From: Escherichia coli O127:H6 str. E2348/69
Lineage (GTDB): Bacteria; Pseudomonadota; Gammaproteobacteria; Enterobacterales; Enterobacteriaceae
Assembly (NCBI RefSeq): GCF_000026545.1
Contig: NC_011601.1
DNA length: 64,000 bases
Direction: 5' to 3' (one strand)
Shown: one piece after another, positions 1 through 64,000 of the stretch
How the letters are laid out: the number at the start of each line of letters is the position of its first letter
Numbering within the stretch: the first letter of the stretch is position 1
Notes under the pieces: generated by a model
Seen by the model: the letters and a program-made list of their open reading frames with translations, nothing else
What the model was told of the DNA's origin: nothing
Database searches by the model: none
Translations under genes and position numbers: made by a program

Positions 1-64
1 ACACCATCGCCAACATTACCTCCGGCAGACTAAAGCCTTGTTGATTCCTCAGGGAAGCTGACAT
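1..64 (-). CDS. ppdC: prepilin-type protein PpdC, 5' portion only (gene continues beyond window start)
   Basis: Minus-strand ATG at 62-64 followed by [21 protein letters not shown], a prepilin-like N-terminus; overlaps ygdB stop as in a ppdA-ppdB-ygdB-ppdC operon. Confidence 0.6.
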
Positions 65-456
65 AACGCCCTCTCTTTCAGCGGACAAAAATCGCTCCAG
101 CCGCGTGGCGAAAAAACAATGTTTCCATCGATGACTTCGCCTGTTCGCCACAACGAAACGCCTTCATAACCGGCAATCAATAAGGCTTCATTATCTGCCA
201 GTAAACGCAGACAAACCCGGGCACCGGTGGCAGAATACAGTAAGCACTGAACTGCGGGCTGCATCTGCCAGGAGTGCATTTTTCCCCACTCCAGCGCCGA
301 CTGAACGATGGCCTGGCGGCGCAATGACTGACTTTCCATGCTCACGCGAGAAGCAAAACTGCGATCCTGCTGACTCATTCCTTGCAATAGCAAGCTACCC
401 AAAATCAGCAGCATCAGGACCAGAGCCAGTGACGAAACACCCTTTTCGCGGTTCAC
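49..456 (-). CDS. ygdB: prepilin-like operon protein YgdB (135 aa)
   Basis: Track ORF 49..456, 135 aa; position between ppdB and ppdC. Confidence 0.85.
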
Positions 457-1016
457 AGGTTGGATCCTGTCACGCTATAGCTGGCATCCACCACGGTTTG
501 CGGATCAGCCTTGCTGGCAGCGTGCATATTAACCGTCAACACCGGCGAGAAGCCGCTGACATCCTGACGTACGACCTGAAAAGTGTCGATAATGATGGCA
601 TCCGGATTAGTGACTTTATCCCAGCCCTTACCTTCACAGGATGTCGCACCGCGTAGCGTTTCCAGCACATGCTCCTTCAGACGAAATCCAATCTGGTCGG
701 ACTCTTTTACCGGTTCGCGATCCCAGATACCATTACTGTTCGCATCCCACTGCACAATGACACAGTCACCCTGTCCGACAATTTCCAGCCCTTCGCCCGT
801 ACAGCTGCCATGGCAATAACCCGCCCTCTGGAGATGCTTCGCGACGGTAAATACCCGCAGCCAGATTTCATCATCCAGCGCCAGCTTACGGGTGTTCGTT
901 AAACTTTCACGCTGTAACGCAGGCAGAAAGCGTGCAGCCCCCAGCAACAATACGCTACTGATCGCCATAGCAATCAACACTTCCAGCAGAGAAAAACCTT
1001 GCTCTTTTACAGGCAT
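453..1016 (-). CDS. ppdB: prepilin peptidase-dependent protein B (187 aa)
   Basis: Track ORF 453..1256 trimmed to internal Met giving [17 protein letters not shown] prepilin N-terminus; start overlaps ppdA stop. Confidence 0.85.
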
Positions 1017-1477
1017 CCTTCTGTTTCTCCTTGCTGACAAAGCCGGAGTCTTCCCCACGGCGAAAGCACCAGCCACCACTCGCCCGTTGAGTTTTTGAAG
1101 CGAATATGCCCGGCCCATGCGGTATTGCGCAGGCCAAAGAAAGCAAGCGAAGGTGTCAGGTCGCTCATTTCGACTTCGGGCCAGCGCGGCACAAAGACCA
1201 ATGGTGAACTGCCATGACAGGTATTCGCCCCAGCAACGGAACTCACAAGGCACCATAACGTCCCCTCCCTGATAAGACTGATACTGTGGTCGCGGTTATG
1301 CCAGTTGGCATCTTCACGTAAATAGAGCAAATAGTCCCGCGCCTGGCTGGCGGTTTGCCAAAGCCGTTGCGACTGCTGCCAGTATTGCCAGCCATAGAGC
1401 CCACTTGCGCTTAGCATGACCAGAATCAGCATCGCGACCAGCGTTTCAATCAGCGTATAACCACGTTGTGTTTTCAT
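1007..1477 (-). CDS. ppdA: prepilin peptidase-dependent protein A (156 aa)
   Basis: Track ORF 156 aa, [19 protein letters not shown] prepilin-type N-terminus. Confidence 0.85.
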
Positions 1478-1661
1478 GCCGGCAGTATGGAGCGAGGAGA
1501 AAAAAAGACGAGGGCCAGTTTCTATTTCTTCGGCGCATCTTCCGGACTATTTACGCCGTTGCAGGACGTTGCAAAATTTCGGGAAGGTGTCTCGAAGAAT
1601 TTAACGGAGGGCAAAAAAAACCGACGCACACTGGCGTCGGCTCTGGCAGGATATTTCGTAA

Positions 1662-2456
1662 TTAGATAGCCACCGGCGCTTTAATGCCCGGATGTGGATC
1701 GTATCCTTCAATCTCAAAGTCTTCGAAACGGTAGTCGAAGATGGATTCGGGTTTACGTTTGATAATCAACTTCGGCAGCGGACGCGGTTCGCGGCTTAAT
1801 TGCAGATGAGTTTGATCCATATGGTTGCTGTACAGATGCGTGTCGCCACCGGTCCAGACAAAATCACCCACTTCCAGATCGCACTGCTGCGCCATCATAT
1901 GCACCAGTAACGCGTAGCTGGCAATGTTGAACGGCAGGCCGAGGAAGACGTCACAGGAGCGCTGATAAAGCTGGCAAGAGAGTTTGCCGTCTGCCACATA
2001 GAACTGGAAGAATGCATGGCACGGTGCCAGCGCCATTTTATCCAGTTCGCCTACGTTCCACGCTGAAACAATAATGCGACGGGAATCCGGGTCGTTTTTC
2101 AGCTGGTTCAGTACAGTAGTGATCTGGTCAATATGACGACCATCCGGCGTTGGCCAGGCGCGCCACTGTTTACCATACACTGGCCCGAGGTCGCCGTTTT
2201 CATCGGCCCATTCGTCCCAGATGGTGACATTGTTTTCGTGTAGATAAGCAATGTTAGTGTCGCCCTGCAGGAACCACAGCAGTTCGTGGATGATGGAACG
2301 CAGGTGGCAACGTTTAGTTGTCACCAGCGGGAATCCATCCTGCAGGTTAAAACGCATCTGATGACCAAAAATGGAAAGCGTTCCGGTTCCGGTACGGTCG
2401 TTTTTCTGTGTGCCTTCGTCGAGCACTTTTTGCATCAGTTCTAAATACTGTTTCAT
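1662..2456 (-). CDS. thyA: thymidylate synthase (264 aa)
   Basis: Track ORF 264 aa with recognisable ThyA sequence ([38 protein letters not shown]). Confidence 0.97.
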
Positions 2457-2462
2457 GGTTCC

Positions 2463-3338
2463 TCAGGAAACGTGTTGCTGTGGGCTGCGACGATATGCCC
2501 AGACCATCATGATCACACCCGCGACAATCATCGGGATGGAAAGAATTTGCCCCATGCTGATGTACTGCACCCAGGCACCAGTAAACTGCGCGTCGGGCTG
2601 GCGGAAAAACTCAACAATGATGCGAAACGCGCCGTAACCAATCAGGAACAAACCTGAGACAGCTCCCATTGGGCGCGGTTTACGAATATACAGGTTGAGG
2701 ATAATAAACAGCACTACACCTTCCAGCAACAGCTCGTAAAGCTGTGATGGGTGGCGCGGCAGCACACCGTAAGTATCGAAAATGGATTGCCACTGCGGGT
2801 TGGTTTGCAGCAGCAAAATATCTTCTGTACGGGAGCCAGGGAACAGCATGGCAAACGGGAAGTTCGGGTCAACGCGGCCCCACAATTCACCGTTAATAAA
2901 GTTGCCCAGACGCCCGGCACCAAGACCAAACGGAATGAGTGGGGCGATAAAATCAGAGACCTGGAAGAAGGAACGTTTAGTACGGCGGGCGAAGATAATC
3001 ATCACCACGATAACGCCAATCAGGCCTCCGTGGAAGGACATGCCGCCGTCCCAGACACGGAAAAGATACAGCGGATCGGCCATAAACTGCGGGAAATTGT
3101 AGAACAGAACATAACCAATACGTCCACCGAGGAAGACGCCGAGGAAGCCCGCATAGAGTAAGTTTTCAACTTCATTTTTGGTCCAGCCACTGCCCGGACG
3201 ATTCGCCCGTCGTGTTGCCAGCCACATTGCAAAAATGAAACCCACCAGATACATCAGGCCGTACCAGTGAAGCGCCACGGGTCCTATTGAGAAAATGACC
3301 GGATCAAACTCCGGAAAATGCAGATAGCTACTGGTCAT
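2463..3338 (-). CDS. lgt: prolipoprotein diacylglyceryl transferase (291 aa)
   Basis: Track ORF 291 aa, hydrophobic integral membrane protein, recognisable Lgt sequence; immediately upstream of thyA. Confidence 0.95.
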
Positions 3339-3488
3339 CTGTCACCACAAGTTCTTGTTATTTCGCTGAAAGAGAACAGCGATTGAAATGCGCGCCGCAG
3401 GTTTCAGGCGCTCCAAAGGTGCGAATAATAGCACAAGGGGACCTGGCTGGTTGCCGGATACCGTTAAAAGATATGTATATGATCCGCG

Positions 3489-5735
3489 CTATAACCCCCC
3501 GCGAATCAGCCCGCCCATGCCGCGACGCTCCATAAAGGCAGCAACCTGATGGCGAACTTCGGTCGCCAGTTGCGCTTCCAGACTACGCTGCGCAAGATTT
3601 TCTGCTTCAGCAAAATCAATGCGCCGCAGCAGGTATTTTACGCGCGCTACAGAACGTCCGTTCATAGACAGATGGCGATACCCAAGCCCAATGAGGATTG
3701 CCACGCACATGGGATCGCCCGCCATTTCACCGCACAAACGGAGATCGATTCCATGTATTTCCGCTTCCCGGGCGATCATCGCCAGAGCTCGTAACATTGC
3801 AGGATGAAGACTGTCATAAATGTTCGCCACCCGGGTATTGTTGCGATCAACGGCCAGGATGTATTGAGTCAGATCGTTGGTGCCAACAGAGATGAAATCG
3901 ACCCGCTTTGCCAGATGCGGCAGCATAAATACCATTGACGGCACTTCCAGCATGATGCCGATACGTGGTTTGGGAATTTCGTAACCGATCATCTCCTCGA
4001 CTTCACGTCCGGCACGTTCAATCAGGCGGCGTGCTTCGTCAACTTCATCGAGGCTTGTGACCATCGGCAACAGAATATTCAGGTTGCCCGTAGCGGCATT
4101 AGCACGCAGCATCGCCCGCACCTGGATCAAGAAGATCTCCGGCTGATCGAGCGTAATGCGAATCCCACGCCAACCCAGGCATGGATTCTCTTCGCTAATC
4201 GGCATGTAAGGCAGCTGCTTATCTGCTCCGACATCCAGCGTACGCAAGGTGACGGGTTTATCATTAAACATTTGCAGCATCCCCTGATACTGCGCCACCT
4301 GTTCTTCTTCCGACGGAAAACCACTTTGCAGCATGAATGGGATTTCAGTGCGATAAAGTCCTATGCCATCAATACGGCTGCCCAGTTTTTCTTCATGTTC
4401 CGGGCTTAAACCGGCATTGAGCATGACTTTAATGCGCTCGCCGCTTTTTAACTGGGCGGGTAAATTGACGTCATCTTCCGCCAGACGGCTAAGCTCGATC
4501 TCTTCACTAATTAGCCGCTGATATTCTTGCAGCAGTACCGGCTCCGGATCGACCAGCAATTCACCGCGATAACCATCGACGATCAGCGTCCGACGATGCA
4601 GTACCGAAGGCTGAATATCCGCGCCCATCACGGTAGGTATCCCCAGCGCACGTACCATGATCGCAGCATGGGAGTTGGCAGCGCCATCGCGCACGACAAC
4701 ACCGACTAAGCGATCCTGGGGCAGCTCAGCAAGCGTTGTCGCTGACAGTTCATCTGCCACCAGAATGAAACGTTCCGGCCAGGCGTTCGGCCCTTGATTA
4801 GCGTCATCAAGATGAAACAGCAATCGCTGACCCAGCGCACGTAAATCGCCAGCCCGCTCTTTGAGATAGTTATCGCTTAGCGCGGCAAACTGTTCGGCAA
4901 ATTTTTCAATGACCGTTTTTACCGCCCACTCTGCCACCGAGCCTTTATCAACCTCGGCAAACAATTCGCGACGCAGCCGGGTATCCGAAAGCAGGTGTGA
5001 GTAAAGATCGAAAATAGCCGCCGTTTCTTTTTGTGCACCGGCAGCAAAGCGTTTGCTATAGCGGCGAAACTCGTTAGCCGCCTCTTCCAACGCCCCGGTC
5101 AGTCGTTCGCGTTCCAGAGCCGGATCCAGCGTTGATGCCTGATACACCTGTTCCATTAAAGGTAACGTGGCATCCTGCCAGCCTTCGGCAATCGCCACAC
5201 CAGGTGCTGCCGGTAATGCACGGATTCGCGTCTGGCGATATTGCCCAAACAAGGCAGTCAACTGCGACTGAGAAAGAATAGCTGCCATCTGGGTGGCAAG
5301 CGTCACCAGGAAGGATTCTTCACTTTCGTCATACTGGCGCAACTCTCGTTGCTGTACCACCAGTACACCAAGCAACTGGCGACGTTGAATAATTGGTACG
5401 CCTAAAAACGCGCGGAAACGTTCTTCTTTTACGGAGGGGATGTATTTGAAGCTGGGGTGCTTTTGCGCATCTGCAAGGTTTATCGGTTCCGCCAGCCTGC
5501 CAACCAGGCCGACGATCCCTTCATCAAACGCGAGCGTTACAGTGCGACCGCGTGGTTTTTTCAGTCCCCGGGTCGCCATCAGGTAGTAACAACGTCGATC
5601 ATGATCGGCCAGGTAGACCGAACAGACCTCGGTATCCATCGCAAGACAGATGTCGGTAACCAGAATATTTAACGCCTCATTCAGGCGTGGTGCGCTGGCT
5701 ACCTTTTCGACTATTTCGCGCAGGCGAGTGAGCAT
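3489..5735 (-). CDS. ptsP: phosphoenolpyruvate-protein phosphotransferase PtsP (EI-Ntr, GAF domain) (748 aa)
   Basis: Track ORF 748 aa; PEP-utilising enzyme I family sequence. Confidence 0.95.
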   Translation of the reverse strand: MLTRLREIVEKVASAPRLNEALNILVTDICLAMDTEVCSVYLADHDRRCYYLMATRGLKKPRGRTVTLAFDEGIVGLVGRLAEPINLADAQKHPSFKYIPSVKEERFRAFLGVPIIQRRQLLGVLVVQQRELRQYDESEESFLVTLATQMAAILSQSQLTALFGQYRQTRIRALPAAPGVAIAEGWQDATLPLMEQVYQASTLDPALERERLTGALEEAANEFRRYSKRFAAGAQKETAAIFDLYSHLLSDTRLRRELFAEVDKGSVAEWAVKTVIEKFAEQFAALSDNYLKERAGDLRALGQRLLFHLDDANQGPNAWPERFILVADELSATTLAELPQDRLVGVVVRDGAANSHAAIMVRALGIPTVMGADIQPSVLHRRTLIVDGYRGELLVDPEPVLLQEYQRLISEEIELSRLAEDDVNLPAQLKSGERIKVMLNAGLSPEHEEKLGSRIDGIGLYRTEIPFMLQSGFPSEEEQVAQYQGMLQMFNDKPVTLRTLDVGADKQLPYMPISEENPCLGWRGIRITLDQPEIFLIQVRAMLRANAATGNLNILLPMVTSLDEVDEARRLIERAGREVEEMIGYEIPKPRIGIMLEVPSMVFMLPHLAKRVDFISVGTNDLTQYILAVDRNNTRVANIYDSLHPAMLRALAMIAREAEIHGIDLRLCGEMAGDPMCVAILIGLGYRHLSMNGRSVARVKYLLRRIDFAEAENLAQRSLEAQLATEVRHQVAAFMERRGMGGLIRGGL

Positions 5736-5747
5736 AATTGGCGTGAC

Positions 5748-6278
5748 TTAACCTCTTTTACGTCGATAAGCAGATGCGTTTTGTGGTTTTGGCGTATTTT
5801 CCTGCAATGACATCACCACACTCGCGAACTCTTTCATTACCCTACGGTAGACATCACGTTTAAATGACACCACCTGTCTGACTGGATACCAGTAACTTAC
5901 CCATCGCCAGCCGTCAAACTCTGGTGTACTGCTGGTTTGCATATTGATTTCTGCATCGCCGCTCACCAGCTGCAAGAGAAACCATTTTTGTTTTTGGCCG
6001 ATACAAACCGGCTTCGTGTCCCAACGCACCAAACGTTTCGGTAATTTGTAGCGCAACCAGTTACGCGTTGAAGCAAGGATTCGAACGTCTTTGCGGCTTA
6101 ATCCTACTTCTTCAAACAATTCACGGTACATCGCCTGCTCTGCGGATTCTCCGGGGTTGATTCCGCCTTGCGGAAATTGCCAGGAGTGCTGACCAAATCG
6201 CCGGGCCCACATTACCTGCCCCTGGCGATTACAAATCACGATACCTACGTTTGGGCGGTAGCCATCGTCATCAATCAC
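5748..6278 (-). CDS. rppH: RNA pyrophosphohydrolase (Nudix) (176 aa)
   Basis: Track ORF 176 aa with Nudix box [22 protein letters not shown]; upstream of ptsP. Confidence 0.95.
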
Positions 6279-6429
6279 CGGACTACCTCAAAATAAAGCT
6301 TTATATACGAATGATTGTTTCATACTCCAGGAAGACGGTAAACCACTCTCTGCAGGGCATTACACACTAATAACAATTGAATAACTCACAGTTATGTGCA
6401 GAGTTATAAACAGAGGAAGGGGTGGATAG

Positions 6430-6780
6430 CCGTTTTTATTCACCTTTTCTGTGGATAGAGTTGTGAAGAACTACGGAATTACTGCGGGAAAAGCCGGAGC
6501 ATTCTGAATAAGACAGATATAGAGATTTTAAAATATTCATTATCAGTCAATGCATTACATGTGATTTGAGTAATAAAAAAGAGTAATTCGTGACTCAGGT
6601 CACACCTCTCATTTACGTGTTGGCGAAAGATCAACCAATGCCGTATTTATCCACAGAATGTGCCACTAAGTTAAGCACTGAACCACTAAAAACTGGAGTT
6701 TCGTCGCACGTCAAGGCTGTAAATGGAAACAGTAGTGGAGGTTTTTCACAGTTATCCCAGCTTTCTGTGGATAACATGGT
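6430..6780. promoter_or_regulatory. DnaA-box cluster in rppH-mutH spacer, candidate DARS2 (DnaA-reactivating sequence)
   Basis: Perfect TTATCCACA at 6647-6655 and perfect inverted copy TGTGGATAA at 6766-6774 (both confirmed against the frame of track ORF 6590..6784), plus an 8/9 box near 6450; unusually long 684-bp intergenic spacer. Confidence 0.5.
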
Positions 6781-6962
6781 GTAAGATCCTGTTTATTTTC
6801 AGTGACCAGATTTGGAAAACCCGTTGCAGTGTTGCGCAACTCGTTTACCGGCAACCTAAAAAGCAATATAAATCAGAGAATTGAACAACGCATGTGGAAA
6901 AAGTTACACTGCGAATATTCAGCACATAATTGCTGTTTGTTTTTTAACCAAGGTATCATGAC

Positions 6963-7652
6963 ATGTCCCAACCTCGCCCACTGCTCTCTCCTCCCGAAAC
7001 TGAAGAACAATTGTTAGCGCAAGCACAACAACTTTCTGGTTATACATTGGGAGAACTGGCGGCACTTGCCGGGCTGGTTACGCCGGAGAATTTAAAACGC
7101 GATAAGGGCTGGATTGGCGTGTTACTGGAGATCTGGCTAGGTGCCAGCGCAGGGAGTAAACCTGAGCAAGATTTTGCTGCTCTGGGCGTGGAACTTAAAA
7201 CTATCCCTGTGGATAGTCTTGGTCGTCCACTGGAAACAACATTCGTTTGTGTTGCCCCGTTAACGGGCAATAGCGGGGTGACCTGGGAAACCAGCCACGT
7301 GCGCCACAAGCTCAAACGCGTGCTGTGGATACCGGTTGAAGGCGAGCGCAGCATCCCGCTGGCAAAGCGTCGCGTAGGATCACCGTTGCTGTGGAGCCCG
7401 AATGAAGAGGAAGACCAGCAGCTACGCGAAGACTGGGAAGAATTAATGGATATGATTGTTCTCGGTCAGATTGAGCGGATCACCGCTCGTCACGGGGAAT
7501 ATTTACAGATACGACCGAAAGCAGCGAATGCGAAAGCGCTGACCGAAGCTATTGGTGCCCGGGGCGAACGGATTCTGACGCTGCCGCGCGGATTTTATTT
7601 GAAGAAGAATTTCACCAGTGCGCTACTGGCCCGTCATTTTCTGATCCAGTAG
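6963..7652 (+). CDS. mutH: methyl-directed mismatch repair endonuclease MutH (229 aa)
   Basis: Track ORF 229 aa, recognisable MutH sequence. Confidence 0.95.
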
Positions 7653-7720
7653 CCATCGCTTTGACCTGCTGCTTTCCGGGCATATAATTACCGCTTCATT
7701 TTTTTGGCAGGGCTTTTTAG

Positions 7721-8434
7721 ATGTTATTTGCATGGATAACCGATCCTAACGCCTGGCTTGCGCTCGGTACACTGACGCTGCTGGAGATCGTTCTTGGGAT
7801 CGACAATATTATTTTCCTTTCTCTGGTGGTGGCAAAGCTTCCCACAGCACAACGTGCTCATGCGCGCCGTCTGGGGTTGGCGGGAGCCATGGTTATGCGT
7901 CTGGCGCTGCTGGCATCCATCGCCTGGGTTACGCGCCTGACGAATCCGCTTTTTACAATATTCAGTCAGGAAATTTCCGCCCGTGATTTGATCCTGCTTC
8001 TGGGTGGCTTGTTCCTTATCTGGAAAGCCAGCAAGGAAATCCACGAATCCATCGAAGGTGAAGAAGAAGGGCTGAAAACACGCGTTTCATCATTCCTCGG
8101 CGCTATCGTGCAGATTATGCTGCTGGATATTATCTTCAGCCTCGACTCGGTGATTACCGCTGTGGGTCTGTCAGATCACCTGTTTATTATGATGGCTGCC
8201 GTGGTGATTGCCGTAGGCGTGATGATGTTCGCCGCGCGCTCGATTGGTGATTTTGTCGAGCGCCATCCTTCGGTAAAAATGCTGGCGCTCTCTTTCCTGA
8301 TTCTGGTGGGCTTTACCCTGATTCTGGAAAGTTTCGACATCCACGTACCGAAAGGTTACATCTACTTCGCGATGTTCTTCTCTATTGCGGTTGAAAGCCT
8401 CAACCTGATTCGCAACAAAAAGAATCCGCTCTGA
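7721..8434 (+). CDS. ygdQ: TerC-family inner membrane protein (237 aa)
   Basis: Track ORF 237 aa, multi-pass hydrophobic protein. Confidence 0.9.
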
Positions 8435-8571
8435 TACTCCGTACGCTCTCCTGCGGGAGGGCGTACTCACTCCTGTTACCCTCACAGTTTAAGATTTTCC
8501 TGCTTTCAAGATATATAACGTCGGTTTATAAACAGACTATTATCATAGGTGGGCCAAATGAGGATAACCGG

Positions 8572-8790
8572 ATGAAAAAATGGGCAGTAATAATTTCTGC
8601 AGTCGGACTGGCGTTTGCTGTTTCCGGGTGTTCCAGTGATTACGTCATGGCGACCAAAGATGGTCGTATGATTTTGACCGATGGAAAACCTGAAATTGAT
8701 GATGATACCGGGCTGGTGAGTTATCACGATCAGCAAGGTAACGCGATGCAAATTAACCGTGATGATGTTTCGCAAATTATTGAACGTTAA
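8572..8790 (+). CDS. ygdR: small lipoprotein YgdR (72 aa)
   Basis: Track ORF 72 aa with signal peptide and lipobox (AVSGC); RBS-like AGGATAA upstream. Confidence 0.85.
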
Positions 8791-8897
8791 CAAATAAGGT
8801 CAGCATCCGGCTGGCCTTAAGATTTTTCTCTTTCCCTTTTCCCTTCCCTCTGCCATTTTTATATTCCTTATGTCGTGATTATAAAAAGGAAACGGCT

Positions 8898-9938
8898 ATG
8901 CAATATCACCGTATACCCCACAGTTCGCTGGAAGTCAGCACGCTGGGGCTTGGCACGATGACGTTTGGTGAACAGAACAGCGAAGCCGACGCCCACGCAC
9001 AACTCGACTATGCCGTCGCTCAGGGCATTAACCTTATCGACGTTGCCGAAATGTACCCAGTACCTCCGCGCCCCGAAACTCAAGGGCTAACCGAAACCTA
9101 CGTCGGCAACTGGCTGGCGAAACATGGCAGCCGCGAAAAGTTAATTATCGCCTCCAAAGTGAGCGGACCGTCGCGCAATAATGACAAAGGCATTCGCCCG
9201 GATCAGGCGCTGGATCGGAAGAATATCCGCGAAGCGCTGCATGACAGCCTCAAGCGTCTGCAGACTGATTACCTCGATCTCTATCAGGTGCACTGGCCGC
9301 AGCGCCCAACCAACTGCTTCGGCAAACTCGGTTATAGCTGGACAGATTCTGCGCCTGCGGTTTCGCTGCTGGATACGCTGGACGCACTGGCAGAGTACCA
9401 ACGCGCGGGAAAAATTCGTTATATCGGCGTGTCGAACGAAACTGCATTTGGCGTAATGCGCTACCTGCATCTGGCGGACAAACACGATCTGCCGCGTATT
9501 GTCACCATTCAGACCCCCTACAGCCTGTTAAACCGCAGTTTTGAAGTAGGTCTGGCAGAAGTCAGCCAGTATGAAGGGGTCGAACTGCTGGCCTATTCGT
9601 GCCTGGGTTTCGGCACACTGACCGGGAAATATCTCAATGGTGCAAAACCCGCTGGCGCACGTAATACGCTCTTTAGTCGGTTCACCCGCTATAGCGGTGA
9701 GCAAACGCAAAAAGCCGTCGCGGCGTATGTTGATATCGCCAGACGTCATGGCCTGGATCCTGCTCAGATGGCGCTCGCATTTGTACGCCGTCAACCGTTT
9801 GTTGCCAGCACTCTGCTGGGCGCAACCACGATGGAGCAGCTGAAAACTAACGTCGAAAGTTTGCATCTGGAGTTGAGCGAAGACGTATTAGCTGAAATTG
9901 AAGCGGTGCATCAGGTTTATACGTATCCTGCACCATAA
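8898..9938 (+). CDS. tas: aldo-keto reductase Tas (346 aa)
   Basis: Track ORF 346 aa, aldo-keto reductase family sequence. Confidence 0.9.
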   Translation: MQYHRIPHSSLEVSTLGLGTMTFGEQNSEADAHAQLDYAVAQGINLIDVAEMYPVPPRPETQGLTETYVGNWLAKHGSREKLIIASKVSGPSRNNDKGIRPDQALDRKNIREALHDSLKRLQTDYLDLYQVHWPQRPTNCFGKLGYSWTDSAPAVSLLDTLDALAEYQRAGKIRYIGVSNETAFGVMRYLHLADKHDLPRIVTIQTPYSLLNRSFEVGLAEVSQYEGVELLAYSCLGFGTLTGKYLNGAKPAGARNTLFSRFTRYSGEQTQKAVAAYVDIARRHGLDPAQMALAFVRRQPFVASTLLGATTMEQLKTNVESLHLELSEDVLAEIEAVHQVYTYPAP

Positions 9939-9940
9939 GA

Positions 9941-9966
9941 TTAACGCCGGTTAAAACCGGCGTTAA
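9941..9966. terminator. 12-bp perfect palindrome hairpin between convergent tas and lplT
   Basis: TTAACGCCGGTT / AACCGGCGTTAA inverted repeat directly after tas stop and before lplT stop. Confidence 0.5.
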
Positions 9967-9969
9967 ATA

Positions 9970-13336
<3,367 letters not shown>

Positions 13337-13402
13337 TCAGTAAAAGCGAATGGAGGGAGATTACACGAGATAAAGAACGCGAGCGACAGTAAATTAGGTG
13401 CG

Positions 13403-13490
13403 AAAAAAAACCTGCGCATCCGCGCAGGTTGGTGCAAGAGACAGGGTACGAAGAGCGTACCGAATAATCTCACCAATCAATACCTCTGGG
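13403..13490 (-). ncRNA. omrA: small regulatory RNA OmrA (88 nt)
   Basis: Minus-strand sequence begins CCCAGAGGUAUUGAUUGGUGAG and ends with a GC-rich hairpin plus U8 run; matches my memory of OmrA; located between aas and galR. Confidence 0.9.
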
Positions 13491-13605
13491 ATCTTGATTG
13501 TGGTCTGCACGACGACTCTTCGCCAGCGAGAAAACGCAAAGGAATGAAGGGAAATGCAACGAGGTGTGTAAATTGTCGGTTACTGTTACAGATTGATGAC
13601 CGGCA

Positions 13606-13687
13606 AAAAAAAACCTGCGCATCTGCGCAGGCTGGTGTAATTCATGTGCTCAACCCGAAGTTGACTTCACCTATCAATACCTCTGGG
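13606..13687 (-). ncRNA. omrB: small regulatory RNA OmrB (82 nt)
   Basis: Minus-strand sequence begins CCCAGAGGUAUUGAUAGGUGAAG and ends with hairpin plus U-run; shares 5' and 3' ends with OmrA, divergent centre. Confidence 0.9.
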
Positions 13688-13900
13688 ATCACCACTTTAG
13701 CAACCTGAAGCCAAACGCCACCAGCGGTCAATCGCAACAGCGTTTCGCAAAGTGTAACCAAAGGTTTGCAATCTCTTTTTTTGTCTTACTTATTTGCGTT
13801 TGGCTCACATTCCCACGATGAAAACATGTCACCCCTTGAACCAACGGGCGTTTTCCGTAACACTGAAAGAATGTAAGCGTTTACCCACTAAGGTATTTTC

Positions 13901-14932
13901 ATGGCGACCATAAAGGATGTAGCCCGACTGGCAGGCGTTTCAGTCGCCACCGTTTCCCGCGTCATTAATAATTCACCCAAAGCCAGCGAAGCTTCCCGGC
14001 TTGCTGTGCATAGTGCAATGGAGTCTCTTAGCTATCACCCGAACGCCAACGCCCGTGCGCTGGCGCAGCAGACCACTGAAACGATCGGTCTGGTCGTTGG
14101 TGATGTTTCCGATCCGTTTTTCGGTGCAATGGTGAAAGCGGTCGAACAGGTGGCTTATCACACTGGTAATTTTTTATTGATTGGCAACGGTTACCACAAC
14201 GAACAAAAAGAGCGTCAGGCCATTGAGCAACTGATCCGCCATCGCTGTGCTGCGCTGGTTGTCCATGCCAAAATGATCCCGGATGCCGATTTAGCCTCGT
14301 TAATGAAACAAATGCCCGGTATGGTGCTGATCAACCGTATCCTGCCTGGCTTTGAAAACCGTTGTATTGCTCTGGACGATCGTTACGGTGCCTGGCTGGC
14401 AACGCGTCATTTAATTCAGCAAGGTCATACCCGCATTGGTTATCTGTGCTCTAACCACTCTATTTCTGACGCCGAAGATCGTCTGCAAGGGTATTACGAT
14501 GCCCTTGCTGAAAGTGGTATTCCGGCCAATGACCGGCTGGTGACATTTGGCGAACCAGACGAAAGCGGCGGCGAACAGGCAATGACCGAGCTTTTGGGAC
14601 GAGGCAGAAATTTCACTGCGGTAGCCTGTTATAACGATTCAATGGCGGCGGGCGCGATGGGCGTGCTCAATGATAATGGTATTGATGTACCGGGTGAGAT
14701 TTCGTTAATTGGCTTTGATGATGTGCTGGTGTCACGCTATGTGCGTCCGCGCCTGACCACCGTGCGTTACCCAATCGTGACGATGGCGACGCAGGCTGCC
14801 GAACTGGCTTTGGCGCTGGCGGATAATCGCCCTCTCCCGGAAATCACTAATGTCTTTAGTCCGACGCTGGTACGTCGCCATTCAGTGTCAACTCCGTCGC
14901 TGGAGGCAAGTCATCATGCAACCAGCGACTAA
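13901..14932 (+). CDS. galR: galactose operon repressor, LacI family (343 aa)
   Basis: Track ORF 343 aa, N-terminal HTH MATIKDVARLAGVSVATVSRVIN. Confidence 0.95.
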   Translation: MATIKDVARLAGVSVATVSRVINNSPKASEASRLAVHSAMESLSYHPNANARALAQQTTETIGLVVGDVSDPFFGAMVKAVEQVAYHTGNFLLIGNGYHNEQKERQAIEQLIRHRCAALVVHAKMIPDADLASLMKQMPGMVLINRILPGFENRCIALDDRYGAWLATRHLIQQGHTRIGYLCSNHSISDAEDRLQGYYDALAESGIPANDRLVTFGEPDESGGEQAMTELLGRGRNFTAVACYNDSMAAGAMGVLNDNGIDVPGEISLIGFDDVLVSRYVRPRLTTVRYPIVTMATQAAELALALADNRPLPEITNVFSPTLVRRHSVSTPSLEASHHATSD

Positions 14933-14938
14933 CCGCAG

Positions 14939-16201
14939 TTAAAGCAATTCCAGCGCCAGTAATTCTTCAATGGTCTGGCGACGGCGAATCAACCGCGCCT
15001 GACCATTATCAAACAGAACTTCTGGTAACAGCGGACGGCTGTTGTAGTTGGATGACATTGATGCGCCATATGCCCCTGTATCATGCAGTACCAGATAATC
15101 ACCCGCCTTCACTTCCGGCAAGGCGCGGGTTTCGACATTTCCCCCTTCCTGCTGGGTAAAGACATCGCCCGATTCACATAACGGCCCGGCGACGACGGTT
15201 TCCACCGTTGGCGCGTGTTCCAGAGAACGACCCTCAGCTGCCAGGGCACTGATATGGTGGTAACTACCGTACATTGCCGGGCGCATCAGATCGTTGAACC
15301 CGGCATCAACCAGCACAAAGTGGCGGCTACCCATTTGTTTGACGCTCCGCACTTGAGTAATTAATACGCCAGCCTGCGCTACCAGAAAGCGACCCGGTTC
15401 AATTTCCAGTTTCACAGGATGGCCCAAATGGCGGGCGATTTGCTCACGCGCGGCATTCCACAGACCATAATAATGTTCGGTATCAACCGCCTCTTCACCC
15501 TGTTGATAAGGAATAGAAAGCCCACCGCCCGCAGAAATAGCCTGTAAATCCTGACCGAACTCGAGGACCTGACGCACCATAGCACCACATACCTGTTCCA
15601 GATGGGCATAATCGACGCCAGAACCAATGTGCATGTGAATGCCGACCAGCTGTAGATGATGACGTTGTATCACGTCCAGTGCGGCGGGCAGATCGGTGTA
15701 CCAGATACCGTGCTTGCTGTTTTCGCCACCGGTATTGGTTTTTTGGCTATGCCCGTGACCAAACCCCGGATTAACACGCAGCCATACCCGATGCCCTGGA
15801 GAAACCTGACCCAGTTGGTCGAGCATATCAACAGAACCCGCATTCACCGGAATTTGCAATTCACTGACGCGTTCAAGCGTCGCCTGATCGATAACATCTG
15901 CCGTAAAAACAATATCATCGGGGTGCGTTTGCGGATTGTAACCCGCCGCCAGTGCACGCTCTATTTCGCCTAACGAGACGGAATCCACTTTTACGCCCTG
16001 CTCACGCATTAAGCGCAAAATATGAATATTGGAACAGGCTTTCTGTGCAAAGCGCACCACATCAAACTGTTTCAGCGCGGCAATCTGCCGACGAATAATT
16101 TGCGCATCGTAGACCCACACCGGGCAGCCAAATTCTGCGGGCAAACGCAGCAGATTTTCGGCGGTGAGATCGGTATCAGTGCTGAACAGTGAATGTGGCA
16201 T
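14939..16201 (-). CDS. lysA: diaminopimelate decarboxylase (420 aa)
   Basis: Track ORF 420 aa, recognisable LysA sequence; divergent from lysR. Confidence 0.95.
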   Translation of the reverse strand: MPHSLFSTDTDLTAENLLRLPAEFGCPVWVYDAQIIRRQIAALKQFDVVRFAQKACSNIHILRLMREQGVKVDSVSLGEIERALAAGYNPQTHPDDIVFTADVIDQATLERVSELQIPVNAGSVDMLDQLGQVSPGHRVWLRVNPGFGHGHSQKTNTGGENSKHGIWYTDLPAALDVIQRHHLQLVGIHMHIGSGVDYAHLEQVCGAMVRQVLEFGQDLQAISAGGGLSIPYQQGEEAVDTEHYYGLWNAAREQIARHLGHPVKLEIEPGRFLVAQAGVLITQVRSVKQMGSRHFVLVDAGFNDLMRPAMYGSYHHISALAAEGRSLEHAPTVETVVAGPLCESGDVFTQQEGGNVETRALPEVKAGDYLVLHDTGAYGASMSSNYNSRPLLPEVLFDNGQARLIRRRQTIEELLALELL

Positions 16202-16322
16202 AACAAACTCCAGATAAGTGCTTTTTTATGATTACGCCACATCATAAAAAGAATAAAAAATATCGATTTATGTCGAGTCTATGCAAAAATGATATGGATT
16301 ACCGGATTGCGAGAGAGCGCTA

Positions 16323-17258
16323 ATGGCCGCCGTTAACTTACGTCATATTGAAATTTTTCATGCGGTAATGACCGCCGGAAGCCTGACTGAGGCGGCACAC
16401 TTGCTACACACCTCACAGCCAACCGTCAGCCGCGAACTGGCGCGCTTTGAGAAGGTGATCGGGCTGAAATTGTTTGAGCGCATACGTGGACGATTACATC
16501 CTACCGTGCAAGGACTGCGTCTGTTTGAAGAAGTGCAACGATCCTGGTACGGACTGGATCGCATTGTCAGCGCCGCAGAAAGTCTGCGCGAGTTTCGCCA
16601 GGGAGAACTGTCTATTGCCTGCCTGCCGGTCTTTTCGCAATCTTTTTTACCGCAGCTCCTGCAACCCTTTCTGGCACGTTATCCCGATGTCAGCTTAAAC
16701 ATCGTGCCCCAGGAATCACCGCTACTTGAAGAGTGGCTCTCGGCCCAGCGTCATGATTTAGGACTCACTGAAACGCTCCATACGCCTGCGGGAACAGAAC
16801 GTACCGAATTACTCTCTTTAGATGAAGTGTGTGTGTTACCTCCGGGCCATCCGCTGGCGGTAAAAAAGGTATTAACGCCGGATGATTTTCACGGTGAGAA
16901 CTACATCAGCCTTTCCCGTACTGACAGCTATCGCCAGTTGCTGGATCAATTGTTTACTGAGAATCAGGTTAAACGACGCATGATCGTAGAAACCCACAGC
17001 GCCGCGTCAGTCTGCGCAATGGTACGGGCGGGGGTAGGCGTTTCGGTGGTTAACCCGCTCACCGCACTGGATTATGCGGCAAGCGGTTTAGTGGTGCGGC
17101 GGTTCAGCATTGCGGTTCCGTTCACTGTCAGCCTGATCCGCCCCCTGCACCGCCCGTCATCAGCGCTGGTGCAGGCGTTTAGTGAGCATTTACAAGCGGG
17201 ATTACCGAAACTGGTCACTTCTCTTGACGCTATTTTGTCGTCAGCTACGACAGCATAA
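16323..17258 (+). CDS. lysR: LysR transcriptional activator of lysA (311 aa)
   Basis: Track ORF 311 aa, LysR-type HTH N-terminus; divergent from lysA. Confidence 0.95.
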
Positions 17259-17937
17259 AAGCGACAGCATCCTCGGCATGGATCGCCGCGGTATCAAACA
17301 CAGGCAGAACACTGCGCTCTTCTGGCACCAGTAAACCAATTTCTGTGCAGCCAAAAATGACGCCCTGTGCGCCCTGTTCTGCAAGGCGAGCAATCACTTG
17401 CGCATAATAAGCGCGTGACGCTTCGGTAAATTGCCCCAGACACAGTTCTTCAAAAATAATCTGATTAATTTTTGCCCGTTCATCCGCTTCAGGAATAAGA
17501 CAGTTGATGGAAAATTGTTCCGTCAGCCGCCCGCGATAAAAATCCTGTTCCATGGTGTAACGTGTACCCAGCAGCGCCACACGAGTCATTCCTGCCCCGG
17601 TAATTGCACGTCCAGTGGCATCCGCTATGTGTAAGAAAGGCAGAGAGCAACGAGACTCAATGGCATCCGCCACTTTGTGCATCGTATTGGTGCATAACAC
17701 AATACCTTCTGCGCCCGCCCGCTGTAAGCCAAGCGCCGCCTCAGCCAGAATATCCCCGGTTTTGTCCCACTCACCGCGACGCTGGCACTCTTCTATTTCA
17801 TGAAAATCGACGCTATGTAGCAGCACTTGCGCAGAGTGAAGCCCACCAAGCCGCTGTTTAATGCCTTCATTTATCAGACGATAGTAAGGAATAGTGGATT
17901 CCCAGCTCATTCCTCCCAGCAAACCAATTGTTTTCAT
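17245..17937 (-). CDS. ygeA: Asp/Glu racemase-family amino acid racemase (230 aa)
   Basis: Track ORF 230 aa, Asp/Glu/hydantoin racemase-like sequence. Confidence 0.9.
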
Positions 17938-18025
17938 TCCTCTCTCCTGATGTGTGTTACCGCAACAAGGCTGAATAAGGAACGAGGCAAACGCCTCAAC
18001 GGCCAGGTGCCTAATCTCTATTAAC

Positions 18026-18059
18026 GAAAAAAGGGCCGGATGTACAGCACATCCGGCCC
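18026..18059 (-). terminator. rho-independent terminator of araE
   Basis: Perfect 11-bp stem GGGCCGGATGT/ACATCCGGCCC with 5-nt loop just after araE stop, followed on the minus strand by a U-run (plus-strand A-run 18026-18032). Confidence 0.8.
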
Positions 18060-18065
18060 GTGAAA

Positions 18066-19484
18066 TCAGACGCCGATATTTCTCAACTTTTCGCCTGCCA
18101 TCAGTTTGCGCTCGATATGTTCCAGCGTGACATTTTTGGTTTCCGGAATGAGCCAGAAAGTGATGCCCACAAACGCAATGTTCAGCGCAGTGTAGAGCCA
18201 GAACGTACCGGCAGCGCCAATGCTATCAAGCAGTGTCAGGAAGGTCGCGCCGATAATCATATTCGACACCCAGTTTGTCGTCGTTGAGCAGGTGATGCCA
18301 AAATCGCGGCATTTCAGCGGCTGAATTTCAGAGCACAAGATCCACACCACTGGCGCGGCGCTCATCGCATAACCGGCAATACACATCATCGTCATGCCAA
18401 CAGAGAGCCAGGACAAGCCACTGGAAGCCGTACCGTTATCAAACTGCATCAGGCAGTAACCCAGCACCAGAGTGCCTAACGCCATCACGCTGAAACCAAT
18501 TTTCAGAGCCGGCTTACGCCCTGCTTTATCTACCGTAAAGACCGCAATGAAGGTAGCGAACATAAAGGTCAGCCCCACGACCAGAGTCGCAATCATCTGT
18601 TGTTCTGTGGTCGTAAAGCCCGCCATTTTGAAGATACGTGGCGCGTAGTACATGATGATGTTCATACCGGTAAACTGCTGCATCGCCTGCAACAACATAC
18701 CGAGAAATACAGCACGACGGACGTTACGGTTGATCTTAAACAATGCCCAACCGCCCTGTTTTAACTTCAGGCTTTCACGAATTTCGTTGAGTTCTTCTCG
18801 CGCTTTTTCCGACGTATCGCGCAGCATACGCAATACTTCTTCCGCCTCAATATGACGCCCCTTTTCCGCCAGCCAGCGCGGGCTATTTGGCAGGAAGACC
18901 ACCAGAATAATCAGCAGAACTGCTGGTAAAGCAAGAACCCCCAACATTGCGCGCCAGTTACCGCTATAACTGAACGCTGTATCGGATAAAAACGCCAGCA
19001 CGATGCCGAGAGTGACCATCAACTGGTACATGCTGATCATCTTACCGCGAACGTTTTCACTTGCCATTTCAGAAAGATACAGAGGAGCGGTGTAAGACGC
19101 GATCCCGACAGCAATGCCCAGCACCACTCGAGCGGCGATTAACATCTCTACGCTGGTCGCAAAAGCGGACCCTATCGAGCCGAGCACAAACAGGATGGCC
19201 CCCGCCATCAGGCTGTATTTACGCCCCAGGCGGAACGACAGCCAACCATTAAACAGCGCACCAATTGCTGCGCCGAGCATCATGCTACTGACCACCCATT
19301 CCTGCAAACGACTGGTCAGCACAAAGTGATCGGTAATGAACGGCAACGCTCCGGCGATTACGCCGATATCAAGACCAAATAACAATCCTGCGACCGCAGC
19401 AGCTACCGAAACAAACATATTCATACGCCGCGTATCCCGCAGAGGACGTGGCGTTAAAGCAGATTCCGTATTGATAGTAACCAT
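18066..19484 (-). CDS. araE: arabinose:H+ symporter, MFS (472 aa)
   Basis: Track ORF 18066..19538 trimmed to internal Met [13 protein letters not shown] to give 472 aa; sugar porter family. Confidence 0.93.
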
Positions 19485-19559
19485 TTTTTCCTGCCAGCAG
19501 AGAGTAAGACATAGTGAAAAAATACGTGAACAATTCACACAGGTGTCAGGTCGGAAATA

Positions 19560-19740
19560 GCATAAATATGGATTAAATTGCTACGACATGTCGTTATGTG
19601 ATGGATATTCCAATTTTCAAATTAAGTTGAATTATTGAGATTATTATTAACTACCTAATTTTAAAGCAGATAAAATTCATAAAGTTCATCAATTGATAAT
19701 TGATATGGATTATTTCATAACCATGATATGGATTATGATG
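19560..19740 (-). promoter_or_regulatory. araE upstream region with three copies of ATATGGATTA (possible AraC half-sites)
   Basis: ATATGGATTA at about 19567, 19704 and 19727; the latter two are direct repeats about 23 bp apart, resembling AraC I1-I2 half-site geometry; coordinates approximate. Confidence 0.35.
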
Positions 19741-19762
19741 ATCTACAGGTATAAAAAACCCT

Positions 19763-19772
19763 GCCATGCGAC
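19763..19772. repeat. direct repeat GCCATGCGAC flanking IS copy 1 (second copy at 21323-21332)
   Basis: Identical 10-mer immediately outside both ends of the element; 9 or 10 bp may be true target-site duplication. Confidence 0.8.
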
Positions 19773-21322
19773 CTGTCTCTTGATCAGATCTCCTGATCAA
19801 GAGACTTCATCACCAGGTAACCCTCAACCATATCCTGAAGTCTGAACCAGCCATCCCACATGACTACCCAACCGGGGCGACCGGTGCGTTTGCTGTCATG
19901 CCATCGCCCCAGTTTCGCCAGTTTCAGACAGGCCCATTTCAGTGTCGGCATCTGTGACGGAAGCGGTTTTCCTTCCAGCTTAACCCACAGCAGTTTCCAC
20001 TCTGTCGGCGTCAGTATTTTCTCACAGCTGTCATTTTGTGTTTCTTCACTGATACCGCCCTGCCGCAGGCCCAGCACCCGCACCGCGATAAACGCCTTGA
20101 TAACCACCATGCGCTCGAGGTTATCCCGGGTCTGCATTCGCAGCGATTCCACACATGTACCACCACTTTTCCACGCCTTGTGGTATTCCTCTATCAGCCA
20201 GCGTCGCTCGTAATGGCTGACGATACGTCGCGCATCGGCGGCACTCGCCACTTTTTCTGACGTCAGCAGATGCCAGCAGGCGCCGTCCTCTGCCTGCTCC
20301 CGGCAACAGACATACGTGAGCGGGAGCGCCTGGCCGCTGTTGTCGGGATTTTTTATGCTGACTTCGCTGTAACTGATGAACATCCGGGCCTGGCGGGCTG
20401 CCCGCCCGCCTTTTTGCATCACATTCAGCGTGTGGCTTCCCGCGGTTGCCAGGACTTCCGGCAGTTCGAAGAGCTTGCCGGGTGCTTCTTCCAGCCGGCG
20501 ATTCTGTGCTGCACGCACCACGAAGCGCTGCCCGTGGCTGACTTTATAATGCAGGTAATGCCAGATATCCGCTTCCCGGTCACAGACAGTGATTACCCGT
20601 TTCTGTATCTCCCCCAGCCGTTCGGCCATGCGCTCCGAAGCCTGCTGCCAGCGGTAACTTTCTTTTTCTTCATAGGGACGTTCTTTTCGCTGGTGCTTAA
20701 CACCGTAGGTGTCCGTGGCACGACTCCAGCGCTGCTGTTCGATAAGACCGACTGGCAGGGCGCTGTCGGGGGCGTACATCAGGACAGAGTGAGCCAGCAG
20801 CCCGCGCGTCTTCGGGTTAGTGGTGGTATTCCCCAGGTCATCAGATGCCGTACTGTGACTGAAGTTAATGGTGGTGGTGTCTTCCAGCGCGAGGAGCAGC
20901 GGATGAGCCTCACATGCCCTTACAGTGGCGGTAAATCCGGCTTCGGCAATGGCTTGCGGGGACACAGACGGGTTACGTATCAGGCGGTACGCACCTTCAA
21001 CCTGAGCAGTGGACTGGGATGATTTCACAATAGAAAGACCTGCATGCTGAGCGAGAGAAGAGGCCAGTGACACAAGGCGTCGTGTACGACGCGGATCACC
21101 GAGACGGGCATGTCCAAACTGCTCGTTAGCCCATGAATAACAATCAGAAAGTACCATAACAGACCCGAAGAAAATGAAATATAAGAGAAGATCAACAGGT
21201 GAGGAAAAAGTTCAAAAAATCGCTGCCGGGGAGGAAGGAAACTACCGGATGGAAAGAGTCCCCCTAAAGCAGACTGACAGACATCACAAATCCCCGGGTG
21301 GGGATTTGTGTATAAGAGACAG
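19773..21322 (-). mobile_element. IS4-family, IS50-like insertion sequence, copy 1 (1550 bp)
   Basis: Termini CTGTCTCTTGATCAGATCT (left) and revcomp CTGTCTCTTATACACAAAT (right), matching IS50 inside and outside ends as I recall them; single 457-aa transposase ORF; flanking direct repeat; identical second copy at 43835-45384. Confidence 0.9.
19784..21157 (-). CDS. IS50-like (Tn5-type) DDE transposase (457 aa)
   Basis: Tn5 Tnp-like motifs LALEDTT, VCDREAD and YERRWLIEEYHKAWKSG (DDE triad and YREK signature); stop codon lies inside the left terminal repeat as in IS50. Confidence 0.9.
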   Translation of the reverse strand: MVLSDCYSWANEQFGHARLGDPRRTRRLVSLASSLAQHAGLSIVKSSQSTAQVEGAYRLIRNPSVSPQAIAEAGFTATVRACEAHPLLLALEDTTTINFSHSTASDDLGNTTTNPKTRGLLAHSVLMYAPDSALPVGLIEQQRWSRATDTYGVKHQRKERPYEEKESYRWQQASERMAERLGEIQKRVITVCDREADIWHYLHYKVSHGQRFVVRAAQNRRLEEAPGKLFELPEVLATAGSHTLNVMQKGGRAARQARMFISYSEVSIKNPDNSGQALPLTYVCCREQAEDGACWHLLTSEKVASAADARRIVSHYERRWLIEEYHKAWKSGGTCVESLRMQTRDNLERMVVIKAFIAVRVLGLRQGGISEETQNDSCEKILTPTEWKLLWVKLEGKPLPSQMPTLKWACLKLAKLGRWHDSKRTGRPGWVVMWDGWFRLQDMVEGYLVMKSLDQEI

Positions 21323-21358
21323 GCCATGCGACAGGGTCATAAAAGTAAGAGGAATGAA

Positions 21359-22120
21359 TTAACGCGCCAGCCAACCGCCATCCACGGCAATGGTATAACC
21401 ATTCACATAATCTGAAGCGCTGGAGGCAAGGAACACCACCGGCCCCATCAGGTCACTCGGCAGTCCCCAACGGCCAGCTGGAATGCGGTCGAAAATTTCC
21501 GCGCTACGTTGTTCATCTGCCCGCAGTTGTTGAGTATTGTTGGTCGCCATGTAACCCGGAGCTATCGCATTAACATTAATGTTGTGTTTAGCCCATTCGT
21601 TCGCCATCAATCGCGTCACGCCCATCACACCGCTTTTTGATGCGGTATAAGAAGGCACACGGATCCCGCCCTGGAAGGAGAGCATTGACGCGATATTGAT
21701 AATCTTGCCGCCATTGCCTTGCGCGATAAAGTGTTTCGCCGCTGCCTGAGACATGAAGAATACGCTCTTGATATTCAGGTTCATGACATCGTCCCAGTCT
21801 TTTTCGCTGAATTCGAGAGCGTCTTCGCGGCGAATCAATCCGGCGTTATTCACCAGGATATCAATATGACCAAACTCAGCTACCGCGCGATCCAGCAGTG
21901 CTGGAATGCCATCAATCTTTCGCAGATCGGCGGTCAGGCTTAAAAAACGACGCCCCAGCGCCGTGACCTGCTTGATGGTTTCAGTCGGTTCAACGATGTT
22001 AATGCCAACAATGTCACAGCCCGCTTGCGCCAGCCCCAACGCCATCCCCTGGCCCAGCCCAGTATCACAACCAGTGACGACCGCAACTTTACCTTCGAGA
22101 GAAAATGCACTTAAAATCAT
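21359..22120 (-). CDS. kduD: 2-dehydro-3-deoxy-D-gluconate 5-dehydrogenase, SDR family (253 aa)
   Basis: Track ORF 253 aa, SDR glycine-rich motif VTGCDTGLG. Confidence 0.95.
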   Translation of the reverse strand: MILSAFSLEGKVAVVTGCDTGLGQGMALGLAQAGCDIVGINIVEPTETIKQVTALGRRFLSLTADLRKIDGIPALLDRAVAEFGHIDILVNNAGLIRREDALEFSEKDWDDVMNLNIKSVFFMSQAAAKHFIAQGNGGKIINIASMLSFQGGIRVPSYTASKSGVMGVTRLMANEWAKHNINVNAIAPGYMATNNTQQLRADEQRSAEIFDRIPAGRWGLPSDLMGPVVFLASSASDYVNGYTIAVDGGWLAR

Positions 22121-22149
22121 AACAATACCTTATTCGTTTATGCCCACAA

Positions 22150-22986
22150 CTAGCGCAAATCTTTAACGGCCACATGGTCCATATCATCAAAAACCTGGTT
22201 TTCACCGACCATGCCCCAGATAAAGGTATAAGCTTTGGTTCCGACGCCGGAATGGATCGACCAGCTCGGGGAGATCACCGCCTGCTCGTTATGCATCACA
22301 ATGTGACGCGTTTCTTGCGGTTGCCCCATCATGTGGAAAACGCAGGCGTCATCATCCATATTGAAATAGAAATAAACTTCCATCCGGCGCTCGTGGGTGT
22401 GACACGGCATGGTGTTCCACAAGTTACCTGGAGCCAGCTCCGTCAGCCCCATACTCAATTGGCAGGTTTCCAGCACATCCGGGACAAAATATTTGTTAAT
22501 CGTGCGACGGTTACTGGTGAGGTTATCGCCTAACGTGACTGGAGATACTTCGTCCGGTGTGACTTTTTTGGTGGGATACGTCGTATGCGCGGGTGCGCAA
22601 TTGTAATAAAACTTCGCCGGAGTGGCGGTATCAATACTGGCAAAGACAACTTCTTTTGCACCTTTACCAACATACAGGGCGTCGCGGTGACCGATTTCAT
22701 AGCATTGACCACCGACAGTAATCGTACCGGCACCGCCAATATTGATAACACCTAACTCGCGACGTTCAAGGAAATAGCTTACGCCGAGTTGTTTACCAAC
22801 TTCCCCGCCAACGGAAACCGTTTTAGTTACCGGCATAATGCCGCCAACAATAATACGGTCAATGTGGCTGTAAACCATGGTGTACTCATCGGCGACAAAT
22901 ACCTTTTCAACCAAAAATTCATTGCGCAGCCCCTGGGTATCCAGCGTTTTTGCGTGCGCACTGTGGATGCTCTGTCTTACGTCCAC
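22150..22986 (-). CDS. kduI: 5-dehydro-4-deoxy-D-glucuronate isomerase (278 aa)
   Basis: Track ORF 278 aa, recognisable KduI sequence; directly upstream of kduD. Confidence 0.95.
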
Positions 22987-23272
22987 ATCAACCTCCGATA
23001 ATCAGTGAAGCGTGAAAATAGAAAATAACAATGAAACACTGTTTCGTTTTCTCTATGAGGGGATGATATGCCCATGGGATAGGGTTTTCAATTAAAAATA
23101 AAACAATGTTTCATTTTCAAGTTAAGGATTAAAAAAAGTGCAGTGTCGATCACGAATATGTCATGAGAATGGAAAAATCAGGGAGCCCTGAAAAGGTATG
23201 TCGACTCACCAGCCATCATTATTCAACAGATTAATGACGGCAGATATTTATCGGTAAGGAGGAAATGCAGAG

Positions 23273-24454
23273 CTACTCGTCACGTTCAATGGTCAATGCC
23301 ACCCCCTGGCCCCCGCCGATACAAAGCGTTGCCAGTCCTTTGCGGGCATTACGTTTCACCATTTCATGAACCAGAGAAACCAGGATTCGGCAACCGGAAG
23401 CGCCTATCGGGTGACCGAGTGCGATCGCACCACCATTAACATTGACCCGACGCTCATCCCATTCAAGCATCTTGCCAACCGAAAGCGCCTGTGCAGCAAA
23501 CGCTTCATTAGCCTCGATAAGATCGACATCAGCCAACTGCCAGCCAACACGCTCCAGGCAACGGCGGGTCGCATACACCGGCGCAATTCCCATCAATGCC
23601 GGATCCACACCAACGCTGGCAAATGCGCGGATGCGGGCCAGCACGGGTAAATTCAACGCTCGTGCTTTGGCTTCGCTCATCATCATTACTGCAGCTGCCC
23701 CATCGTTTATGGATGATGCATTACCCGCTGTCACAGAACCGAGACTATCAAATGAAGGATTTAAACGGGCTAAGCCTTCTGCGCTGGTGTCAGTGCGTGG
23801 CTGTTCATCGGTATCAACAACCAACGTCTGACCGTTACTTTGGGTTATTACCGGGACGATCTCATCTTTAAATCGTCCGGCGTCAATCGCCGCTCGCGCT
23901 TTTTGTTGCGAGCTAAGTGCGTAAGCATCCTGCAACTGACGGCTGATGCCATATTCGCGAGCCAGATTTTCGGCGGTGACACCAATATGATAATCATTGA
24001 AGGCATCCCACAACCCATCATGCACAAGACTATCAACCAACTGGCTATTGCCAAGCTGTGCGCCAGTGCGGCTATCAGTCAGAACATGTGGTGCGCGGCT
24101 CATGTTTTCCTGGCCACCGGCGATGACAATATCAGCCTCGCCACACTGTATCGCCTGAGTAGCCAGATGCAGTGCTTTAAGCCCGGAACCACAAACGTCA
24201 TTAATAGTGATTGCAGAAACGCTATTAGGAAGACCACCTTTAATAGCCGATTGTCTTGCCGGATTCTGCCCTGCCCCTGCAGTCAACACCTGACCAAGAA
24301 TCACTTCATCCACCGCATATGCAGGAACGCCGGTACGTTCTATTAACGCTTTGACGACCAGGCTGCCAAGTTCCACGGCGGAATGACCCGCTAACGCACC
24401 ACGAAAGCAGCCGATAGGTGTCCGTAACGCCCCGACAATCACAACGTCTTTCAT
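23273..24454 (-). CDS. yqeF: acetyl-CoA acetyltransferase (thiolase) family protein (393 aa)
   Basis: Track ORF 394 aa trimmed to second Met; thiolase N-terminus VVIVGALRTPIG and C-terminal active-site region. Confidence 0.9.
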   Translation of the reverse strand: MKDVVIVGALRTPIGCFRGALAGHSAVELGSLVVKALIERTGVPAYAVDEVILGQVLTAGAGQNPARQSAIKGGLPNSVSAITINDVCGSGLKALHLATQAIQCGEADIVIAGGQENMSRAPHVLTDSRTGAQLGNSQLVDSLVHDGLWDAFNDYHIGVTAENLAREYGISRQLQDAYALSSQQKARAAIDAGRFKDEIVPVITQSNGQTLVVDTDEQPRTDTSAEGLARLNPSFDSLGSVTAGNASSINDGAAAVMMMSEAKARALNLPVLARIRAFASVGVDPALMGIAPVYATRRCLERVGWQLADVDLIEANEAFAAQALSVGKMLEWDERRVNVNGGAIALGHPIGASGCRILVSLVHEMVKRNARKGLATLCIGGGQGVALTIERDE

Positions 24455-24708
24455 CACAACCTCGCACCAATTAACAGTGCAATAGTAAATGATTGTTAAT
24501 TACAGTTATCTTAATTGTTTAAAAAAGGTGATTTTTATCACAAAGGAAATACGCCTGAGTAGCAGTCAGAGACATAACTGGCACGTAAGGTTTGCAACCA
24601 CTAACCCACCAATAGAGAGGTAGATAGGGCGTTAATCTCCCATACTTAACCTGGTTTATGGTAAATTGCCCTCCATTTTGTTTAATTTGTAGATGATACG
24701 TTCAGATA

Positions 24709-25938
24709 ATGTCTAATATTTGGTCAAAAGAAGAAACTCTGTGGAGTTTCGCGCTCTACGGCACAGCCGTTGGTGCAGGCACGCTCTTCCTTCCTATTCA
24801 GTTAGGTTCGGCGGGGGCTGTGGTCCTGTTTATTACTGCTCTGGTCGCCTGGCCTTTAACATATTGGCCACATAAAGCCTTATGCCAGTTCATCCTCTCA
24901 TCGAAAACATCAGCAGGTGAAGGGATAACGGGCGCGGTAACACACTACTATGGCAAGAAGATTGGTAATCTGATTACCACGCTGTACTTCATCGCCTTTT
25001 TTGTCGTCGTGTTGATATATGCAGTGGCAATTACCAACTCACTTACGGAACAGCTGGCAAAGCATATGGTTATTGATCTTCGCATCCGTATGTTGGTGAG
25101 TCTGGGGGTTGTATTAATCCTGAATCTCATTTTTCTGATGGGACGCCATGCAACCATTCGGGTAATGGGATTTTTGGTATTCCCATTGATTGCCTATTTC
25201 TTATTTCTTTCTATTTACCTGGTCGGTAGTTGGCAACCTGATCTATTAACAACCCAGGTAGAGTTCAATCAGAATACCCTTCACCAGATATGGATATCGA
25301 TTCCCGTGATGGTTTTCGCTTTTAGCCATACGCCCATTATTTCTACGTTTGCCATAGACAGACGTGAAAAATATGGCGAACATGCTATGGATAAATGCAA
25401 AAAAATTATGAAAGTCGCTTATCTCATCATCTGCATAAGTGTATTGTTCTTTGTCTTTAGCTGCCTGCTTTCTATTCCACCTTCGTATATTGAAGCGGCT
25501 AAAGAAGAAGGGGTTACCATTTTATCGGCGCTTTCTATGCTGCCGAACGCCCCAGCATGGTTATCAATTTCCGGGATTATTGTCGCAGTAGTTGCGATGT
25601 CGAAATCATTCCTGGGTACGTACTTTGGCGTTATTGAAGGTGCCACAGAGGTCGTCAAAACAACATTACAGCAGGTTGGTGTAAAGAAAAGTCGTGCATT
25701 TAACCGCGCACTATCAATTATGTTGGTATCGCTGATTACCTTCATTGTTTGTTGCATTAACCCGAACGCGATTTCGATGATTTACGCGATCAGCGGCCCG
25801 CTCATTGCCATGATACTTTTCATCATGCCTACGCTGTCAACGTATCTCATCCCGGCGCTTAAACCCTGGCGTTCCATCGGAAATCTGATTACGCTGATCG
25901 TGGGTATCCTGTGCGTATCGGTAATGTTCTTTAGCTAA
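24709..25938 (+). CDS. yqeG: amino-acid transporter-like membrane protein, HAAAP family (409 aa)
   Basis: Track ORF 409 aa, polytopic hydrophobic protein; divergent from yqeF. Confidence 0.9.
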   Translation: MSNIWSKEETLWSFALYGTAVGAGTLFLPIQLGSAGAVVLFITALVAWPLTYWPHKALCQFILSSKTSAGEGITGAVTHYYGKKIGNLITTLYFIAFFVVVLIYAVAITNSLTEQLAKHMVIDLRIRMLVSLGVVLILNLIFLMGRHATIRVMGFLVFPLIAYFLFLSIYLVGSWQPDLLTTQVEFNQNTLHQIWISIPVMVFAFSHTPIISTFAIDRREKYGEHAMDKCKKIMKVAYLIICISVLFFVFSCLLSIPPSYIEAAKEEGVTILSALSMLPNAPAWLSISGIIVAVVAMSKSFLGTYFGVIEGATEVVKTTLQQVGVKKSRAFNRALSIMLVSLITFIVCCINPNAISMIYAISGPLIAMILFIMPTLSTYLIPALKPWRSIGNLITLIVGILCVSVMFFS

Positions 25939-25948
25939 TATCCGTTGT

Positions 25949-25990
25949 GGATGGTTCAAAATTGCTTCAATTTTGAACCATCCCAGTTTT
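25949..25990 (+). terminator. rho-independent terminator of yqeG
   Basis: 15-bp perfect stem GGATGGTTCAAAATT / AATTTTGAACCATCC with 5-nt loop, followed by T-run, 11 bp after yqeG stop. Confidence 0.75.
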
Positions 25991-26253
25991 CATAATGTTC
26001 ATTTGTTATTATTCCGCCCTATCACTTCTCTCGTAATATTATATAATTATAAGCTAGTTAAACACACAAAGAGTTCTGAACATCTTAAATAAGACTATTT
26101 AAGATACATGACGATTGCATTGCGTAAACGCTTTTTATTTACAAAAAATGGGGAAGTATTACGGCGATTGCGAAAAGTCTGAAGCGCTTGAATTAAGATA
26201 ATATAGAAAATCAGATACAACAAAAATGGCAGGTAGATGATGTGAAGATAAAT

Positions 26254-26327
26254 TGGAGCGGGCGAAGGGAATCGAACCCTCGTATAGAGCTTGGGAAGCT
26301 CTCGTTCTACCATTGAACTACGCCCGC
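26254..26327 (-). tRNA. glyU: tRNA-Gly (anticodon CCC)
   Basis: Minus-strand 74-nt sequence GCGGGCGTAGTTCAATGGTAGAACGAGAGCTTCCCAAGCTCTATACGAGGGTTCGATTCCCTTCGCCCGCTCCA with anticodon loop CUUCCCAAG and encoded CCA. Confidence 0.95.
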
Positions 26328-26405
26328 TTCGAGATGCGTAAGGCATTATAAACCTTACGCTCTCCTTAGCAAGTACCACGCTGCTGACTGCTGATTAATT
26401 CGCCA

Positions 26406-27161
26406 TCAGCATTTTGGCTTGCTGCCCTGAGGCGGCAAGTAACGTAGCGGATCAATTGCCGTTGCACGGTAACGAATCTGGAAATGCAGGCGAACAGATG
26501 CCGCATCAGTGCTCCCCATAGTGGCGATTTTTTGCCCAGCTTTCACGCTTTGCCCATTATTTACCAGCATCGTGTCATTATGAGCGTAAGCCGTAATGTA
26601 ATCTTCACTGTGTTTAATCATGATGAGATTACCGTAGCCACGCAGCTGGTTGCCCACATACACCACCTTTCCTGCACCCGCGGCGTAAATAGGTGTACCT
26701 CGTGGAGCTGAGATATCAATCCCTTTATTGCCGCCATCTGCTGTCGAATACGGCATGATAACTTTCCCTGTCGTTGGCCATAACCAACAACGTTGCCCTA
26801 CTGGCGGCCAGGAAGATTTCGGTACCGCTGATGACGGTGTAACCGATGCGGTTTTGGTCGTTGATTTGGCGGTTGATTTACGTGTACTACTGCTACTTTT
26901 CGCCCCACCCAGTTTTAGTTTCTGACCTACTTCAATGGTGTAAGGGGGGGAAATGCCGTTCAGTCGCGCCAGTTCTTTTACGCTGGTTCCCGTGGTGCGC
27001 GAAATACGATATAGCGTATCCCCCCGTTTCACGGTGTAAACGGAGCCGGAATACGTTCCTGTATCGGATGATTTGCTACCCGAACAGCCCGCCAAAAGCA
27101 GCCCAACCGATAACAACATCACGATACCCAGAGATTTTTTATTCAGGCGTCCCGCACTCAA
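26406..27161 (-). CDS. ygeR: LysM-domain, M23-peptidase-family lipoprotein (251 aa, TTG start)
   Basis: Track ORF 26406..27185 trimmed to the TTG that gives (M)SAGRLNKKSLGIVMLLSVGLLLAGCSG signal/lipobox; LysM motif YTVKRGDTLYRIS. Confidence 0.88.
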   Translation of the reverse strand: MSAGRLNKKSLGIVMLLSVGLLLAGCSGSKSSDTGTYSGSVYTVKRGDTLYRISRTTGTSVKELARLNGISPPYTIEVGQKLKLGGAKSSSSTRKSTAKSTTKTASVTPSSAVPKSSWPPVGQRCWLWPTTGKVIMPYSTADGGNKGIDISAPRGTPIYAAGAGKVVYVGNQLRGYGNLIMIKHSEDYITAYAHNDTMLVNNGQSVKAGQKIATMGSTDAASVRLHFQIRYRATAIDPLRYLPPQGSKPKC

Positions 27162-27503
27162 AATCTTTCCTCGCTTAAAAAACAAGACGCCATATCATAG
27201 CAGCCGGCTTCTGGATACCCAATCTCTTGCTTCTGGAAAAGCGATGTAATAGAGAAAGAGGTTAATTTCATTTGGCAAAGGGAAGTATCATCAGCAAAAT
27301 ATTTGCTGTAGTGGTATCGAAGTTCCTGACTTTTACCCTATTTCCCACCTTGATGCGTAATAATCCTAATTTATCACATTGATTTTATCGCCACTCATAT
27401 TGATACGTATCACTGTCCCTATTCAGAGTCCTGTTTCGTATCATATCTGTGTTTTTTTAACGTCATCACACTTCCTTCCTCCCCTCACGCATATAGTCGT
27501 TTC

Positions 27504-27519
27504 TGGCGTAATTCTTGCC
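27504..27519 (+). promoter_or_regulatory. candidate sigma-54 (-24/-12) promoter upstream of xdhA
   Basis: CTGGCGTAATTCTTGCC: GG and GC dinucleotides at the canonical 12-nt spacing (TGGC-N8-TTGC), about 95 bp upstream of xdhA ATG; sigma-54 activator gene ygeV is in the same cluster. Confidence 0.35.
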
Positions 27520-27613
27520 TGCTAAGACTAAATCTTTGCCATAAGAACCAAATGTTCAAACCGAGGGGATTTCTATGGAAGCGCGGGAAGCAACCGCTAC
27601 GGGTGAATCATGC

Positions 27614-29872
27614 ATGCGCGTCGATGCCATTGCTAAGGTCACCGGGCGGGCACGATATACTGACGATTATGTTATGGCGGGCATGTGTTACGCGAAATAT
27701 GTACGTAGCCCTATCGCACATGGTTATGCTGTAAGTATTAATGATGAACAAGCCAGGAGTTTGCCGGGCGTCCTGGCGATTTTTACCTGGGAAGATGTGC
27801 CAGAAATCCCATTCGCCACGGCAGGGCATGCCTGGACACTTGACGAAAACAAGCGCGATACCGCCGATCGCGCACTGCTAACTCGCCATGTTCGTCATCA
27901 TGGCGACGCCGTTGCCATCGTCGTGGCCCGCGATGAACTCACGGCAGAAAAAGCGGCGCAATTGGTCAGCATTGAGTGGCAAGAATTACCCGTTATCACC
28001 TCGCCAGAAGCGGCGCTGGCAGAAGACGCTGCACCAATCCATAACGGTGGCAATTTACTGAAACAAAGCACGATGTCGACGGGTAATGTCCAACAAACAA
28101 TCGATGCCGCCGACTACCAGGTACAGGGGCACTATCAGACTCCCGTTATTCAACATTGTCATATGGAAAGCGTGACATCGCTGGCATGGATGGAGGATGA
28201 CTCGCGAATTACCATCGTTTCCAGCACCCAGATCCCGCACATTGTTCGCCGCGTGGTTGGTCAGGCGCTGGATATTCCCTGGTCATGCGTACGAGTCATC
28301 AAACCGTTTATCGGTGGCGGTTTTGGTAATAAACAGGATGTACTGGAAGAGCCAATGGCGGCATTCCTGACCAGCAAACTTGGCGGCATTCCGGTGAAAG
28401 TTTCCCTTAGCCGTGAAGAGTGTTTCCTCGCAACCCGTACCCGCCACGCTTTTACTATTGACGGGCAAATGGGCGTGAACCGCGACGGAACATTGAAAGG
28501 TTATAGTCTGGATGTTCTGTCTAACACCGGCGCTTATGCATCTCACGGGCACTCCATTGCTTCTGCTGGGGGGAATAAAGTCGCTTACCTTTATCCTCGT
28601 TGTGCCTACGCTTACAGTTCAAAGACCTGCTATACCAACCTCCCCTCGGCTGGTGCGATGCGTGGTTATGGCGCGCCACAAGTCGTATTTGCCGTTGAGT
28701 CTATGCTTGATGATGCCGCGACAGCGTTAGGTATTGATCCTGTTGAAATTCGTTTACGCAACGCCGCCCGCGAAGGAGATGCTAATCCGCTCACGGGAAA
28801 ACGTATTTACAGCGCAGGGTTGCCGGAGTGTCTTGAAAAAGGCCGGAAAATCTTTGAATGGGAAAAACGCCGTGCAGAGTGCCAGAACCAGCAAGGCAAT
28901 TTACGTCGTGGCGTTGGCGTCGCCTGTTTTAGCTACACCTCTAACACCTGGCCTGTCGGCGTAGAAATAGCAGGCGCGCGCCTGTTGATGAATCAGGATG
29001 GAACCATCAACGTGCAAAGCGGCGCGACGGAAATCGGCCAGGGTGCCGACACCGTGTTCTCGCAAATGGTGGCAGAAACCGTGGGAGTTCCGGTCAGCGA
29101 TGTCCGCGTAATTTCGACACAAGACACCGACGTTACACCATTCGACCCCGGCGCATTTGCCTCACGTCAGAGCTATGTTGCCGCGCCTGCGCTGCGCAGT
29201 GCGGCACTGTTATTAAAAGAGAAAATCATCGCTCACGCCGCAGTCATGCTACATCAGTCAGCGATGAATCTGACCCTGATAAAAGGCCATATCGTGCTGG
29301 TTGAACGACCGGAAGAGCCGTTAATGTCGTTAAAAGATTTGGCGATGGACGCTTTCTACCACCCTGAACGCGGCGGGCAGCTCTCTGCCGAAAGCTCCAT
29401 CAAAACCACCACTAACCCACCGGCGTTTGGCTGTACCTTTGTTGATCTGACGGTCGATATTGCACTGTGTAAAGTAACCATCAACCGCATCCTCAACGTT
29501 CATGATTCGGGCCATATTCTTAATCCGCTGCTGGCAGAAGGTCAGGTACACGGCGGAATGGGGATGGGCATTGGCTGGGCGCTATTTGAAGAGATGATCA
29601 TCGATGCGAAAAGCGGCGTGGTCCGTAACCCCAATCTGCTGGATTACAAAATGCCGACCATGCCGGATCTACCACAACTGGAAAGCGCGTTCGTCGAAAT
29701 CAATGAGCCGCAATCCGCATACGGACATAAGTCACTGGGTGAGCCACCCATAATTCCTGTAGCCGCTGCTATTCGTAACGCGGTGAAGATGGCTACCGGT
29801 GTTGCAATCAATACACTGCCGCTAACGCCAAAACGATTATATGAAGAATTCCATCTGGCAGGATTGATTTGA
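27614..29872 (+). CDS. xdhA: xanthine dehydrogenase, molybdopterin-binding subunit (752 aa)
   Basis: Track ORF 27575..29872 trimmed to Met giving MRVDAIAKVTGRARYTDDY; aldehyde oxidase/xanthine dehydrogenase Mo-binding domain. Confidence 0.93.
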   Translation: MRVDAIAKVTGRARYTDDYVMAGMCYAKYVRSPIAHGYAVSINDEQARSLPGVLAIFTWEDVPEIPFATAGHAWTLDENKRDTADRALLTRHVRHHGDAVAIVVARDELTAEKAAQLVSIEWQELPVITSPEAALAEDAAPIHNGGNLLKQSTMSTGNVQQTIDAADYQVQGHYQTPVIQHCHMESVTSLAWMEDDSRITIVSSTQIPHIVRRVVGQALDIPWSCVRVIKPFIGGGFGNKQDVLEEPMAAFLTSKLGGIPVKVSLSREECFLATRTRHAFTIDGQMGVNRDGTLKGYSLDVLSNTGAYASHGHSIASAGGNKVAYLYPRCAYAYSSKTCYTNLPSAGAMRGYGAPQVVFAVESMLDDAATALGIDPVEIRLRNAAREGDANPLTGKRIYSAGLPECLEKGRKIFEWEKRRAECQNQQGNLRRGVGVACFSYTSNTWPVGVEIAGARLLMNQDGTINVQSGATEIGQGADTVFSQMVAETVGVPVSDVRVISTQDTDVTPFDPGAFASRQSYVAAPALRSAALLLKEKIIAHAAVMLHQSAMNLTLIKGHIVLVERPEEPLMSLKDLAMDAFYHPERGGQLSAESSIKTTTNPPAFGCTFVDLTVDIALCKVTINRILNVHDSGHILNPLLAEGQVHGGMGMGIGWALFEEMIIDAKSGVVRNPNLLDYKMPTMPDLPQLESAFVEINEPQSAYGHKSLGEPPIIPVAAAIRNAVKMATGVAINTLPLTPKRLYEEFHLAGLI

Positions 29873-29882
29873 GGATAACATC

Positions 29883-30761
29883 ATGTTTGATTTTGCTTCT
29901 TACCATCGCGCAACCACCCTTGCCGATGCCATCACCCTGCTGGCTGACAATCCGCAGGCCAAATTGCTTGCCGGTGGCACTGACGTACTGATACAGCTTC
30001 ACCATCACAATGACCGCTATCGCCATATTGTTGATATCCACAATCTGGCAGAGCTGCGGGGAATAACACAGGCGGAAGATGGCGCGCTGCGAATCGGCTC
30101 CGCGACAACATTTACTCAGCTCATTGAAGATCCCGTAATCCAACGCAATCTCCCGGCGTTATGTGCTGCGGCTGCATCAATCGCCGGGCCGCAGATCCGT
30201 AATGTCGCCACCTACGGCGGAAATATTTGCAACGGTGCCACCAGCGCAGATTCTGCCACGCCAACGCTAATTTATGACGCGAAACTGGAGCTCCACTCCC
30301 CATGCGGTGTTCGTTTCGTCCCGATTAATGGCTTTCACACCGGGCCGGGCAAAGTGTCTCTTGAGCATGACGAAATCCTTGTCGCCTTTCATTTTCCGCC
30401 ACAGCCGAAAGAACACGCGGGCAGCGCGCATTTTAAATATGCCATGCGCGACGCAATGGATATTTCAACAATTGGCTGCGCCGCACATTGCCGACTGGAT
30501 AACGGCAATTTCAGCGAATTACGCCTGGCATTTGGTGTTGCCGCGCCAACGCCGATTCGCTGCCAACATGCCGAACAGACTGCACAAAATGCGCCATTAA
30601 ACCTGCAAACGCTGGAAGCCATCAGCGAATCAGTCCTGCAAGATGTCGCCCCGCGTTCTTCATGGCGGGCCAGTAAAGAGTTTCGTCTGCATCTCATCCA
30701 GACGATGACCAAAAAAGTGATTAGCGAAGCCGTCGCCGCGGCGGGGGGAAAATTGCAATGA
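29883..30761 (+). CDS. xdhB: xanthine dehydrogenase, FAD-binding subunit (292 aa)
   Basis: Track ORF 292 aa, CO dehydrogenase flavoprotein-like; overlaps xdhC start. Confidence 0.93.
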
Positions 30762-31237
30762 ATCACAGCGAAACAATTACCATCGAATGCGTCATTAACG
30801 GAATGCCTTTTCAGCTTCACGCCGCGCCAGGAATGCCGCTTTCGGAACTACTCCGAGAACAAGGGCTTCTTAGTGTCAAACAAGGTTGCTGCGTAGGCGA
30901 ATGCGGTGCCTGTACGGTGCTGGTCGACGGCACTGCGATAGACAGTTGCTTATTCCTTGCGGCCTGGGCTGAAGGAAAAGAGATCCGCACGCTGGAAGGT
31001 GAAGCGAAAGGCGGTAAACTTTCTCATGTCCAACTGGCTTATGCGAAATCCGGCGCAGTGCAATGCGGGTTTTGTACGCCGGGCCTGATTATGGCTACCA
31101 CGGCGATGCTGGCAAAACCACGCGAAAAACCATTAACCATTACGGAAATTCGTCGTGGACTGGCGGGAAATCTTTGTCGCTGCACGGGGTATCAGATGAT
31201 TGTAAATACAGTTCTGGATTGCGAGAAAACGAAGTAA
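30758..31237 (+). CDS. xdhC: xanthine dehydrogenase, [2Fe-2S] subunit (159 aa)
   Basis: Track ORF 159 aa with cysteine motifs [11 protein letters not shown] and CGFCTPG ... CRCTGY. Confidence 0.93.
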
Positions 31238-31243
31238 AAGGAT

Positions 31244-31267
31244 ATCCGGCCTGAATTCAGGCCGGAT
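31244..31267. terminator. palindromic hairpin between convergent xdhC and ygeV
   Basis: Perfect 24-bp palindrome ATCCGGCCTGAATTCAGGCCGGAT between the two stop codons. Confidence 0.55.
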
Positions 31268-31276
31268 TCTCAGAGG

Positions 31277-33055
31277 TTATGTGTTTAACAACTCATATTT
31301 CTTAATCTTGCGATAGAGCGTAGCAATGCCGATGCCCAGTTCATCAGCAACTTCCTTCTTGCTGTTATGACGTGAAAGCGCCTCGCGGATCATTTGCTTT
31401 TCCATCTCCTCCAGCGCCGTGCCGCCCGCATCATCGAGTGACAGGTGCGCCTCACTGACCTCTGTTACATCACTTTGCTCCGTTGTGCCATTATTCAGCA
31501 GATTTGGCGGCAATAGCGTGCTGTCGATAACTTCACCTGAAGGAACAACGTTAACCAGATATTCCATCAAATTGCTTAACTCGCGCAGGTTTCCGGGCCA
31601 ACGATGCTTACGCAATATTTCGACGACATCAGGAGCAATGCCAGGATAAACCGATCCCAGACGACGGGTATGCAGATGTAAAAAGTAATGCACCAGTAAT
31701 TCAATATCTTCCTGACGTTCACGCAGCGGTGGAAGAGTTATCGGGATAACATTAAGTCGGTAGAAGAGATCTTCGCGGAATTTACCTTCGGCAATGAACT
31801 GGGCCAAATTCTGATTAGTTGCAGAAATGATGCGGATGTCGACTTGTATTGGGCTACTGGCACCAATCGGCAGAATTTCACGCGCCTCAATAGCGCGCAG
31901 TAATTTAGCCTGCAACATTAATGGCATATCACCAATTTCATCGAGAAACAGCGTGCCCGTATTCGCCGCCTGAATCAACCCTGTTTTACCGTTGGCAGAA
32001 GCGCCAGTAAATGCGCCTTTAACATAACCGAACAGTTCGCTCTCCAGAAGCTGTTCCGGAATCGCGGCACAGTTGATAGCAATAAAAGGTTTATTCCGTC
32101 TTCCGCTCAACTTATGGATTGCACGGGCGACGACTTCTTTACCCGTGCCGCTTTCACCAACCACCATAACGCTGGATGGGCTGGGTGCAATACGGCTAAT
32201 GAGTCGTTTTAATTGCCGCATAACACGGCACTCGCCAACCAATTGTTCAATATGCGGTTCATCAGATGCATTTGCTACAGAAAAACTGGTATGCGATTGG
32301 TGAAACGCCATTAAAAATAGTTGTCGGCCCTGGATGTTATGCAACTGACCAATGATTAATTCACTTTTATCATCCCACGAAACAATATGTTGCATATGAC
32401 CATGGGTAAAATTACTCTCAAATGTTAATGGTCTGAAACGAACAGGTTTTCCAATAATATTATTTTGTACAACACCGAGTGTTTTTAAAGCTGTCTGATT
32501 AACAAACTGAACCCGATTATCAGCATCAACCACTAACACGCCCTGATCCATATTATCGATCATGGTCGCGAATATTTTACTGATGTTATCTCCTGGTCCC
32601 TGATCCTCCAGAAGTTTAGAAACAAAAATGGTGGATATATGGCGAACGTAATCGGAAAATTCGCGTAAATTATCACTGATATGTTCTTGTTGCTCGTGGG
32701 TAACGGCAATCAAACTTATCACCCCAACACAACGTTCCTGTAAAATGACAGGCGTACCCAGAAATGCTTTTTCGCGGCAATTTTCTTTACTATCGCAACC
32801 TTCACAAAGGGGATCGAAGCGAGACTGTGTCACAACTTTTTCAGTTTTCGTTTCCAGGACGTGGCGGAGCAGGCGTGAGTTGCCGCTCAACTGGCGGCCA
32901 AGAAACTTCCCATACGCGCCCGTTCCGGCGACGCGACACAAGTTTTCATCAACGATCTCAACCTCAAGCTGCAAAACGCTGGCAAGCATTCTGGCAAAAC
33001 GCTGAATTGTCGGTTGAATTTGCATCAATACTGACTGCGTAGTCGCAAGCTCCAT
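31277..33055 (-). CDS. ygeV: sigma-54-dependent transcriptional activator (592 aa)
   Basis: Track ORF 592 aa; AAA+ sigma-54 interaction domain (GESGTGKE, GAFTGA) and C-terminal HTH. Confidence 0.93.
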   Translation of the reverse strand: MELATTQSVLMQIQPTIQRFARMLASVLQLEVEIVDENLCRVAGTGAYGKFLGRQLSGNSRLLRHVLETKTEKVVTQSRFDPLCEGCDSKENCREKAFLGTPVILQERCVGVISLIAVTHEQQEHISDNLREFSDYVRHISTIFVSKLLEDQGPGDNISKIFATMIDNMDQGVLVVDADNRVQFVNQTALKTLGVVQNNIIGKPVRFRPLTFESNFTHGHMQHIVSWDDKSELIIGQLHNIQGRQLFLMAFHQSHTSFSVANASDEPHIEQLVGECRVMRQLKRLISRIAPSPSSVMVVGESGTGKEVVARAIHKLSGRRNKPFIAINCAAIPEQLLESELFGYVKGAFTGASANGKTGLIQAANTGTLFLDEIGDMPLMLQAKLLRAIEAREILPIGASSPIQVDIRIISATNQNLAQFIAEGKFREDLFYRLNVIPITLPPLRERQEDIELLVHYFLHLHTRRLGSVYPGIAPDVVEILRKHRWPGNLRELSNLMEYLVNVVPSGEVIDSTLLPPNLLNNGTTEQSDVTEVSEAHLSLDDAGGTALEEMEKQMIREALSRHNSKKEVADELGIGIATLYRKIKKYELLNT

Positions 33056-33530
33056 AGCTTTACCTTCCAGACTTACTTAAAAGTCGATCATTGAAGACGT
33101 TGATGGTTCACAGATCATGATGATATTAACTCAGGCGAAATTGGCTTTGATAAAAACATAAGATTTTTATCACTTTCTAATAAAATTATGGAAGAGATAT
33201 CACATTTCTATATCAATATGAGAATTACAGCGGCAAGTTTATCAAACTGAAGAGAGATAGCCTGCCTCTTTATCTTATTTCTGATACTTAGCAGCAAATA
33301 AATAACGTGATAAAAAAAGCCAAACGTTTTCGTATTTTAAAAACAACCGGAAACTGGCATCAATATGTGATCAACCCCACACATTATCCGTCAAATTAGC
33401 CTTTCGCAGCCGCGTGGATAATTCTGGCACACTTATTGTTAGTCCCAGGTATAGCTGTGAAAACACCAATCACTTTGGCACGTCACAGTGAAATAAACCA
33501 CTTTGCCTGTCATTCCACTATCGAGACTTT

Positions 33531-34721
33531 ATGATGAAAACTGTTAATGAGCTGATTAAGGATATCAATTCGCTGACCTCTCACCTGCATGAAAAAGATT
33601 TTTTGTTAACGTGGGAACAGACGCCAGACGAACTGAAACAAGTACTGGACGTTGCCGCCGCGTTAAAAGCACTGCGTGCTGAAAACATCTCAACCAAAGT
33701 CTTTAATAGTGGATTAGGTATTTCCGTATTCCGCGACAATTCCACCCGTACCCGCTTCTCTTATGCTTCCGCGCTTAACCTGCTCGGCCTTGCACAACAA
33801 GATCTTGACGAAGGTAAATCACAAATCGCTCACGGCGAAACCGTGCGTGAAACCGCCAATATGATCTCCTTCTGCGCTGACGCTATCGGTATTCGCGACG
33901 ATATGTATCTGGGCGCAGGCAACGCCTATATGCGTGAAGTTGGCGCGGCACTTGATGACGGCTACAAACAAGGGGTTCTGCCACAGCGTCCGGCTTTAGT
34001 GAACCTGCAATGCGATATTGACCACCCGACTCAATCAATGGCTGATCTGGCATGGTTACGTGAACACTTTGGTTCACTGGAAAACCTGAAAGGTAAAAAA
34101 ATCGCCATGACCTGGGCCTACTCCCCAAGCTATGGCAAACCGCTCTCTGTACCACAAGGCATCATCGGTCTGATGACCCGCTTCGGTATGGATGTCACCC
34201 TGGCCCATCCGGAAGGCTACGACCTGATCCCGGATGTCGTTGAAGTTGCTAAAAACAATGCTAAAGCCTCCGGTGGTAGCTTCCGTCAGGTCACCAGCAT
34301 GGAAGAAGCCTTCAAAGACGCAGACATCGTTTATCCGAAGTCATGGGCACCTTACAAAGTGATGGAAGAGCGTACTGAATTGCTGCGTGCGAACGATCAC
34401 GAAGGCTTAAAAGCACTGGAAAAACAGTGTCTGGCACAGAACGCGCAACACAAAGACTGGCATTGTACTGAAGAGATGATGGAACTGACCCGTGATGGCG
34501 AAGCCCTGTACATGCACTGCCTGCCAGCTGATATCAGCGGCGTATCCTGCAAAGAAGGTGAAGTGACTGAAGGCGTATTCGAAAAATACCGTATCGCTAC
34601 CTACAAAGAAGCCAGCTGGAAGCCTTATATCATCGCCGCGATGATCCTGTCCCGTAAATACGCCAAACCAGGTGCACTGCTCGAGCAACTGCTGAAAGAA
34701 GCGCAAGAACGCGTGAAATAA
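33531..34721 (+). CDS. ygeW: carbamoyltransferase-family protein (ATCase/OTCase fold) (396 aa)
   Basis: Track ORF 396 aa with carbamoyl-phosphate-binding STRTR and HCLP motifs. Confidence 0.9.
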   Translation: MMKTVNELIKDINSLTSHLHEKDFLLTWEQTPDELKQVLDVAAALKALRAENISTKVFNSGLGISVFRDNSTRTRFSYASALNLLGLAQQDLDEGKSQIAHGETVRETANMISFCADAIGIRDDMYLGAGNAYMREVGAALDDGYKQGVLPQRPALVNLQCDIDHPTQSMADLAWLREHFGSLENLKGKKIAMTWAYSPSYGKPLSVPQGIIGLMTRFGMDVTLAHPEGYDLIPDVVEVAKNNAKASGGSFRQVTSMEEAFKDADIVYPKSWAPYKVMEERTELLRANDHEGLKALEKQCLAQNAQHKDWHCTEEMMELTRDGEALYMHCLPADISGVSCKEGEVTEGVFEKYRIATYKEASWKPYIIAAMILSRKYAKPGALLEQLLKEAQERVK

Positions 34722-34778
34722 CCCCTCGGGCCGATCAGCTGGTCGGCCCTCTATTTCCAGAGGCCAAAAGGATAGGAT

Positions 34779-35975
34779 ATGTCCGTTTTCTCATTGAAGA
34801 TTGATATCGCCGATAACAAATTTTTCAACGGCGAAACATCACCGCTTTTTTCGCAAAGCCAGGCAAAACTGGCACGCCAGTTCCACCAGAAAATTGCTGG
34901 TTATCACCCAACACCGCTTTGTGCGCTGGACGATCTCGCAAACCTGTTTGGTGTAAAGAAAATTCTCGTCAAAGACGAATCAAAACGATTCGGTCTGAAC
35001 GCCTTCAAAATGCTCGGCGGTGCGTACGCCATCGCTCAATTATTGTGTGAAAAATATCATCTTGATATCGAAACGCTGTCATTTGAGCACCTGAAAAATG
35101 CCATCGGCGAAAAAATGACTTTCGCGACTACCACCGACGGCAACCACGGGCGCGGTGTGGCATGGGCAGCACAGCAACTCGGACAGAATGCGGTGATTTA
35201 CATGCCGAAAGGTTCTGCTCAGGAACGCGTTGACGCCATTCTAAACCTCGGTGCCGAGTGCATCGTCACGGATATGAACTATGACGATACCGTTCGCCTG
35301 ACCATGCAACACGCGCAGCAGCACGGCTGGGAAGTGGTACAGGACACGGCATGGGAAGGCTACACCAAAATCCCAACCTGGATCATGCAAGGCTACGCAA
35401 CACTGGCGGATGAAGCCGTCGAGCAAATGCGTGAAATGGGCGTAACCCCGACACACGTTCTGCTGCAAGCCGGTGTCGGTGCAATGGCCGGTGGTGTGCT
35501 GGGTTATCTGGTCGACGTCTATAGCCCGCAAAATCTGCACAGCATTATTGTTGAACCTGACAAAGCTGACTGTATTTATCGCTCCGGCGTCAAAGGCGAC
35601 ATCGTCAACGTTGGCGGTGATATGGCCACCATCATGGCGGGCCTGGCCTGTGGCGAACCTAACCCGCTGGGCTGGGAAATCCTACGTAACTGCGCCACCC
35701 AATTCATCTCTTGCCAGGACAGCGTTGCCGCATTAGGTATGCGCGTGCTGGGTAATCCGTACGGTAACGACCCGCGCATCATCTCCGGTGAATCCGGCGC
35801 TGTCGGTTTGGGCGTTCTCGCAGCGGTTCATTATCACCCGCAACGTCAAAGCCTGATGGAAAAACTGGCGCTGAACAAAGATGCCGTGGTGCTGGTTATC
35901 AGCACTGAAGGCGACACCGACGTGAAGCACTACCGCGAAGTTGTCTGGGAAGGCAAACACGCTGTAGCACCTTAA
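34779..35975 (+). CDS. ygeX: diaminopropionate ammonia-lyase, PLP-dependent (398 aa)
   Basis: Track ORF 398 aa, Trp-synthase-beta-fold PLP enzyme; position after ygeW. Confidence 0.9.
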   Translation: MSVFSLKIDIADNKFFNGETSPLFSQSQAKLARQFHQKIAGYHPTPLCALDDLANLFGVKKILVKDESKRFGLNAFKMLGGAYAIAQLLCEKYHLDIETLSFEHLKNAIGEKMTFATTTDGNHGRGVAWAAQQLGQNAVIYMPKGSAQERVDAILNLGAECIVTDMNYDDTVRLTMQHAQQHGWEVVQDTAWEGYTKIPTWIMQGYATLADEAVEQMREMGVTPTHVLLQAGVGAMAGGVLGYLVDVYSPQNLHSIIVEPDKADCIYRSGVKGDIVNVGGDMATIMAGLACGEPNPLGWEILRNCATQFISCQDSVAALGMRVLGNPYGNDPRIISGESGAVGLGVLAAVHYHPQRQSLMEKLALNKDAVVLVISTEGDTDVKHYREVVWEGKHAVAP

Positions 35976-36032
35976 TCACCCTATTGGAACTGCTCCCTGC
36001 AAAACGGGGAGTAAAAAATCTGGAGAAAAATA

Positions 36033-64000: not shown

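What the first reader, a model, noticed from the sequence alone, without database searches (positions are those of the whole stretch)
6430..6780. DnaA-box cluster in the rppH-mutH spacer consistent with DARS2
The 684-bp spacer between divergent rppH and mutH contains a perfect DnaA box TTATCCACA (6647-6655), a perfect inverted copy (6766-6774) and at least one 8/9 match near 6450. A DnaA-reactivating sequence (DARS2) has been described between these genes in E. coli, and the boxes here fit that element. Gene finders tend to place spurious small ORFs (6590..6784, 6802..7017) in this spacer.
Basis: partly seen in the sequence, partly recalled or inferred. Interest (0 to 1): 0.5.

Follow-up and report, generated by a model that had tools for sequence, protein, structure and literature searches.

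The report
DARS2, the known DnaA-reactivating site
The DnaA-box cluster between rppH and mutH is DARS2, a well-studied E. coli DNA element that recharges the replication initiator DnaA with ATP, so the finding is correct but already known.

Summary
Perfect TTATCCACA boxes lie at 6647-6655 (+) and 6766-6774 (-), and an 8/9 box at 6450-6458 (-), in the 684-bp rppH-mutH spacer. No other part of the 64-kb window has this density of DnaA boxes.

The window is E. coli E2348/69. Published primers place the 455-bp DARS2 fragment at 6413-6867. The 8/9 box is core box II. The catalytic core, boxes I-III, is 6436-6470.

The core, IBS1-2, FBS2-3 and boxes IV, V and VI are identical to K-12. All 11 substitutions inside the fragment fall in spacers, apart from one in the non-essential FBS1. 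Novelty: already known.

One by-product may be new. The "dispensable" right half is as conserved as the core across eight genera of Enterobacterales and 112 metagenome sequences. It holds a second head-to-head DnaA-box pair (TTATCCCAG, 5 bp, box VI), usually followed by a third box, in the same geometry as the core. It also holds an unassigned block, GTCAAGGCTGTAAAT..AA.CAG. Both sit at distances from the core that vary by at most 1 bp.

The annotated ygdT ORF inside it looks non-coding.

The parts
6413..6867 (.). Full-length DARS2 fragment (455 bp) as used experimentally
   Evidence: Primers MutH-4 (GAGGAAGGGGTGGATAGCC) and MutH-2 (reverse complement CGGCAACCTAAAAAGCAAT) from Kasho 2014 Table S1 match at 6413 and 6867, giving 455 bp. 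Identity to MG1655 is 444/455.
6413..6645 (.). Minimal DARS2 (the 'deltaRight' construct)
   Evidence: Primer MutH-11 ends at 6645. Kasho 2014 states that deltaRight still causes overinitiation.
6436..6444 (+). Core DnaA box I, TTATTCACC (8/9)
   Evidence: Scan. The deltaCore primers MutH-14 and MutH-15 delete exactly 6436-6470. Same geometry as the DARS1 core. Conserved in 8 genera.
6450..6458 (-). Core DnaA box II, CTATCCACA (8/9), head-to-head with box I across the 5-bp spacer TTTTC.
   Evidence: Quoted as half of a double DnaA box under a DnaA ChIP-seq peak.
6462..6470 (-). Core DnaA box III, TTCTTCACA (8/9), 3 bp from box II and head-to-tail with it
6503..6511 (-). DnaA box IV, TTATTCAGA (8/9), accessory
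   Evidence: Substitution primers Ksh-30 and Ksh-31. Scan. Not conserved outside E. coli.
6529..6557 (.). IHF-binding sites IBS1 (6529-6541, TAAAATATTCATT) and IBS2 (6545-6557, minus strand TAATGCATTGACT), 3 bp apart
   Evidence: Each has one mismatch to TAAnnnnTTGATW. Primers Ksh-16 and Ksh-19. The paper states the two sites are 3 bp apart. Identical to K-12.
6581..6595 (.). Fis site FBS1 (non-essential). The window has T instead of the consensus C at 6595.
   Evidence: Oligos FIS-1U and FISsub-5U. Scan. Substitution seen.
6622..6643 (.). Fis sites FBS2 (6622-6636) and FBS3 (6629-6643). They are essential and overlap the essential 21-mer (6625-6645) and a conserved GATC (6629-6632).
   Evidence: Miyoshi 2021 Suppl. 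Fig. S1 and oligos. Primers MutH-17, MutH-24 and MutH-25. Scans. Identical to K-12.
6647..6655 (+). It nucleates the ATP-DnaA oligomer that displaces Fis.
   Evidence: Primers Ksh-32 and Ksh-33 replace exactly this 9-mer. Function from Miyoshi 2021. Invariant in 8 genera.
6626..6667 (+). Low-affinity DnaA boxes V-c (about 6626-6634), V-b (about 6636-6645) and V-a (about 6659-6667) flanking box V. Registers are approximate.
   Evidence: Positions inferred from the bases changed in the subV-a, subV-b and subV-c oligos of Miyoshi 2021 Table S2. Sequence identical to K-12.
6766..6774 (-).
   Evidence: Primers Ksh-34 and Ksh-35 replace exactly this 9-mer. Dispensable for plasmid-driven overinitiation. 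Quoted as part of a double DnaA box for the strongest of the three DARS2 ChIP-seq peaks.
6824..6838 (.). Fis site FBS6 (GTTGCAGTGTTGCGC), non-essential
   Evidence: Primers Ksh-9/Ksh-10 and MK-46/MK-47, and Suppl. Fig. S1. Not conserved across genera.
6752..6786 (+). Second DARS-core-like triad (my observation): TTATCCCAG (+), 5 bp, box VI (-), 3 bp, GGTGTAAGA (-, reverse complement TCTTACACC, 7/9)
   Evidence: A relaxed triad scan finds only the core and this site in 64 kb, against 0.03 per 64 kb in shuffles. By my own count it is 23/35 identical to the core. It sits 315-316 bp from the core in all 8 genera. The head-to-head pair is present in 111/111 metagenome sequences.
6710..6734 (.). Conserved block of unknown function, GTCAAGGCTGTAAATGGAAACAGTA. 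It contains CTG-N10-CAG.
   Evidence: Near-invariant in 8 genera. Present in 111/111 metagenome sequences, 62-63 bp after box V. Its LexA-like score is no better than chance for 64 kb.
6381..6412 (+). Conserved left block outside the published fragment: TAACTCACA (6382-6390, 7/9) and TTATAAACA (6404-6412, 8/9). It may be the rppH promoter.
   Evidence: Conserved in 8 genera at -54 and -34 from box I. Published strains carry a tet insertion at 6412/6413 and are designated 'DARS2 WT-tet' (primer D2TET-1 and strain table).
6631..6777 (-). Annotated ORF ygdT (48 aa), lying entirely inside the DARS2 right half and probably not coding
   Evidence: RefSeq annotation. The frame is broken or lacks an ATG in 6 of 8 genera, and substitutions show no codon-position bias. 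No gene is called here in Salmonella or Klebsiella. No NCBIfam hit.
5748..6278 (-). rppH (RNA pyrophosphohydrolase), left flanking gene
   Evidence: ORF. MG1655 annotation.
6963..7652 (+). mutH (mismatch-repair endonuclease), right flanking gene
   Evidence: ORF. Annotation. 98% identical to E. coli MutH, PF02976.

Best explanation
The region is DARS2 (DnaA-reactivating sequence 2) of E. coli, here in strain E2348/69. The mechanism below was established in K-12 and is inferred for this strain from sequence identity.

ADP-DnaA binds core boxes I-III (6436-6470). The protomers on the oppositely oriented boxes I and II form a head-to-head AAA+ dimer through Gln208. The protomer on box III stabilises that dimer head-to-tail through Leu290.

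IHF bound at IBS1-2 (6529-6557) bends the negatively supercoiled DNA. This brings Fis, bound at FBS2-3 (6622-6643), to the core complex. ADP is released, apo-DnaA leaves and rebinds ATP, and the ATP-DnaA level rises ahead of initiation at oriC.

When ATP-DnaA is high, it nucleates on the perfect box V (6647-6655) and spreads over the low-affinity boxes V-a, V-b and V-c. This evicts Fis and switches DARS2 off, giving negative feedback.

Boxes IV and VI and sites FBS1 and FBS6 are accessory.
For: - The window spacer is 100% identical to E. coli E2348/69 and is present in 5424 of 5426 complete E. coli genomes.
- Published DARS2 primers map colinearly and give exactly 455 bp at 6413-6867. The deltaCore deletion corresponds to 6436-6470. 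The substitutions for boxes IV, V and VI and for the IBS and FBS sites fall on the matching window sequences.
- The window has 13 substitutions and no indel against MG1655 across the spacer. Eleven lie in the fragment, and none is in the core, IBS1-2, FBS2-3 or boxes IV, V and VI.
- The core has the defining layout of 9+5+9+3+9 bp, the same as the DARS1 core (24/35 identical).
- IBS1 and IBS2 each have one mismatch to the consensus and lie 3 bp apart, as published.
- K-12 DnaA ChIP-seq shows three peaks (78x, 199x, 213x). The double boxes quoted for them are present verbatim in the window.
- The distance from oriC is 0.2055 of the genome, against 0.2061 in MG1655 (my arithmetic). This fits the conserved position reported in PMC4585315.
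- The mechanism is taken from PMC4245941, PMC6868365, PMC8682772 and PMC11724364.
- The core, FBS2-3 and box V are conserved at fixed spacing in 8 genera.
Against: There is no direct experiment on this strain. ADP-release activity, IHF and Fis binding and cell-cycle timing are all inferred from identity with K-12.

Two substitutions lie near functional sites and could modulate activity: 6524, which is 5 bp from IBS1 and inside the roughly 34-bp IHF footprint, and 6595, the last consensus base of FBS1.

The original mapping paper (Fujimitsu 2009) could not be read. The location therefore rests on later papers and their primer tables.
Confidence: 0.97

Rival explanations
1. The boxes are mainly a transcriptional operator. 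DnaA bound at box VI and its neighbours, and possibly at the left block, would regulate the divergent mutH and rppH promoters. Any DnaA reactivation would be secondary or absent.
For: The literature calls the locus 'the mutH promoter', first isolated as a high-affinity DnaA-binding fragment. DARS1 likewise sits in the uvrB promoter region. The conserved TAAGAT at 6782-6787, next to box VI, could serve as a -10 element, and TATAAC on the minus strand at 6403-6408 could be an rppH -10 (my reading). Spacing is conserved right up to the T-run just before the mutH start codon.
Against: DARS activity of this exact sequence has been reconstituted in vitro and shown in vivo in K-12. The consensus promoter scan finds only one site, at 6903-6930, away from the boxes. 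No conserved -35 partner accompanies either putative -10. The two roles are not mutually exclusive.
Confidence: 0.12
2. It is a datA-like element: a DnaA-box cluster with an IHF site that titrates DnaA or promotes DnaA-ATP hydrolysis, so it would inhibit initiation, not stimulate it.
For: It has a cluster of DnaA boxes plus an IHF site, as datA does. ChIP-seq coverage (213x) equals that of datA. Box V does have a repressive role.
Against: The defining head-to-head I-II pair with a 5-bp gap is the DARS layout. Deletion of this locus in K-12 raises initiation mass, and extra copies cause overinitiation, which is the opposite of datA. datA is a different locus: the ChIP-seq table lists it at about 4.39 Mb.
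Confidence: 0.01
3. The conservation reflects a small protein gene (ygdT, or one of the reader's ORFs), and the DnaA boxes are incidental.
For: RefSeq annotates ygdT (48 aa) here in the E. coli records listed. The frame is also open in Salmonella.
Against: The ygdT frame has stops or lacks an ATG in Klebsiella, Enterobacter, Serratia, Yersinia, Photorhabdus and Pantoea. Substitutions are spread evenly over codon positions (for example 6:10:8). The conserved 'peptide' stretches coincide with box V, the unassigned block and box VI. No gene is called here in Salmonella or Klebsiella. No NCBIfam family matches any of the three ORFs.
Confidence: 0.03
4. It is a chance cluster of DnaA-box-like 9-mers in an AT-rich spacer.
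For: Imperfect matches to a 9-mer are common: there are 111 one-mismatch-or-better matches in the 64 kb.
Against: Three exact TTATCCACA copies occur against 0.53 expected. The box density is unique in the window. Boxes and spacing are conserved in 8 genera. The sequences are bound by DnaA in vivo in K-12.
Confidence: 0.005

Closest known systems
DARS2 of E. coli K-12 (Fujimitsu 2009; Kasho 2014, PMC4245941; Miyoshi 2021, PMC8682772; Kasho 2025, PMC11724364)
   Same: It is the same locus, between rppH and mutH. It has the same 455-bp extent and identical core boxes I-III, box IV, IBS1-2, FBS2-3, box V with V-a, V-b and V-c, box VI and FBS6. It lies at the same relative distance from oriC (0.2055 against 0.2061).
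   Different: There are 11 substitutions in the 455 bp. Ten are in spacers and one is in the last consensus base of the non-essential FBS1 (6595). No function has been measured in this strain.
DARS1 (bioD-uvrB spacer)
   Same: It has the same core architecture: box I (+), 5 bp, box II (-), 3 bp, box III (-). It is 24/35 identical to the DARS2 core. It uses the same head-to-head ADP-release chemistry.
   Different: DARS1 needs no IHF or Fis, has higher-affinity boxes I and II, is insensitive to supercoiling, and lies elsewhere on the chromosome.
datA (DnaA-ATP hydrolysis locus)
   Same: It is a non-coding DnaA-box cluster whose activity depends on timed IHF binding and supercoiling.
   Different: It has the opposite output (ATP hydrolysis), a different box arrangement, no Fis requirement and a different locus.
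oriC DnaA-oligomerisation region
   Same: It combines high- and low-affinity DnaA boxes with IHF and Fis sites, and ATP-DnaA spreads cooperatively from a strong box. This resembles box V with V-a, V-b and V-c.
   Different: It is not the origin: oriC lies about 1.02 Mb away in this strain, in the mioC-mnmG gap. The core pair here is head-to-head, unlike the head-to-tail arrays of oriC. I did not scan the spacer for a duplex-unwinding element.
ColE1-type plasmid DARS (Fujimitsu and Katayama 2004, as summarised in PMC5835720)
   Same: [quoted passage not shown]
   Different: It is plasmid-borne. The summary read here describes no IHF/Fis regulatory region for it.

Membership tests
DARS2 (E. coli DnaA-reactivating sequence 2) | Lies in the spacer upstream of mutH, between rppH and mutH | tested here: met
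   Flanking genes identified. The literature places DARS2 upstream of mutH.
DARS2 (E. coli DnaA-reactivating sequence 2) | Matches the experimentally defined 455-bp fragment and its deletion and substitution constructs | tested here: met
   All primers map colinearly. The fragment is 6413-6867 and 444/455 identical to MG1655.
DARS family (DARS1, DARS2) | Core of three DnaA boxes: I and II head-to-head with a 5-bp gap, and III 3 bp from II in the same orientation as II | tested here: met
   6436-6470, TTATTCACC ttttc TGTGGATAG agt TGTGAAGAA. Same geometry as the DARS1 core. The 5-bp gap is stated in PMC6868365.
DARS2 (E. coli DnaA-reactivating sequence 2) | IBS1-2: two 13-mer IHF consensus sites 3 bp apart, downstream of the core | tested here: met
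   6529-6541 and 6545-6557, one mismatch each, identical to K-12.
DARS2 (E. coli DnaA-reactivating sequence 2) | FBS2-3 within the essential 21-mer immediately before box V | tested here: met
   6622-6643, with the 21-mer at 6625-6645. Identical to K-12.
DARS2 (E. coli DnaA-reactivating sequence 2) | Perfect box V flanked by low-affinity boxes (the negative-feedback module) | tested here: met
   6647-6655, with flanks identical to the FBS2-5 oligo from its fourth base onward.
DARS2 (E. coli DnaA-reactivating sequence 2) | Conserved relative chromosomal position, about 0.2 genome lengths from oriC | tested here: met
   1,015,991 bp of 4,944,462 is 0.2055, against 0.2061 in MG1655.
DARS2 (E. coli DnaA-reactivating sequence 2) | Bound by DnaA, IHF and Fis | not testable with these tools
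   Only K-12 data are available: ChIP-seq peaks on sequences identical in the window, and footprints.
DARS2 (E. coli DnaA-reactivating sequence 2) | Promotes ADP release from DnaA and advances initiation | not testable with these tools
   Shown for K-12 DARS2. Inferred here.
datA-type DnaA-inactivating locus | datA box arrangement at the datA locus, promoting DnaA-ATP hydrolysis | tested here: not met
   The locus and the box layout both differ (head-to-head core). The K-12 phenotype is the opposite.
Protein-coding gene ygdT | Open frame and coding-type substitution pattern conserved in relatives | tested here: not met
   The frame is broken or lacks an ATG in 6 of 8 genera. There is no third-position bias and no family hit.
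LexA (SOS) box, for the block at 6715-6734 | CTGT-N8-ACAG palindrome scoring clearly better than chance | tested here: inconclusive
   The heterology index is about 10.9. That is the best in the window but equal to the mean best score in 64-kb shuffles. The matrix was built from boxes recalled from memory. CTG-N10-CAG is conserved in 8 genera.
Known RNA family in the spacer | Match to an Rfam model, or a conserved secondary structure | tested here: not met
   No Rfam match at E<=1. RNAalifold predicts no pairs in the mutH leader.

The most novel reading that the evidence does not exclude
Functional DARS2 may be larger than the 233-256-bp 'minimal' element. The right half, treated as dispensable in plasmid assays, would then be a conserved module.

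That module has two parts. One is a second head-to-head DnaA-box pair (TTATCCCAG, 5 bp, perfect box VI), usually followed by a third box 3 bp on. This copies the geometry of the catalytic core. The other is an unassigned 25-bp block (6710-6734).

Both are held at distances from the core and from box V that vary by at most 1 bp: +316 and +105 bp for the pair, about 30 and 10 helical turns. This holds in eight genera of Enterobacterales and in 111 of 111 metagenome sequences.

The module could be a second DnaA assembly site. It might communicate with the core through the IHF/Fis-bent DNA to set timing, act as a loading reservoir or give extra negative control. It might also couple DARS2 to mutH transcription.
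Probability: 0.35. Interest if true: 0.5.

Novelty: already known. Interest (0 to 1): 0.12.

Why it matters
DARS2 is the main site that regenerates ATP-DnaA, so it helps time chromosome replication in E. coli and its relatives. Recognising it here only confirms that the first-stage reader can rediscover a known non-coding control element from raw sequence. It also shows that the element is intact in the pathogenic strain E2348/69.

Two practical points follow. First, the annotated ygdT ORF and the two mechanical ORFs lie on top of protein-binding DNA and should not be read as genes.

Second, the cross-genus comparison shows that the right half of DARS2 is under constraint as strong as the catalytic core, in both sequence and length. 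I found no description of this in the papers I could read. If it is real, the function of chromosomal DARS2 cannot be fully captured by the minimal fragment used in most assays.

Tried and rejected
- **Rfam.** A scan of 5700-7700 at E<=1 found nothing.
- **Conserved RNA structure.** RNAalifold on the mutH leader from 7 genera predicted no pairs.
- **Promoter and terminator scan.** There was one promoter-like site, at 6903-6930, fewer than in shuffles (mean 2.0). The two terminator-like hairpins were not pursued.
- **LexA box at 6715-6734.** The first script timed out. The second gave a heterology index of about 10.9, the best in the window but equal to what shuffles give, so this stays a weak lead only.
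- **IHF, Fis and sigma-70 readings of the 6710-6734 block.** I checked these by eye and none fits well.
- **Literature on ygdT.** Uninformative; most hits were an unrelated polymerase motif.
- **Fujimitsu 2009.** Not held in the library.
- **Search for 'DnaA box VI' with DARS2.** No paper found. 'mutH promoter' occurs in only one review.
- **MutH homologue search.** It returned only Enterobacteriaceae at 83-98% identity, so it could not extend sampling to Vibrio, Shewanella or Aeromonas. I used it only to fetch Salmonella and Klebsiella.
- **Right triad as an autonomous DARS.** Considered and rejected, because the published full-length deltaCore plasmid is inactive.
Full report
**What is in the sequence**

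The window carries ptsP (3489-5735, -), rppH (5748-6278, -), a 684-bp spacer (6279-6962), mutH (6963-7652, +) and ygdQ. This is the same order as in E. coli K-12 MG1655. The spacer is 100% identical to E. coli E2348/69. It is found at 95% identity or better in 5424 of 5426 complete E. coli genomes.

- Exact TTATCCACA at 6647-6655 (+) and 6766-6774 (-). The only other copy in the 64 kb is at 42455-42463. That is 3 found against 0.53 expected, and no shuffle reaches 3.
- An 8/9 box, CTATCCACA, at 6450-6458 (-).

Box density is unique. The interval 6413-6867 has 3 exact and 8 one-mismatch-or-better matches to TTWTNCACA, against window means of 0.07 and 0.78. Only 455-bp windows that overlap the spacer reach those numbers.

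**Identification**

Reviews and a ChIP-seq paper place DARS2 upstream of mutH, in the mutH promoter region. I mapped the primer tables of Kasho et al. 2014 (PMC4245941) and Miyoshi et al. 2021 (PMC8682772) onto the window.

| Construct or site | Primers or source | Window coordinates |
|---|---|---|
| Full-length DARS2 (455 bp) | MutH-4 / MutH-2 | 6413-6867 |
| Minimal DARS2 (deltaRight) | MutH-4 / MutH-11 | 6413-6645 |
| deltaCore deletion | MutH-14 / MutH-15 | 6436-6470 |
| Essential 21-mer | MutH-17, MutH-24, MutH-25 | 6625-6645 |
| Box IV | Ksh-30 / Ksh-31 | 6503-6511 |
| Box V | Ksh-32 / Ksh-33 | 6647-6655 |
| Box VI | Ksh-34 / Ksh-35 | 6766-6774 |
| IBS1-2 | Ksh-16 / Ksh-19 | 6529-6557 |
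| FBS1 | FIS-1U / FISsub-5U | 6581-6595 |
| FBS2-3 | Miyoshi Suppl. Fig. S1 | 6622-6643 |
| FBS6 | Ksh-9 / Ksh-10, MK-46 / MK-47 | 6824-6838 |

The deltaCore deletion is exactly boxes I (TTATTCACC, +), II (CTATCCACA, -) and III (TTCTTCACA, -), with 5-bp and 3-bp gaps.

Its 8/9 box is core box II.

**Integrity of the element**

Against MG1655 the spacer has 13 substitutions and no indel. Eleven are inside the 455-bp fragment: 6484, 6493, 6513, 6515, 6524, 6563, 6568, 6575, 6595, 6618 and 6844. None falls in the core, box IV, IBS1-2, FBS2-3, box V with its low-affinity neighbours, box VI or FBS6.

Position 6595 changes the last consensus base of the non-essential FBS1. Position 6524 lies 5 bp outside IBS1.

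IBS1 and IBS2 each have one mismatch to TAAnnnnTTGATW and are 3 bp apart, as published.

The core has the same 9+5+9+3+9 layout as the DARS1 core fetched from MG1655, and is 24/35 identical to it.

In E2348/69, oriC lies in the mioC-mnmG gap at about 4,903,075. The DARS2 core is at about 974,604. They are 1,015,991 bp apart, or 0.2055 of the chromosome, against 0.2061 in MG1655. This matches the conserved relative position reported by Frimodt-Moller et al. 2015, who also found all six DARS2 DnaA boxes invariant in 59 E. coli genomes.

**DnaA binding**

K-12 DnaA ChIP-seq (PMC11317965) lists three DARS2 peaks:

| MG1655 coordinate | Coverage against control | Window position |
|---|---|---|
| 2,969,124 | 78x | about 6425 |
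| 2,969,306 | 199x | about 6607 |
| 2,969,501 | 213x | about 6802 |

The window positions assume NC_000913.3 numbering, in which the spacer is 2,968,978-2,969,661. The paper's footnote says NC_000913.2, but only the .3 numbering places these peaks in the spacer.

The quoted double boxes occur verbatim in the window. gTTCTTCACAactCTATCCACAg is boxes III and II. tCTTACACCAtgTTATCCACAg is box VI and its neighbour.

**Mechanism**

This is established for K-12 and inferred here.
1. ADP-DnaA assembles on boxes I-III.
2. The I-II protomers interact head-to-head through Gln208, and box III stabilises them through Leu290.
3. IHF at IBS1-2, favoured by negative supercoiling, loops the DNA so that Fis at FBS2-3 contacts the core complex.
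4. ADP is released and apo-DnaA rebinds ATP.
5. ATP-DnaA nucleated on box V spreads over V-a, V-b and V-c, evicts Fis and shuts the element off.

**Rivals**

- A purely transcriptional operator is not excluded as an additional role, but it cannot replace the demonstrated DARS activity.
- A datA-like role is contradicted by the layout and by K-12 phenotypes.
- A coding explanation fails. The ygdT frame (6631-6777, -) is open only in E. coli and Salmonella, and substitutions are evenly spread over codon positions. Its conserved 'peptide' stretches coincide with box V, an unassigned DNA block and box VI. Gene callers skip it in Salmonella and Klebsiella.
- No Rfam family and no conserved RNA structure is present.

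**Beyond the finding**

Five loci had the rppH/mutH context: Pantoea, Enterobacter, Serratia, Yersinia and Photorhabdus. Twelve had the uvrB/bioD context of DARS1. The other 103 had neither. This fits the published remark that DARS-like sequences are widespread in proteobacteria.

I added Salmonella and Klebsiella to make an eight-genus alignment. It shows conserved blocks that the literature I could read does not discuss.

*Left block.* TAACTCACA and AGTTATAAACA (6382-6412) lie just outside the published fragment.

*Unassigned block.* GTCAAGGCTGTAAAT..AA.CAG (6710-6734).

*Second triad.* TTATCCCAG (6752-6760, +), 5 bp, box VI (-), 3 bp, GGTGTAAGA (6778-6786, -), then TCCTGTTTATT.
- This repeats the geometry of the core. 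By my own count it is 23/35 identical to it.
- A relaxed triad scan finds only the core and this site in the 64 kb, against 0.03 per 64 kb in shuffles.
- In this block the boxes are conserved and the gaps between them are not.

*Fixed distances.* Every landmark sits at a fixed distance from box I in all eight genera, apart from 1-bp shifts in Yersinia and Photorhabdus.

| Landmark | Distance from box I start (bp) |
|---|---|
| TAACTCACA | -54 |
| AGTTATAAACA | -34 |
| FBS (AAAGATC) | +190 |
| Box V | +211 |
| Unassigned block | +274 |
| Second triad (I') | +316 |
| GATCCTGTT | +348 |
| T-run before mutH | +504 |

*Independent sample.* I chose 112 distinct metagenome sequences by the FBS2-box V motif only.
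- The core is present in 102 of 103, at -211 from box V in 99.
- The unassigned block is present in 111 of 111, at +63 in 104 and +62 in 7.
- The I'-5 bp-VI pair is present in 111 of 111, at +105 in 102 and +104 in 9.
- III' has two or fewer mismatches in 90 of 111.

*Caveats.*
- These sequences are related and are not independent events.
- I' is only 6/9 to the consensus.
- The published full-length deltaCore plasmid is inactive, and boxes IV-VI are dispensable on plasmids. The right half is therefore not an autonomous DARS.
- The 6715-6734 palindrome resembles a LexA box but scores no better than chance.

I rate the chance that the right half is a functional, so far undescribed part of DARS2 regulation at about one in three.

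**Verdict**

Observation confirmed, interpretation supported. The element is the well-characterised DARS2, which is already known. Interest is low for the finding as given. The right-half architecture is a modest lead worth testing on the chromosome.

Noticed in passing
window 6752-6786: A second DnaA-box triad with the same geometry as the DARS core: TTATCCCAG (+), 5 bp, perfect box VI (-), 3 bp, GGTGTAAGA (-). By my own count it is 23/35 identical to the core. It is the only other relaxed triad in the 64 kb. It is conserved in 8 genera, and the head-to-head pair is present in 111/111 metagenome sequences. I found no description of it in the papers I could read.
   Followed up: yes
window 6382-6950: All conserved landmarks of the spacer keep distances from core box I that vary by at most 1 bp in eight genera: -54, -34, +190, +211, +274, +316, +348 and +504. 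The sequence between them has diverged. Yersinia has a 1-bp loss that is later compensated. The same-orientation boxes are spaced 22, 32, 211 and 105 bp apart, close to whole helical turns. That last point is post hoc.
   Followed up: partly
window 6710-6734: A near-invariant block, GTCAAGGCTGTAAATGGAAACAGTA, with no assigned function. It contains CTG-N10-CAG and looks like a LexA box, but its score equals what chance gives in 64 kb.
   Followed up: partly
window 6381-6412: A conserved block just left of the published DARS2 boundary: TAACTCACA (7/9 DnaA box) and TTATAAACA (8/9). On the minus strand it reads TATAAC and could be the rppH -10 element. Published strains with tet inserted at 6412/6413 are designated 'DARS2 WT-tet'.
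   Followed up: partly
window 6631-6777 (-): The RefSeq-annotated ygdT ORF lies wholly inside the DARS2 right half and looks non-coding. The frame is broken or lacks an ATG in 6 of 8 genera, there is no codon-position bias, and its conserved 'residues' coincide with DNA-binding motifs.
   Followed up: yes
window 6595 and 6524: Two strain-specific substitutions against K-12 lie next to functional sites. C to T removes the last consensus base of the non-essential FBS1. C to G lies 5 bp outside IBS1, within the expected IHF footprint.
   Followed up: no
window 6629-6632 and 6785-6788: The only two GATC sites in the spacer are both conserved across genera. One is inside FBS2-3 and the other overlaps the third box of the second triad. 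A role for Dam or SeqA was not examined.
   Followed up: no
L126 (E. coli isolate AF23, NZ_OZ547209.1), equivalent to window 6378-6386: A natural IS1 insertion with a 9-bp target duplication (TGAATAACT) splits the conserved left block. It separates rppH from an otherwise intact DARS2.
   Followed up: yes
window 42455-42463: The third perfect TTATCCACA in the window is an isolated box in the mocA/yqeC region, with no cluster around it.
   Followed up: partly
L003-L122 (genome-contig hits): The DARS core pattern (box, 5 bp, inverted box, 3 bp, TGTG) occurs in at least 120 loci across Gamma- and Betaproteobacteria. Of these, 103 are next to neither uvrB/bioD nor rppH/mutH. About 18 Pseudomonas loci share TTATCCACA...TGTGGATAAcctTGTGAACAG (11 of them with the spacer caaat). 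In L024 this lies at 6309-6343, next to an FKBP-type PPIase gene.
   Followed up: partly
L055-L061 (Legionella nagasakiensis): One genome carries 8 copies of the triad, and 5 of them have near-identical flanks (atcatcgctcatttt... / ...accattaaaaacc). This suggests a repeated element that carries a DARS-like DnaA-box triad.
   Followed up: no
window 6742-6750 and 6893-6901: Two further exact matches to the relaxed consensus TTWTNCACA: TTTTTCACA (+), which abuts I', and TTTTCCACA (-), nearer mutH. Neither has a number in the papers read. TTTTTCACA keeps a consensus match only in E. coli and Salmonella.
   Followed up: no

Follow-up and report, generated by a model that had tools for sequence, protein, structure and literature searches.

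What do two short, similar stretches on the minus strand between aas and galR encode in Escherichia coli strain E2348/69? We examined this question in a 64-kb stretch of DNA from this strain, referred to here as the window. The interval is bounded on one side by an ORF of 719 amino acids with Acyltransferase and AMP-binding domains (11156..13315, minus strand), named aas in RefSeq, and on the other by a divergently oriented ORF of 343 amino acids belonging to the LacI family (13901..14932, plus strand), named galR. Both ORFs and their RefSeq names confirm the location given by a first-pass annotation made from the sequence alone, which had read the stretches as the sRNA genes omrA and omrB. 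We have hardly any doubt that the region consists of omrB and omrA, the tandem, independently transcribed paralogous sRNA genes of E. coli, and found no data contradicting this explanation. As the first-pass annotation rightly remarked, this is a recognition rather than a novelty: the pair is already known, and its intact presence in an EPEC strain is expected and constitutes no new biology.

A search of the complete window in Rfam 15, with the gathering thresholds as cut-off, yielded three matches, two to RF00079 (OmrA-B) and one to a tRNA. The downstream unit, omrA (13403..13490, minus strand, 88 nt), has its T-run 87 nt before aas and scored 96.6 bits (E 6.4e-18). The upstream unit, omrB (13606..13687, minus strand, 82 nt), has its 5' end 213 nt from galR and scored 86.1 bits (E 2.3e-15). 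Both matches are full-length, spanning model positions 1-87 with neither truncated, and their boundaries coincide exactly with the coordinates, lengths and strand that had been proposed. The first-pass annotation had suggested a covariance-model search as a check, and both units pass it at more than twice the gathering score of 40. The consensus architecture of the family, consisting of a free 5' end, a clamp stem, a central hairpin, a terminator and a U-tail, is present in both units, and we found no departure from RF00079 in either. The RF00079 alignment marks two pairs of OmrB as non-canonical (NC), one in the clamp stem and the other in the inner stem, which is usual for a B-type centre.

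The two units resemble each other at their ends and differ in the middle. By pairwise alignment, 20 of the first 21 positions are equal, the exception being position 16 (T in omrA, A in omrB). The 15-mer CCCAGAGGTATTGAT, with which both units start, occurs exactly twice in the window, against a chance expectation of about 0.12 matches even with two mismatches permitted, and the conserved 5' end CCCAGAGGUAUUGAU.GGUG is found at the transcript start of both. According to duplex prediction, nt 1-21 form the target-pairing region, which reads CCCAGAGGUAUUGAUAGGUGA in OmrB (13667..13687, minus strand) and CCCAGAGGUAUUGAUUGGUGA in OmrA (13470..13490, minus strand). At the other end, the final stretch of 34 positions, which runs from UU.CACC to the end of the terminator, differs at only three sites. 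The middle parts fail to align: identity between the central segments, of 35 and 29 nt, is 49%, compared with 47 +/- 5% in shuffled controls, and 137 of 300 shuffles score as high. The near-identical 5' ends, the near-identical terminator hairpins with U-runs and the divergent centres noticed at first sight are thus all borne out by alignment.

A terminator scan detected a Rho-independent terminator in each unit. Both consist of a CCTGCGC....GCGCAGG hairpin of 9 bp, six of them G-C, which is followed by 8 T in omrA (13403..13430, minus strand) and by 9 T in omrB (13605..13633, minus strand); helix covariation, described below, supports both. Since the omrB T-run extends to 13605, the 3' end could reach this position, giving a transcript of 83 nt. 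In the minimum free energy (MFE) folds of both units, the 5' end is free, the GGUG/CACC clamp encloses a copy-specific central hairpin, and the terminator follows. The OmrA-specific hairpin, GGUACGCUCUUCGUACC (13445..13461, minus strand), is seen both by folding and by the terminator scan. We assigned the genes to the minus strand because the Rfam matches lie there, T-runs follow the hairpins there only, and -10 hexamers are found there at -12 to -7. Fold energy was rejected as a strand indicator, as the complements fold about as well (z of -4.6 and -2.9 for the plus-strand complements, -2.7 and -2.9 for the minus strand).

Comparison with the K-12 strain MG1655 settles the identity of the units. 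Over window positions 13350-13800, 451 aligned positions contain no substitution and one T insertion. The transcribed sequence of MG1655 omrA (b4444, formerly RygA/SraE; 88 nt) is identical to the downstream unit, and that of omrB (b4445, formerly RygB; 82 nt) to the upstream unit apart from the T-run, which at 13605 has 9 T in the window versus 8 T in MG1655. Owing to the extra T, OmrB of E2348/69 may be one U longer. Gene order (galR / omrB / omrA / aas) and strand agree between the two strains, and the promoters of both copies are identical up to about -113. The host is of course different, an EPEC strain instead of K-12, and we do not expect a functional difference between the OmrA/B of the two. 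The name OmrA/OmrB given at first reading is therefore right, the locus being that of MG1655 bar one T and both units belonging to RF00079. The accompanying remark that these are OmpR-regulated sRNAs is also in line with the literature with regard to lengths, layout, aas-galR location and OmpR control (PMC12692685; PMC5175337). A 701-bp stretch of the region was found in 5423 of 5426 complete E. coli genomes, with at least 99% identity in 5293 of those.

The curated MG1655 record carries ncRNA features for omrA and omrB at the corresponding positions between galR and aas, and is the only record examined that does so; none of the matches listed from complete E. coli genomes shows such a feature. 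The PGAP-made RefSeq records for E2348/69 and Nissle 1917 contain aas and galR only, as expected from the earlier statement that the two RNAs are not visible to ORF-based annotation. In the RefSeq record NZ_CP059840.2 of E2348/69, the omrA/omrB stretch (window 13403-13687) corresponds to the unannotated positions 967370-967654. At least in the PGAP records examined, the two genes thus appear to be absent from standard annotation.

The locus also turned up on "plasmids", at two places in the E. coli genome search and in seven PLSDB records (NZ_OL790696.1, NZ_CP134663.1, NZ_CP141089.1, CP125156.1 and others), where the chromosomal aas-omrA-omrB-galR locus is filed as plasmid sequence. A plasmid-borne mobile copy was rejected as an explanation, because these records have sizes of 0.57-5.4 Mb and look like mislabelled chromosomes or chromosome fragments.

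Other features of the window were recorded on the way. The third Rfam match is a tRNA-Gly with anticodon CCC (26254-26327, minus strand), the sole tRNA in the window; going by the Nissle annotation, yqeG lies about 320 nt before it, and actS follows closely. In K-12, we take the interval between yqeG and this tRNA to hold the remnant of the ETT2 island. Relative to Nissle 1917, the window contains two insertions of about 1.55 kb (19771-21322 and 43835-45384) that are 99.9% identical to each other. Both have Tn5-like inverted ends (CTGTCTCTTGATCAGATCT ... TGTGTATAAGAGACAG) and a target duplication of about 9 bp, and encode a 457-aa transposase with Tnp_DNA_bind, DDE_Tnp_1 and Dimer_Tnp_Tn5 domains, named IS4-like ISEc13 in RefSeq. 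One ISEc13 copy lies between araE and kduD, and there are about 30 copies in E2348/69. Among the records listed, a junction sequence with an ISEc13 insertion has a full-length match at 100% identity in NZ_CP059840.2 (E2348/69) alone, whereas two O127:H6 records cover 81% of it, likewise at 100% identity.

To follow the pair beyond E. coli, homologues were retrieved by an exact match of the 15-mer CCCAGAGGTATTGAT in one genome per species (298 Gb); most matches outside the Enterobacterales are chance occurrences and were ignored. This gave 27 further RF00079 units (66-97 bits) in 18 Enterobacterales loci, which were aligned together with the two window units to a set of 29. Across 26 distinct homologues, every cell of the terminator helix is paired (100%), compared with 18-53% in controls in which the partner was slid by one to three columns. 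Compensatory changes were seen at three of the eight pairs of the helix (G-C to A-U, U-A to C-G and C-G to U-A). The GGUG/CACC clamp is invariant in all 29 units and hence uninformative for covariation, and the first 15 nt are invariant among the fetched homologues by construction, being the key used for retrieval. The MFE folds leave nucleotides 1-6 unpaired in 25 of the 29 units, including both from the window. The central hairpin forms in every homologue while its sequence varies, and unit lengths range from 76 to 93 nt, with non-triplet indels in the central and spacer regions.

Where the fetched DNA extends far enough, synteny was assessed by tblastn with Aas and GalR of the window. Both neighbours are kept in Escherichia, Citrobacter, Enterobacter, Kosakonia, Pluralibacter, Shimwellia, Siccibacter, Serratia, Edwardsiella and Pantoea. 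In Serratia and Pantoea stewartii, the gaps span kilobases. In Enterobacter sp. BIGb0383 (locus L027), the sRNA and aas are about 2.8 kb apart.

Each of the two copies has its own signature, consisting of position 16, the base before CACC and the first loop base. These A- and B-specific states are constant across Escherichia, Citrobacter and Kosakonia, as well as in Enterobacter cloacae with the exception of the loop base, and such constancy across genera indicates purifying selection on each copy. This bears on the proposal that only one copy is functional in E2348/69 and the other is a decaying duplicate. OmrB is indeed variable and lost in some lineages (PMC12692685), and single-copy species exist. 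On the other hand, both copies and their promoters are, one T aside, identical to K-12 genes that are expressed and active, and both score far above the Rfam threshold. Together with the constancy of the copy-specific states, this leaves decay of one copy very improbable, and we regard omrA and omrB as two intact genes.

Their promoters were compared by aligning the 110 nt upstream of each copy from 16 species. Read from the sequence, the -10 hexamer of omrB is TAAAGT (13694..13699, minus strand; -12 to -7 from 13687), with T at -12, and that of omrA is CACAAT (13497..13502, minus strand; -12 to -7 from 13490), with C at -12. A -10 element of the form TA..(G/C/T)T with T at -12 precedes the upstream copy in 14 of 16 species. 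Among the 14 downstream copies of the Enterobacteriaceae type, 11 have CACAAT, two GACAAT and one CAAAAT. In the literature, the C at -12 is described as the determinant of the sigma-S dependence of omrA, whereas omrB, with T at this position, is sigma-S independent (PMC12692685).

Further upstream, omrB is preceded by the blocks AACCTTTGGTTACACTTTGC (13766..13747) and CTGTTGCGATTG (13740..13729), which are conserved in 16 species and occupy the region of the OmpR and the proposed RstA site (13729..13766, minus strand). The omrA promoter (13523..13590, minus strand) has the blocks TGTAACAG (13590..13583), ACACACCTCGTTGCATTT (13569..13552) and TCATTCCTTTGCGTTTTC..GCTGG (13547..13523), conserved in 14 Enterobacteriaceae loci, with the consensus TGTAACAG, CACACCTnGTTGCAYTT and TCATTCCnTTGCGTTTTC..GCTGG across the aligned species. 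Thus, the conserved blocks are copy-specific, with one set for omrA and another for omrB. They match the boxes of Mathis de Fromont et al. 2026, who described four conserved boxes in PomrA and two in PomrB (PMC13425233). At positions -75 (13762) and -68 (13755), PomrB of the window has T and A, respectively; mutations there abolished activation by pRstAB and strongly reduced that by pOmpR (PMC13425233). Phosphorylated OmpR directly activates -114..+50 fragments of both promoters in vitro, and PomrA truncated to -60 is not activated by OmpR, the region upstream of -60 being required (PMC5175337). The promoter DNA of the window is identical to K-12 across these fragments.

A sigma-70 consensus scan of 13250-13950 found no promoter, so that the assignment of both promoters rests on conservation and the literature. 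The failure of the scan was rejected as evidence against transcription: the -10 hexamers match the consensus at 4 of 6 positions only, and OmpR-activated promoters lack a good -35 element. In E. coli 300709 (NZ_CP025903.1; locus L128, 2125-3634), an IS3-family element is inserted between omrB and omrA, with the break at about window 13553, corresponding to about -63 of omrA. The omrA promoter left in this strain is thus about the length of the PomrA-60 construct, and loss of OmpR control is predicted.

With regard to targets, we computed duplexes between nt 1-21 of the window RNAs and the start regions of K-12 ompT, cirA, ompR and csgD. The known sites of all four were recovered. For ompT, the optimum pairs nt 1-9 with +12..+20, the 9-bp interaction that has been proven by compensatory mutations (PMC2588501). 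The ompR site is predicted in the 5' UTR at about -38..-9, that of csgD at about -79..-59 (-25.9 kcal/mol for OmrA and -30.1 kcal/mol for OmrB), and that of cirA at about -39..-8, the published position being -35..-10 (PMC2588501). Among 500 shuffled seeds, the observed energy was reached by two for ompT, four for ompR, none for csgD and 140 for cirA. The cirA duplex (-13.6 kcal/mol) is no better than these shuffled seeds (140/500) or background translation-initiation regions from the window (29/47). Complementarity therefore supports the seed model for three of the four targets, and support for cirA is experimental only. Duplex energy was accordingly rejected as a target discriminator, since it singles out csgD, ompT and ompR but misses cirA. 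Among the background regions of the window, the best sites (e.g. those upstream of the ORFs at 47810 and 26406..27119) reach energies of the order of real targets, and no new targets are claimed here. In MG1655, the antisense RNA AsompR (b4842; locus L125, 939-1276) covers the ompR start and 5' UTR, including the predicted OmrA/B site.

As both units lie on the aas strand and the omrA T-run ends 87 nt before the aas start codon, one could also read them as a cis-acting leader or attenuator of aas, in which tandem terminators govern read-through from upstream promoters. Such a leader is hard to reconcile with several features: both units carry a conserved -10 element and upstream boxes of their own as well as a strong terminator with 8-9 U, and the conserved 5' sequence is a trans-pairing seed complementary to unlinked mRNAs. 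In some species, e.g. Enterobacter sp. BIGb0383, kilobases separate the sRNA from aas. Moreover, discrete Hfq-bound trans-acting RNAs of 88 and 82 nt have been published with compensatory mutations (PMC2588501), and repression of targets by plasmid-borne, ectopic OmrA/B has already been published for K-12. We consider the leader model to be practically dismissed. The same holds for the idea that the conserved sequence encodes small proteins: minus-strand ORFs do exist (13394..13510, 38 aa, GTG start; 13470..13622, 50 aa, ATG; 13642..13761, 39 aa, TTG), but they cross terminator hairpins, T-runs and promoters, the homologues differ by non-triplet indels, and conservation peaks at paired and seed positions without a codon pattern, the helix covariation being RNA-like, which makes coding next to inconceivable.

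For omrA and omrB as sRNA genes, a mechanism can be outlined, in which expression, control by OmpR, sigma-S and RstA, Hfq dependence and regulatory outcome are carried over from the K-12 literature and would presumably hold in E2348/69. Each gene would be transcribed from its own promoter with a weak -10 hexamer and conserved upstream boxes, with EnvZ-OmpR activating transcription as reported in the literature. The resulting transcripts of about 82-88 nt would each expose the shared 5' end as a single strand, followed by the clamped copy-specific central hairpin and the terminator. Judging from its layout, the terminator with the U-tail probably serves as the 3' module to which Hfq usually binds; for the identical K-12 RNAs, binding to Hfq and Hfq-dependent target repression have been shown (PMC2588501). 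Together with Hfq, the 5' end would pair imperfectly with translation-initiation or 5'-UTR regions of many mRNAs, the targets presumably including ompT, cirA, fecA, fepA, csgD, flhDC, dgcM, btuB and flgM. Pairing would block translation and often lead to RNase E-dependent decay. The targeting of ompR-envZ itself would close a negative feedback loop. A literature search for an OmrA/B interactome specific to EPEC yielded only a RIL-seq study in Klebsiella.

In its general design, the pair resembles RybB and other Hfq-dependent envelope sRNAs, which likewise combine a single-stranded 5' multi-target seed, a terminator/U-tail Hfq module and control by an envelope-stress regulator. They differ from OmrA/B in seed sequence and in regulator, the latter being sigma-E for RybB. 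What sets OmrA/B apart from RybB and other paralogous pairs is the tandem duplication with promoters that are wired differently. A resemblance between the interaction patterns of OmrA/B and RybB has also been pointed out (PMC2588501).

Mildly new material is limited to the evolution of the family in other species. The two copies of one genome tend to agree in their lineage-specific states, both at position 16 and in the terminator stem. In Serratia grimesii (locus L066, 10379-10746), the central regions of the two copies are 75% identical, a value reached by none of 300 shuffles, and in Edwardsiella ictaluri (L079, 3475-3753) they are 61% identical, which four of 300 shuffles reach. In each of these two species, both copies also have the A-U variant of a terminator pair in common. 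These sequence comparisons suggest independent duplication or gene conversion outside the Enterobacteriaceae. In Pantoea stewartii (L030, 2747 and 4789) and a Pantoea MAG (L059, 647 and 2680), about 2 kb rather than about 200 nt separate the units, implying that something has been inserted between them.

Single-copy loci are found in Lelliottia nimipressuralis (L037, 6815), Enterobacter sp. BIGb0383 (L027, 8853) and Superficieibacter electus (L028, 5418). All three combine an omrB-type promoter (GTTACACTTTGC, TGTTGCGAT and a TA..(G/C)T -10 element with T at -12) with a body of the omrA type, which contains the GGTACG..CGTAC central hairpin. Such a combination of promoter B and body A is the remnant expected from a deletion by recombination between the identical 5' ends, and it agrees with the chimeras of PMC13425233. 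That study states that it is always the omrB promoter that is retained. Siccibacter colletis (L080, 4030-4460) is an apparent exception: it has a single unit between aas and galR, whose promoter (TGTAACAG, CCACAAT) and body are, judged by their motifs, both of the omrA type, and neither an omrB body nor an omrB-type promoter motif was found in the 314 nt up to galR. Whether the tandem pair is a substrate of active recombination, as opposed to an ancient duplication that has stayed static, is a matter on which our judgement is evenly balanced.

For the window itself, the value of the result is mainly that of a check on the scan: a reader without tools located, with exact boundaries, two non-coding genes that the RefSeq annotation of the genome omits. 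OmrA and OmrB are an established hub, through which EnvZ-OmpR, sigma-S and possibly RstA act on the outer membrane, iron uptake, motility and curli/biofilm formation, with feedback on ompR. Active recombination of the pair, if true, would add nothing new on the window's own locus; for the family, it would mean that recurrent duplication, gene conversion and deletion shape its evolution.

What the first reader, a model, noticed from the sequence alone, without database searches (positions are those of the whole stretch)
19560..19740. Three copies of ATATGGATTA upstream of araE
The decamer appears three times in the AT-rich araE leader/promoter region; two copies are direct repeats about 23 bp apart, the geometry expected for AraC I1-I2 half-sites. 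Coordinates are approximate, and which copies are functional cannot be decided from sequence alone.
Basis: inference. Interest (0 to 1): 0.3.

Follow-up and report, generated by a model that had tools for sequence, protein, structure and literature searches.

The report
AraC half-sites upstream of araE
The three repeats are real and each holds the core sequence read by the arabinose regulator AraC: one belongs to the ordinary araE activator site, and the other two form a conserved upstream pair that resembles the looping operator of the arabinose operon and is not described for araE in the papers I could read.

Summary
Observation confirmed. ATATGGATTA occurs exactly at 19566-75, 19703-12 and 19726-35. 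Any 10-mer reaches three copies in only 6 of 20,000 local shuffles.

araE is on the minus strand. In its sense each copy reads TAATCCATAT and contains TCCATA, the AraC "B-box".

The activating I1-I2 site is the proximal copy, TAGCAATTTAATCCATA (19583->19567), plus a decamer-free I2 21 bp downstream, TGCTATTTCCGACCTGA, which overlaps the -35. Its geometry is base-for-base that of P_BAD: CRP TCACA->I1 29 bp, I1->CTGAC 23 bp.

The 23-bp pair lies 137 and 160 bp upstream of I1, has no TAGC box and cannot be I1-I2.

The pair is nevertheless deeply conserved:
- About 57 Enterobacteriaceae species keep two TCCAT(A) cores 23 bp apart (33 in one).
- They sit 137-139 or 127-129 bp from I1.
- The DNA between is near random.

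Genuine araO2, examined the same way in six genera, gives the same signature.

Best reading: araO2-like distal AraC half-sites at P_araE, probably looping to I1 without arabinose. Binding and repression are untested. Papers I could read mention looping only at araBAD/araC.

The parts
18066..19484 (-). araE coding sequence (arabinose-proton symporter), ATG at 19484-19482
   Evidence: ORF list. RefSeq annotation of the identical E. coli E2348/69 record.
19519..19524 (-). -10 hexamer TATTTT (inferred)
   Evidence: TAnnTT is invariant in 28 species (T267 A268 T271 T272 of alignment A2). The transcription start is not mapped here. It is inferred to lie at about 19512-19515.
19546..19562 (-). araI2-type AraC half-site TGCTATTTCCGACCTGA, overlapping the -35 (CTGACA, 19549->19544). 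It contains no decamer.
   Evidence: It lies 21 bp downstream of I1. It ends in ACCTGA, as does P_BAD I2 (TAGCGGATCCTACCTGA). I1 TCCATA->CTGAC is 23 bp in both promoters. CTGAC is invariant in 28 species.
19567..19583 (-). araI1-type AraC half-site TAGCAATTTAATCCATA. It contains decamer copy 1 (19566-19575).
   Evidence: Perfect TAGC-N7-TCCATA. K-12 has CAGC. AGC and TCCAT are invariant across 28 species. The geometry matches P_BAD I1. PMC2893085 treats I1/I2 and CRP operators as present in all four ara promoters, including ParaE.
19594..19615 (-). CRP-type site AATTGGAATATCCATCACATAA, centred at 19604.5
   Evidence: TCACA->I1 TCCATA is 29 bp, exactly as at P_BAD. TCCATCACA is invariant in the 28-species alignment, and AA..TCCATCACA is the consensus of the 57-species profile, whose TCCAT letters were used to pick the site.
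19704..19720 (-). D2, distal AraC-type half-site TTATGAAATAATCCATA (B-box only). It contains decamer copy 2 (19703-19712). Its TCCATA lies 137 bp upstream of the I1 TCCATA.
   Evidence: TCCAT is invariant in 28 species (T82-T86 of A2). It is present at 137-139 or 127-129 bp from I1 in 57 species. There is no conserved TAGC box.
19727..19743 (-). D1, distal AraC-type half-site GATCATCATAATCCATA (B-box only). It contains decamer copy 3 (19726-19735). It lies 160 bp upstream of I1 and 23 bp upstream of D2.
   Evidence: TCCATA is invariant and the following T nearly invariant in 28 species (T59-A64, T65 of A2). D1-D2 spacing is 23 bp in 56 of 57 species and 33 bp in one. In many genera D1 reads ATTGTCCATAT, like araO2 CAATTGTCCATAT.
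19753..19772 (-). Remnant of the kduD rho-independent terminator (right arm GGCAGGG plus T6), including one copy of the IS target duplication (19763-19772)
   Evidence: K-12 has the intact hairpin CCCTGCC-gcat-GGCAGGG followed by TTTTTT. The hairpin is conserved with covariation in other genera.
19773..21322 (-). ISEc13 (IS4 family) insertion. It is not part of the regulatory element but bounds it in this strain.
   Evidence: Annotation of E2348/69. Ends and the 10-bp duplication GCCATGCGAC at 19763-19772 and 21323-21332.

Best explanation
All three decamers are AraC recognition cores (TCCATA, the B-box of a 17-bp AraC half-site) pointing in the direction of araE transcription.

(1) The proximal copy is the B-box of the araI1-type half-site of the ordinary araE activator site. 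With arabinose, an AraC dimer occupies I1 (19583->19567) and the adjacent weak I2 (19562->19546, overlapping the -35). Together with CRP bound just upstream (centre 19604.5), it activates transcription, exactly as at P_BAD.

(2) The distal 23-bp pair (D2 19720->19704, D1 19743->19727) is a conserved auxiliary operator made of two araO2-like half-sites that have a B-box only. Most likely, without arabinose one subunit of AraC sits on I1 and the other reaches back to D2 or D1, making a 137- or 160-bp loop that encloses the CRP site. That would keep AraC off I2, hold basal araE transcription down and keep AraC pre-positioned. Arabinose would release the distal contact and shift AraC to I1-I2.

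Shown here: the sequence, the geometry and the deep conservation. Inferred: AraC occupancy of D1 and D2, looping, and repression.
For: Identity of the proximal site:
- Perfect TAGC-N7-TCCATA, followed at a 21-bp period by ...ACCTGA and CTGACA.
- CRP TCACA->I1 is 29 bp and I1->CTGAC is 23 bp, identical to the P_BAD region, whose sequence was verified 100% against E. coli genomes.
- AGC, TCCAT, CTGAC and TCCATCACA are invariant in 28 species.
- I1/I2 and CRP operators are described for ParaE in PMC2893085.

Distal pair:
- In a MAFFT alignment of 28 species, the only invariant columns between the kduD terminator and the CRP site are TCCATA (D1) and TCCAT (D2).
- An alignment-free word count in 44 de-duplicated species ranks TCCAT first in the region -200..-61 from I1. 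It is present in 43 of 44, and at least twice in 40 of 44, against at most 3 of 44 in 2,000 shuffled sets.
- D1-D2 spacing is 23 bp in 56 of 57 species and 33 bp (23+10) in one.
- D2-I1 is 137-139 bp in 44 species and 127-129 bp in 13, while the 88-nt spacer has a median identity of 0.40 against 0.31 expected at random.
- Neighbouring segments vary more freely: terminator to D1 is 17-100 nt.
- Every indel larger than 1 bp seen in the D1-I1 interval is 7-11 bp.
- The pair keeps its geometry relative to I1 even where the terminator is displaced, or where no kduD was found within 2.5 kb upstream (Phytobacter).

Positive control:
- Genuine araO2 in six genera is likewise an isolated invariant island (A.TTGTCCATAT) with no TAGC box. 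It has the same orientation as I1 and a fixed 211-212 bp distance across unconserved DNA.

Experimental precedent:
- In P_BAD sort-seq, the araO2 positions where any mutation raises expression are P43-P48. The validated mutants T43A, C45G, A46G and T47A fit the letters of TCCATA, and the paper places T47 in that motif.
- Deleting araO2 raises basal level 5- to 30-fold (PMC11983282).
Against: - There is no binding or expression data for D1 or D2 here.
- The papers I could read attribute AraC looping and repression only to araBAD/araC and describe only activation at ParaE (PMC11983282, PMC10547716, PMC6018408).
- The pair has a 23-bp rather than a 21-bp period, and there are two half-sites where araO2 has one.
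- B-box-only sites are expected to be weak.
- The D-I1 distances are near-integral helical turns only at 10.5 bp per turn (13.05-13.14 for D2). At the 11.1 bp per turn that I recall being measured in vivo for the ara loop, they are 12.3-12.4.
- About 7% of complete E. coli genomes carry a 7-bp deletion that changes D2-I1 from 137 to 130 bp, so the spacing is not absolutely fixed.
- The short-spacing species may trace back to only a few indel events, so the two-class pattern is suggestive rather than statistically independent.
Confidence: 0.6

Rival explanations
1. The distal pair is bound in cis by one AraC dimer, like araO1 (two adjacent direct half-sites), and works without looping to I1. 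It could be a holding or reservoir site, a partner for cooperative dimer-dimer contact, or a roadblock or insulator just downstream of the kduD terminator.
For: There are two half-sites in direct repeat on roughly the same helical face: 23 bp is 2.07-2.19 turns, and 33 bp in one species is 2.97-3.14 turns. The 23-bp spacing is more strictly conserved than the distance to I1. The pair lies 17-20 nt after the kduD terminator T-run in 48 of 57 species.
Against: The canonical cis spacing is 21 bp (a 4-bp gap, PMC11983282). Both sites lack the TAGC box that cis sites such as I1 and I2 keep. The distance to I1 is itself constrained to two narrow windows across near-random DNA, which a stand-alone site would not need. 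The terminator-to-D1 distance reaches 45-100 nt in Kluyvera and others without loss of the pair.
Confidence: 0.2
2. The conserved distal TCCATA(T) cores are recognised by some other protein, or serve kduD 3'-end formation, and only coincidentally match the AraC B-box.
For: No AraC binding data are available here. The sites lack half of the AraC half-site consensus. They lie next to the kduD terminator in most genera.
Against: The invariant letters are exactly those of the I1 core in the same promoter, in the same orientation. They are also the letters of araO2. The sites are downstream of the terminator T-run. They persist in Phytobacter, where no kduD was found within 2.5 kb upstream. Their spacing tracks I1, not the terminator. 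No Rfam family matches the region.
Confidence: 0.1
3. One reading: the two copies 23 bp apart are the AraC I1-I2 activator half-sites of araE.
For: They are direct repeats containing TCCATA with a spacing near 21 bp.
Against: A complete araI-type site with P_BAD-identical geometry lies 137 bp downstream, next to the -35. The pair is about 190-220 bp from the inferred start, does not touch a -35, has a 23-bp period and has no TAGC boxes.
Confidence: 0.02
4. The repeats are chance matches in AT-rich DNA with no function.
For: The region is about 69% A+T. One more exact copy lies at 16292 in an unrelated control region.
Against: Local shuffles give p of about 3e-4. The cores are invariant across about 57 species while their flanks are near random.
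Confidence: 0.01

Closest known systems
araO2-araI1 repression loop of the E. coli araBAD/araC control region
   Same: Both have a distal half-site with an invariant TCCATA(T) core and no TAGC box. Both have the same orientation as I1. Both keep a fixed distance to I1 across otherwise unconserved DNA. In both, the CRP site lies inside the would-be loop next to I1, and the I1-I2/-35 core is identical. D1 in many genera reads ATTGTCCATAT, as araO2 does.
   Different: araE has two distal half-sites 23 bp apart instead of one. The distances are 137/160 bp (or 127-130/150-153) instead of 211 bp. There is no divergent araC promoter and no O1 in between. AraC binding, looping and repression are demonstrated for araO2 (PMC11983282) but are untested here.
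araI (I1-I2) activator site of P_BAD
   Same: The proximal decamer sits in a TAGC-N7-TCCATA half-site. An I2 ending in ACCTGA follows at a 21-bp period and overlaps the -35. The CRP site is at the same distance upstream.
   Different: Only one of the three decamers belongs to it. I2 at araE (TGCT ATTTCCG ACCTGA) has no decamer. The spacer between CTGACA and the -10 is 1 bp longer than in P_BAD.
araO1 (two adjacent AraC half-sites upstream of P_BAD)
   Same: Both are a pair of adjacent direct-repeat half-sites upstream of the CRP site. O1 also has a variant B-box (TCCACA), which is invariant in six genera.
   Different: From memory, the O1 half-sites have a 21-bp period, and O1 overlaps the araC promoter, which it represses. 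The araE pair has a 23-bp period and no promoter is known there.

Membership tests
AraC araI-type activator site (I1-I2) | 17-bp half-site with an A-box TAGC and a B-box TCCATA separated by 7 nt | tested here: met
   Proximal copy only: TAGCAATTTAATCCATA, 19583->19567. (T/C)AGC and TCCAT are conserved in 28 species. The distal copies have the B-box only.
AraC araI-type activator site (I1-I2) | Two direct-repeat half-sites separated by 4 bp (21-bp period), the promoter-proximal one overlapping the -35 | tested here: met
   Met by I1 plus the decamer-free I2 (19562->19546). I1 TCCATA->CTGAC is 23 bp, as in P_BAD. The rule is taken from PMC11983282.
   The period is 23 bp. The pair lies 137/160 bp upstream of I1. 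No TAGC is conserved.
AraC araI-type activator site (I1-I2) | CRP site immediately upstream at the P_BAD distance | tested here: met
   TCACA->I1 TCCATA is 29 bp in both promoters. The site is invariant in the 28-species alignment.
araO2-type distal looping operator | Half-site with a conserved TCCATA core but no canonical TAGC box, in the same orientation as I1 | tested here: met
   D1 and D2 compared with araO2, GAAACCAATTG|TCCATA, in six genera.
araO2-type distal looping operator | Located more than 100 bp upstream of I1 at an evolutionarily fixed distance, with unconserved DNA between | tested here: met
   D2-I1 is 137-139 or 127-129 bp in 57 species with spacer identity 0.40 against 0.31 at random. 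O2-I1 is 211-212 bp in six genera.
araO2-type distal looping operator | A single half-site | tested here: not met
   There are two half-sites 23 bp apart in 56 of 57 species. A single distal TCCAT appears only in more distant genera such as Franconibacter.
araO2-type distal looping operator | Repression depends on the helical phase between the operator and I1 | tested here: inconclusive
   All indels larger than 1 bp in the D1-I1 interval are 7-11 bp, and the distances fall in two windows about 10 bp apart. The events are few and not independent. The turns are integral only at 10.5 bp per turn.
araO2-type distal looping operator | AraC occupancy without arabinose and AraC-dependent lowering of basal transcription | not testable with these tools
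   This needs footprinting, ChIP-exo and reporter assays. The primary papers (Stoner & Schleif 1983; Stringer et al. 2014, PMC3911152) are not held.

The most novel reading that the evidence does not exclude
P_araE carries a previously undescribed two-half-site distal AraC operator, conserved across the core Enterobacteriaceae. Through 137/160-bp loops to I1 (alternative loops, or a double loop pairing D1-I1 with D2-I2 at 160 and 158 bp), it would set the basal level of the AraE transporter. That level would in turn set the threshold of the all-or-none arabinose response. Looping would then be a general feature of AraC promoters with P_BAD-type architecture rather than a peculiarity of araBAD/araC.
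Probability: 0.35. Interest if true: 0.6.

Novelty: new member of a known kind. Interest (0 to 1): 0.4.

Why it matters
AraC and its araO2-araI1 loop are the textbook case of gene control by DNA looping. P_BAD with AraE is also one of the most widely used inducible expression systems. Every paper I could read treats araE as simply activated by AraC.

A deeply conserved O2-like operator pair at araE would mean that the transporter gene, which closes the positive feedback behind all-or-none induction, is also held down by apo-AraC. It would also offer a natural second loop, of different length and with two distal half-sites, on which to test the light-switch model.

The practical consequence concerns engineered P_araE fragments that omit the region 137-180 bp upstream of I1. 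They may differ from the native promoter in leakiness.

The proximal site itself is ordinary and already known.

Tried and rejected
Literature
- Stringer et al. 2014 (PMC3911152), Johnson & Schleif 1995 and 2000 (PMC177046, PMC101909) and Carra & Schleif 1993 (PMC413173) are not held. Stoner & Schleif 1983 is not in the library.
- Full-text searches for araE combined with footprint, looping, half-site or araO2, and for the sequence strings themselves, found no description of distal AraC sites at araE.
- This is absence from an incomplete library, not proof of novelty.

Technical dead ends
- The first anchor regex had the wrong gap and matched almost nothing. It was fixed.
- My guess of the K-12 araC coordinates hit thiP/thiB. 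It was replaced by a BLAST with the recalled P_BAD sequence.
- P0004 (Pluralibacter AraC) is not on record.
- A purely I1-anchored information profile blurs the distal sites because the spacing classes are mixed. It was replaced by word enumeration.

Ideas considered and rejected
- The fourth decamer (16292) as an AraC site: it lies inside a different conserved block, CCATATCATTTTTGCATAGAC, in the lysA-lysR control region. Its TAAT part is not conserved and one species lacks TCCAT.
- A promoter on the + strand through the repeats: the consensus hits are at chance level (3 found, 2.6 expected).
- A known RNA element: no Rfam match at E <= 1.
- The 50-aa ORF at 19693-19845: it runs into the IS, so the same reading frame cannot exist in genomes without the insertion.

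Full report
**What is in the sequence**

The decamer ATATGGATTA occurs exactly at 19566-19575, 19703-19712 and 19726-19735 on the + strand. A fourth copy lies at 16292-16301. Whole-window shuffles give 0.07 expected matches. The two distal copies are part of a 13-bp exact direct repeat with a 23-bp period. Because the region is AT-rich, I repeated the test on the 288 bp between the araE ATG and the IS junction. Only 6 of 20,000 dinucleotide-preserving shuffles contain any 10-mer three or more times. The observation and its coordinates are therefore confirmed.

**Context**

The window is 100% identical to E. coli E2348/69. araE lies on the minus strand, with its ATG at 19484-19482. Its upstream region therefore runs toward higher coordinates, and the decamers must be read as TAATCCATAT. 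In K-12 and in nearly all 5,423 E. coli genomes with a match, the 290 bp upstream of araE continue directly into the kduD terminator and kduD. In this strain an ISEc13 element (19773-21322) has inserted into the loop of that terminator, leaving all three repeats intact.

**The proximal copy is the ordinary activator site**

In the araE sense, the proximal copy is the 3' part of TAGCAATTTAATCCATA (19583->19567). This is a perfect TAGC-N7-TCCATA AraC half-site. Twenty-one bp downstream lies TGCTATTTCCGACCTGA (19562->19546), whose end overlaps the -35 (CTGACA). Immediately upstream is a CRP-type site, AATTGGAATATCCATCACATAA.

I verified my recollection of the P_BAD control region against real genomes: 100% identity over 296 nt in 5,397 genomes. 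I then compared the two promoters. CRP TCACA->I1 TCCATA is 29 bp in both, and I1 TCCATA->CTGAC is 23 bp in both. PMC2893085 treats I1, I2 and CRP operators as present in all four ara promoters including ParaE, and prints the P_BAD I1-I2 sequence. PMC11983282 states that AraC activates from direct repeats separated by 4 bp. So decamer copy 1 is the B-box of araI1 of P_araE, and its partner I2 contains no decamer. This part is already known biology.

**The distal pair is not I1-I2**

The TCCATA cores of the distal pair lie 137 bp (D2) and 160 bp (D1) upstream of the I1 core. That is roughly -190 and -215 from the start site, which I infer from the conserved -10 hexamer TATTTT at 19524->19519. 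The period is 23 bp, not 21. Neither site has a TAGC box: D1 has GATC and D2 has TTAT at those positions.

**The distal pair is nevertheless functional DNA**

I retrieved araE loci from 80 species representatives. In a MAFFT alignment of the kduD-araE intergenic region from 28 species of more than 15 genera, the invariant islands are:
- the stem of the kduD terminator (conserved in structure, with covariation);
- TCCATA (D1);
- TCCAT (D2);
- the CRP site, including TCCATCACA;
- (T/C)AGC-N7-TCCAT (I1);
- CTGAC;
- TAnnTT (-10).

Between the terminator and the CRP site, the only invariant columns are the eleven of D1 and D2.

I then anchored all loci on I1-I2 alone. D1-D2 is 23 bp in 56 of 57 species and 33 bp in one. 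D2-I1 is 137-139 bp in 44 species and 127-129 bp in 13 (Klebsiella, Raoultella, Kluyvera, Phytobacter). Meanwhile the 88-nt spacer has a median ungapped identity of 0.40, against 0.31 expected from composition. Adjacent segments are freer. Terminator to D1 ranges from 17 to 100 nt, and -35 to ATG is 58-62 nt, with one species at 76.

An alignment-free, motif-blind word count in 44 de-duplicated species ranks TCCAT first in the region -200..-61 from I1. It is present in 43 of 44 and at least twice in 40 of 44, against at most 3 of 44 in 2,000 shuffled sets. The only competing word is the terminator T-run.

The pair tracks araE rather than kduD. It keeps its geometry relative to I1 where the terminator is 45-100 nt away, and in Phytobacter, where no kduD was found within 2.5 kb upstream. 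Only TCCATA(T) is conserved. The extra identical letters that make the E. coli decamer and 13-mer are lineage-specific.

**Positive control**

To see what a genuine AraC looping operator looks like under the same treatment, I collected araC-araB intergenic regions from Klebsiella, Enterobacter, Cronobacter, a Cedecea/Dryocola genome and Buttiauxella and aligned them with E. coli. araO2 appears as an isolated invariant island, A.TTGTCCATAT. It has no TAGC box (GAAA or GGCA at those positions), the same orientation as I1, and lies 211 bp from I1 (212 in Cronobacter). About 100 nt of unconserved DNA separates it from O1. That is the signature of D1 and D2. In many genera D1 even reads ATTGTCCATAT.

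There is experimental precedent. In P_BAD sort-seq, the araO2 positions where any mutation raises expression are P43-P48. The validated mutants T43A, C45G, A46G and T47A fit the letters of TCCATA, and the paper places T47 in that motif. The authors also cite a 5- to 30-fold rise in basal level when araO2 is deleted, and an affinity order of I1 > O2 > I2 (PMC11983282).

**Helical phase**

At 10.5 bp per turn, O2-I1 is 20.1 turns, D2-I1 is 13.05-13.14 turns (12.1-12.3 in the short class) and D1-I1 is 15.2-15.3 turns. At 11.1 bp per turn, the in vivo value I recall for the ara loop, O2-I1 is 19.0 turns but D2-I1 is 12.3-12.4. Absolute phase is therefore ambiguous.

The pattern of change is more telling. 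Every indel larger than 1 bp in the D1-I1 interval is 7-11 bp:
- -9 to -11 bp in the short-class genera;
- +10 bp between D1 and D2 in one Raoultella genome;
- a 7-bp deletion (one copy of a TATCAAT tandem repeat) in E. coli SFE8, which keeps D2 intact and moves D2-I1 from 137 to 130 bp.

That E. coli allele is carried by about 350-370 of 5,423 genomes, roughly 7%. The events are few and phylogenetically linked, however, and the polymorphism equally shows that spacing is not rigid. I rate this test as inconclusive.

**Mechanism**

I commit to the following. P_araE has the P_BAD core (CRP, I1, I2/-35) plus a distal operator of two O2-like half-sites. Without arabinose, AraC most likely bridges I1 and D2 or D1, forming a 137- or 160-bp loop with the CRP site inside. 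This would lower basal araE expression and keep AraC in place. Arabinose would shift AraC to I1-I2, and CRP would help open the loop.

The sequence, geometry and conservation are shown here. AraC occupancy of D1/D2, looping and repression are inferred. My probability estimates:

| Claim | Probability |
|---|---|
| The proximal assignment (copy 1 = araI1 B-box) | about 0.95 |
| D1/D2 are functional AraC sites | about 0.75 |
| Loop-mediated repression specifically | about 0.45 |

**Known or new**

The papers I could read ascribe looping and repression to araBAD/araC only and describe activation at ParaE. None links an O2-type site to araE. The decisive primary sources are not held, so prior description cannot be excluded. 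I file the distal pair as a new member of a known kind: an araO2-type operator at a second AraC promoter. It differs from araO2 in being double and in giving shorter loops. I file the proximal site as already known. Interest is moderate. It concerns a textbook system and is easy to test, but it does not change a paradigm and may already be recorded somewhere I could not read.

Noticed in passing
window 19763-21332: ISEc13 (19773-21322; transposase 19784-21157, minus strand) has ends that resemble Tn5/IS50. The near end is CTGTCTCTTGATCAGATCT, like the inside end, and the far end is ...TGTGTATAAGAGACAG, like the outside or mosaic end. It is flanked by a 10-bp duplication, GCCATGCGAC. It sits in the loop of the kduD terminator, so neither flank keeps an intact hairpin. 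kduD, the transposase and araE all read the same way, so read-through into the araE control region is possible. Only 3 of 5,426 E. coli genomes share this junction.
   Followed up: partly
window 16292-16301: The fourth exact copy of the decamer lies in the lysA-lysR intergenic region, 22 bp before the lysR ATG. It shares the 12-mer TAATCCATATCA with the distal araE sites. In other genera the conserved block there is CCATATCATTTTTGCATAGAC, the TAAT part varies and one species lacks TCCAT. It therefore looks like part of the lysA/lysR control region and an unrelated match.
   Followed up: yes
window 19597-19605 (minus strand TCCATCACA): A fourth TCCAT lies inside the spacer of the CRP site, 33 bp upstream of the I1 TCCAT. 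It is invariant in the 28-species alignment and is present at that distance in every species profiled. The CRP consensus does not explain conservation of these spacer letters, and P_BAD has CGGCG at the same place. It could be an AraC contact, a bending requirement or something else.
   Followed up: no
L090 (E. coli SFE8) against window 19696-19702: A 7-bp deletion polymorphism removes one copy of a TATCAAT tandem repeat just promoter-side of D2. It is carried by about 7% of complete E. coli genomes and shortens D2-I1 from 137 to 130 bp while leaving D2 and the 23-bp pair intact.
   Followed up: partly
hit H42 (E. coli 2017.17.01CC): In this genome the match to the distal region stops right after D2 and resumes elsewhere (two places in the record). 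This suggests an insertion or rearrangement between D2 and the CRP site.
   Followed up: no
alignment A2 columns 38-57 (window 19753-19772 and K-12 L001): The kduD rho-independent terminator is conserved as a structure across genera, with compensatory changes in the stem (CCCTGCC/GGCAGGG, CCTCTGC/GCGGAGG, CCCCGCC/GGCGGGG). It usually ends 17-20 nt before D1.
   Followed up: no
loci L062-L065 (Cedecea, Franconibacter and others): More distant genera keep an I1-I2 core. They show a distal TCCAT at 150-151 bp (132 bp in one), without a partner 23 bp away. Cedecea has a second one only 6 bp from the first. This is closer to the single-half-site araO2 arrangement. Erwinia, Mixta and Tatumella loci did not match the anchor at all.
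   Followed up: partly

Follow-up and report, generated by a model that had tools for sequence, protein, structure and literature searches.

An ISEc13 insertion that divides the kduD terminator upstream of araE in Escherichia coli E2348/69

In the enteropathogenic Escherichia coli strain E2348/69 (O127:H6) an insertion sequence lies between kduD and the arabinose transporter gene araE. This locus raises the question of what the insertion does to its neighbours, and why it is found at this place. The original prediction held that the element had removed native sequence upstream of the araE control region and could alter regulation by CRP and AraC, or allow read-through from the element. We analysed a window of 64,000 nucleotides (contig NC_011601.1), to which all coordinates refer. 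Our preferred reading, held with good confidence, is that ISEc13 recently inserted into the kduD terminator through its target preference, that araE control was kept, and that the terminator, and with it an insulator, was lost.

The element and its insertion

Aligning the element to the window with BLAST gives two full-length matches of 1550 bp at 100% identity (19773-21322 and 43835-45384), so that the predicted second identical copy is indeed present. Both are on the minus strand; the other copy, in the same orientation, is located inside ygfK. Identical copies in E2348/69 carry the RefSeq product label 'IS4-like element ISEc13 family transposase', after which we name the complete copy at 19773-21322: by sequence comparison it is ISEc13, of the IS4 family and the IS50/Tn5 subgroup. 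It is a known element in an ordinary insertion, annotated already in this EPEC strain. Matches to ISEc13 are found in up to 30 places in the E2348/69 chromosome and in 2 on pMAR2, and the copies are identical. Full copies of ISEc13 are present in roughly 870 complete genomes.

The single ORF of the element, the transposase gene (19784-21157, minus strand; 457 amino acids plus stop, as in the RefSeq annotation of E2348/69) encodes a protein that matches the Tn5 transposase structures PDB 4DM0 and 1MUH over its full length (residues 6-453, E=6e-84) and reaches 514 bits with NCBIfam NF033590 (IS4 equivalog; cutoff 160). Its DDE residues are D93 (EDTT), D193 (CDREADI) and E323, which align to the Tn5 motifs. 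The same holds for the YREK motif (Y316/R319/E323/K330 within YERRWLIEEYHKAWK), defined as Y(2)R(3)E(6)K in PMC2266710. Judging from this homology to Tn5, the element should transpose by cut-and-paste.

Comparison with the ends of IS50 identifies the transposase-distal terminus (19773-19791, CTGTCTCTTGATCAGATCT) as an inside-end type. It agrees with the IS50 inside end in 19/19 positions. Three GATC sites are present in the terminal 26 bp (IS positions 1525, 1533 and 1538), and a perfect 13-bp hairpin in the fold includes this terminus and overlaps the transposase stop codon. The transposase-proximal terminus (21304-21322, reverse complement CTGTCTCTTATACACAAAT) is of the outside-end type: it matches the IS50 outside end in 17/19 positions and the mosaic end likewise in 17/19, both sequences being confirmed from the oligonucleotides in PMC3347997. 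Directly inward of it an 11-bp hairpin is folded. Both ends carry CTGTCTCTT as terminal inverted repeats with a 5'-CT start, as is usual in the IS10 and IS50 subgroups (PMC2266710), and are identical to each other in 13/19 positions.

ISEc13 is flanked by a 10-bp direct repeat, GCCATGCGAC, that touches both termini exactly (araE-side copy at 19763-19772, kduD-side copy at 21323-21332). The junctions read ...ccctGCCATGCGAC / CTGTCTCTTGATC... and ...AAGAGACAG / GCCATGCGACagggtc..., where the slash marks the boundary. A 9-bp duplication with one chance base was considered as well and rejected, since the 10-bp blocks adjoin the termini and no shift of the boundary fits the other copies. kduD (21359-22120), the transposase gene and araE (18066-19484, with an intact coding sequence) are all on the minus strand, and 289 bp separate the araE ATG from the end of the element at 19773. 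In these respects the original prediction was accurate: its positions for the kduD stop (21359) and the araE start (19484) agree with the RefSeq annotation of E2348/69, the transposase is co-oriented with araE, and the 10-bp repeat that it described abuts both termini.

When the empty site is reconstructed with a single GCCATGCGAC, it finds 100% matches in natural strains; SK1144 is one strain whose site is empty. Of 5426 complete E. coli genomes, at least 5406 carry the kduD-araE site without interruption, and the occupied junction occurs in three assemblies only, all derived from E2348/69. The insertion, polymorphic between strains, is recent, lineage-specific and simple. An Rfam scan of positions 18000-23000 at E<=1 yielded no matches.

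The kduD terminator and the araE control region

The insertion divides the hairpin of the intrinsic kduD terminator. At the uninterrupted K-12 site a terminator is detected with a 9-bp stem, the loop GCAT and a run of six T residues, and the reconstructed EPEC empty site also folds as a terminator with a 9-bp stem. The T-run is conserved from genus to genus, as is the complementarity of the stem arms, whose sequence varies. In E2348/69 the 5' stem arm GACCCTGTC is left on the kduD side (21330-21338, minus strand), 21 nt past the kduD stop codon; separated from it, the 3' stem arm GGCAGGGTT and the T-run are left on the araE side (19753-19772, minus strand). The duplicated 10 bp would comprise the hairpin loop and the flanking base pairs of the stem. 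The original prediction had overlooked this division of the terminator. No canonical terminator was found on the minus strand in the occupied region 19400-21420, which includes the stretch from the kduD stop to araE. In cis, kduD would thus be without a terminator and araE without an insulator from kduID transcription, a point of relevance to any work on arabinose induction or kdu/ara expression in E2348/69.

As no canonical terminator is left between kduD and araE on the minus strand, read-through into araE is possible, and because the element divides the intrinsic terminator, the idea is better motivated than the original prediction could know. Transcripts of kduID (regulated by KdgR) or of the transposase gene, which is co-oriented with kduD and araE, could in principle cross the element into the araE control region and there cause arabinose-independent araE expression. 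Even so, we regard such expression as rather unlikely. The RNA polymerase would meet strong hairpins at both ends of the element (11 and 13 bp) and would have about 1.9 kb to cross, with untranslated stretches open to Rho (1.5 kb of IS RNA). No promoter-like site was detected on the minus strand inside the element. Moreover, a transcript would have to cross the araE promoter region, where regulators are perhaps bound.

Whether the insertion displaces regulatory DNA depends on the position of the araE control sites, which we mapped by motif matches, conservation and analogy with the araBAD promoter (pBAD). In the literature searched, a set outside which the primary footprinting report falls, no published coordinates were found for the araE AraC and CRP footprints or transcription start. 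Conservation and the pBAD analogy suggest a probable -10 hexamer TATTTT (19519-19524, minus strand; TAnTTT is conserved), and transcription is estimated to start near 19512. The predicted AraC sites I1 and I2 (19546-19583, minus strand) are supported by motif match, pBAD-like layout and conservation, and are ordered as I1 TAGCAATTTAATCCATA (19583-19567), TTTA and I2 TGCTATTTCCGACCTGA (19562-19546). I1 fits TAGC-N7-TCCATA perfectly, and the -35 hexamer CTGACA (19549-19544) is overlapped by I2. This arrangement is conserved in 16 genera, and in pBAD (CTGACG-18-TACTGT) I2 overlaps the -35 as well (PMC11983282). Further upstream a CRP-like site, TGGAATATCCATCACA (plus strand TGTGATGGATATTCCA; 19597-19612, minus strand), is indicated by motif match and conservation. 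It has the form TGTGA-N6-TTCCA, and its centre lies some 92 bp ahead of the estimated start of transcription; its core TCCATCACA is present in 57/75 loci.

Two distal TCCATA boxes, 23 bp apart (19732-19727 and 19709-19704, minus strand), complete the conserved region. Both boxes occur at this 23-bp spacing in 55/75 species-level araE loci, in surrounding sequence that is not conserved. TCCATA is the motif common to araI1 and araO2 (PMC11983282), and the boxes are candidate araO2-like AraC half-sites. So deeply conserved a pair may represent an unrecognised AraC operator. The suspicion that the ATATGGATTA repeats are AraC sites largely stands. The window contains four occurrences of this decamer, where 0.07 would be expected, and three of them are upstream of araE. 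The proximal one (19566-19575) falls within the perfect TAGC-N7-TCCATA half-site and the two distal candidates have TCCATA cores conserved across enterobacterial genera. The outermost (19726-19735) is followed by the end of the element 37 bp farther on.

Measured from the predicted AraC and CRP sites, the insertion lies about 160 bp farther upstream; it is approximately 37-40 bp past the outermost TCCATA box. A different assignment was tried, in which the distal ATAATCCATATCA repeats would be I1-I2 and CRP would bind over the kduD terminator, making the insertion disruptive. It was rejected on these grounds: the perfect TAGC-N7-TCCATA with ...ACCTGA/-35 sits at 19583-19544; the spacing of the distal repeats is 23 bp instead of 21 bp, and they have no TAGC box; and the stretch from the distal boxes to the terminator contains no TGTGA/TCACA half-site.

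Could the insertion nevertheless alter AraC- and CRP-dependent control of araE by displacing DNA upstream? We consider this very unlikely. The element is close to the gene and to the outermost conserved box, and a large insertion near a possible looping operator could change the local DNA topology. However, no conserved block upstream of araE is separated from the gene by the insertion. The native sequence farther upstream consists of the kduD terminator and then kduD coding sequence, and the araE coding sequence is intact. The -10 and -35 hexamers, I1-I2, the CRP-like site and both distal boxes (19519-19732) would all remain joined to araE. With these control sites contiguous with the gene, arabinose- and cAMP-dependent control should be essentially unchanged. 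As far as sequence allows one to say, then, the known araE regulatory sites are all downstream of 19773, a condition that the original prediction itself named as refuting it. The claims that control sequence was removed, or that the element is positioned to alter CRP/AraC regulation, are not supported; the insertion probably does not damage araE control.

The other copy and the choice of target

The ygfK copy has a 9-bp duplication, CCACCATGC. We find it hardly credible that a composite transposon brought in both copies together with the 22.5 kb between them, which extends from kduD into the 5' part of ygfK. Identical direct copies do bracket 21323-43834, and assemblies of a laboratory derivative lack this interval. 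Yet the duplications differ between the two copies (10 bp GCCATGCGAC against 9 bp CCACCATGC), the outer flanks share none, and the genes between the copies, like the two empty sites, are ordinary E. coli core sequence and keep their native order, which argues for two independent simple insertions.

The assemblies LT827011 and LT903847 lack the 22.5-kb interval and show the two copies abutting with 0 bp between them. These genomes were assembled from Illumina reads of 150-174 nt, in part guided by a reference (PMC5685641). A tandem dimer made by the transposase was set aside, as the assembly pipeline would mimic it: recombination that leaves a single copy gives the same picture after short-read, reference-guided assembly. 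The junction is consequently unreliable, but the interval has probably indeed been lost. Two direct copies make the kduD-ygfK interval prone to loss in E2348/69.

The location of the insertion at the kduD terminator is not random. Across 18 independent ISEc13 insertions the flanks show the consensus C-C-Y-C-N, a duplication of 8-10 bp, and N-G-R-G-G, with C at -4 in 18/18, C at -2 in 17/18, and G at +2 and at +4 each in 18/18. A score of at least 7/10 is reached by 94% of the insertion sites and by 0.5% of window positions, the consensus being derived from and scored on one and the same set of 18 sites from about 10 genomes. Two diverged transposase variants were also used for harvesting insertion sites; the yield of new places was small, the 98% variant being fixed at one site only, the ybaY/MGMT hairpin. 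Most ISEc13 sites fold at -13 to -24 kcal/mol, usually as GC-rich hairpins resembling terminators, and the agp/yccJ hairpin has received two insertions. The ygfK copy fits the consensus yet is not in a hairpin, so that recognition of sequence and of structure cannot be separated here. The duplication spans about one helical turn, its length varying from 8 to 10 bp over the 18 events, with 8 the commonest (10 at kduD-araE, 9 in ygfK). In the literature that could be searched, to which ISfinder does not belong, we found no description of a target preference for ISEc13.

These patterns suggest that the transposase prefers the palindromic target CCYCN-(8-10 bp)-NGRGG, and that GC-rich terminator stems would provide such targets. 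A stricter form, in which this palindrome is chosen strictly and the spacing of its arms, instead of a fixed stagger, sets the duplication length, is put forward tentatively, at slightly less than an even chance. If it is true, ISEc13 systematically removes terminators at gene ends, in the present case fusing the kduID and araE transcription units, and its transposase, unlike that of Tn5, tolerates a flexible distance between the two strand-transfer sites.

Comparison with known systems

The predicted araE control region follows the araBAD promoter in its order of CRP-like site, I1 and I2 overlapping the -35 (hexamer CTGACA in araE), and in having TCCATA boxes farther upstream, at about 137 and 160 bp from I1. 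In araBAD the araO2 operator is about 210 bp from I1. The araE region differs in that it has two candidate distal boxes, 23 bp apart and much nearer to I1 than araO2.

Among mobile elements, staphylococcal IS1272/TnSha1 (IS1182 family) targets hairpins, among them several confirmed transcriptional terminators, and has inserted repeatedly and independently in one hairpin (PMC4923244). ISEc13 likewise used one hairpin (agp/yccJ) twice. Differences are nonetheless clear: IS1272 leaves its target unduplicated, removes part of the hairpin and has no consensus in primary sequence, whereas ISEc13 makes duplications of 8-10 bp and has a clear flanking consensus. A second parallel is IS186 of E. coli, which reportedly inserts at targets with G-runs and C-runs and produces duplications of variable length. 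It would share with ISEc13 the GC-rich symmetric targets and a duplication length that varies with the target, but its arms are arranged as G-run...C-run, while those of ISEc13 run from C to G and so form a hairpin stem. The transposase of IS186 also belongs to another lineage.

The closest relative is IS50/Tn5. The transposases are homologous over their full length with the DDE and YREK residues conserved, the inside-end-type terminus includes the GATC (Dam) sites and holds the transposase stop codon, and in both the transposase reads from the outside-end side toward the inside-end side. ISEc13 differs in its variable duplication of 8-10 bp, which in Tn5 is fixed at 9 bp. The Tn5 target consensus is A-GNTYWRANC-T, from which the CCYCN/NGRGG flanks of ISEc13 differ. 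ISEc13 is further without the internal methionine at which the IS50 inhibitor protein starts, and has strong hairpins just within both ends. With a strong preference for hairpins or terminators, ISEc13 would be a naturally occurring variant of the Tn5 system in which target selection is defined.

The ISEc13 copy between kduD and araE

The 1550-bp element at 19773-21322 lies between kduD (22120..21359) and araE (19484..18066), both on the minus strand, and is 100% identical to a second copy at 43835-45384. It starts with CTGTCTCTTGATCAGATCT, ends with ...GTGTATAAGAGACAG and is directly abutted at both termini by the 10-bp direct repeat GCCATGCGAC (19763-19772 and 21323-21332). The sole long ORF (21157..19784, minus strand, 457 aa) is the transposase gene and runs in the same direction as kduD and araE. 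On the position, the identical second copy, the orientation and the direct repeat the original prediction holds. Copies identical to the element are annotated as 'IS4-like element ISEc13 family transposase', and the 2.5 kb of 19300-21800 are 100% identical to the chromosome of EPEC O127:H6 E2348/69 (NZ_CP059840.2), where the genes also follow in the order araE - ISEc13 - kduD - kduI. Both the IS and the genome are known, and the finding as such is an ordinary one. Its interest lies in the preference of a Tn5 relative for terminator hairpins, which explains the position, and in the distal boxes that are conserved ahead of araE.

The transposase aligns over its full length with Tn5 transposase structures (E=6e-84), retains the catalytic residues D93, D193 and E323 as well as the YREK motif, and scores 514 bits against the NCBIfam IS4 equivalog (cutoff 160). 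The transposase-distal end, which contains GATC sites and the transposase stop codon, agrees at 19/19 positions with the IS50 inside end. The transposase-proximal end matches the IS50 outside end and the engineered mosaic end at 17/19 positions each (both sequences checked against PMC3347997). Judged by homology, ISEc13 should transpose by Tn5-type cut-and-paste.

The occupied junction is found in only three assemblies, all of E2348/69 or its laboratory derivatives. Of 5426 complete E. coli genomes, at least 5406 have the empty site (queried as a reconstruction with the 10-mer present once) without an interruption, and some strains match it at 100%. In E2348/69 itself, up to 30 places on the chromosome and two on plasmid pMAR2 match ISEc13. 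The kduD-araE insertion is therefore recent, lineage-specific and simple, and ISEc13 has multiplied in this strain.

The two direct copies bracket 22.5 kb (21323-43834) with kduD, kduI, yqeF, yqeG, a tRNA-Gly, actS, xdhABC, ygeV-ygeY, hyuA, arcC, yqeB, yqeC, mocA and the 5' part of ygfK. The assemblies of 'variety 2', a laboratory stock of E2348/69, and of EPEC1, which derives from it, lack this interval, and in them the IS copies abut with 0 bp between them (...AAGAGACAG/CTGTCTCTT...; L002 6015-6030 and L005). Since both were assembled from short reads and partly with the guidance of a reference, the tandem junction may be an assembly artefact that stands for plain IS-IS recombination. The copy at 43835-45384 interrupts ygfK, the gene of a putative subunit of selenate reductase, and the E2348/69 annotation shows this gene as two pseudogene fragments. 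In CP148541.1, an inverted ISEc13 pair 60 kb apart (L101 and L102, about 2.305 and 2.366 Mb) has no duplications of its own. The left flank of each matches the right flank of the other over 8 bp, an exchange that reads as the signature of inversion by recombination between copies. The pMAR2 copy (L087) is without a duplication too.

The split kduD terminator and possible read-through into araE

The kduD-araE spacer of K-12 measures 314 bp and opens, 21 nt past the kduD stop codon, with a textbook intrinsic terminator (GACCCTGCC-GCAT-GGCAGGGTT, then a T-run). The EPEC-type empty site has the same fold. A conserved T-run is common to the 16 genera compared, in which the two arms of the stem vary in sequence but remain complementary. 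The 10-bp duplication spans the loop and the innermost stem pairs, so that after insertion the 5' arm (21330-21338) lies beside kduD and the 3' arm with the T-run (19753-19765) beside araE. A scan of 19400-21420, an interval that takes in the araE start, the kduD stop codon and everything between them, returned zero minus-strand terminators. The insertion destroys the terminator by which araE is normally insulated from kduID.

Because of this loss, and because kduD, the transposase gene and araE are co-directional, read-through into araE is a legitimate possibility. The original prediction had raised it but overlooked this concrete basis. Such transcripts would, however, have to survive Rho and two IS hairpins on the minus strand: one of 11 bp just inward of the proximal end (21285-21322) and a perfect one of 13 bp overlapping the transposase stop codon at the distal end (19773-19805). 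Folding shows both to be strong and without a U-run directly after. In some CP148541.1 copies the 13-bp hairpin loop reads GAAATC for GAGATC, with the loss of one GATC site.

The same terminator loop carries an IS1, no more than about 2 bp from the point of the ISEc13 insertion, in the unrelated E. coli CFSAN061771 (L003 3090-3100). An adjoining deletion takes out the stretch from kduD into the sigma-54 regulator gene that the E2348/69 annotation calls ygeV.

The predicted araE control region and its distal boxes

Our control map derives from sequence. In the araE direction, a predicted AraC I1 half-site (TAGCAATTTAATCCATA, a perfect TAGC-N7-TCCATA; 19583-19567) is followed by a TTTA gap (19566-19563) and a predicted I2 (TGCTATTTCCGACCTGA, its end resembling araI2; 19562-19546) that overlaps the predicted -35 (CTGACA, 19549-19544). 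The predicted -10 is TATTTT (19524-19519), with TAnTTT conserved. If transcription starts at about 19512, as estimated, the centre of a CRP-like site (TGTGA-N6-TTCCA, 19597-19612) would fall near -92, close to I1 on its upstream side. pBAD is described as having this layout, with I2 likewise overlapping the -35 (CTGACG-18-TACTGT; PMC11983282). The CRP-like site includes TCCAT (ATATCCATCACA), the core common to AraC boxes.

Across araE upstream regions of 16 genera, drawn from 80 loci retrieved by AraE protein (L006-L085), exactly the I1, I2, -35, -10 and CRP-like blocks are conserved in an otherwise divergent alignment, together with two further invariant islands: TCCATA at 19732-19727 and 19709-19704 on the minus strand. 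These islands are 23 bp apart. The first is 160 bp and the second 137 bp upstream of the I1 core; in the retrieved loci they stand about 248 and 225 bp, respectively, ahead of the araE ATG, in surroundings that are not conserved. Both occur at the 23-bp spacing in 55 of 75 species-level araE loci (enterobacterial), against 57/75 for the CRP-like core and 67/75 for I1; their conservation thus equals that of the former and comes close to that of the latter. Given this conserved spacing, and since TCCATA is the motif common to araI1 and araO2 (PMC11983282), the distal boxes are good candidates for O2-like AraC operator half-sites.

They form the cores of two distal repeats that had been guessed to be AraC sites, a guess that now appears reasonable. 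The decamer concerned, ATATGGATTA, occurs in the window at 19566, 19703, 19726 and 16292 (four copies against 0.07 expected by chance). The copy at 16292-16301 sits upstream of lysR in the lysA-lysR spacer and may be chance or another AraC-type half-site.

The IS ends 289 bp from the araE ATG and 37 bp beyond the last ATATGGATTA, in line with the distances first proposed. The insertion point (between 19772 and 19773) lies about 40 bp past the outermost conserved box and some 260 bp ahead of the estimated start. kduD and the 5' arm of its terminator are all that is displaced, by 1.56 kb. Disruption of AraC/CRP control, the effect originally suspected, is not supported because every conserved element remains attached to araE. 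For araE regulation the consequence is probably minor and confined to read-through, should it occur.

Target preference of ISEc13

To see whether a 10-bp duplication is normal, we surveyed ISEc13 junctions, ten from E. coli genome matches and ten from one further genome. Among 18 independent duplication-bearing events, 8 bp were duplicated in 12, 9 bp in five and 10 bp only in the araE copy. In transposase orientation the flanks follow the consensus C-C-Y-C-N / duplication / N-G-R-G-G, with C at -4 in 18/18 and at -2 in 17/18, and G at both +2 and +4 in 18/18. Most sites are GC-rich terminator-like hairpins with the duplication centred on the loop, such as agp-yccJ (CTCCCCC/GCGTGAAG/CGGGGGAG) and ybaY / MGMT-family gene (AACCCTCT/CCGCCCGG/AGAGGGTT). 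A consensus score of at least 7/10 at spacings of 8-10 bp is reached by 94% of the insertion sites against 0.5% of window positions, the consensus being derived and scored on the same small set. The agp/yccJ hairpin was struck twice independently, with 8-bp and 9-bp duplications (L093, L097), and two additional, more diverged copies also match.

The ygfK copy (duplications 43826-43834 and 45385-45393) fits the consensus with no hairpin (GCCGT/GCATGGTGG/AGAGG), which hints at recognition of sequence rather than structure. In the kduD terminator, 10 bp separate the arm CCCT from the arm AGGG. If such arms set the positions of the transposase cuts, duplication length would follow arm spacing, and the unusual 10-bp duplication would be explained.

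A transposase variant (WP_001357015, copies of ~98% DNA identity) occupies the same ybaY/MGMT hairpin in many genomes (L105, L108-L110). In contrast to the identical form present many times in E2348/69, it appears to be an old copy passed on by vertical inheritance.

Elements that target hairpins are also known from other families. IS186 targets G/C runs with variable duplications. IS1272 also inserts into terminator hairpins, but without a duplication and without a sequence consensus (PMC4923244), whereas ISEc13 has both.

Follow-up and report, generated by a model that had tools for sequence, protein, structure and literature searches.

ISEc13, an IS50-like insertion sequence of the IS4 family, between araE and kduD in Escherichia coli O127:H6 E2348/69

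The intergenic region between araE and kduD in E. coli O127:H6 str. E2348/69 is occupied by 1550 bp with IS50-like ends and one long open reading frame, which raises the question of whether this segment is a known or a new element, and whether it is intact and recently mobile. The window is the whole stretch of DNA that was analysed, 64,000 nucleotides of contig NC_011601.1, and all positions are those of the window. The initial annotation, made from the letters alone, described a Tn5/IS50-like element of the IS4 family that it could not name, while supposing that it might be catalogued. The flagged element is real, was correctly read and is already known: it is ISEc13. The segment at 19773-21322 is almost certainly a complete copy of ISEc13, belonging to the IS50 subgroup of the IS4 family and recently inserted between araE and kduD. 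What might be new is confined to the preference for certain targets, the varying length of the duplication, the terminator-like leader found across the family and the solo palindromes described below.

Table. Positions of the two ISEc13 copies in the window and of the features of the first copy
Feature	Position	Strand	Remarks
Left target-site duplication GCCATGCGAC	19763..19772		10 bp, after CCCT
Inside-end-type terminal inverted repeat CTGTCTCTTGATCAGATCT	19773..19791	+
Inside-end hairpin GTCTCTTGATCAG/ATCTC/CTGATCAAGAGAC	19775..19805		13-bp perfect stem, 5-nt loop
Dam sites of the inside end	19782-19785, 19787-19790, 19795-19798		GATC
tnp, 457-aa Tn5-type DDE transposase	19784..21157	-	Stop codon included; annotated WP_000244358.1, ISEc13 family transposase
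GATC upstream of tnp	21190..21193		About 35 nt upstream of the ATG
TTGAAC, putative -35 hexamer	21210..21215	-
Second, irregular leader hairpin, followed by CGATTTTTT	21214..21272	-	Minimum-free-energy fold
Outside-end hairpin CACAAATCCCC/GGGT/GGGGATTTGTG	21285..21310		11-bp perfect stem, 4-nt loop
Outside-end-type terminal inverted repeat CTGTCTCTTATACACAAAT	21304..21322	-
Right target-site duplication GCCATGCGAC	21323..21332		10-bp direct repeat, followed by AGGG
Second ISEc13 copy, inside ygfK	43835..45384	+	Same orientation as the first copy
Duplication CCACCATGC of the second copy	43826-43834 and 45385-45393		9 bp, flanks the ygfK insertion

The left end of the element starts with CTGTCTCTTGATCAGATCT and the right end closes with ...ATTTGTGTATAAGAGACAG. 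Across its full 1550 bp the element shares 100% identity with copies named "IS4-like element ISEc13 family transposase" in RefSeq (megablast, 5426 complete E. coli genomes), and it encodes the same protein, WP_000244358.1, with no difference detectable against the RefSeq copies. According to ISfinder practice, isoforms usually share more than about 95% nucleotide identity, a level that the match to the copies annotated as ISEc13 exceeds. The supposition of a catalogued element is thereby confirmed, with the name ISEc13 resting on the RefSeq product annotation. The same name was not found in the supplement text searched for PMC2266710. In E2348/69, about 30 places on the chromosome (30 by megablast) and two on plasmid pMAR2 match ISEc13, and two other O127:H6 assemblies have 27-29 such places.

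Members of the IS4 family are defined by a DDE triad with the YREK motif, a single open reading frame, terminal inverted repeats and a duplication of roughly 10 bp, and have the signature Y-(2)-R-(3)-E-(6)-K around the catalytic glutamate (PMC2266710). Those of the IS50 subgroup are 1350-1550 bp long, with ends of the form CW------Y---CA-A--W- and direct repeats of 8-9 bp (PMC2266710, Table 1). ISEc13 has one uninterrupted 457-aa reading frame without a frameshift, the triad and the YREK residues in alignment with Tn5, terminal inverted repeats, and duplications of 8, 9 or 10 bp at 17 sites, within the roughly 8-13 bp of the family. Its length and both of its ends fit the IS50 subgroup, and its repeats are mostly 8-9 bp, the two 10-bp sites being slightly outside the subgroup range. 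Since the transposase is only 43% identical to IS50R Tnp (188/441, global alignment), the element is a named relative of IS50 and not an isoform of it (IS50R/IS50L).

The transposase, in which LALEDTT, VCDREAD and YERRWLIEEYHKAWKSG are found, is encoded by the sole long reading frame of the element, on the minus strand. It matches the PDB Tn5 transposase over its whole length (E = 6e-84, phmmer against PDB sequences), which together with the ends described below places the element with Tn5 and not in an unrelated IS family, and it scores 514 bits against a cut-off of 160 for NCBIfam NF033590 (IS4 family transposase). The three domains of IS50-subgroup transposases are all present in Pfam, as Tnp_DNA_bind (PF14706), DDE_Tnp_1 (PF01609) and Dimer_Tnp_Tn5 (PF02281), in agreement with the full-length PDB alignment. 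The catalytic triad D93, D193 and E323 aligns with D97, D188 and E326 of Tn5, and Y316, R319, E323 and K330 of the YREK motif align with Y319, R322, E326 and K333. W295, K327 and R340, equivalent to W298, K330 and R342 of Tn5, are conserved as well. The initial annotation had read an intact transposase, clearly diverged from Tn5 Tnp but keeping DDE and YREK; this holds in every part, the reading frame being uninterrupted and the alignment with IS50R Tnp revealing no inactivating change. Unlike Tn5/IS50, ISEc13 has no Met at the start of the inhibitor protein: Gln52 stands in place of Tn5 Met56, and GTT, the next codon, is not a start codon. An Inh-like product from this position is therefore unlikely, and the Inh layer of IS50 control is probably missing in ISEc13.

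The insertion between araE and kduD can be compared with an empty site in FDAARGOS_144, which matches base for base across the junction and contains GCCATGCGAC only once. The araE-kduD site is uninterrupted in 5398 of the 5426 complete E. coli genomes, while the filled junction of the first copy is found in only three, all of the O127:H6 lineage, which indicates that this copy moved recently. The second copy in the window is identical to the first at 1550/1550 positions, and RefSeq annotates ygfK in E2348/69 as a pseudogene split by ISEc13. The ISEc13 transposase occurs at 15 further sites, 14 of which have 8-10-bp duplications, and numerous strains encode the identical protein, at many different locations. 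One might suspect a dead copy, complete in structure and retained by chance, where many E. coli genomes carry degraded fragments only (2991 of the 5426 genomes have some match to the element, but only 873 have a copy that spans 80% or more of it) and where one copy in strain A25 is frameshifted. Such a relic is nevertheless very unlikely, given an uninterrupted reading frame with all catalytic residues conserved, two identical copies each with its own duplication, an insertion confined to one lineage and an identical protein at many distinct sites. The identical copies and the insertion polymorphism point instead to a probably active ISEc13. The first copy splits a stem-loop downstream of kduD and puts tnp in the path of kduD read-through, while the second inactivates ygfK. 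It is hardly conceivable that the two copies came in together as the arms of a 25.6-kb composite transposon: although their direct orientation would leave one inside end and one outside end outermost, a usable pair, the direct repeats are separate for the two copies (10 bp for the first, 9 bp for the second) with none shared across the outer ends, the genes between them, from kduD to ygfK, are core E. coli genes in normal order, and almost every other genome has an empty araE-kduD site. As two identical direct repeats 22.5 kb apart, the copies make the interval between them prone to deletion.

Reference ends were taken from a real IS50R on plasmid pO86A1, whose outside end is CTGACTCTTATACACAAGT and whose inside end is CTGTCTCTTGATCAGATCT. 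The left terminus of ISEc13, which the initial annotation had equated with the IS50 inside end, is identical to that of IS50R at 19/19 positions. The right terminus, said to differ from the outside end at two of 19 positions, agrees at 17/19, with mismatches at positions 4 and 18 only. The two ends of the element agree with each other at 13/19 positions, the first nine included. The end motif has four exact matches in the window, which make up the two complete elements, and six matches when one mismatch is allowed, against 0.63 expected by chance. Besides these ends, ISEc13 has in common with IS50R/Tn5 (PDB 1MUH, 1MUS, 4DM0) the three-domain architecture, the DDE and YREK residues, an inside end that takes in the tnp stop codon (TGA) and carries Dam sites, and a further Dam site upstream of tnp. 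The two elements differ in length (1550 bp in ISEc13, 1534 bp in IS50R), and IS50R has neither the 13-bp inside-end hairpin nor the hairpins inside the outside end.

To place these features, the DNA of eight relatives was compared and their ends were located, with the exception of the ISPlu9 outside end. The transposases of the elements from Enterobacterales, Salmonella salamae and Serratia are 71-77% identical to that of ISEc13, followed by ISPlu9 of Photorhabdus (57%), ISPpr3 of Photobacterium profundum (53%) and a Vibrio element (51%), and all belong to the same clade. The inside-end terminus is common to all of these relatives, including ISPlu9. An inside end identical to that of IS50 beside a far diverged protein could also arise if the ends had been taken from IS50/Tn5 and the body from another element, a recombination that would explain a 19/19 end despite 43% protein identity. 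However, the Salmonella, Serratia, Photobacterium and Vibrio relatives, with transposases 51-77% identical, have near-identical termini (CTGTCTCTTGATCA... and CTGTCTCTTATACA..., one of them with a single base change), and the closest four relatives, at 71-77%, share all 33 nt of the inside-end hairpin. Since the conservation of the ends is a trait of the whole clade, no end transfer from IS50 is needed, and a recombinant origin is extremely improbable.

Tn5 moves by cut-and-paste: a transposase dimer synapses the ends, hairpins form on the transposon ends, and the 3' ends are transferred to staggered positions in the target. By homology with Tn5, the ISEc13 transposase would bind both 19-bp ends and bring them together as a dimer, and each end would be nicked; a hairpin would then form and be opened on each transposon end, leading to DDE-catalysed excision. 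Joining of the 3' ends to staggered target positions would duplicate 8-10 bp of the target. On this analogy we infer a cut-and-paste mechanism for ISEc13.

The three GATC sites noticed earlier at the left end start at element positions 10, 15 and 23, all within the first 26 bp; two more start at 1322 and 1418. In IS50R, Dam sites overlap the -10 region of the tnp promoter. The GATC upstream of tnp is invariant in eight relatives including IS50R (leader alignment), which fits and lends some support to a possible Dam control of ISEc13. The putative -35 hexamer TTGAAC has its counterpart in the six relatives whose outside-end side was examined, all of which carry it or TTGAAT after the T-run. A generic sigma-70 scan found no minus-strand tnp promoter, and its terminator-like matches, which lie on the plus strand inside the reading frame, were disregarded. 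Control of ISEc13 is probably IS50-like, in that a weak promoter with a conserved Dam site and the three Dam sites of the inside end would keep activity low.

The two perfect subterminal palindromes reported in the initial annotation, with stems of 13 bp and 11 bp, are both exact. As single strands they fold with energies of -19 to -25 kcal/mol (z = -3.9 to -5.3), and none of 200 shuffles is as stable; the inside-end hairpin accounts for -23 to -25 kcal/mol, with z of about -4 to -5.3. The outer arm of the inside-end hairpin is the terminal repeat and carries the tnp stop codon, while the inner arm encodes KSLD, the conserved C-terminus. Apart from the four relatives in which it is identical, shorter versions of the inside-end hairpin are found in ISPpr3, in the Vibrio element and at locus L019, while ISPlu9, like IS50R, has none. 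Since the outer arm is an invariant transposase binding site and the inner arm is coding, conservation or covariation of the inside end is not diagnostic of a selected structure.

At the other end, six relatives with transposases 51-77% identical have the same plan: a 19-bp outside end, directly followed by a GC-rich hairpin, after which come 5-9 T in a row and TTGAAC or TTGAAT. The Salmonella, Serratia and Vibrio elements and ISPpr3 share both this plan and the inside-end hairpin with ISEc13. The leader stems of the six differ in sequence, with compensatory double changes in 3/9 consensus pairs and G-U changes in some others. Judged from its sequence, the leader plan of the relatives is the signature of a predicted inward-facing intrinsic terminator followed by a -35 element, and such a terminator would stop transcripts from outside before they reach tnp. 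In ISEc13, the outside-end hairpin sits where the relatives have the hairpin plus T-run. It keeps the outer part of their stem (AAATCCCC/GGGGATTT), lengthened by CAC/GTG. Unlike ISPpr3 and the Salmonella, Serratia and Vibrio relatives, ISEc13 has an insertion of roughly 63 nt that splits this first hairpin from the T-run. The outside-end hairpin itself lacks a T-run, which makes it doubtful that it acts as a terminator in ISEc13. The second, irregular hairpin, located in or next to the ISEc13-specific insertion, stands before CGATTTTTTGAAC and is a possible weak inward terminator in the predicted fold. The hairpins just inside the outside end may be what is left of an inward-facing terminator common to the family, one that would protect tnp from read-through transcription. 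A Rfam scan of 19500-21600 on both strands (E <= 1) gave no match and hence no known antisense or leader RNA family.

The choice of target was examined at 17 independent ISEc13 sites with a duplication, two in the window, 14 in other genomes and one on a metagenome contig. Tn5 makes a fixed target duplication of 9 bp, whereas that of ISEc13 is 8-10 bp long and bracketed by CCCY and RGGG. The duplication is 8 bp at ten sites, 9 bp at five and 10 bp at two. An exact CCCY on the left and RGGG on the right bracket it at 11/17 sites, and most of the others have near variants such as CCCG/GGGG, CTCC/AGGG or CCCTCT/AGAGGG. In the first, unbiased set, 6/10 sites have the exact bracket, compared with a per-position frequency of 1.6e-5 in the window (binomial p ~4e-27). 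For the six similarity-ranked sites only the right flanks are independent, because these sites were ranked by the similarity of their left flanks to that of the first copy. ISEc13 targets include terminator-like hairpins by kduD, lysP, rcnB/yehA and yccJ/agp, as well as BoxC-like repeats, ibs-associated hairpins and coding sequence in ygfK and vat. Full-length relatives have the same target habit, for example TCT/CCCTGAGGG/AGA at locus L020.

The duplication length tracks the spacing between CCC and GGG, which is unusual for a DDE transposase and suggests that two stem-loop junctions are recognized instead of a fixed stagger. In that case one CCC/GGG stem-loop junction might be read by each subunit of the transposase, perhaps on extruded hairpin DNA. 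Targeting of REP palindromes has been described for elements of five families (PMC1525189). Like ISEc13, IS1397, ISKpn1, IS621 and ISRm22 favor small palindromic targets that can form hairpins (PMC1525189). These REP inserters belong mostly to the IS3 and IS110 families, ISRm22 being an IS4 member of another subgroup, and all of them target REP units, whereas ISEc13 goes into CCCY-N8-10-RGGG sites, among them terminators and BoxC-like repeats. No published account of CCC...GGG hairpin-loop targeting by ISEc13 was found in the literature searched, and this habit may be undescribed so far.

A further observation concerns the inside end. In many E. coli genomes the match is confined to nucleotides 1-33 of the element. 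In E. coli B this match is a perfect 35-bp palindrome, CTGTCTCTTGATCAGATCTCCTGATCAAGAGACAG, within a BoxC-like repeat of the lldD-trmL interval, and the K-12 allele has about 79 other bases in its place. An exact scan of one genome per species yielded 13 further solos, each at a locus of its own: Serratia silvae has five, an Escherichia sp. and a soil MAG have two each, and S. proteamaculans, Salmonella diarizonae, Rahnella woolbedingensis and Budvicia aquatica have one each. The solos, found in Escherichia, Salmonella, Serratia, Rahnella and Budvicia, have the form CTGTCTCTTGATCAG-N5-CTGATCAAGAGACAG, which matches the inside-end hairpin, and most of them are centered in CCCTCTCC...GGAGAGGG palindromes. 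None of the 14 solos examined is flanked by a 9-bp direct repeat; several have inverted-repeat flanks, which are perfect for 13-16 nt at loci L021 and L031. The full-length relative of S. salamae (L013) and the S. diarizonae solo (L030) were considered as occupants of the same locus, but only 19 and 25 nt of their flanks are shared, so that they lie at different places in the chromosome.

Slippage from one AAGAGAC repeat of the element to the other would yield the exact 35-mer, but it predicts flanking direct repeats, which are absent in all 14 solos. For this reason, and because several flanks are inverted, slippage is downgraded and fold-back priming is preferred. In this hypothetical route, after a break the 3' strand would fold back on the inside-end hairpin, prime outward synthesis and re-anneal in the palindromic target. 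The solo 35-bp palindromes may then be excision scars. Taken together, these observations can be read as a clade that, unlike Tn5, inserts between CCCY and RGGG 8-10 bp apart, typically in the loops of GC-rich stem-loops (intrinsic terminators, BoxC/PIT triplex repeats, ibs/sib hairpins), with a duplication that follows the spacing of the motifs, and that leaves solo 35-bp palindromes in the middle of BoxC-like repeats as scars of excision, made by fold-back priming and explained by the conserved inside-end hairpin. As a whole this reading is tentative, its chances being somewhat less than even.

For E2348/69, ISEc13 is confirmed as intact and recently mobile, but the flagged copy in itself matters little, as it is one of about 30 ISEc13 places in the genome of a well-studied enteropathogenic E. 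coli. The wider significance lies in the target habit. If it is true, a Tn5-like transposase that strongly favors CCC...GGG hairpin loops and varies the length of its duplication would make an instructive counterpart to the near-random Tn5 of genomics, and would provide a mechanistic handle on BoxC-type repeats as hot spots of variation. BoxC/PIT repeats show an excess of variation and unexplained instability, with no transposase remnants nearby (PMC4666352). If the solo palindromes are indeed excision scars, the ISEc13 clade would account for part of this instability.

ISEc13, an IS4-family element of the IS50 subgroup, inserts at a characteristic target. Its set of 17 insertion sites includes both copies in the window, one between araE and kduD and one inside ygfK, together with loci L035-L041, L044 and L085-L092. 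At 11 of these sites CCCY immediately precedes the target and RGGG immediately follows it, both as exact matches, an arrangement with a chance probability of about 4e-27 in the unbiased set (n = 10 sites). The target duplication is 8 bp long at 10 sites, 9 bp at five and 10 bp at two; its length therefore tracks the spacing between the CCCY and RGGG motifs. Frequently this target forms the loop of a hairpin, either a terminator or a BoxC-like one.

A terminator-like hairpin 3′ of kduD, reading ACCCTG-TCGCATGG-CAGGG-TTTTTT on the minus strand, holds the first copy in its loop; its stem halves, split by the element, are now 1.5 kb apart. Since the transposase gene (tnp) has the same direction as kduD, read-through from kduD should enter ISEc13 via the outside end. 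The second copy is identical and is flanked by a 9-bp duplication, CCACCATGC. As the two copies are direct repeats with 22.5 kb between them, the kduD-ygfK interval is deletion-prone. Comparison of the flanks of the pMAR2 copy reveals no target duplication; the left flank ends in CCCTCT plus 7 nt, and the right flank starts with 7 nt plus AGAGAGG. Recombination between two ISEc13 copies that had inserted into separate sites of one type would produce such flanks.

Positions of ISEc13 copies, parts and related sequences
Feature	Source	Position	Remark
First-copy flanks compared	window	19759-19772 / 21323-21336	
Hairpin 3′ of kduD	window	19753-19772 and 21323-21340	
tnp codons 52-53	window	20999-21004	
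Outside end	window	21304-21322	CTGTCTCTTATACACAAAT
Second copy	window	43835-45384	same orientation; interrupts ygfK
Second-copy flanks compared	window	43820-43834 / 45385-45397	
pMAR2 copy	L034	15027-16576	
Solo perfect 35-bp palindrome	E. coli B, L003	1501-1535	lldD-trmL spacer
Full-length relative, shared flanks	S. salamae, L013	373-391 and 1883-1907	
Solo palindrome, shared flanks	S. diarizonae, L030	2267-2285 and 2321-2345	
~955-bp deletion derivative, shared flanks	E. coli metagenome contigs		

The outside end and the synthetic hyperactive Tn5 mosaic end, CTGTCTCTTATACACATCT, agree at 17 of 19 positions, among them all of the first 16, with a T at position 4. Nextera adapter trimming could therefore cut true reads at ISEc13 ends. 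In the first ~55 nt of six relatives (L011, L013, L014, L017, L018 and L020; transposases 51-77% identical), the outside end is always followed by a GC hairpin, T5-9 and TTGAAC or TTGAAT. This leader, with compensatory changes in the hairpin stem, looks like an inward-facing terminator and then a likely -35 element, whereas that of ISEc13 carries an insertion of ~63 nt. Where Tn5 starts its inhibitor protein at Met56, ISEc13 has Gln52, followed by Val53 (GTT); judged from these codons, a truncated Inh-like protein starting here is probably not made.

One pair of short flanks, gaaaacccccagcYaggct and, across from it, ggctatgccggaggatatttatttc, encloses a full-length relative, a solo palindrome and a deletion derivative alike (comparison of L013, L030, L028, L049, L052 and L066). 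Budvicia has the left half of these flanks, and the wider loci are not alike. The flanks could represent a preferred target used repeatedly, or a larger mobile unit.

The solo palindrome, CTGTCTCTTGATCAG-N5-CTGATCAAGAGACAG, is the ISEc13 inside-end hairpin completed out to the terminal CAG. It occupies the centres of BoxC-like repeats in E. coli, as in the E. coli B example, and at 13 loci (L021-L033) elsewhere among the Enterobacterales and in a soil MAG. The flanks of L003 and L021-L033 contain no 9-bp direct repeat around the palindrome, and at several loci they are inverted. These solo palindromes may be excision scars.

What the first reader, a model, noticed from the sequence alone, without database searches (positions are those of the whole stretch)
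25939..26405. Unoccupied island site between yqeG and tRNA-Gly glyU (no ETT2)
In K-12, as I recall, a multi-kb remnant of the ETT2 type III secretion island (yqeH through ygeQ) lies between yqeG and glyU. Here only about 315 bp of AT-rich spacer separates the yqeG stop (25938) from glyU (26254-26327), and the spacer holds the yqeG terminator. The 3' end of glyU shows no integrase, direct-repeat scar or IS remnant, so this looks like a naive site rather than a decayed island.
Basis: partly seen in the sequence, partly recalled or inferred. Interest (0 to 1): 0.45.

Follow-up and report, generated by a model that had tools for sequence, protein, structure and literature searches.

The report
Empty ETT2 island site beside glyU
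This is the already documented ETT2-free form of the yqeG-glyU interval carried by phylogroup B2 E. coli (the window is strain E2348/69); it is ordinary, and comparison with other Escherichia suggests the island was cleanly deleted rather than never present.

Summary
The window is 100% identical to E. coli E2348/69. yqeG ends at 25938, glyU (tRNA-Gly CCC) lies at 26254-26327 on the minus strand, and a 315-bp spacer (31.7% GC) separates them. The spacer holds the yqeG terminator and no integrase, IS or tRNA-fragment repeat. K-12 carries an 11.9-kb ETT2 remnant at this position, and O157 and 2014C-3075 carry about 27.5 kb. About 1,210 of 5,426 complete E. coli genomes have the empty form and about 4,100 are occupied. 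ETT2 absence from B2 is published, so this is already known.

The 'naive site' reading is probably wrong. A junction with no scar proves little, because the island borders are defined only by comparison with this empty allele. Every other Escherichia lineage sampled is occupied or scarred: non-B2 E. coli, MOD1-EC7003, E1V33, the SCPM lineage and E. albertii. yqeH has diverged from K-12 as much as the flanking genes have (dS 0.80 against 0.67-0.91), so it sat beside yqeG before E. coli diversified. EC7003, an outgroup at this locus, keeps a microhomology deletion scar. B2 most likely lost ETT2 by one clean deletion. That allele carries about 10 private substitutions and has moved into a non-B2 background (PK12) by recombination.

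The parts
24709..25938 (+). yqeG (HAAAP-family amino acid permease), left flank of the site
   Evidence: ORF. Annotated as yqeG in E2348/69. 98.5% nt identity to K-12 yqeG, dS 0.064.
25949..25993 (+). yqeG intrinsic terminator: 16-bp-stem hairpin (25949-25983) followed by a T-tract
   Evidence: Terminator scan. Dominant helix in the MFE and centroid folds, z = -3.2 for the region. Conserved in K-12, O157, EC7003, E1V33 and E. albertii (A1).
26035..26110 (.). Substitutions private to the empty allele, at 26035, 26040, 26041, 26044, 26045, 26051, 26054, 26074, 26106 and 26110 (26051 is seen in E2348/69 but not in PK12 or LS4)
   Evidence: The window differs from occupied alleles at 10-11 of 83 aligned positions, whereas K-12, O157 and 2014C-3075 differ from each other at 0-1 of 83. 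At the sites where the outgroup states are unambiguous, EC7003, E1V33 and SCPM share the occupied state. The same states are present in the empty alleles of PK12 and LS4.
26082..26105 (.). Conserved inverted repeat ATCTTAAAT-AAGACT-ATTTAAGAT, ending 7 nt before the ETT2 breakpoint
   Evidence: Coordinates. Forms a stable hairpin on both strands. Nearly invariant from E. coli to E. albertii (A1). Function not tested.
26105..26113 (.). Position at which ETT2 is present in other strains: between 26112 and 26113, with 8 nt of ambiguity (TACATGAC, 26105-26112)
   Evidence: In occupied genomes the match to the window splits exactly at query position 613/614, which is window 26112/26113. The two 8-mers in O157 (TGCATAAC and TACAAAAG) match each other at only 5 of 8 positions. 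My own binomial estimate is that about 6% of random pairs would do as well.
26113..26253 (.). 141 bp between the breakpoint and the glyU 3' end, shared with the right flank of ETT2-positive E. coli
   Evidence: 93% identical to O157 and about 96% to 2014C-3075. Only the roughly 70 bp nearest glyU are found in EC7003. No detectable counterpart in E1V33 or E. albertii.
26254..26327 (-). glyU, tRNA-Gly(CCC), intact
   Evidence: ARAGORN. Rfam tRNA, 71.6 bits. 100% identical to the glyU of K-12, O157, and of Huaxiibacter, Lelliottia, Leclercia and Silvania.
26345..26372 (-). glyU promoter-like site, TTGCTA-16 nt-TATAAT
   Evidence: Promoter scan, 10 of 12 matches. The block is conserved in all Escherichia compared, including E. 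albertii (A3). Consensus match only; not tested.
26406..27161 (-). actS (ygeR), right flank of the site
   Evidence: ORF. Annotated as actS. 98.9% nt identity to K-12.

Best explanation
The interval is the ETT2-free allele of the yqeG-glyU locus typical of phylogroup B2 E. coli. Functionally it is a plain convergent intergenic spacer. It contains the yqeG terminator, a second conserved hairpin, 141 bp of glyU 3' flank, and then glyU with its own promoter. Nothing mobile is present. Historically (inferred) it is a derived state. The ancestor of E. coli already carried at least the yqeH-side part of ETT2 next to yqeG. One illegitimate deletion of about 27.5 kb on the B2 stem removed everything from 8 nt beyond the 26082-26105 hairpin to 141 bp short of glyU, leaving no island DNA. 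That allele has since been inherited in B2. It is occasionally moved into other backgrounds, or replaced, by homologous recombination in the flanks.
For: Identity and frequency. The window is 100% identical to E2348/69. 1,207-1,217 of 5,426 genomes have the contiguous spacer, among them the B2 strain UPEC 536. 4,081 genomes have the occupied left junction and 4,113 have yqeH-yqeJ.

Outgroups at this locus. MOD1-EC7003 lies outside B2 plus K-12 (dS 0.13-0.17 to both, against 0.04-0.06 between B2 and K-12 for yqeG and actS). It keeps about 44-49 bp of the ETT2 left end fused to the roughly 70 bp nearest glyU across a GCGAT microhomology. E1V33 and the SCPM lineage carry yqeH, yqeI, yqeJ and ygeH and then glyU. 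E. albertii is colinear with the ETT2 left end and has the full T3SS beside glyU.

Timing. For K-12 against E1V33, dS of yqeH is 0.80. The flanks give yqeF 0.85, yqeG 0.67, actS 0.91 and xdhA 0.73. yqeH has therefore been linked to yqeG since before that deep split.

The B2 spacer is E. coli-type. It shares the K-12/EC7003 states against E1V33 and adds private derived changes.

Deletions are common at this locus: K-12, EC7003, E1V33/SCPM and the E. albertii type lineage each show one.

Recombination of the alleles. PK12 has the empty junction with a B2-type left side, but its right spacer, actS and xdhA match the type found in 2014C-3075. Strain 2014C-3075 has a B2-like yqeG and first 91 bp of spacer and then the occupied haplotype.

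Citrobacter sedlakii and C. amalonaticus have a YqeH homologue (78% aa) about 1.9 kb downstream of yqeG.
Against: No island DNA survives in B2, so the deletion is inferred from phylogeny alone. No convincing microhomology explains the B2 junction.

The published reading of Ren et al. 2004, as summarised in PMC7058095 and PMC9241512, is that B2 never acquired ETT2. The unlinked eip/selC locus is also missing from ST131, which fits 'never acquired' at least as well as two losses.

The T3SS genes of E. albertii and E. coli are saturated at synonymous sites (dS 1.2 to over 3, against 0.4-0.95 for the flanks). E. albertii also has a foreign glyU. So part of ETT2 has moved horizontally, which weakens simple parsimony for the T3SS module.

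The outgroup status of EC7003 rests on two genes. E. fergusonii, E. marmotae, E. ruysiae and clade I were not recovered for this locus.
Confidence: 0.7

Rival explanations
1. Naive site. The B2 lineage never carried ETT2. The island entered the ancestor of the other phylogroups between window 26112 and 26113 after B2 had split off.
For: B2 shows no island remnant, IS, integrase or tRNA-fragment repeat. The two 8-mers flanking the island in occupied strains resemble the single 8-mer in B2 (TGCATAAC and TACAAAAG against TACATGAC), as a degenerate target-site duplication would. The literature places B2 as early-branching and lacking both ETT2 and eip. The T3SS module shows signs of horizontal exchange.
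Against: It requires ETT2 to have entered non-B2 E. coli, EC7003, E1V33/SCPM and E. albertii independently while remaining colinear from yqeG onward. It also requires yqeH to show flank-level dS to E1V33 by coincidence. The 8-mer similarity is 5 of 8 and the wider end-to-end similarity is not significant (6-9% of controls score as well). ETT2 encodes no integrase that could explain repeated site-specific entry.
Confidence: 0.17
2. Imported empty allele. The B2 ancestor was occupied and lost ETT2 by homologous recombination with DNA from an unsampled, truly naive relative. The roughly 10 private substitutions in 26035-26110 would be donor sequence.
For: Flank recombination that swaps the empty and occupied alleles does occur (PK12 and 2014C-3075). 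The 12% divergence of the 83 bp nearest the junction exceeds the EC7003 to K-12 divergence over the same stretch (7 of 83).
Against: The divergence is one-sided. The first 60 bp or so to the right of the junction show no substitution against 2014C-3075, although an imported tract must extend into the right flank. No naive donor was found among the loci recovered. The rest of the B2 spacer is E. coli-type.
Confidence: 0.08
3. Assembly or strain-specific artefact: the island was lost in the laboratory or collapsed during assembly of this one genome.
For: None found.
Against: The same contiguous spacer occurs in more than 1,200 independent complete genomes at 96.8-100% identity.
Confidence: 0.01

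Closest known systems
ETT2-negative glyU locus of phylogroup B2 E. coli (Ren et al. 2004, as cited in PMC7058095, PMC9241512 and PMC3977695)
   Same: Same locus, same complete absence of ETT2 and same phylogroup. E2348/69 is called a B2 strain in PMC9241512. UPEC 536 has a 99.7% identical spacer.
   Different: No difference in the feature itself. The difference is in the reading. Those papers take the absence to be primitive. The junction and outgroup comparison here favours a secondary clean deletion, as Ooka et al. 2015 (PMC4700944) implied from E. albertii.
ETT2 deletion isoforms (K-12 yqeH-ygeQ remnant; E1V33/SCPM remnant; E. albertii type-strain remnant; MOD1-EC7003 scar)
   Same: Same locus and the same process of mutational attrition by internal deletions. 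EC7003 looks empty by gene content, with a 289-bp spacer.
   Different: Each of those retains recognisable ETT2 DNA, from 44 bp to 12 kb. The window retains none.
Classical tRNA attB site for integrase-bearing islands
   Same: glyU is used in this way elsewhere. In one SCPM-lineage strain (L108) an element with a tyrosine-recombinase gene sits at glyU and leaves a 17-nt copy of the tRNA 3' end, TGGAGCGGGCGAAGGGA. The window's glyU is unoccupied in this sense too.
   Different: ETT2 does not behave this way. It begins 141 bp beyond the tRNA 3' end, has no integrase and has no tRNA-fragment repeat.

Membership tests
[quoted passage not shown] | eiv/epa/epr T3SS genes and the yqeH to ygeK regulator genes between yqeG and glyU | tested here: not met
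   tblastn of 32 ETT2 proteins against the whole window gave no hit at E<=1e-3. The interval is 315 bp.
Decayed ETT2 remnant or scar | Residual ETT2 nucleotide sequence between the flanks | tested here: not met
   The whole spacer is accounted for by the left flank (25939-26112) and right flank (26113-26253) of occupied genomes. For contrast, EC7003 retains 44-49 bp.
Integrase-type tRNA-linked island site (occupied or excised) | Integrase gene next to the tRNA | tested here: not met
   No such ORF or annotation in the window interval, nor in full ETT2.
Integrase-type tRNA-linked island site (occupied or excised) | Direct repeat of the tRNA 3' end bounding the island, with the insertion point inside the tRNA 3' end | tested here: not met
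   There is a single copy of the glyU 3' 25-mer in the window and in the full ETT2 locus L098. The breakpoint is 141 bp from the tRNA end. A positive control exists in L108.
Naive (never-occupied) ancestral site | Outgroup lineages show the same contiguous empty sequence across the insertion point | tested here: not met
   EC7003, E1V33, SCPM and E. albertii are all occupied or scarred. More distant genera have a different gene, a 90-aa GNAT-like protein, in the interval and no alignable spacer. E. fergusonii, E. marmotae and E. ruysiae were not recovered.
Naive (never-occupied) ancestral site | Target-site duplication flanking the island in occupied genomes | tested here: inconclusive
   The 8-mers match at 5 of 8. 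The local alignment of the two island ends is reached by 6-9% of controls. No direct-repeat family spans the ends.
Deletion-derived empty allele | Island genes co-diverge with the flanks in lineages that branch outside the clade holding the empty allele | tested here: met
   yqeH dS is 0.80 against 0.67-0.91 for the flanks (K-12 against E1V33). The EC7003 scar and flanks have similar divergence. This is met for the yqeH side only. The T3SS genes against E. albertii are saturated.
Deletion-derived empty allele | Microhomology or repeat at the deletion endpoints | tested here: inconclusive
   Only weak similarity (T.CA.AA.) at the two endpoints. The EC7003 deletion, by contrast, shows a clear GCGAT microhomology.
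Rho-independent terminator (yqeG) | GC-containing hairpin followed by a T-tract directly downstream of the stop codon | tested here: met
   Termination itself cannot be tested with these tools.

The most novel reading that the evidence does not exclude
The ETT2-free glyU locus of B2 E. coli is not the primitive state assumed since 2004. It is a single old deletion allele, marked by a private haplotype of about 10 substitutions next to the junction. It is exchanged with the occupied allele by flank recombination (PK12 and 2014C-3075). Separately, the T3SS half of ETT2 and glyU itself were replaced by a divergent version in E. albertii. ETT2 history would then be loss plus allelic replacement rather than one late gain.
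Probability: 0.6. Interest if true: 0.3.

Novelty: already known. Interest (0 to 1): 0.15.

Why it matters
It matters little. The absence of ETT2 from B2 strains, including the EPEC prototype E2348/69, is textbook knowledge, and the spacer contains nothing beyond a terminator, a hairpin and a tRNA gene. The modest value lies in the polarity question. If B2 lost ETT2 rather than never having it, then the use of ETT2 as a marker of 'post-B2' evolution needs revising, and so does the argument that B2 pathogens never needed this system. The locus is also a clean worked example of a general point: an island site with no scar is not evidence of a naive site unless an outgroup shows the same empty sequence.

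Tried and rejected
1. Flanking direct repeats or att-like sites at the ETT2 ends. The local alignment of the two ends is not better than controls. No repeat family spans the ends. There is no tRNA-fragment copy.

2. The B2 spacer as an ancient pre-insertion allele. Rejected because the spacer is E. coli-type at the sites that separate E. coli from E1V33/SCPM, and its private differences are derived.

3. A hidden RNA gene in the spacer. Rfam finds only the tRNA. The minus-strand fold is no better than shuffles, z = +0.5.

4. A new promoter created by the B2-private changes. A TATAAT appears at 26042-26047, but by my reading of the sequence there is no acceptable -35 hexamer, and the scan did not report a promoter there.

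5. E. albertii yqeH for a second dS test. The YqeH homologue search returned only E. coli variants with damaged yqeH, so this was a dead end.

6. The E. fergusonii locus. Its ETT2-like T3SS (EivF 54% identical) sits near folD/cysS, not at glyU.

7. A remnant of the 90-aa gene that follows yqeG in other genera. None was found in any Escherichia locus, even at E<=10 for the window.

8. Naming the unclassified Escherichia lineages through taxonomy or cluster look-ups. Uninformative.

Full report
WHAT IS THERE. The window is 100% identical over the test interval to the chromosome of E. coli E2348/69 (NZ_CP059840.2). The RefSeq annotation of that record matches what I read from the sequence. yqeG is at 24709-25938 (+). 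tRNA-Gly(CCC), glyU, is at 26254-26327 (-) and is the only tRNA in the window. actS/ygeR is at 26406-27161 (-), and xdhA starts at 27575. The yqeG-glyU spacer is 315 bp with 31.7% GC. A 16-bp-stem hairpin followed by a T-tract begins 11 nt after the yqeG stop (25949-25983). A second perfect inverted repeat of 9 bp arms lies at 26082-26105. A good sigma-70-like promoter for glyU lies at 26372-26345. No ETT2 protein has a match anywhere in the 64 kb. There is no second copy of the glyU 3' end and no other Rfam family.

COMPARISON WITH OCCUPIED GENOMES. K-12 carries yqeH through ygeQ, 11.9 kb including an IS2, between yqeG and glyU. O157:H7 and strain 2014C-3075 carry the whole cluster, 27,530 bp in the latter. 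In occupied genomes the match to the window breaks exactly between 26112 and 26113, with 8 nt of ambiguity. ETT2 therefore starts 141 bp beyond the 3' end of glyU, not inside the tRNA. It has no integrase and no repeat of the tRNA end. Its two ends are no more alike than controls.

COUNTS. Among 5,426 complete E. coli genomes, 1,207-1,217 have the contiguous empty spacer at 96.8-100% identity. These include UPEC 536. A further 4,081 have the occupied left junction, 4,113 have yqeH-yqeJ, and only 1,316 retain any of eivF to sctN. The counts leave no need for the empty genomes to hold ETT2 elsewhere. E2348/69 has a single place for the glyU query.

WHAT IS ALREADY KNOWN. ETT2 lies next to glyU and is absent from phylogroup B2. 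This is attributed to Ren et al. 2004 by PMC7058095, PMC9241512 and PMC3977695. E2348/69 is described as a B2 strain. I could not open Ren et al. 2004 itself or the E2348/69 genome paper. Two readings of the absence exist in print. One is that ETT2 was gained after B2 split off (Ren, as summarised). The other is that ETT2 predates the E. coli/E. albertii split, which implies loss in B2 (Ooka et al. 2015, PMC4700944).

NAIVE OR DELETED? THE SCAR ARGUMENT. This is weaker than it looks, because the only definition of the ETT2 borders is the comparison with this empty allele. Any clean deletion would look the same. An outgroup is needed.

NAIVE OR DELETED? THE OUTGROUPS.

(a) Escherichia sp. MOD1-EC7003. 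At yqeG and actS it lies outside B2 plus K-12 (dS 0.13-0.17 to both, against 0.04-0.06 between them). It looks empty, with a 289-bp spacer. However, it retains 44-49 bp of the ETT2 left end joined to the roughly 70 bp nearest glyU across a GCGAT microhomology. That is a true deletion scar.

(b) Escherichia sp. E1V33 and the SCPM-O-B-8794/CP057162 lineage. These have yqeH, yqeI, yqeJ and ygeH and then glyU.

(c) E. albertii. It is colinear with the ETT2 left end directly after the yqeG spacer. It has either the full T3SS next to glyU or an IS1-ridden remnant.

(d) Citrobacter sedlakii and C. amalonaticus. They have a 78%-identical YqeH about 1.9 kb after yqeG, with no T3SS.

(e) Many other genera. 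In these, yqeG is followed by a 90-aa GNAT-like gene and then, at 0.9-9 kb, by an identical glyU and actS. There is no alignable counterpart of the E. coli spacer.

NAIVE OR DELETED? TIMING. Between K-12 and E1V33, yqeH has dS 0.80. This is indistinguishable from the flanks: yqeF 0.85, yqeG 0.67, actS 0.91 and xdhA 0.73. yqeH has therefore sat next to yqeG since a split far older than the B2/K-12 divergence. The B2 spacer is itself E. coli-type. The most economical history is that the E. coli ancestor was occupied and the B2 stem suffered one clean deletion. I put this at about 0.7.

WHAT ARGUES THE OTHER WAY. There is no residual island DNA. No convincing microhomology is present at the B2 junction. 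The eip/selC partner locus is also absent from ST131. There is also evidence that part of ETT2 does move horizontally. E. coli and E. albertii T3SS genes are saturated at synonymous sites (dS 1.2 to over 3), while the flanking genes give 0.43-0.95. In addition, E. albertii has a different tRNA-Gly(CCC), only 74% identical, with a 65-nt longer leader and an unrelated 3' flank. The E. coli glyU, by contrast, is identical to that of distant genera. Parsimony is therefore safe only for the yqeH side. I also could not recover E. fergusonii, E. marmotae, E. ruysiae or clade I at this locus.

TWO FURTHER OBSERVATIONS ON THE EMPTY ALLELE. First, in the 83 bp nearest the junction the window differs from occupied alleles at 10-11 positions. 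K-12, O157 and 2014C-3075 differ from each other there at only 0-1. Where the outgroup states are unambiguous, the outgroups share the occupied state. The same private states occur in the empty alleles of PK12 and LS4. The right side shows no such excess. This could reflect the age of an allele that recombination cannot easily reach, or a burst of mutation tied to the deletion. I cannot tell which.

Second, the alleles recombine. Strain 2014C-3075 has a B2-like yqeG (8 differences in 1,230 nt) and a B2-like first 91 bp of spacer, then switches to the occupied haplotype and a non-B2 xdhA. PK12 has the empty junction with the B2-type left side, but its right spacer, ActS protein and xdhA match the type found in 2014C-3075, and its yqeF is different again. 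Flank recombination therefore both removes and restores ETT2 in nature.

VERDICT. The feature is real, common and already described. Interest is low.

Noticed in passing
L092:7235-7794, L082:1955-2514, L083 (E. albertii): The E. albertii tRNA-Gly(CCC) next to actS is only 74% identical to E. coli glyU. It has a roughly 65-nt longer leader and an unrelated 3' flank, although the promoter block is conserved. The E. coli glyU is 100% identical in Huaxiibacter, Lelliottia, Leclercia and Silvania, so the E. albertii gene looks like a xenologous replacement.
   Followed up: partly
L002:3485-14159 against L092:9481-20117: ETT2 T3SS genes of E. coli O157 and E. albertii are saturated at synonymous sites (dS 1.2 to over 3), while the flanking actS, xdhABC, ygeV and yqeG give 0.43-0.95. 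The T3SS half of ETT2 seems older than the species split, or was replaced horizontally, possibly together with the foreign glyU.
   Followed up: partly
L108:16339-16355 and 16779-21230: In one strain of the SCPM-like Escherichia lineage, an element with a tyrosine-recombinase gene lies between the ETT2 remnant and the glyU/actS position. A 17-nt copy of the glyU 3' end (TGGAGCGGGCGAAGGGA) sits at its near border. glyU thus serves as a classical attB for a different island.
   Followed up: partly
window 26035-26110: There are about 10 substitutions private to the empty allele, packed next to the junction, seven of them within 26035-26054. Occupied alleles as distant as K-12 and O157 are identical there. 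The cause is unexplained: it could be the age of a recombination-shielded allele or a mutation cluster tied to the deletion.
   Followed up: partly
window 26082-26105: A perfect 9-bp-arm inverted repeat, ATCTTAAAT-AAGACT-ATTTAAGAT, is conserved from E. coli to E. albertii and ends 7 nt before the ETT2 breakpoint. It could be a second terminator hairpin or a protein-binding site. Function unknown.
   Followed up: no
L001:17057-17064 against window 26168-26244: K-12 and a set of other genomes lack about 77-79 bp of the glyU 3' flank that B2, O157 and 2014C-3075 have. This is another small deletion at the locus.
   Followed up: no
L104:4001-4036 (plasmid pF1053-2); window 26236-26271: A 36-bp fragment comprising the last 18 nt of glyU and the 18 nt downstream occurs at 58 places on E. 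coli plasmids. In the one plasmid inspected it lies directly beside an IS1 copy.
   Followed up: partly
window 19784-21157 and 43846-45219; also 49965-52835: According to the E2348/69 annotation, two ISEc13 (IS4-like) copies lie in the window, one between kduD and araE and one splitting ygfK. xdhD is annotated as a pseudogene with an internal stop.
   Followed up: no
L096 and L097 (E. fergusonii): E. fergusonii has an ETT2-like SPI-1-type T3SS cluster (EivF homologue 54% identical) at a different locus, near folD/cysS and next to an IS110-family transposase.
   Followed up: no
L101:6001-6591 and L103:5182-5772: Some E. coli carry a shortened yqeH whose dN (0.08-0.11) is at least as high as its dS (about 0.07) against K-12. 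Neighbouring genes are nearly identical. This looks like local damage or a frameshifted stretch.
   Followed up: no
L023:11296-11568 and about 30 other loci: In Enterobacter, Lelliottia, Huaxiibacter, Leclercia, Kluyvera, Silvania and others, yqeG is followed on the opposite strand by a conserved 90-aa GNAT-like gene. This gene is absent from every Escherichia locus examined.
   Followed up: partly

Follow-up and report, generated by a model that had tools for sequence, protein, structure and literature searches.

A conserved sigma-54 promoter of the xdhABC operon in Escherichia coli E2348/69 and the candidate YgeV sites upstream of it

Genomic organization of the xdhABC region

The DNA analysed here, referred to as the window, is a stretch of 64,000 nucleotides from the chromosome of E. 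coli O127:H6 str. E2348/69. According to the RefSeq annotation, actS (26406-27161, - strand) is followed by xdhA (27575-29872), xdhB and xdhC (to 31237), and these by ygeV on the - strand. Beyond ygeV lie ygeW-dpaL-ygeY-hyuA-arcC, yqeB and yqeC (both on the - strand), mocA and ygfK-ssnA-ygfM-xdhD. After xdhD come xanQ, guaD, ghxQ, ygfS and ygfT (- strand) and uacT. The cluster has been tied to the anaerobic, formate-dependent degradation of urate by gut bacteria, and the xdhABC promoter is the control point of xanthine dehydrogenase within this anaerobic uric-acid degradation cluster. On the actS side of xdhA, the interval 25939-26405 runs from yqeG directly to a tRNA-Gly gene (26257-26327, - strand) and actS. 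This strain lacks the IS2 and ygeP/ygeQ segment that K-12 carries just past glyU, on the flank that faces away from actS. An Rfam scan of 25900-34000 returned the tRNA-Gly as its sole match, and the xdhA upstream region was assigned to no Rfam family. The features of the promoter region are:

27575-31237, + strand: xdhABC operon (RefSeq annotation)
27503-27519, + strand: sigma-54 -24/-12 promoter element CTGGCGTAATTCTTGCC, with GG at 27505-06 and GC at 27517-18
27530, + strand: predicted transcription start, 12 nt downstream of the C in GC (motif centre + 19)
27563-68 and 27575-77, + strand: Shine-Dalgarno sequence GAGGGG and probable true xdhA ATG (alignment, RefSeq, orthologues)

A sigma-54 element precedes xdhA

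The original prediction had placed a sigma-54 motif at 27504-27519, with its GG and GC dinucleotides at the canonical -24/-12 spacing. The motif is indeed present and the letters bear out the spacing; the full span is 27503-27519, the first C having been omitted, which is a trivial offset. The element follows the register TGGCAC-N5-TTGC with the actual letters TGGCGT-AATTC-TTGCC, and GG and GC stand exactly one helical turn apart within TGGCAC-N5-TTGCW. Position weight matrix scoring across the window, which had been proposed as a check, was carried out with the 135 sigma-54 ChIP-seq motifs of Tables 1 and 2 of Bonocora et al. 2015 (PMC4591121). Five motifs from this chromosomal region were left out, giving a training set of n = 130. 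The xdhA element reached 15.27 bits and ranked second when every position of the window was scored on either strand. It thus lies above the median of the training ChIP sites (14.4 bits, range 7.3-20.1). Because between 0.4 (analytic) and 0.95 (dinucleotide shuffles) matches of at least 15.27 bits are expected by chance in 128 kb, the match alone is not significant window-wide. For the 413-nt xdhA upstream region and the correct strand, the chance expectation for such a match is ~0.0013. The element is intergenic and points to the gene from a typical distance, 56 nt before ATG 27575. A scan of the xdhA upstream region for sigma-70-like -35/-10 hexamers with 16-18 nt spacing yielded nothing above chance; it gave a single weak 9/12 match (27272-27300, ~275 nt from the ATG), and shuffles average 1.2.

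The sigma-54 promoter of xdhA is already known from arrays (2010), ChIP-seq (2015) and EcoCyc. Table 2 of Zhao et al. 2010 lists tttcTGGCGTAAATCTTGCCTGctta at -110 to -93 of xdhA, and in the same study xdhA was 4.9-fold up five minutes after sigma-54 induction and 2.1-fold down in an rpoN deletion (PMC2831329). In the ChIP-seq data the site is peak OS29 (motif CTGGCGTAAATCTTGCC, fold-above-threshold score 11), with a predicted start 84 nt before the K-12 xdhA start and the flag 'C' for experimentally confirmed in EcoCyc; xdhA was among only five of 22 array-predicted promoters that were confirmed by ChIP-seq (Bonocora et al. 2015, PMC4591121). Lamoureux et al. 2023 restated that sigma-54 promoters precede xdhABC and ygeWXY, and grouped both operons with the co-expressed genes of the YgeV iModulon (PMC10602906). 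When RpoN holoenzyme was used in genomic SELEX, the ygeV/ygeW spacer was obtained and the xdhA upstream region was not. The K-12 promoter (EcoCyc xdhAp, OS29) is at the same locus as the window element, in the same position relative to xdhA and between the same flanking genes, actS and xdhA, and the two share 16 of 17 bases. They differ at spacer base 27512, which is T in the window and A in K-12 and changes the score by 0.2 bits; the T allele is also found in Citrobacter and Klebsiella. Sigma-54 occupancy and rpoN-dependent xdhA expression have therefore been shown for the K-12 allele. The promoter as such adds nothing new, and the value of the present analysis lies in the layout of the activator sites and in their match to the DioR regulon described below.

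The start codon of xdhA

In RefSeq for this strain and in all orthologues, xdhA begins at ATG 27575, 56 nt downstream of the motif. This frame encodes 765 amino acids, compared with 752 for the K-12 annotation, which starts at the in-frame ATG 27614; the orthologues have 761-768 amino acids. The amino acid opposite E. coli Met14 in the alignment is L, K or R in Morganella, Hafnia, Edwardsiella, Aeromonas and Serratia. Because this position is not a methionine in these five genera, the true start is probably ATG 27575 rather than 27614. The motif had been said to lie about 95 bp upstream of the xdhA ATG; this holds for the K-12-style start 27614 and fails for the RefSeq ATG. With the transcription start placed at 27530 by the motif centre + 19 rule that Bonocora et al. 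used (PMC4591121), the leader would be ~45 nt and not ~84 nt long, given that translation most likely begins at 27575. The architecture of the xdhABC promoter thereby supports a correction of the K-12 xdhA start codon.

Conservation of the promoter

The 601 bases around the site were matched in 5411 of 5426 complete E. coli genomes, with 100% identity in, for example, 95-3322. For a comparison within the species, eight diverse E. coli strains were picked across the identity range, down to 93.7%. The -24/-12 core bases are invariant in these strains, and position 27512 alone varies. Polymorphism in E. coli weakly avoids the proposed elements (2 of 71 positions compared with 31 of 342, p = 0.053).

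Across genera, xdhA loci were collected through XdhA homologues from Citrobacter, Klebsiella, Kluyvera, [Enterobacter] lignolyticus and Yokenella, together with Morganella, Hafnia, Edwardsiella, Aeromonas and Serratia. In all ten, a -24/-12 element is the top-scoring + strand position within 500 nt before xdhA. These elements score 12.3-16.5 bits and lie 40-79 nt before the ATG, and the runner-up does not exceed 8.2 bits. All 11 genera retain the unusual TGGCG in place of TGGCA, and the spacer is variable. The gene upstream of xdhA differs in most genera: actS is found there only in Citrobacter, and dapB is the upstream neighbour common to Hafnia and Edwardsiella. In an alignment of seven genera, the mean column identity is 63%, interrupted by sharp conserved islands that correspond to the promoter, the ribosome-binding site with ATG 27575, and three upstream blocks. 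Since the element is conserved across genera, it is not a chance match. We conclude that 27503-27519 is a genuine sigma-54 promoter in front of xdhABC and that it is well conserved.

Conserved repeats upstream of the xdhA promoter

The three upstream blocks comprise two inverted repeats and a T-rich segment:

27372-27384, + strand: UAS-1, candidate activator site TATCACATTGATT of the form TATCA-N3-TGATA, centre at ~-152, 15.6 bits
27393-27405, + strand: UAS-2, candidate activator site ACTCATATTGATA, centre at ~-131, 16.7 bits
27452-27473, + strand: T-tract with CATCACACTT, a conserved island that separates the UAS pair from the promoter

UAS-1 and UAS-2 are 21 nt apart and lie 125 and 104 nt upstream of the 17-mer, respectively. 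The distance to the 17-mer is kept at 123-126 nt for UAS-1 in six genera and at 103-105 nt for UAS-2 in seven. UAS-2 is invariant in the eight E. coli strains. As far as sequence comparison goes, this conserved upstream-site architecture of the xdhABC promoter appears to be new in this analysis. It provides a testable layout, in which two conserved TATCA-N3-TGATA sites at fixed distances point to a putative YgeV operator.

The block at 27452-27473 reads T-tract plus CATCACA(C/G)TT across genera and might represent an intrinsic DNA bend or a site for another protein. A CRP site in this block was rejected by inspection (TGTGT-N13-TCACA). The IHF consensus WATCAANNNNTTR has no match with at most one mismatch between the UAS and the promoter in E. 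coli, and none that is conserved across genera. A further, perfect palindrome of 12 nt, TGATACGTATCA (27401-27412), overlaps UAS-2, and a related sequence, TGTTTCGTATCA, follows 31 nt downstream (27432-27443). Both are invariant in the eight E. coli strains. They were rejected as activator sites by the cross-genus comparison and are Escherichia-specific, because they are absent from the other genera.

The same repeats precede the ygeW and ygfK promoters

A UAS matrix was trained only on sites upstream of xdhA from genera other than E. coli and applied to the 64-kb window. Its best two matches lie upstream of ygfK (20.4 bits) and ygeW (18.7 bits), neither of which was in the training set. The two E. 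coli xdhA sites rank fourth and seventh, and all positions in the left 26 kb score at most 11.2 bits. Dinucleotide shuffles reached the observed score in 0 of 5000 cases for ygfK and in 4 of 5000 for ygeW. Both matches are positioned upstream of sigma-54 elements:

33211-33223, + strand: ygeW UAS TATCAATATGAGA, 207 nt before the ygeW sigma-54 element
33424-33440, + strand: ygeW sigma-54 element CTGGCACACTTATTGTT, with GT at -12 (TTGT), 13.8 bits
42880-42892, + strand: ygfK UAS TATCATAATGATA, a perfect palindrome, 175 nt before the ygfK sigma-54 element
43061-43077, + strand: ygfK sigma-54 element GTGGTGCGATTGTTGCT, 14.2 bits

The ygeW element corresponds to ChIP-seq peak OS30 (PMC4591121) and to a genomic SELEX peak. 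CTGGCACACTTATTGTT is identical in Citrobacter, Klebsiella, lignolyticus and Yokenella, and TTGT is kept in Morganella too. The spacing between the ygeW UAS and its element is 207-211 nt in these five genera and in Enterobacter sp. Bisph1. Because the non-canonical GT element is identical in four other genera, the conservation suggests that selection has kept the -12 element of ygeW deliberately weak. The original prediction had also held that the region upstream of ygeW lacks an equally good match. By score this stands (13.8 compared with 15.3 bits); the remark is misleading all the same, since sigma-54 binding to CTGGCACACTTATTGTT (33424-33440) has been published and the sequence is identical in four other genera.

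The ygfK element corresponds to ChIP-seq peak OS31 with a fold-above-threshold score of 26 (PMC4591121). Enterobacter sp. Bisph1 retains it, and in Kluyvera a near-identical one stands before a ygfM-like gene. Two registers have been published for this site, GTGGTGCGATTGTTGCT by Bonocora and TGGCAAGAGTGGTGCG by Zhao (43052-43068, 8.2 bits). Taken together, inverted repeats 100-210 nt upstream of a -24 element recur at xdhA, ygeW and ygfK and in other genera.

YgeV is the candidate activator

31277-33055, - strand: ygeV, gene for a sigma-54 enhancer-binding activator, the presumed activator of xdhABC (domains)

It had been noted that a gene for a sigma-54-dependent activator, ygeV, directly follows xdhC, and this is confirmed by the annotation, the domain and the GAFTGA motif. 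YgeV (592 amino acids) has a PAS region, an AAA+ sigma-54 interaction domain with GAFTGA and a Fis-type HTH (HTH_8). The Sigma54_activat domain (PF00158) was recognized with E = 1e-70, and the Walker A motif reads GESGTGKE. By its domain make-up, YgeV is thus an AAA+ activator with GAFTGA that could serve as the cognate partner of the promoter. The order xdhABC, ygeV (convergent) and ygeW (divergent) is kept in Citrobacter, Klebsiella, [Enterobacter] lignolyticus and Yokenella. Morganella and Aeromonas have an activator gene of the YgeV class near xdhABC in another arrangement, and no activator gene was found within 6 kb of xdhABC in Hafnia, Edwardsiella, Serratia or Kluyvera. A YgeV homologue search gave, among the matches listed, near-identical E. 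coli clusters only. Expression of ygfT is reduced in a ygeV mutant, as cited by Lamoureux et al. 2023, who also linked the cluster to ethanol stress in baeR or cpxR mutants (PMC10602906). The ygeV gene itself is induced by indole.

A clostridial regulon with the same predicted site

DioR is a clostridial sigma-54 activator with the predicted UAS ATTTATCAnnnTGATAA, defined by comparative genomics in Clostridiales only (Nie, Dong and Yang 2019, PMC6615313). Its regulon comprises the dpaL, ygeW-ygfK-ssnA-ygeY, yqeB and xdhABC operons, with sites such as ATTTATCATAATGATAAGG (PMC6615313 supplement). The E. coli cluster shares with this regulon homologous target gene families, the same promoter class and, at 100-200 nt upstream, the TATCA-N3-TGATA core; of the 19 nt of a C. 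botulinum DioR site, 18 are found in the E. coli ygfK site TTTATCATAATGATAAGG. Since the UAS motif of xdhA recurs at the ygeW and ygfK promoters and matches the predicted DioR UAS, YgeV is very probably the activator.

YgeV-like activators of full length (36-39% identity) were present, among the matches listed, in contigs of Clostridium, Sedimentibacter and Desulfosporosinus. Their loci, likewise among the matches listed, are:

L003, 9370-11370: YgeV-like activator
L005, 10001-12199: YgeV-like activator
L009, 53-1638: YgeV-like activator

Among these matches, the activator genes adjoin homologues of xdhABC, ygeX, ygeW and ygeY with sigma-54 motifs of 16-20 bits. In Clostridium and Sedimentibacter, TATCA-N3-TGATA repeats are found 97-182 nt upstream of the sigma-54 motifs, with one more at 277 nt in Sedimentibacter. 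As YgeV-like activators adjoin homologous targets with sigma-54 motifs, regulator, promoter class and targets stay together across phyla. On balance we favour the view that YgeV reads a DioR-type TATCA-N3-TGATA operator and that the control module moved with the purine and uric-acid genes between Firmicutes and Enterobacterales. If this is true, the travelling module would consist of activator, operator and sigma-54 promoters, together with selenium-linked catabolic genes. YgeV would for the first time gain a defined binding site and a regulon (xdhABC, ygeW-arcC and the operon beginning with ygfK), and it would become directly testable how E. coli regulates the breakdown of uric acid in the gut.

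A model for xdhABC activation and its alternatives

We consider it highly probable that xdhABC is transcribed from a sigma-54 promoter that is activated, most probably by YgeV, from the upstream repeats. This agrees with the core of the original prediction, a sigma-54 promoter of xdhA with YgeV as likely activator, which is supported by the K-12 data, the iModulon, the conservation and the upstream sites. In this model, sigma-54 RNA polymerase on 27503-27519 would form a closed complex that is unable to start alone. YgeV oligomers would assemble on the tandem repeats at 27372-27384 and 27393-27405 and reach the polymerase via DNA looping, perhaps aided by the T-tract block. ATP hydrolysis and the GAFTGA loop of YgeV would then open the promoter, and transcription would proceed from near 27530 through the short leader to the ATG. 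Because these candidate sites are also found ahead of the ygeW and ygfK promoters, the cluster for purine and uric-acid catabolism would form one YgeV/sigma-54 regulon. The proposed layout resembles that of glnAp2/NtrC, pspA/PspF and hycA-hypA/FhlA, which likewise combine a -24 GG / -12 GC element with tandem upstream sites ~100-150 nt from the start and a GAFTGA activator. In contrast to these classical sigma-54 promoters, xdhA has TGGCGT instead of TGGCAC at -24 and is without a conserved IHF consensus.

A genuine sigma-54 promoter might also be served by another enhancer-binding protein, for example NtrC under nitrogen limitation, and the adjacency of ygeV would then be incidental. An NtrC genomic SELEX peak inside xdhB/xdhC, the four genera in which xdhABC does not adjoin an activator gene, and the fact that the sole cited effect of a ygeV mutant is the one on ygfT (PMC10602906) are consistent with such a reading. 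We nevertheless regard it as unlikely, in view of the upstream repeats that are common to the ygeW and ygfK promoters beside ygeV and to the DioR regulon of Clostridiales. In addition, the xdhA repeats are unlike the TGT-N10-12-ACA type of FhlA, NifA and 15 clostridial activator groups (Nie et al., PMC6615313), and xdhABC co-varies with the remaining YgeV iModulon genes (PMC10602906). YgeV therefore remains the likely activator of the xdhABC promoter as judged from these shared sites.

Two further readings question the function of the element itself. Sigma-54 holoenzyme might be bound at the xdhA site without ever firing productively, as a poised or 'noise' site, with xdhABC transcribed from another promoter. 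Indeed, most of the sites bound in the study of Bonocora et al. were inactive in the conditions used, and binding is no proof of promoter function (PMC4591121). Against this stand the sigma-54-dependent changes of xdhA in the arrays (PMC2831329), the conservation of the element, its ATG distance and the paired upstream repeats across 11 genera, and the lack of a sigma-70-type promoter above chance in the intergenic region, so that this reading appears very improbable. Less probable still, and scarcely credible, is a functionless chance match to the -24/-12 consensus. It would accord with the 0.4-0.95 equally good matches expected somewhere in 128 kb and with the intragenic top match of the window (52399-52415), which is not among the published high-stringency ChIP sites. 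The in vivo occupancy of the K-12 allele (PMC4591121), the correct strand and position upstream of xdhA, and the retention of the element in 10 of 10 other genera while the surrounding DNA falls to 63% mean column identity all speak against it; by ChIP-seq and conservation, this reading is effectively refuted already. We thus retain the sigma-54 promoter with YgeV as its probable activator.

Sigma-54-like and UAS-like sites within coding regions

The window's top sigma-54 match, ATGGCGCAAACTTTGCT at 52399-52415 (+ strand, 15.4 bits), lies within xanQ, 444 nt before guaD. It is absent from the published high-stringency ChIP list (PMC4591121) and could be either fortuitous or an internal site of low occupancy. 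An intragenic sigma-54 site in yqeC (41729-41745, - strand; Bonocora IS34) points to yqeB. In C. difficile, a SigL promoter has been reported before yqeB and not before yqeC, and for this reason the internal promoter of yqeC may be an ancient feature of selenium-cofactor genes.

UAS-like palindromes were also observed inside coding regions. One of them, TATCATCTTGATA at 35055-35067, is located within dpaL/ygeX and is present in Citrobacter and Klebsiella too. Another, TCTCACATTGAGA at 41489-41501, is situated within yqeC. The uacT coding region carries TATCAATATGAGA at 59809-59821, identical to the ygeW UAS.

Follow-up and report, generated by a model that had tools for sequence, protein, structure and literature searches.

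Short stop/start overlaps in known operons of Escherichia coli E2348/69 and their probable role in translational coupling

Introduction

In the trp operon, the trpE/trpD and trpB/trpA pairs carry TGATG overlaps and represent classical translational coupling, which was shown genetically. Among native E. coli pairs with an ATGA overlap, four of five were coupled and the Shine-Dalgarno (SD) motif contributed in four of five, with bioB/bioF as the exception to coupling (PMC6728339). Depending on the pair, the SD in that study was anything from essential to dispensable. Coupling was lost in published E. coli experiments when the genes were spaced about 20 nt apart. The modal distances between E. 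coli genes are -4, -1 and -8 nt (negative values being overlaps), and distances from -8 to +10 nt were treated as predictive of reinitiation by Huber et al. 2023 (PMC10666635). For the pairs tested in that study, coupling required no more of the upstream gene than its last 15 nt, and pairs at short distance showed a 4.5-fold enrichment for subunits of heteromeric complexes (PMC10666635). The field has not settled which particle reinitiates, or whether it does so by 30S scanning, 70S scanning or RNA unfolding (PMC12548453).

The window analysed here is a stretch of 64,000 nucleotides from E. coli O127:H6 str. E2348/69 (NC_011601.1). A preliminary description of it had recorded recurrent stop/start overlaps of 1-8 nt as indicating translational coupling. 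The overlaps are real, ordinary and already known, and they belong to the operons xdhABC, ygfK-ssnA-ygfM-xdhD, ygfT-ygfS, aas-lplT and ppdAB-ygdB-ppdC, all known in E. coli. Judged from their geometry, their conservation and published experiments on other pairs, they most likely mediate translational coupling by termination-reinitiation between co-transcribed genes (probability about 0.7).

Results

Overlapping gene pairs in the window

RefSeq CDS coordinates of E2348/69 (NZ_CP059840.2) were mapped onto the window, which is the reverse complement of that record (w = 981057 - record position), and start codon, stop codon, frame, length and internal stops were verified for every CDS in the window. 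Seven co-directional adjacent gene pairs overlapped in this mapping.

29883-30761, plus strand: xdhB, FAD-binding subunit, upstream gene (RefSeq mapping, Pfam domains)
30758-31237, plus strand: xdhC, 2Fe-2S subunit, downstream gene (RefSeq mapping, Pfam domains)
30758-30761, plus strand: xdhB/xdhC overlap, ATGA, 4 nt; xdhC start 30758-30760, xdhB stop TGA 30759-30761
49965-49968, plus strand: ygfM/xdhD overlap, ATGA, 4 nt; ygfM 49189-49968, xdhD 49965-52835
57659-57663, minus strand: ygfT/ygfS overlap, TGATG, 1 nt (shared base 57661)
57663-57661 and 57661-57659, minus strand: ygfT stop and ygfS start; ygfT 57661-59580, ygfS 57173-57661
11156-11163, minus strand: aas/lplT overlap, ATGAGTGA, 8 nt; aas 11156-13315, lplT 9970-11163
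11163-11161 and 11158-11156, minus strand: lplT start and aas stop; the lplT start falls within aas, 8 nt from its end
1007-1016, minus strand: ppdA/ppdB overlap, 10 nt, end of ppdA and start of ppdB
453-456, minus strand: ppdB/ygdB overlap, GTGA, 4 nt; the ygdB GTG start lies on the ppdB stop
49-64, minus strand: ygdB/ppdC overlap, 16 nt; ppdC continues past the left edge of the window

Inspection of the junction sequences showed that the overlaps previously described for xdhB/xdhC, ygfM/xdhD, ygfT/ygfS and aas/lplT were present where they had been placed and agreed with RefSeq. The reported size range of 1-8 nt was correct for five of the seven junctions and too narrow for ppdA/ppdB (10 nt) and ygdB/ppdC (16 nt); these two pairs, at distances of -10 and -16, also fall outside the range of -8 to +10 nt, within which the other five lie. 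The 6.5-kb segment around xdhB/xdhC was 100% identical to the E2348/69 chromosome and had matches of lower identity in 5,416 of 5,426 complete E. coli genomes.

Several further pairs nearly abut: ygfK/ssnA (+2), uacT/yqfG (+1), lgt/thyA (+6), prfB/lysS (+9), xdhA/xdhB (+10) and rppH/ptsP (+12). The 3' end of prfB, a gene annotated with a programmed frameshift, is truncated by the right edge of the window (63831-64000) and is spaced 9 nt from lysS. The convergent genes lysR (plus strand) and ygeA (minus strand) overlap by 14 nt at their 3' ends (17245-17258), an overlap that is absent from the preliminary description.

Overlaps were not enriched in the window. Distances of -8 to +6 nt were found in 8 of 35 co-directional pairs (23%), compared with 707 of 2,987 pairs (24%) genome-wide in E. 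coli K-12 (PMC10666635; Fisher p = 1.0). The finding was already known: for K-12, Supplementary Table S2 of Huber et al. 2023 (PMC10666635) gives the same distances for each of the seven overlaps and for the near-abutting pairs. The overlaps had been called ordinary, and both their frequency and their earlier cataloguing bear this out. A start-like triplet occurred at -4 or -1 in 9 of 50 CDS stops when the sequence alone was considered, indicating that the short motif itself is cheap. A real gene start was placed exactly at -4 or -1 in 4 of the 22 close co-directional pairs, defined as those spaced -20 to +60 nt (binomial P = 0.002 against uniform placement).

Start codon alternatives

All in-frame ATG, GTG and TTG codons around each downstream start were listed, and Pfam domains were mapped. 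No other in-frame start was present before codon 16 of xdhC, where the Fer2 (2Fe-2S) domain begins at residue 13, or before codon 22 of xdhD. An in-frame GTG at 57664 is available to ygfS, whose first Cys motif occupies residues 12-15; its use would produce GTGA and a 4-nt overlap, so that both starts overlap ygfT. PpdB and PpdC need a short leader peptide before the G/FSL prepilin cleavage motif (PpdB prepilin motif, residues 4-27), which excludes later starts, and earlier starts would lengthen the overlap.

Alternatives that remove the overlap exist only for lplT (GTG at codon 5) and ygdB (ATG at codon 15), and neither was retained. Codon 5 of lplT is TTA in Enterobacter cloacae, GTA in Salmonella enterica and GTG in Citrobacter rodentium, whereas the ATGnGTGA of the aas/lplT junction is invariant in these species and the distance is -8 in all three. 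Codon 15 of ygdB is CTA or TTG in two Citrobacter species, both of which keep GTGA at the junction and MNRE(K/R)GVSSL at the N terminus. Public annotation of ygdB is inconsistent, with 135 aa from GTG 456 in most records and 121 aa from ATG 414 in some E. coli records; the conservation in Citrobacter favours the GTG at 456 as the probable start. The -10, -4 and -16 distances of the ppd junctions were also kept in the two Citrobacter species. For ygfM/xdhD and ygfT/ygfS the comparison covered K-12 only, in which the 42 nt around ygfM/xdhD were identical. Reassignment of start codons, which the preliminary description had named as the refuting condition, removed none of the seven when in-frame starts, Pfam domains and cross-genus DNA alignments were considered.

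Conservation of the xdhB/xdhC junction

One genome per species was scanned with XdhC, giving 80 loci from Enterobacterales, Desulfobacterota, Krumholzibacteriia, Chloroflexi and Clostridia, and the XdhB-like stop and the possible XdhC starts were located at each locus. With starts in the other species assigned by script, xdhB and xdhC overlapped at 74 of 78 resolvable species-level loci from several phyla, and the geometry was -4 or -1 in 62 of them. The distance was -4 only at 44 loci, -1 only at 11, and either -4 or -1 at 7; other overlaps (-7 to -17) were present at 12 loci, 4 loci were without overlap, and 2 were left unresolved. Within Enterobacterales, ATGA was found in 31 of 33 loci. 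A GGAGG or GGGGG motif was located 7-10 nt upstream of the xdhC start throughout the orthologous loci.

The xdhA/xdhB junction of the same loci served as a control. Its spacing ranged from -8 to +177 nt, with an overlap in only 5 of 67 loci, and from +2 to +10 nt within Enterobacterales. The xdhB/xdhC distance stayed constant while xdhA/xdhB drifted, indicating a conserved trait of this pair and not general compaction. The constant FAD/Fe-S junction beside a drifting Mo/FAD junction provides a clean example of pair-specific selection and fits the published trend.

The start of xdhA itself differs between annotations: RefSeq gives 765 aa from 27575 in E2348/69, and the K-12 protein has 752 aa, with its equivalent start at 27614, 13 codons apart. 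No terminator-like site was found on the plus strand at the xdhB/xdhC junction. The convergent genes xdhC and ygeV are separated by 39 nt, and this gap holds a 10-bp perfect palindromic hairpin, ATCCGGCCTGAATTCAGGCCGGAT (31244-31267), that looks like a shared bidirectional terminator.

Slippery heptamers at the end of xdhB

Within the last codons of xdhB (GCG GGG GGA AAA TTG CAA TGA), two formal -1 slippery heptamers, G_GGG_GGA and G_GGA_AAA, stand in tandem in the xdhB frame (30743-30752). The xdhC frame, which is -1 relative to xdhB, stays open over the 33 nt that precede the xdhC ATG. Slippage of some ribosomes, giving an XdhB-XdhC (FAD + 2Fe-2S) fusion protein in Escherichia, nevertheless appears most improbable. 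A slippery heptamer was present in only 9 of the 80 orthologous loci, G_GGA_AAA was confined to Escherichia and one close relative, and no stable downstream structure was predicted, so programmed -1 frameshifting was rejected. None of the other six junctions had an in-frame slippery heptamer within an open downstream frame. The xdhB heptamers are most simply read as a by-product of a G-rich SD followed by a lysine codon.

SD strength and RNA folding

SD strength was calculated as the duplex energy with the 16S 3' end and ranked among 961 internal ATGs.

49953-49957, plus strand: xdhD SD, GGAGG, -11.3 kcal/mol, top 1%
30743-30749, plus strand: xdhC SD-like G run, GGGGGGA, -9.4 kcal/mol, top 0.4% of internal ATGs
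ppdB SD: -8.5 kcal/mol, top 1%
ppdC SD: -8.3 kcal/mol, top 1%
ygdB SD: -4.1 kcal/mol, background
lplT SD: -3.5 kcal/mol, background
ygfS SD: -3.3 kcal/mol, background

The GGGGGGA of xdhC lies within the last codons of xdhB, 8 nt upstream of the xdhC ATG. The genes ygfS, lplT and ygdB, with weak SDs, are predicted to rely most on coupling; for xdhC, xdhD, ppdB and ppdC, with strong SDs, independent initiation would also be possible. Folding lent no support to a masking structure. Compared with dinucleotide shuffles, the seven 103-nt junction segments gave z-scores between -0.88 and +1.70, and none of them was the more stable. In the predicted minimum free energy fold of the ppdA/ppdB junction (984-1036), the ppdB SD (AAGGAG) pairs with ppdB codons 8-12, which encode the conserved GFSLL. 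The ygfS start lies within a predicted hairpin.

Strain-specific lesions and other features

The xdhD reading frame of E2348/69 is interrupted by an internal TAG (51228-51230, plus strand) where K-12 has CAG for Gln422 (Q422*), and the gene is a pseudogene in this strain; the preliminary description does not record this stop. Among 5,175 E. coli genomes, only 3 carried the exact Q422* allele, and each of these belongs to the O127:H6 lineage. With xdhD truncated, coupling at ygfM/xdhD would be without a functional product in E2348/69. The operon carries a second lesion further upstream, where an ISEc13 element (IS4-like, 43835-45384; site 43826-45393), with a 9-bp duplication of its target, CCACCATGC, on either side, divides ygfK into two pseudogene fragments. 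This insertion junction was found in this assembly only, among 5,426 complete E. coli genomes. About 30 places in the E2348/69 genome are related to ISEc13, and a second copy (99.9% identical, 19772-21326) lies between araE and kduD. The reductive uric-acid degradation pathway, which was described recently (PMC12507026), thus carries two independent lesions in E2348/69 (xdhD Q422* and ygfK::ISEc13), and for strain biology these are more useful than the overlaps.

In the region 25939-26405, yqeG is directly followed by tRNA-Gly (26254-26327) and actS. At this locus K-12 presumably carries the gene block yqeH to ygeQ, which we take to be an ETT2 remnant; the block appears to be absent in E2348/69.

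Discussion

The overlaps confirm gene starts and operon structure within the window. Their use as support for operon calls was justified, as the xdhABC, ppdAB-ygdB-ppdC-recC and aas-lplT operons are on record. If the overlapping pairs are coupled by termination-reinitiation, a ribosome completing the upstream gene would terminate within a few nt of the downstream start codon, and the ribosome or its 30S subunit would reinitiate there, the mRNA never being released. Reinitiation would be assisted by an SD motif within the final codons of the first gene. The output of the second protein would thus be tied to that of the first, an advantage where, as in these pairs, the two products are partners in one complex. 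Experiments published for other E. coli pairs lead us to infer that translation of the second gene is dependent on that of the first; the -4/-1/-8 geometry, the surviving starts, the conservation of xdhB/xdhC across phyla and the interacting products point the same way, and the earlier reading of the overlaps as coupling is supported to this extent. The genes ygfS, lplT and ygdB are predicted to be the most sensitive to upstream polar or nonsense mutations. The conserved -10 and -16 overlaps of the ppd genes, if coupled, would need the terminating ribosome to back up 10-16 nt, and such a backward move, if true, would lie beyond the reinitiation range shown experimentally.

For xdhC, xdhD, ppdB and ppdC, the four genes with a strong SD, the chief rival is independent initiation, in which free 30S subunits would start each downstream gene de novo on its own SD, as in bioB/bioF, and the overlap would be a tolerated by-product of compaction or of stop/start codon drift. 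The strength of these SDs is what makes it plausible, together with the bioB/bioF precedent of an ATGA overlap with independent initiation, the lack of any predicted stable structure that would block free ribosomes, and the chance occurrence of start-like triplets at 9 of 50 stops. However, xdhB/xdhC kept the -4/-1 geometry across phyla while xdhA/xdhB drifted, which argues for selection on the overlap itself; the SDs of ygfS, lplT and ygdB reached only background level, and four of five tested E. coli pairs were coupled. Overlap without coupling is therefore the less likely account of the junctions, although it deserves more weight than either of the explanations that follow.

Coupling could also arise by RNA unfolding, one of the two accepted models (PMC12548453), in which mRNA structure masks the downstream ribosome-binding site until the helicase action of the translating ribosome opens it and new ribosomes initiate. 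The predicted pairing that sequesters the ppdB SD and the predicted hairpin at the ygfS start would suit such a mechanism, but no junction segment exceeded its shuffles in stability, and the 15 upstream nt that sufficed in the pairs of Huber et al. 2023 also argue against it, leaving RNA unfolding improbable. It is more doubtful still that the overlaps are an annotation artefact, with downstream starts mis-assigned and the true starts beyond the upstream stops. The in-frame GTG of lplT, the in-frame ATG of ygdB and the 121-aa YgdB of some public records would fit an artefact; yet these two codons vary in relatives that keep ATGnGTGA, or GTGA with MNRE(K/R)GVSSL, and no other start in xdhC, xdhD, ygfS, ppdB or ppdC would leave the N-terminal Fe-S or prepilin motifs intact. 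Coupling by termination-reinitiation remains the preferred reading.

The products of several pairs are known to interact. XdhB and XdhC were scored as complex subunits by Huber et al. 2023, in whose table aas/lplT and ygfM/xdhD were scored "not complex" (PMC10666635). However, LplT and Aas form a 1:1 complex (PMC11416262), and XdhD co-purifies with a protein of about 30 kDa taken as YgfM (PMC12507026), and these interactions provide two updates to those scores. The aas/lplT overlap is not mentioned in PMC4666226. The ppdAB-ygdB-ppdC genes are a Sxy-regulated minor-pilin operon, the equivalent of comNOPQ (PMC12616744). For YgfT/YgfS and for the ppd minor pilins, partnership in a complex is an assumption.

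Compared with the known systems, the window pairs most resemble the termination-reinitiation pairs hyfH/hyfI, astD/astB, ydbH/ynbE and menD/menH (PMC6728339, PMC10666635), with which they share the -4/-1/-8 geometry and, at xdhC, xdhD, ppdB and ppdC, a strong SD inside the upstream gene; like them, they encode interacting proteins. However, the experiments of those papers were done on other pairs than those of the window, and ppdA/ppdB (-10) and ygdB/ppdC (-16) depart from the predictive range of -8 to +10 nt. In bioB/bioF, likewise a pair from a native E. coli operon with an ATGA overlap of 4 nt, bioF translation began de novo even though its SD is very weak (Huber et al. 2019, PMC6728339). 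With coupling by RNA unfolding (PMC12548453) the window pairs share a downstream ribosome-binding site inside the upstream coding sequence, but differ in that no unusually stable masking structure was predicted at the seven junctions. The ygfT/ygfS pair has the 1-nt stop/start overlap of the trp pairs, although the genetic proof of coupling belongs to trp only.
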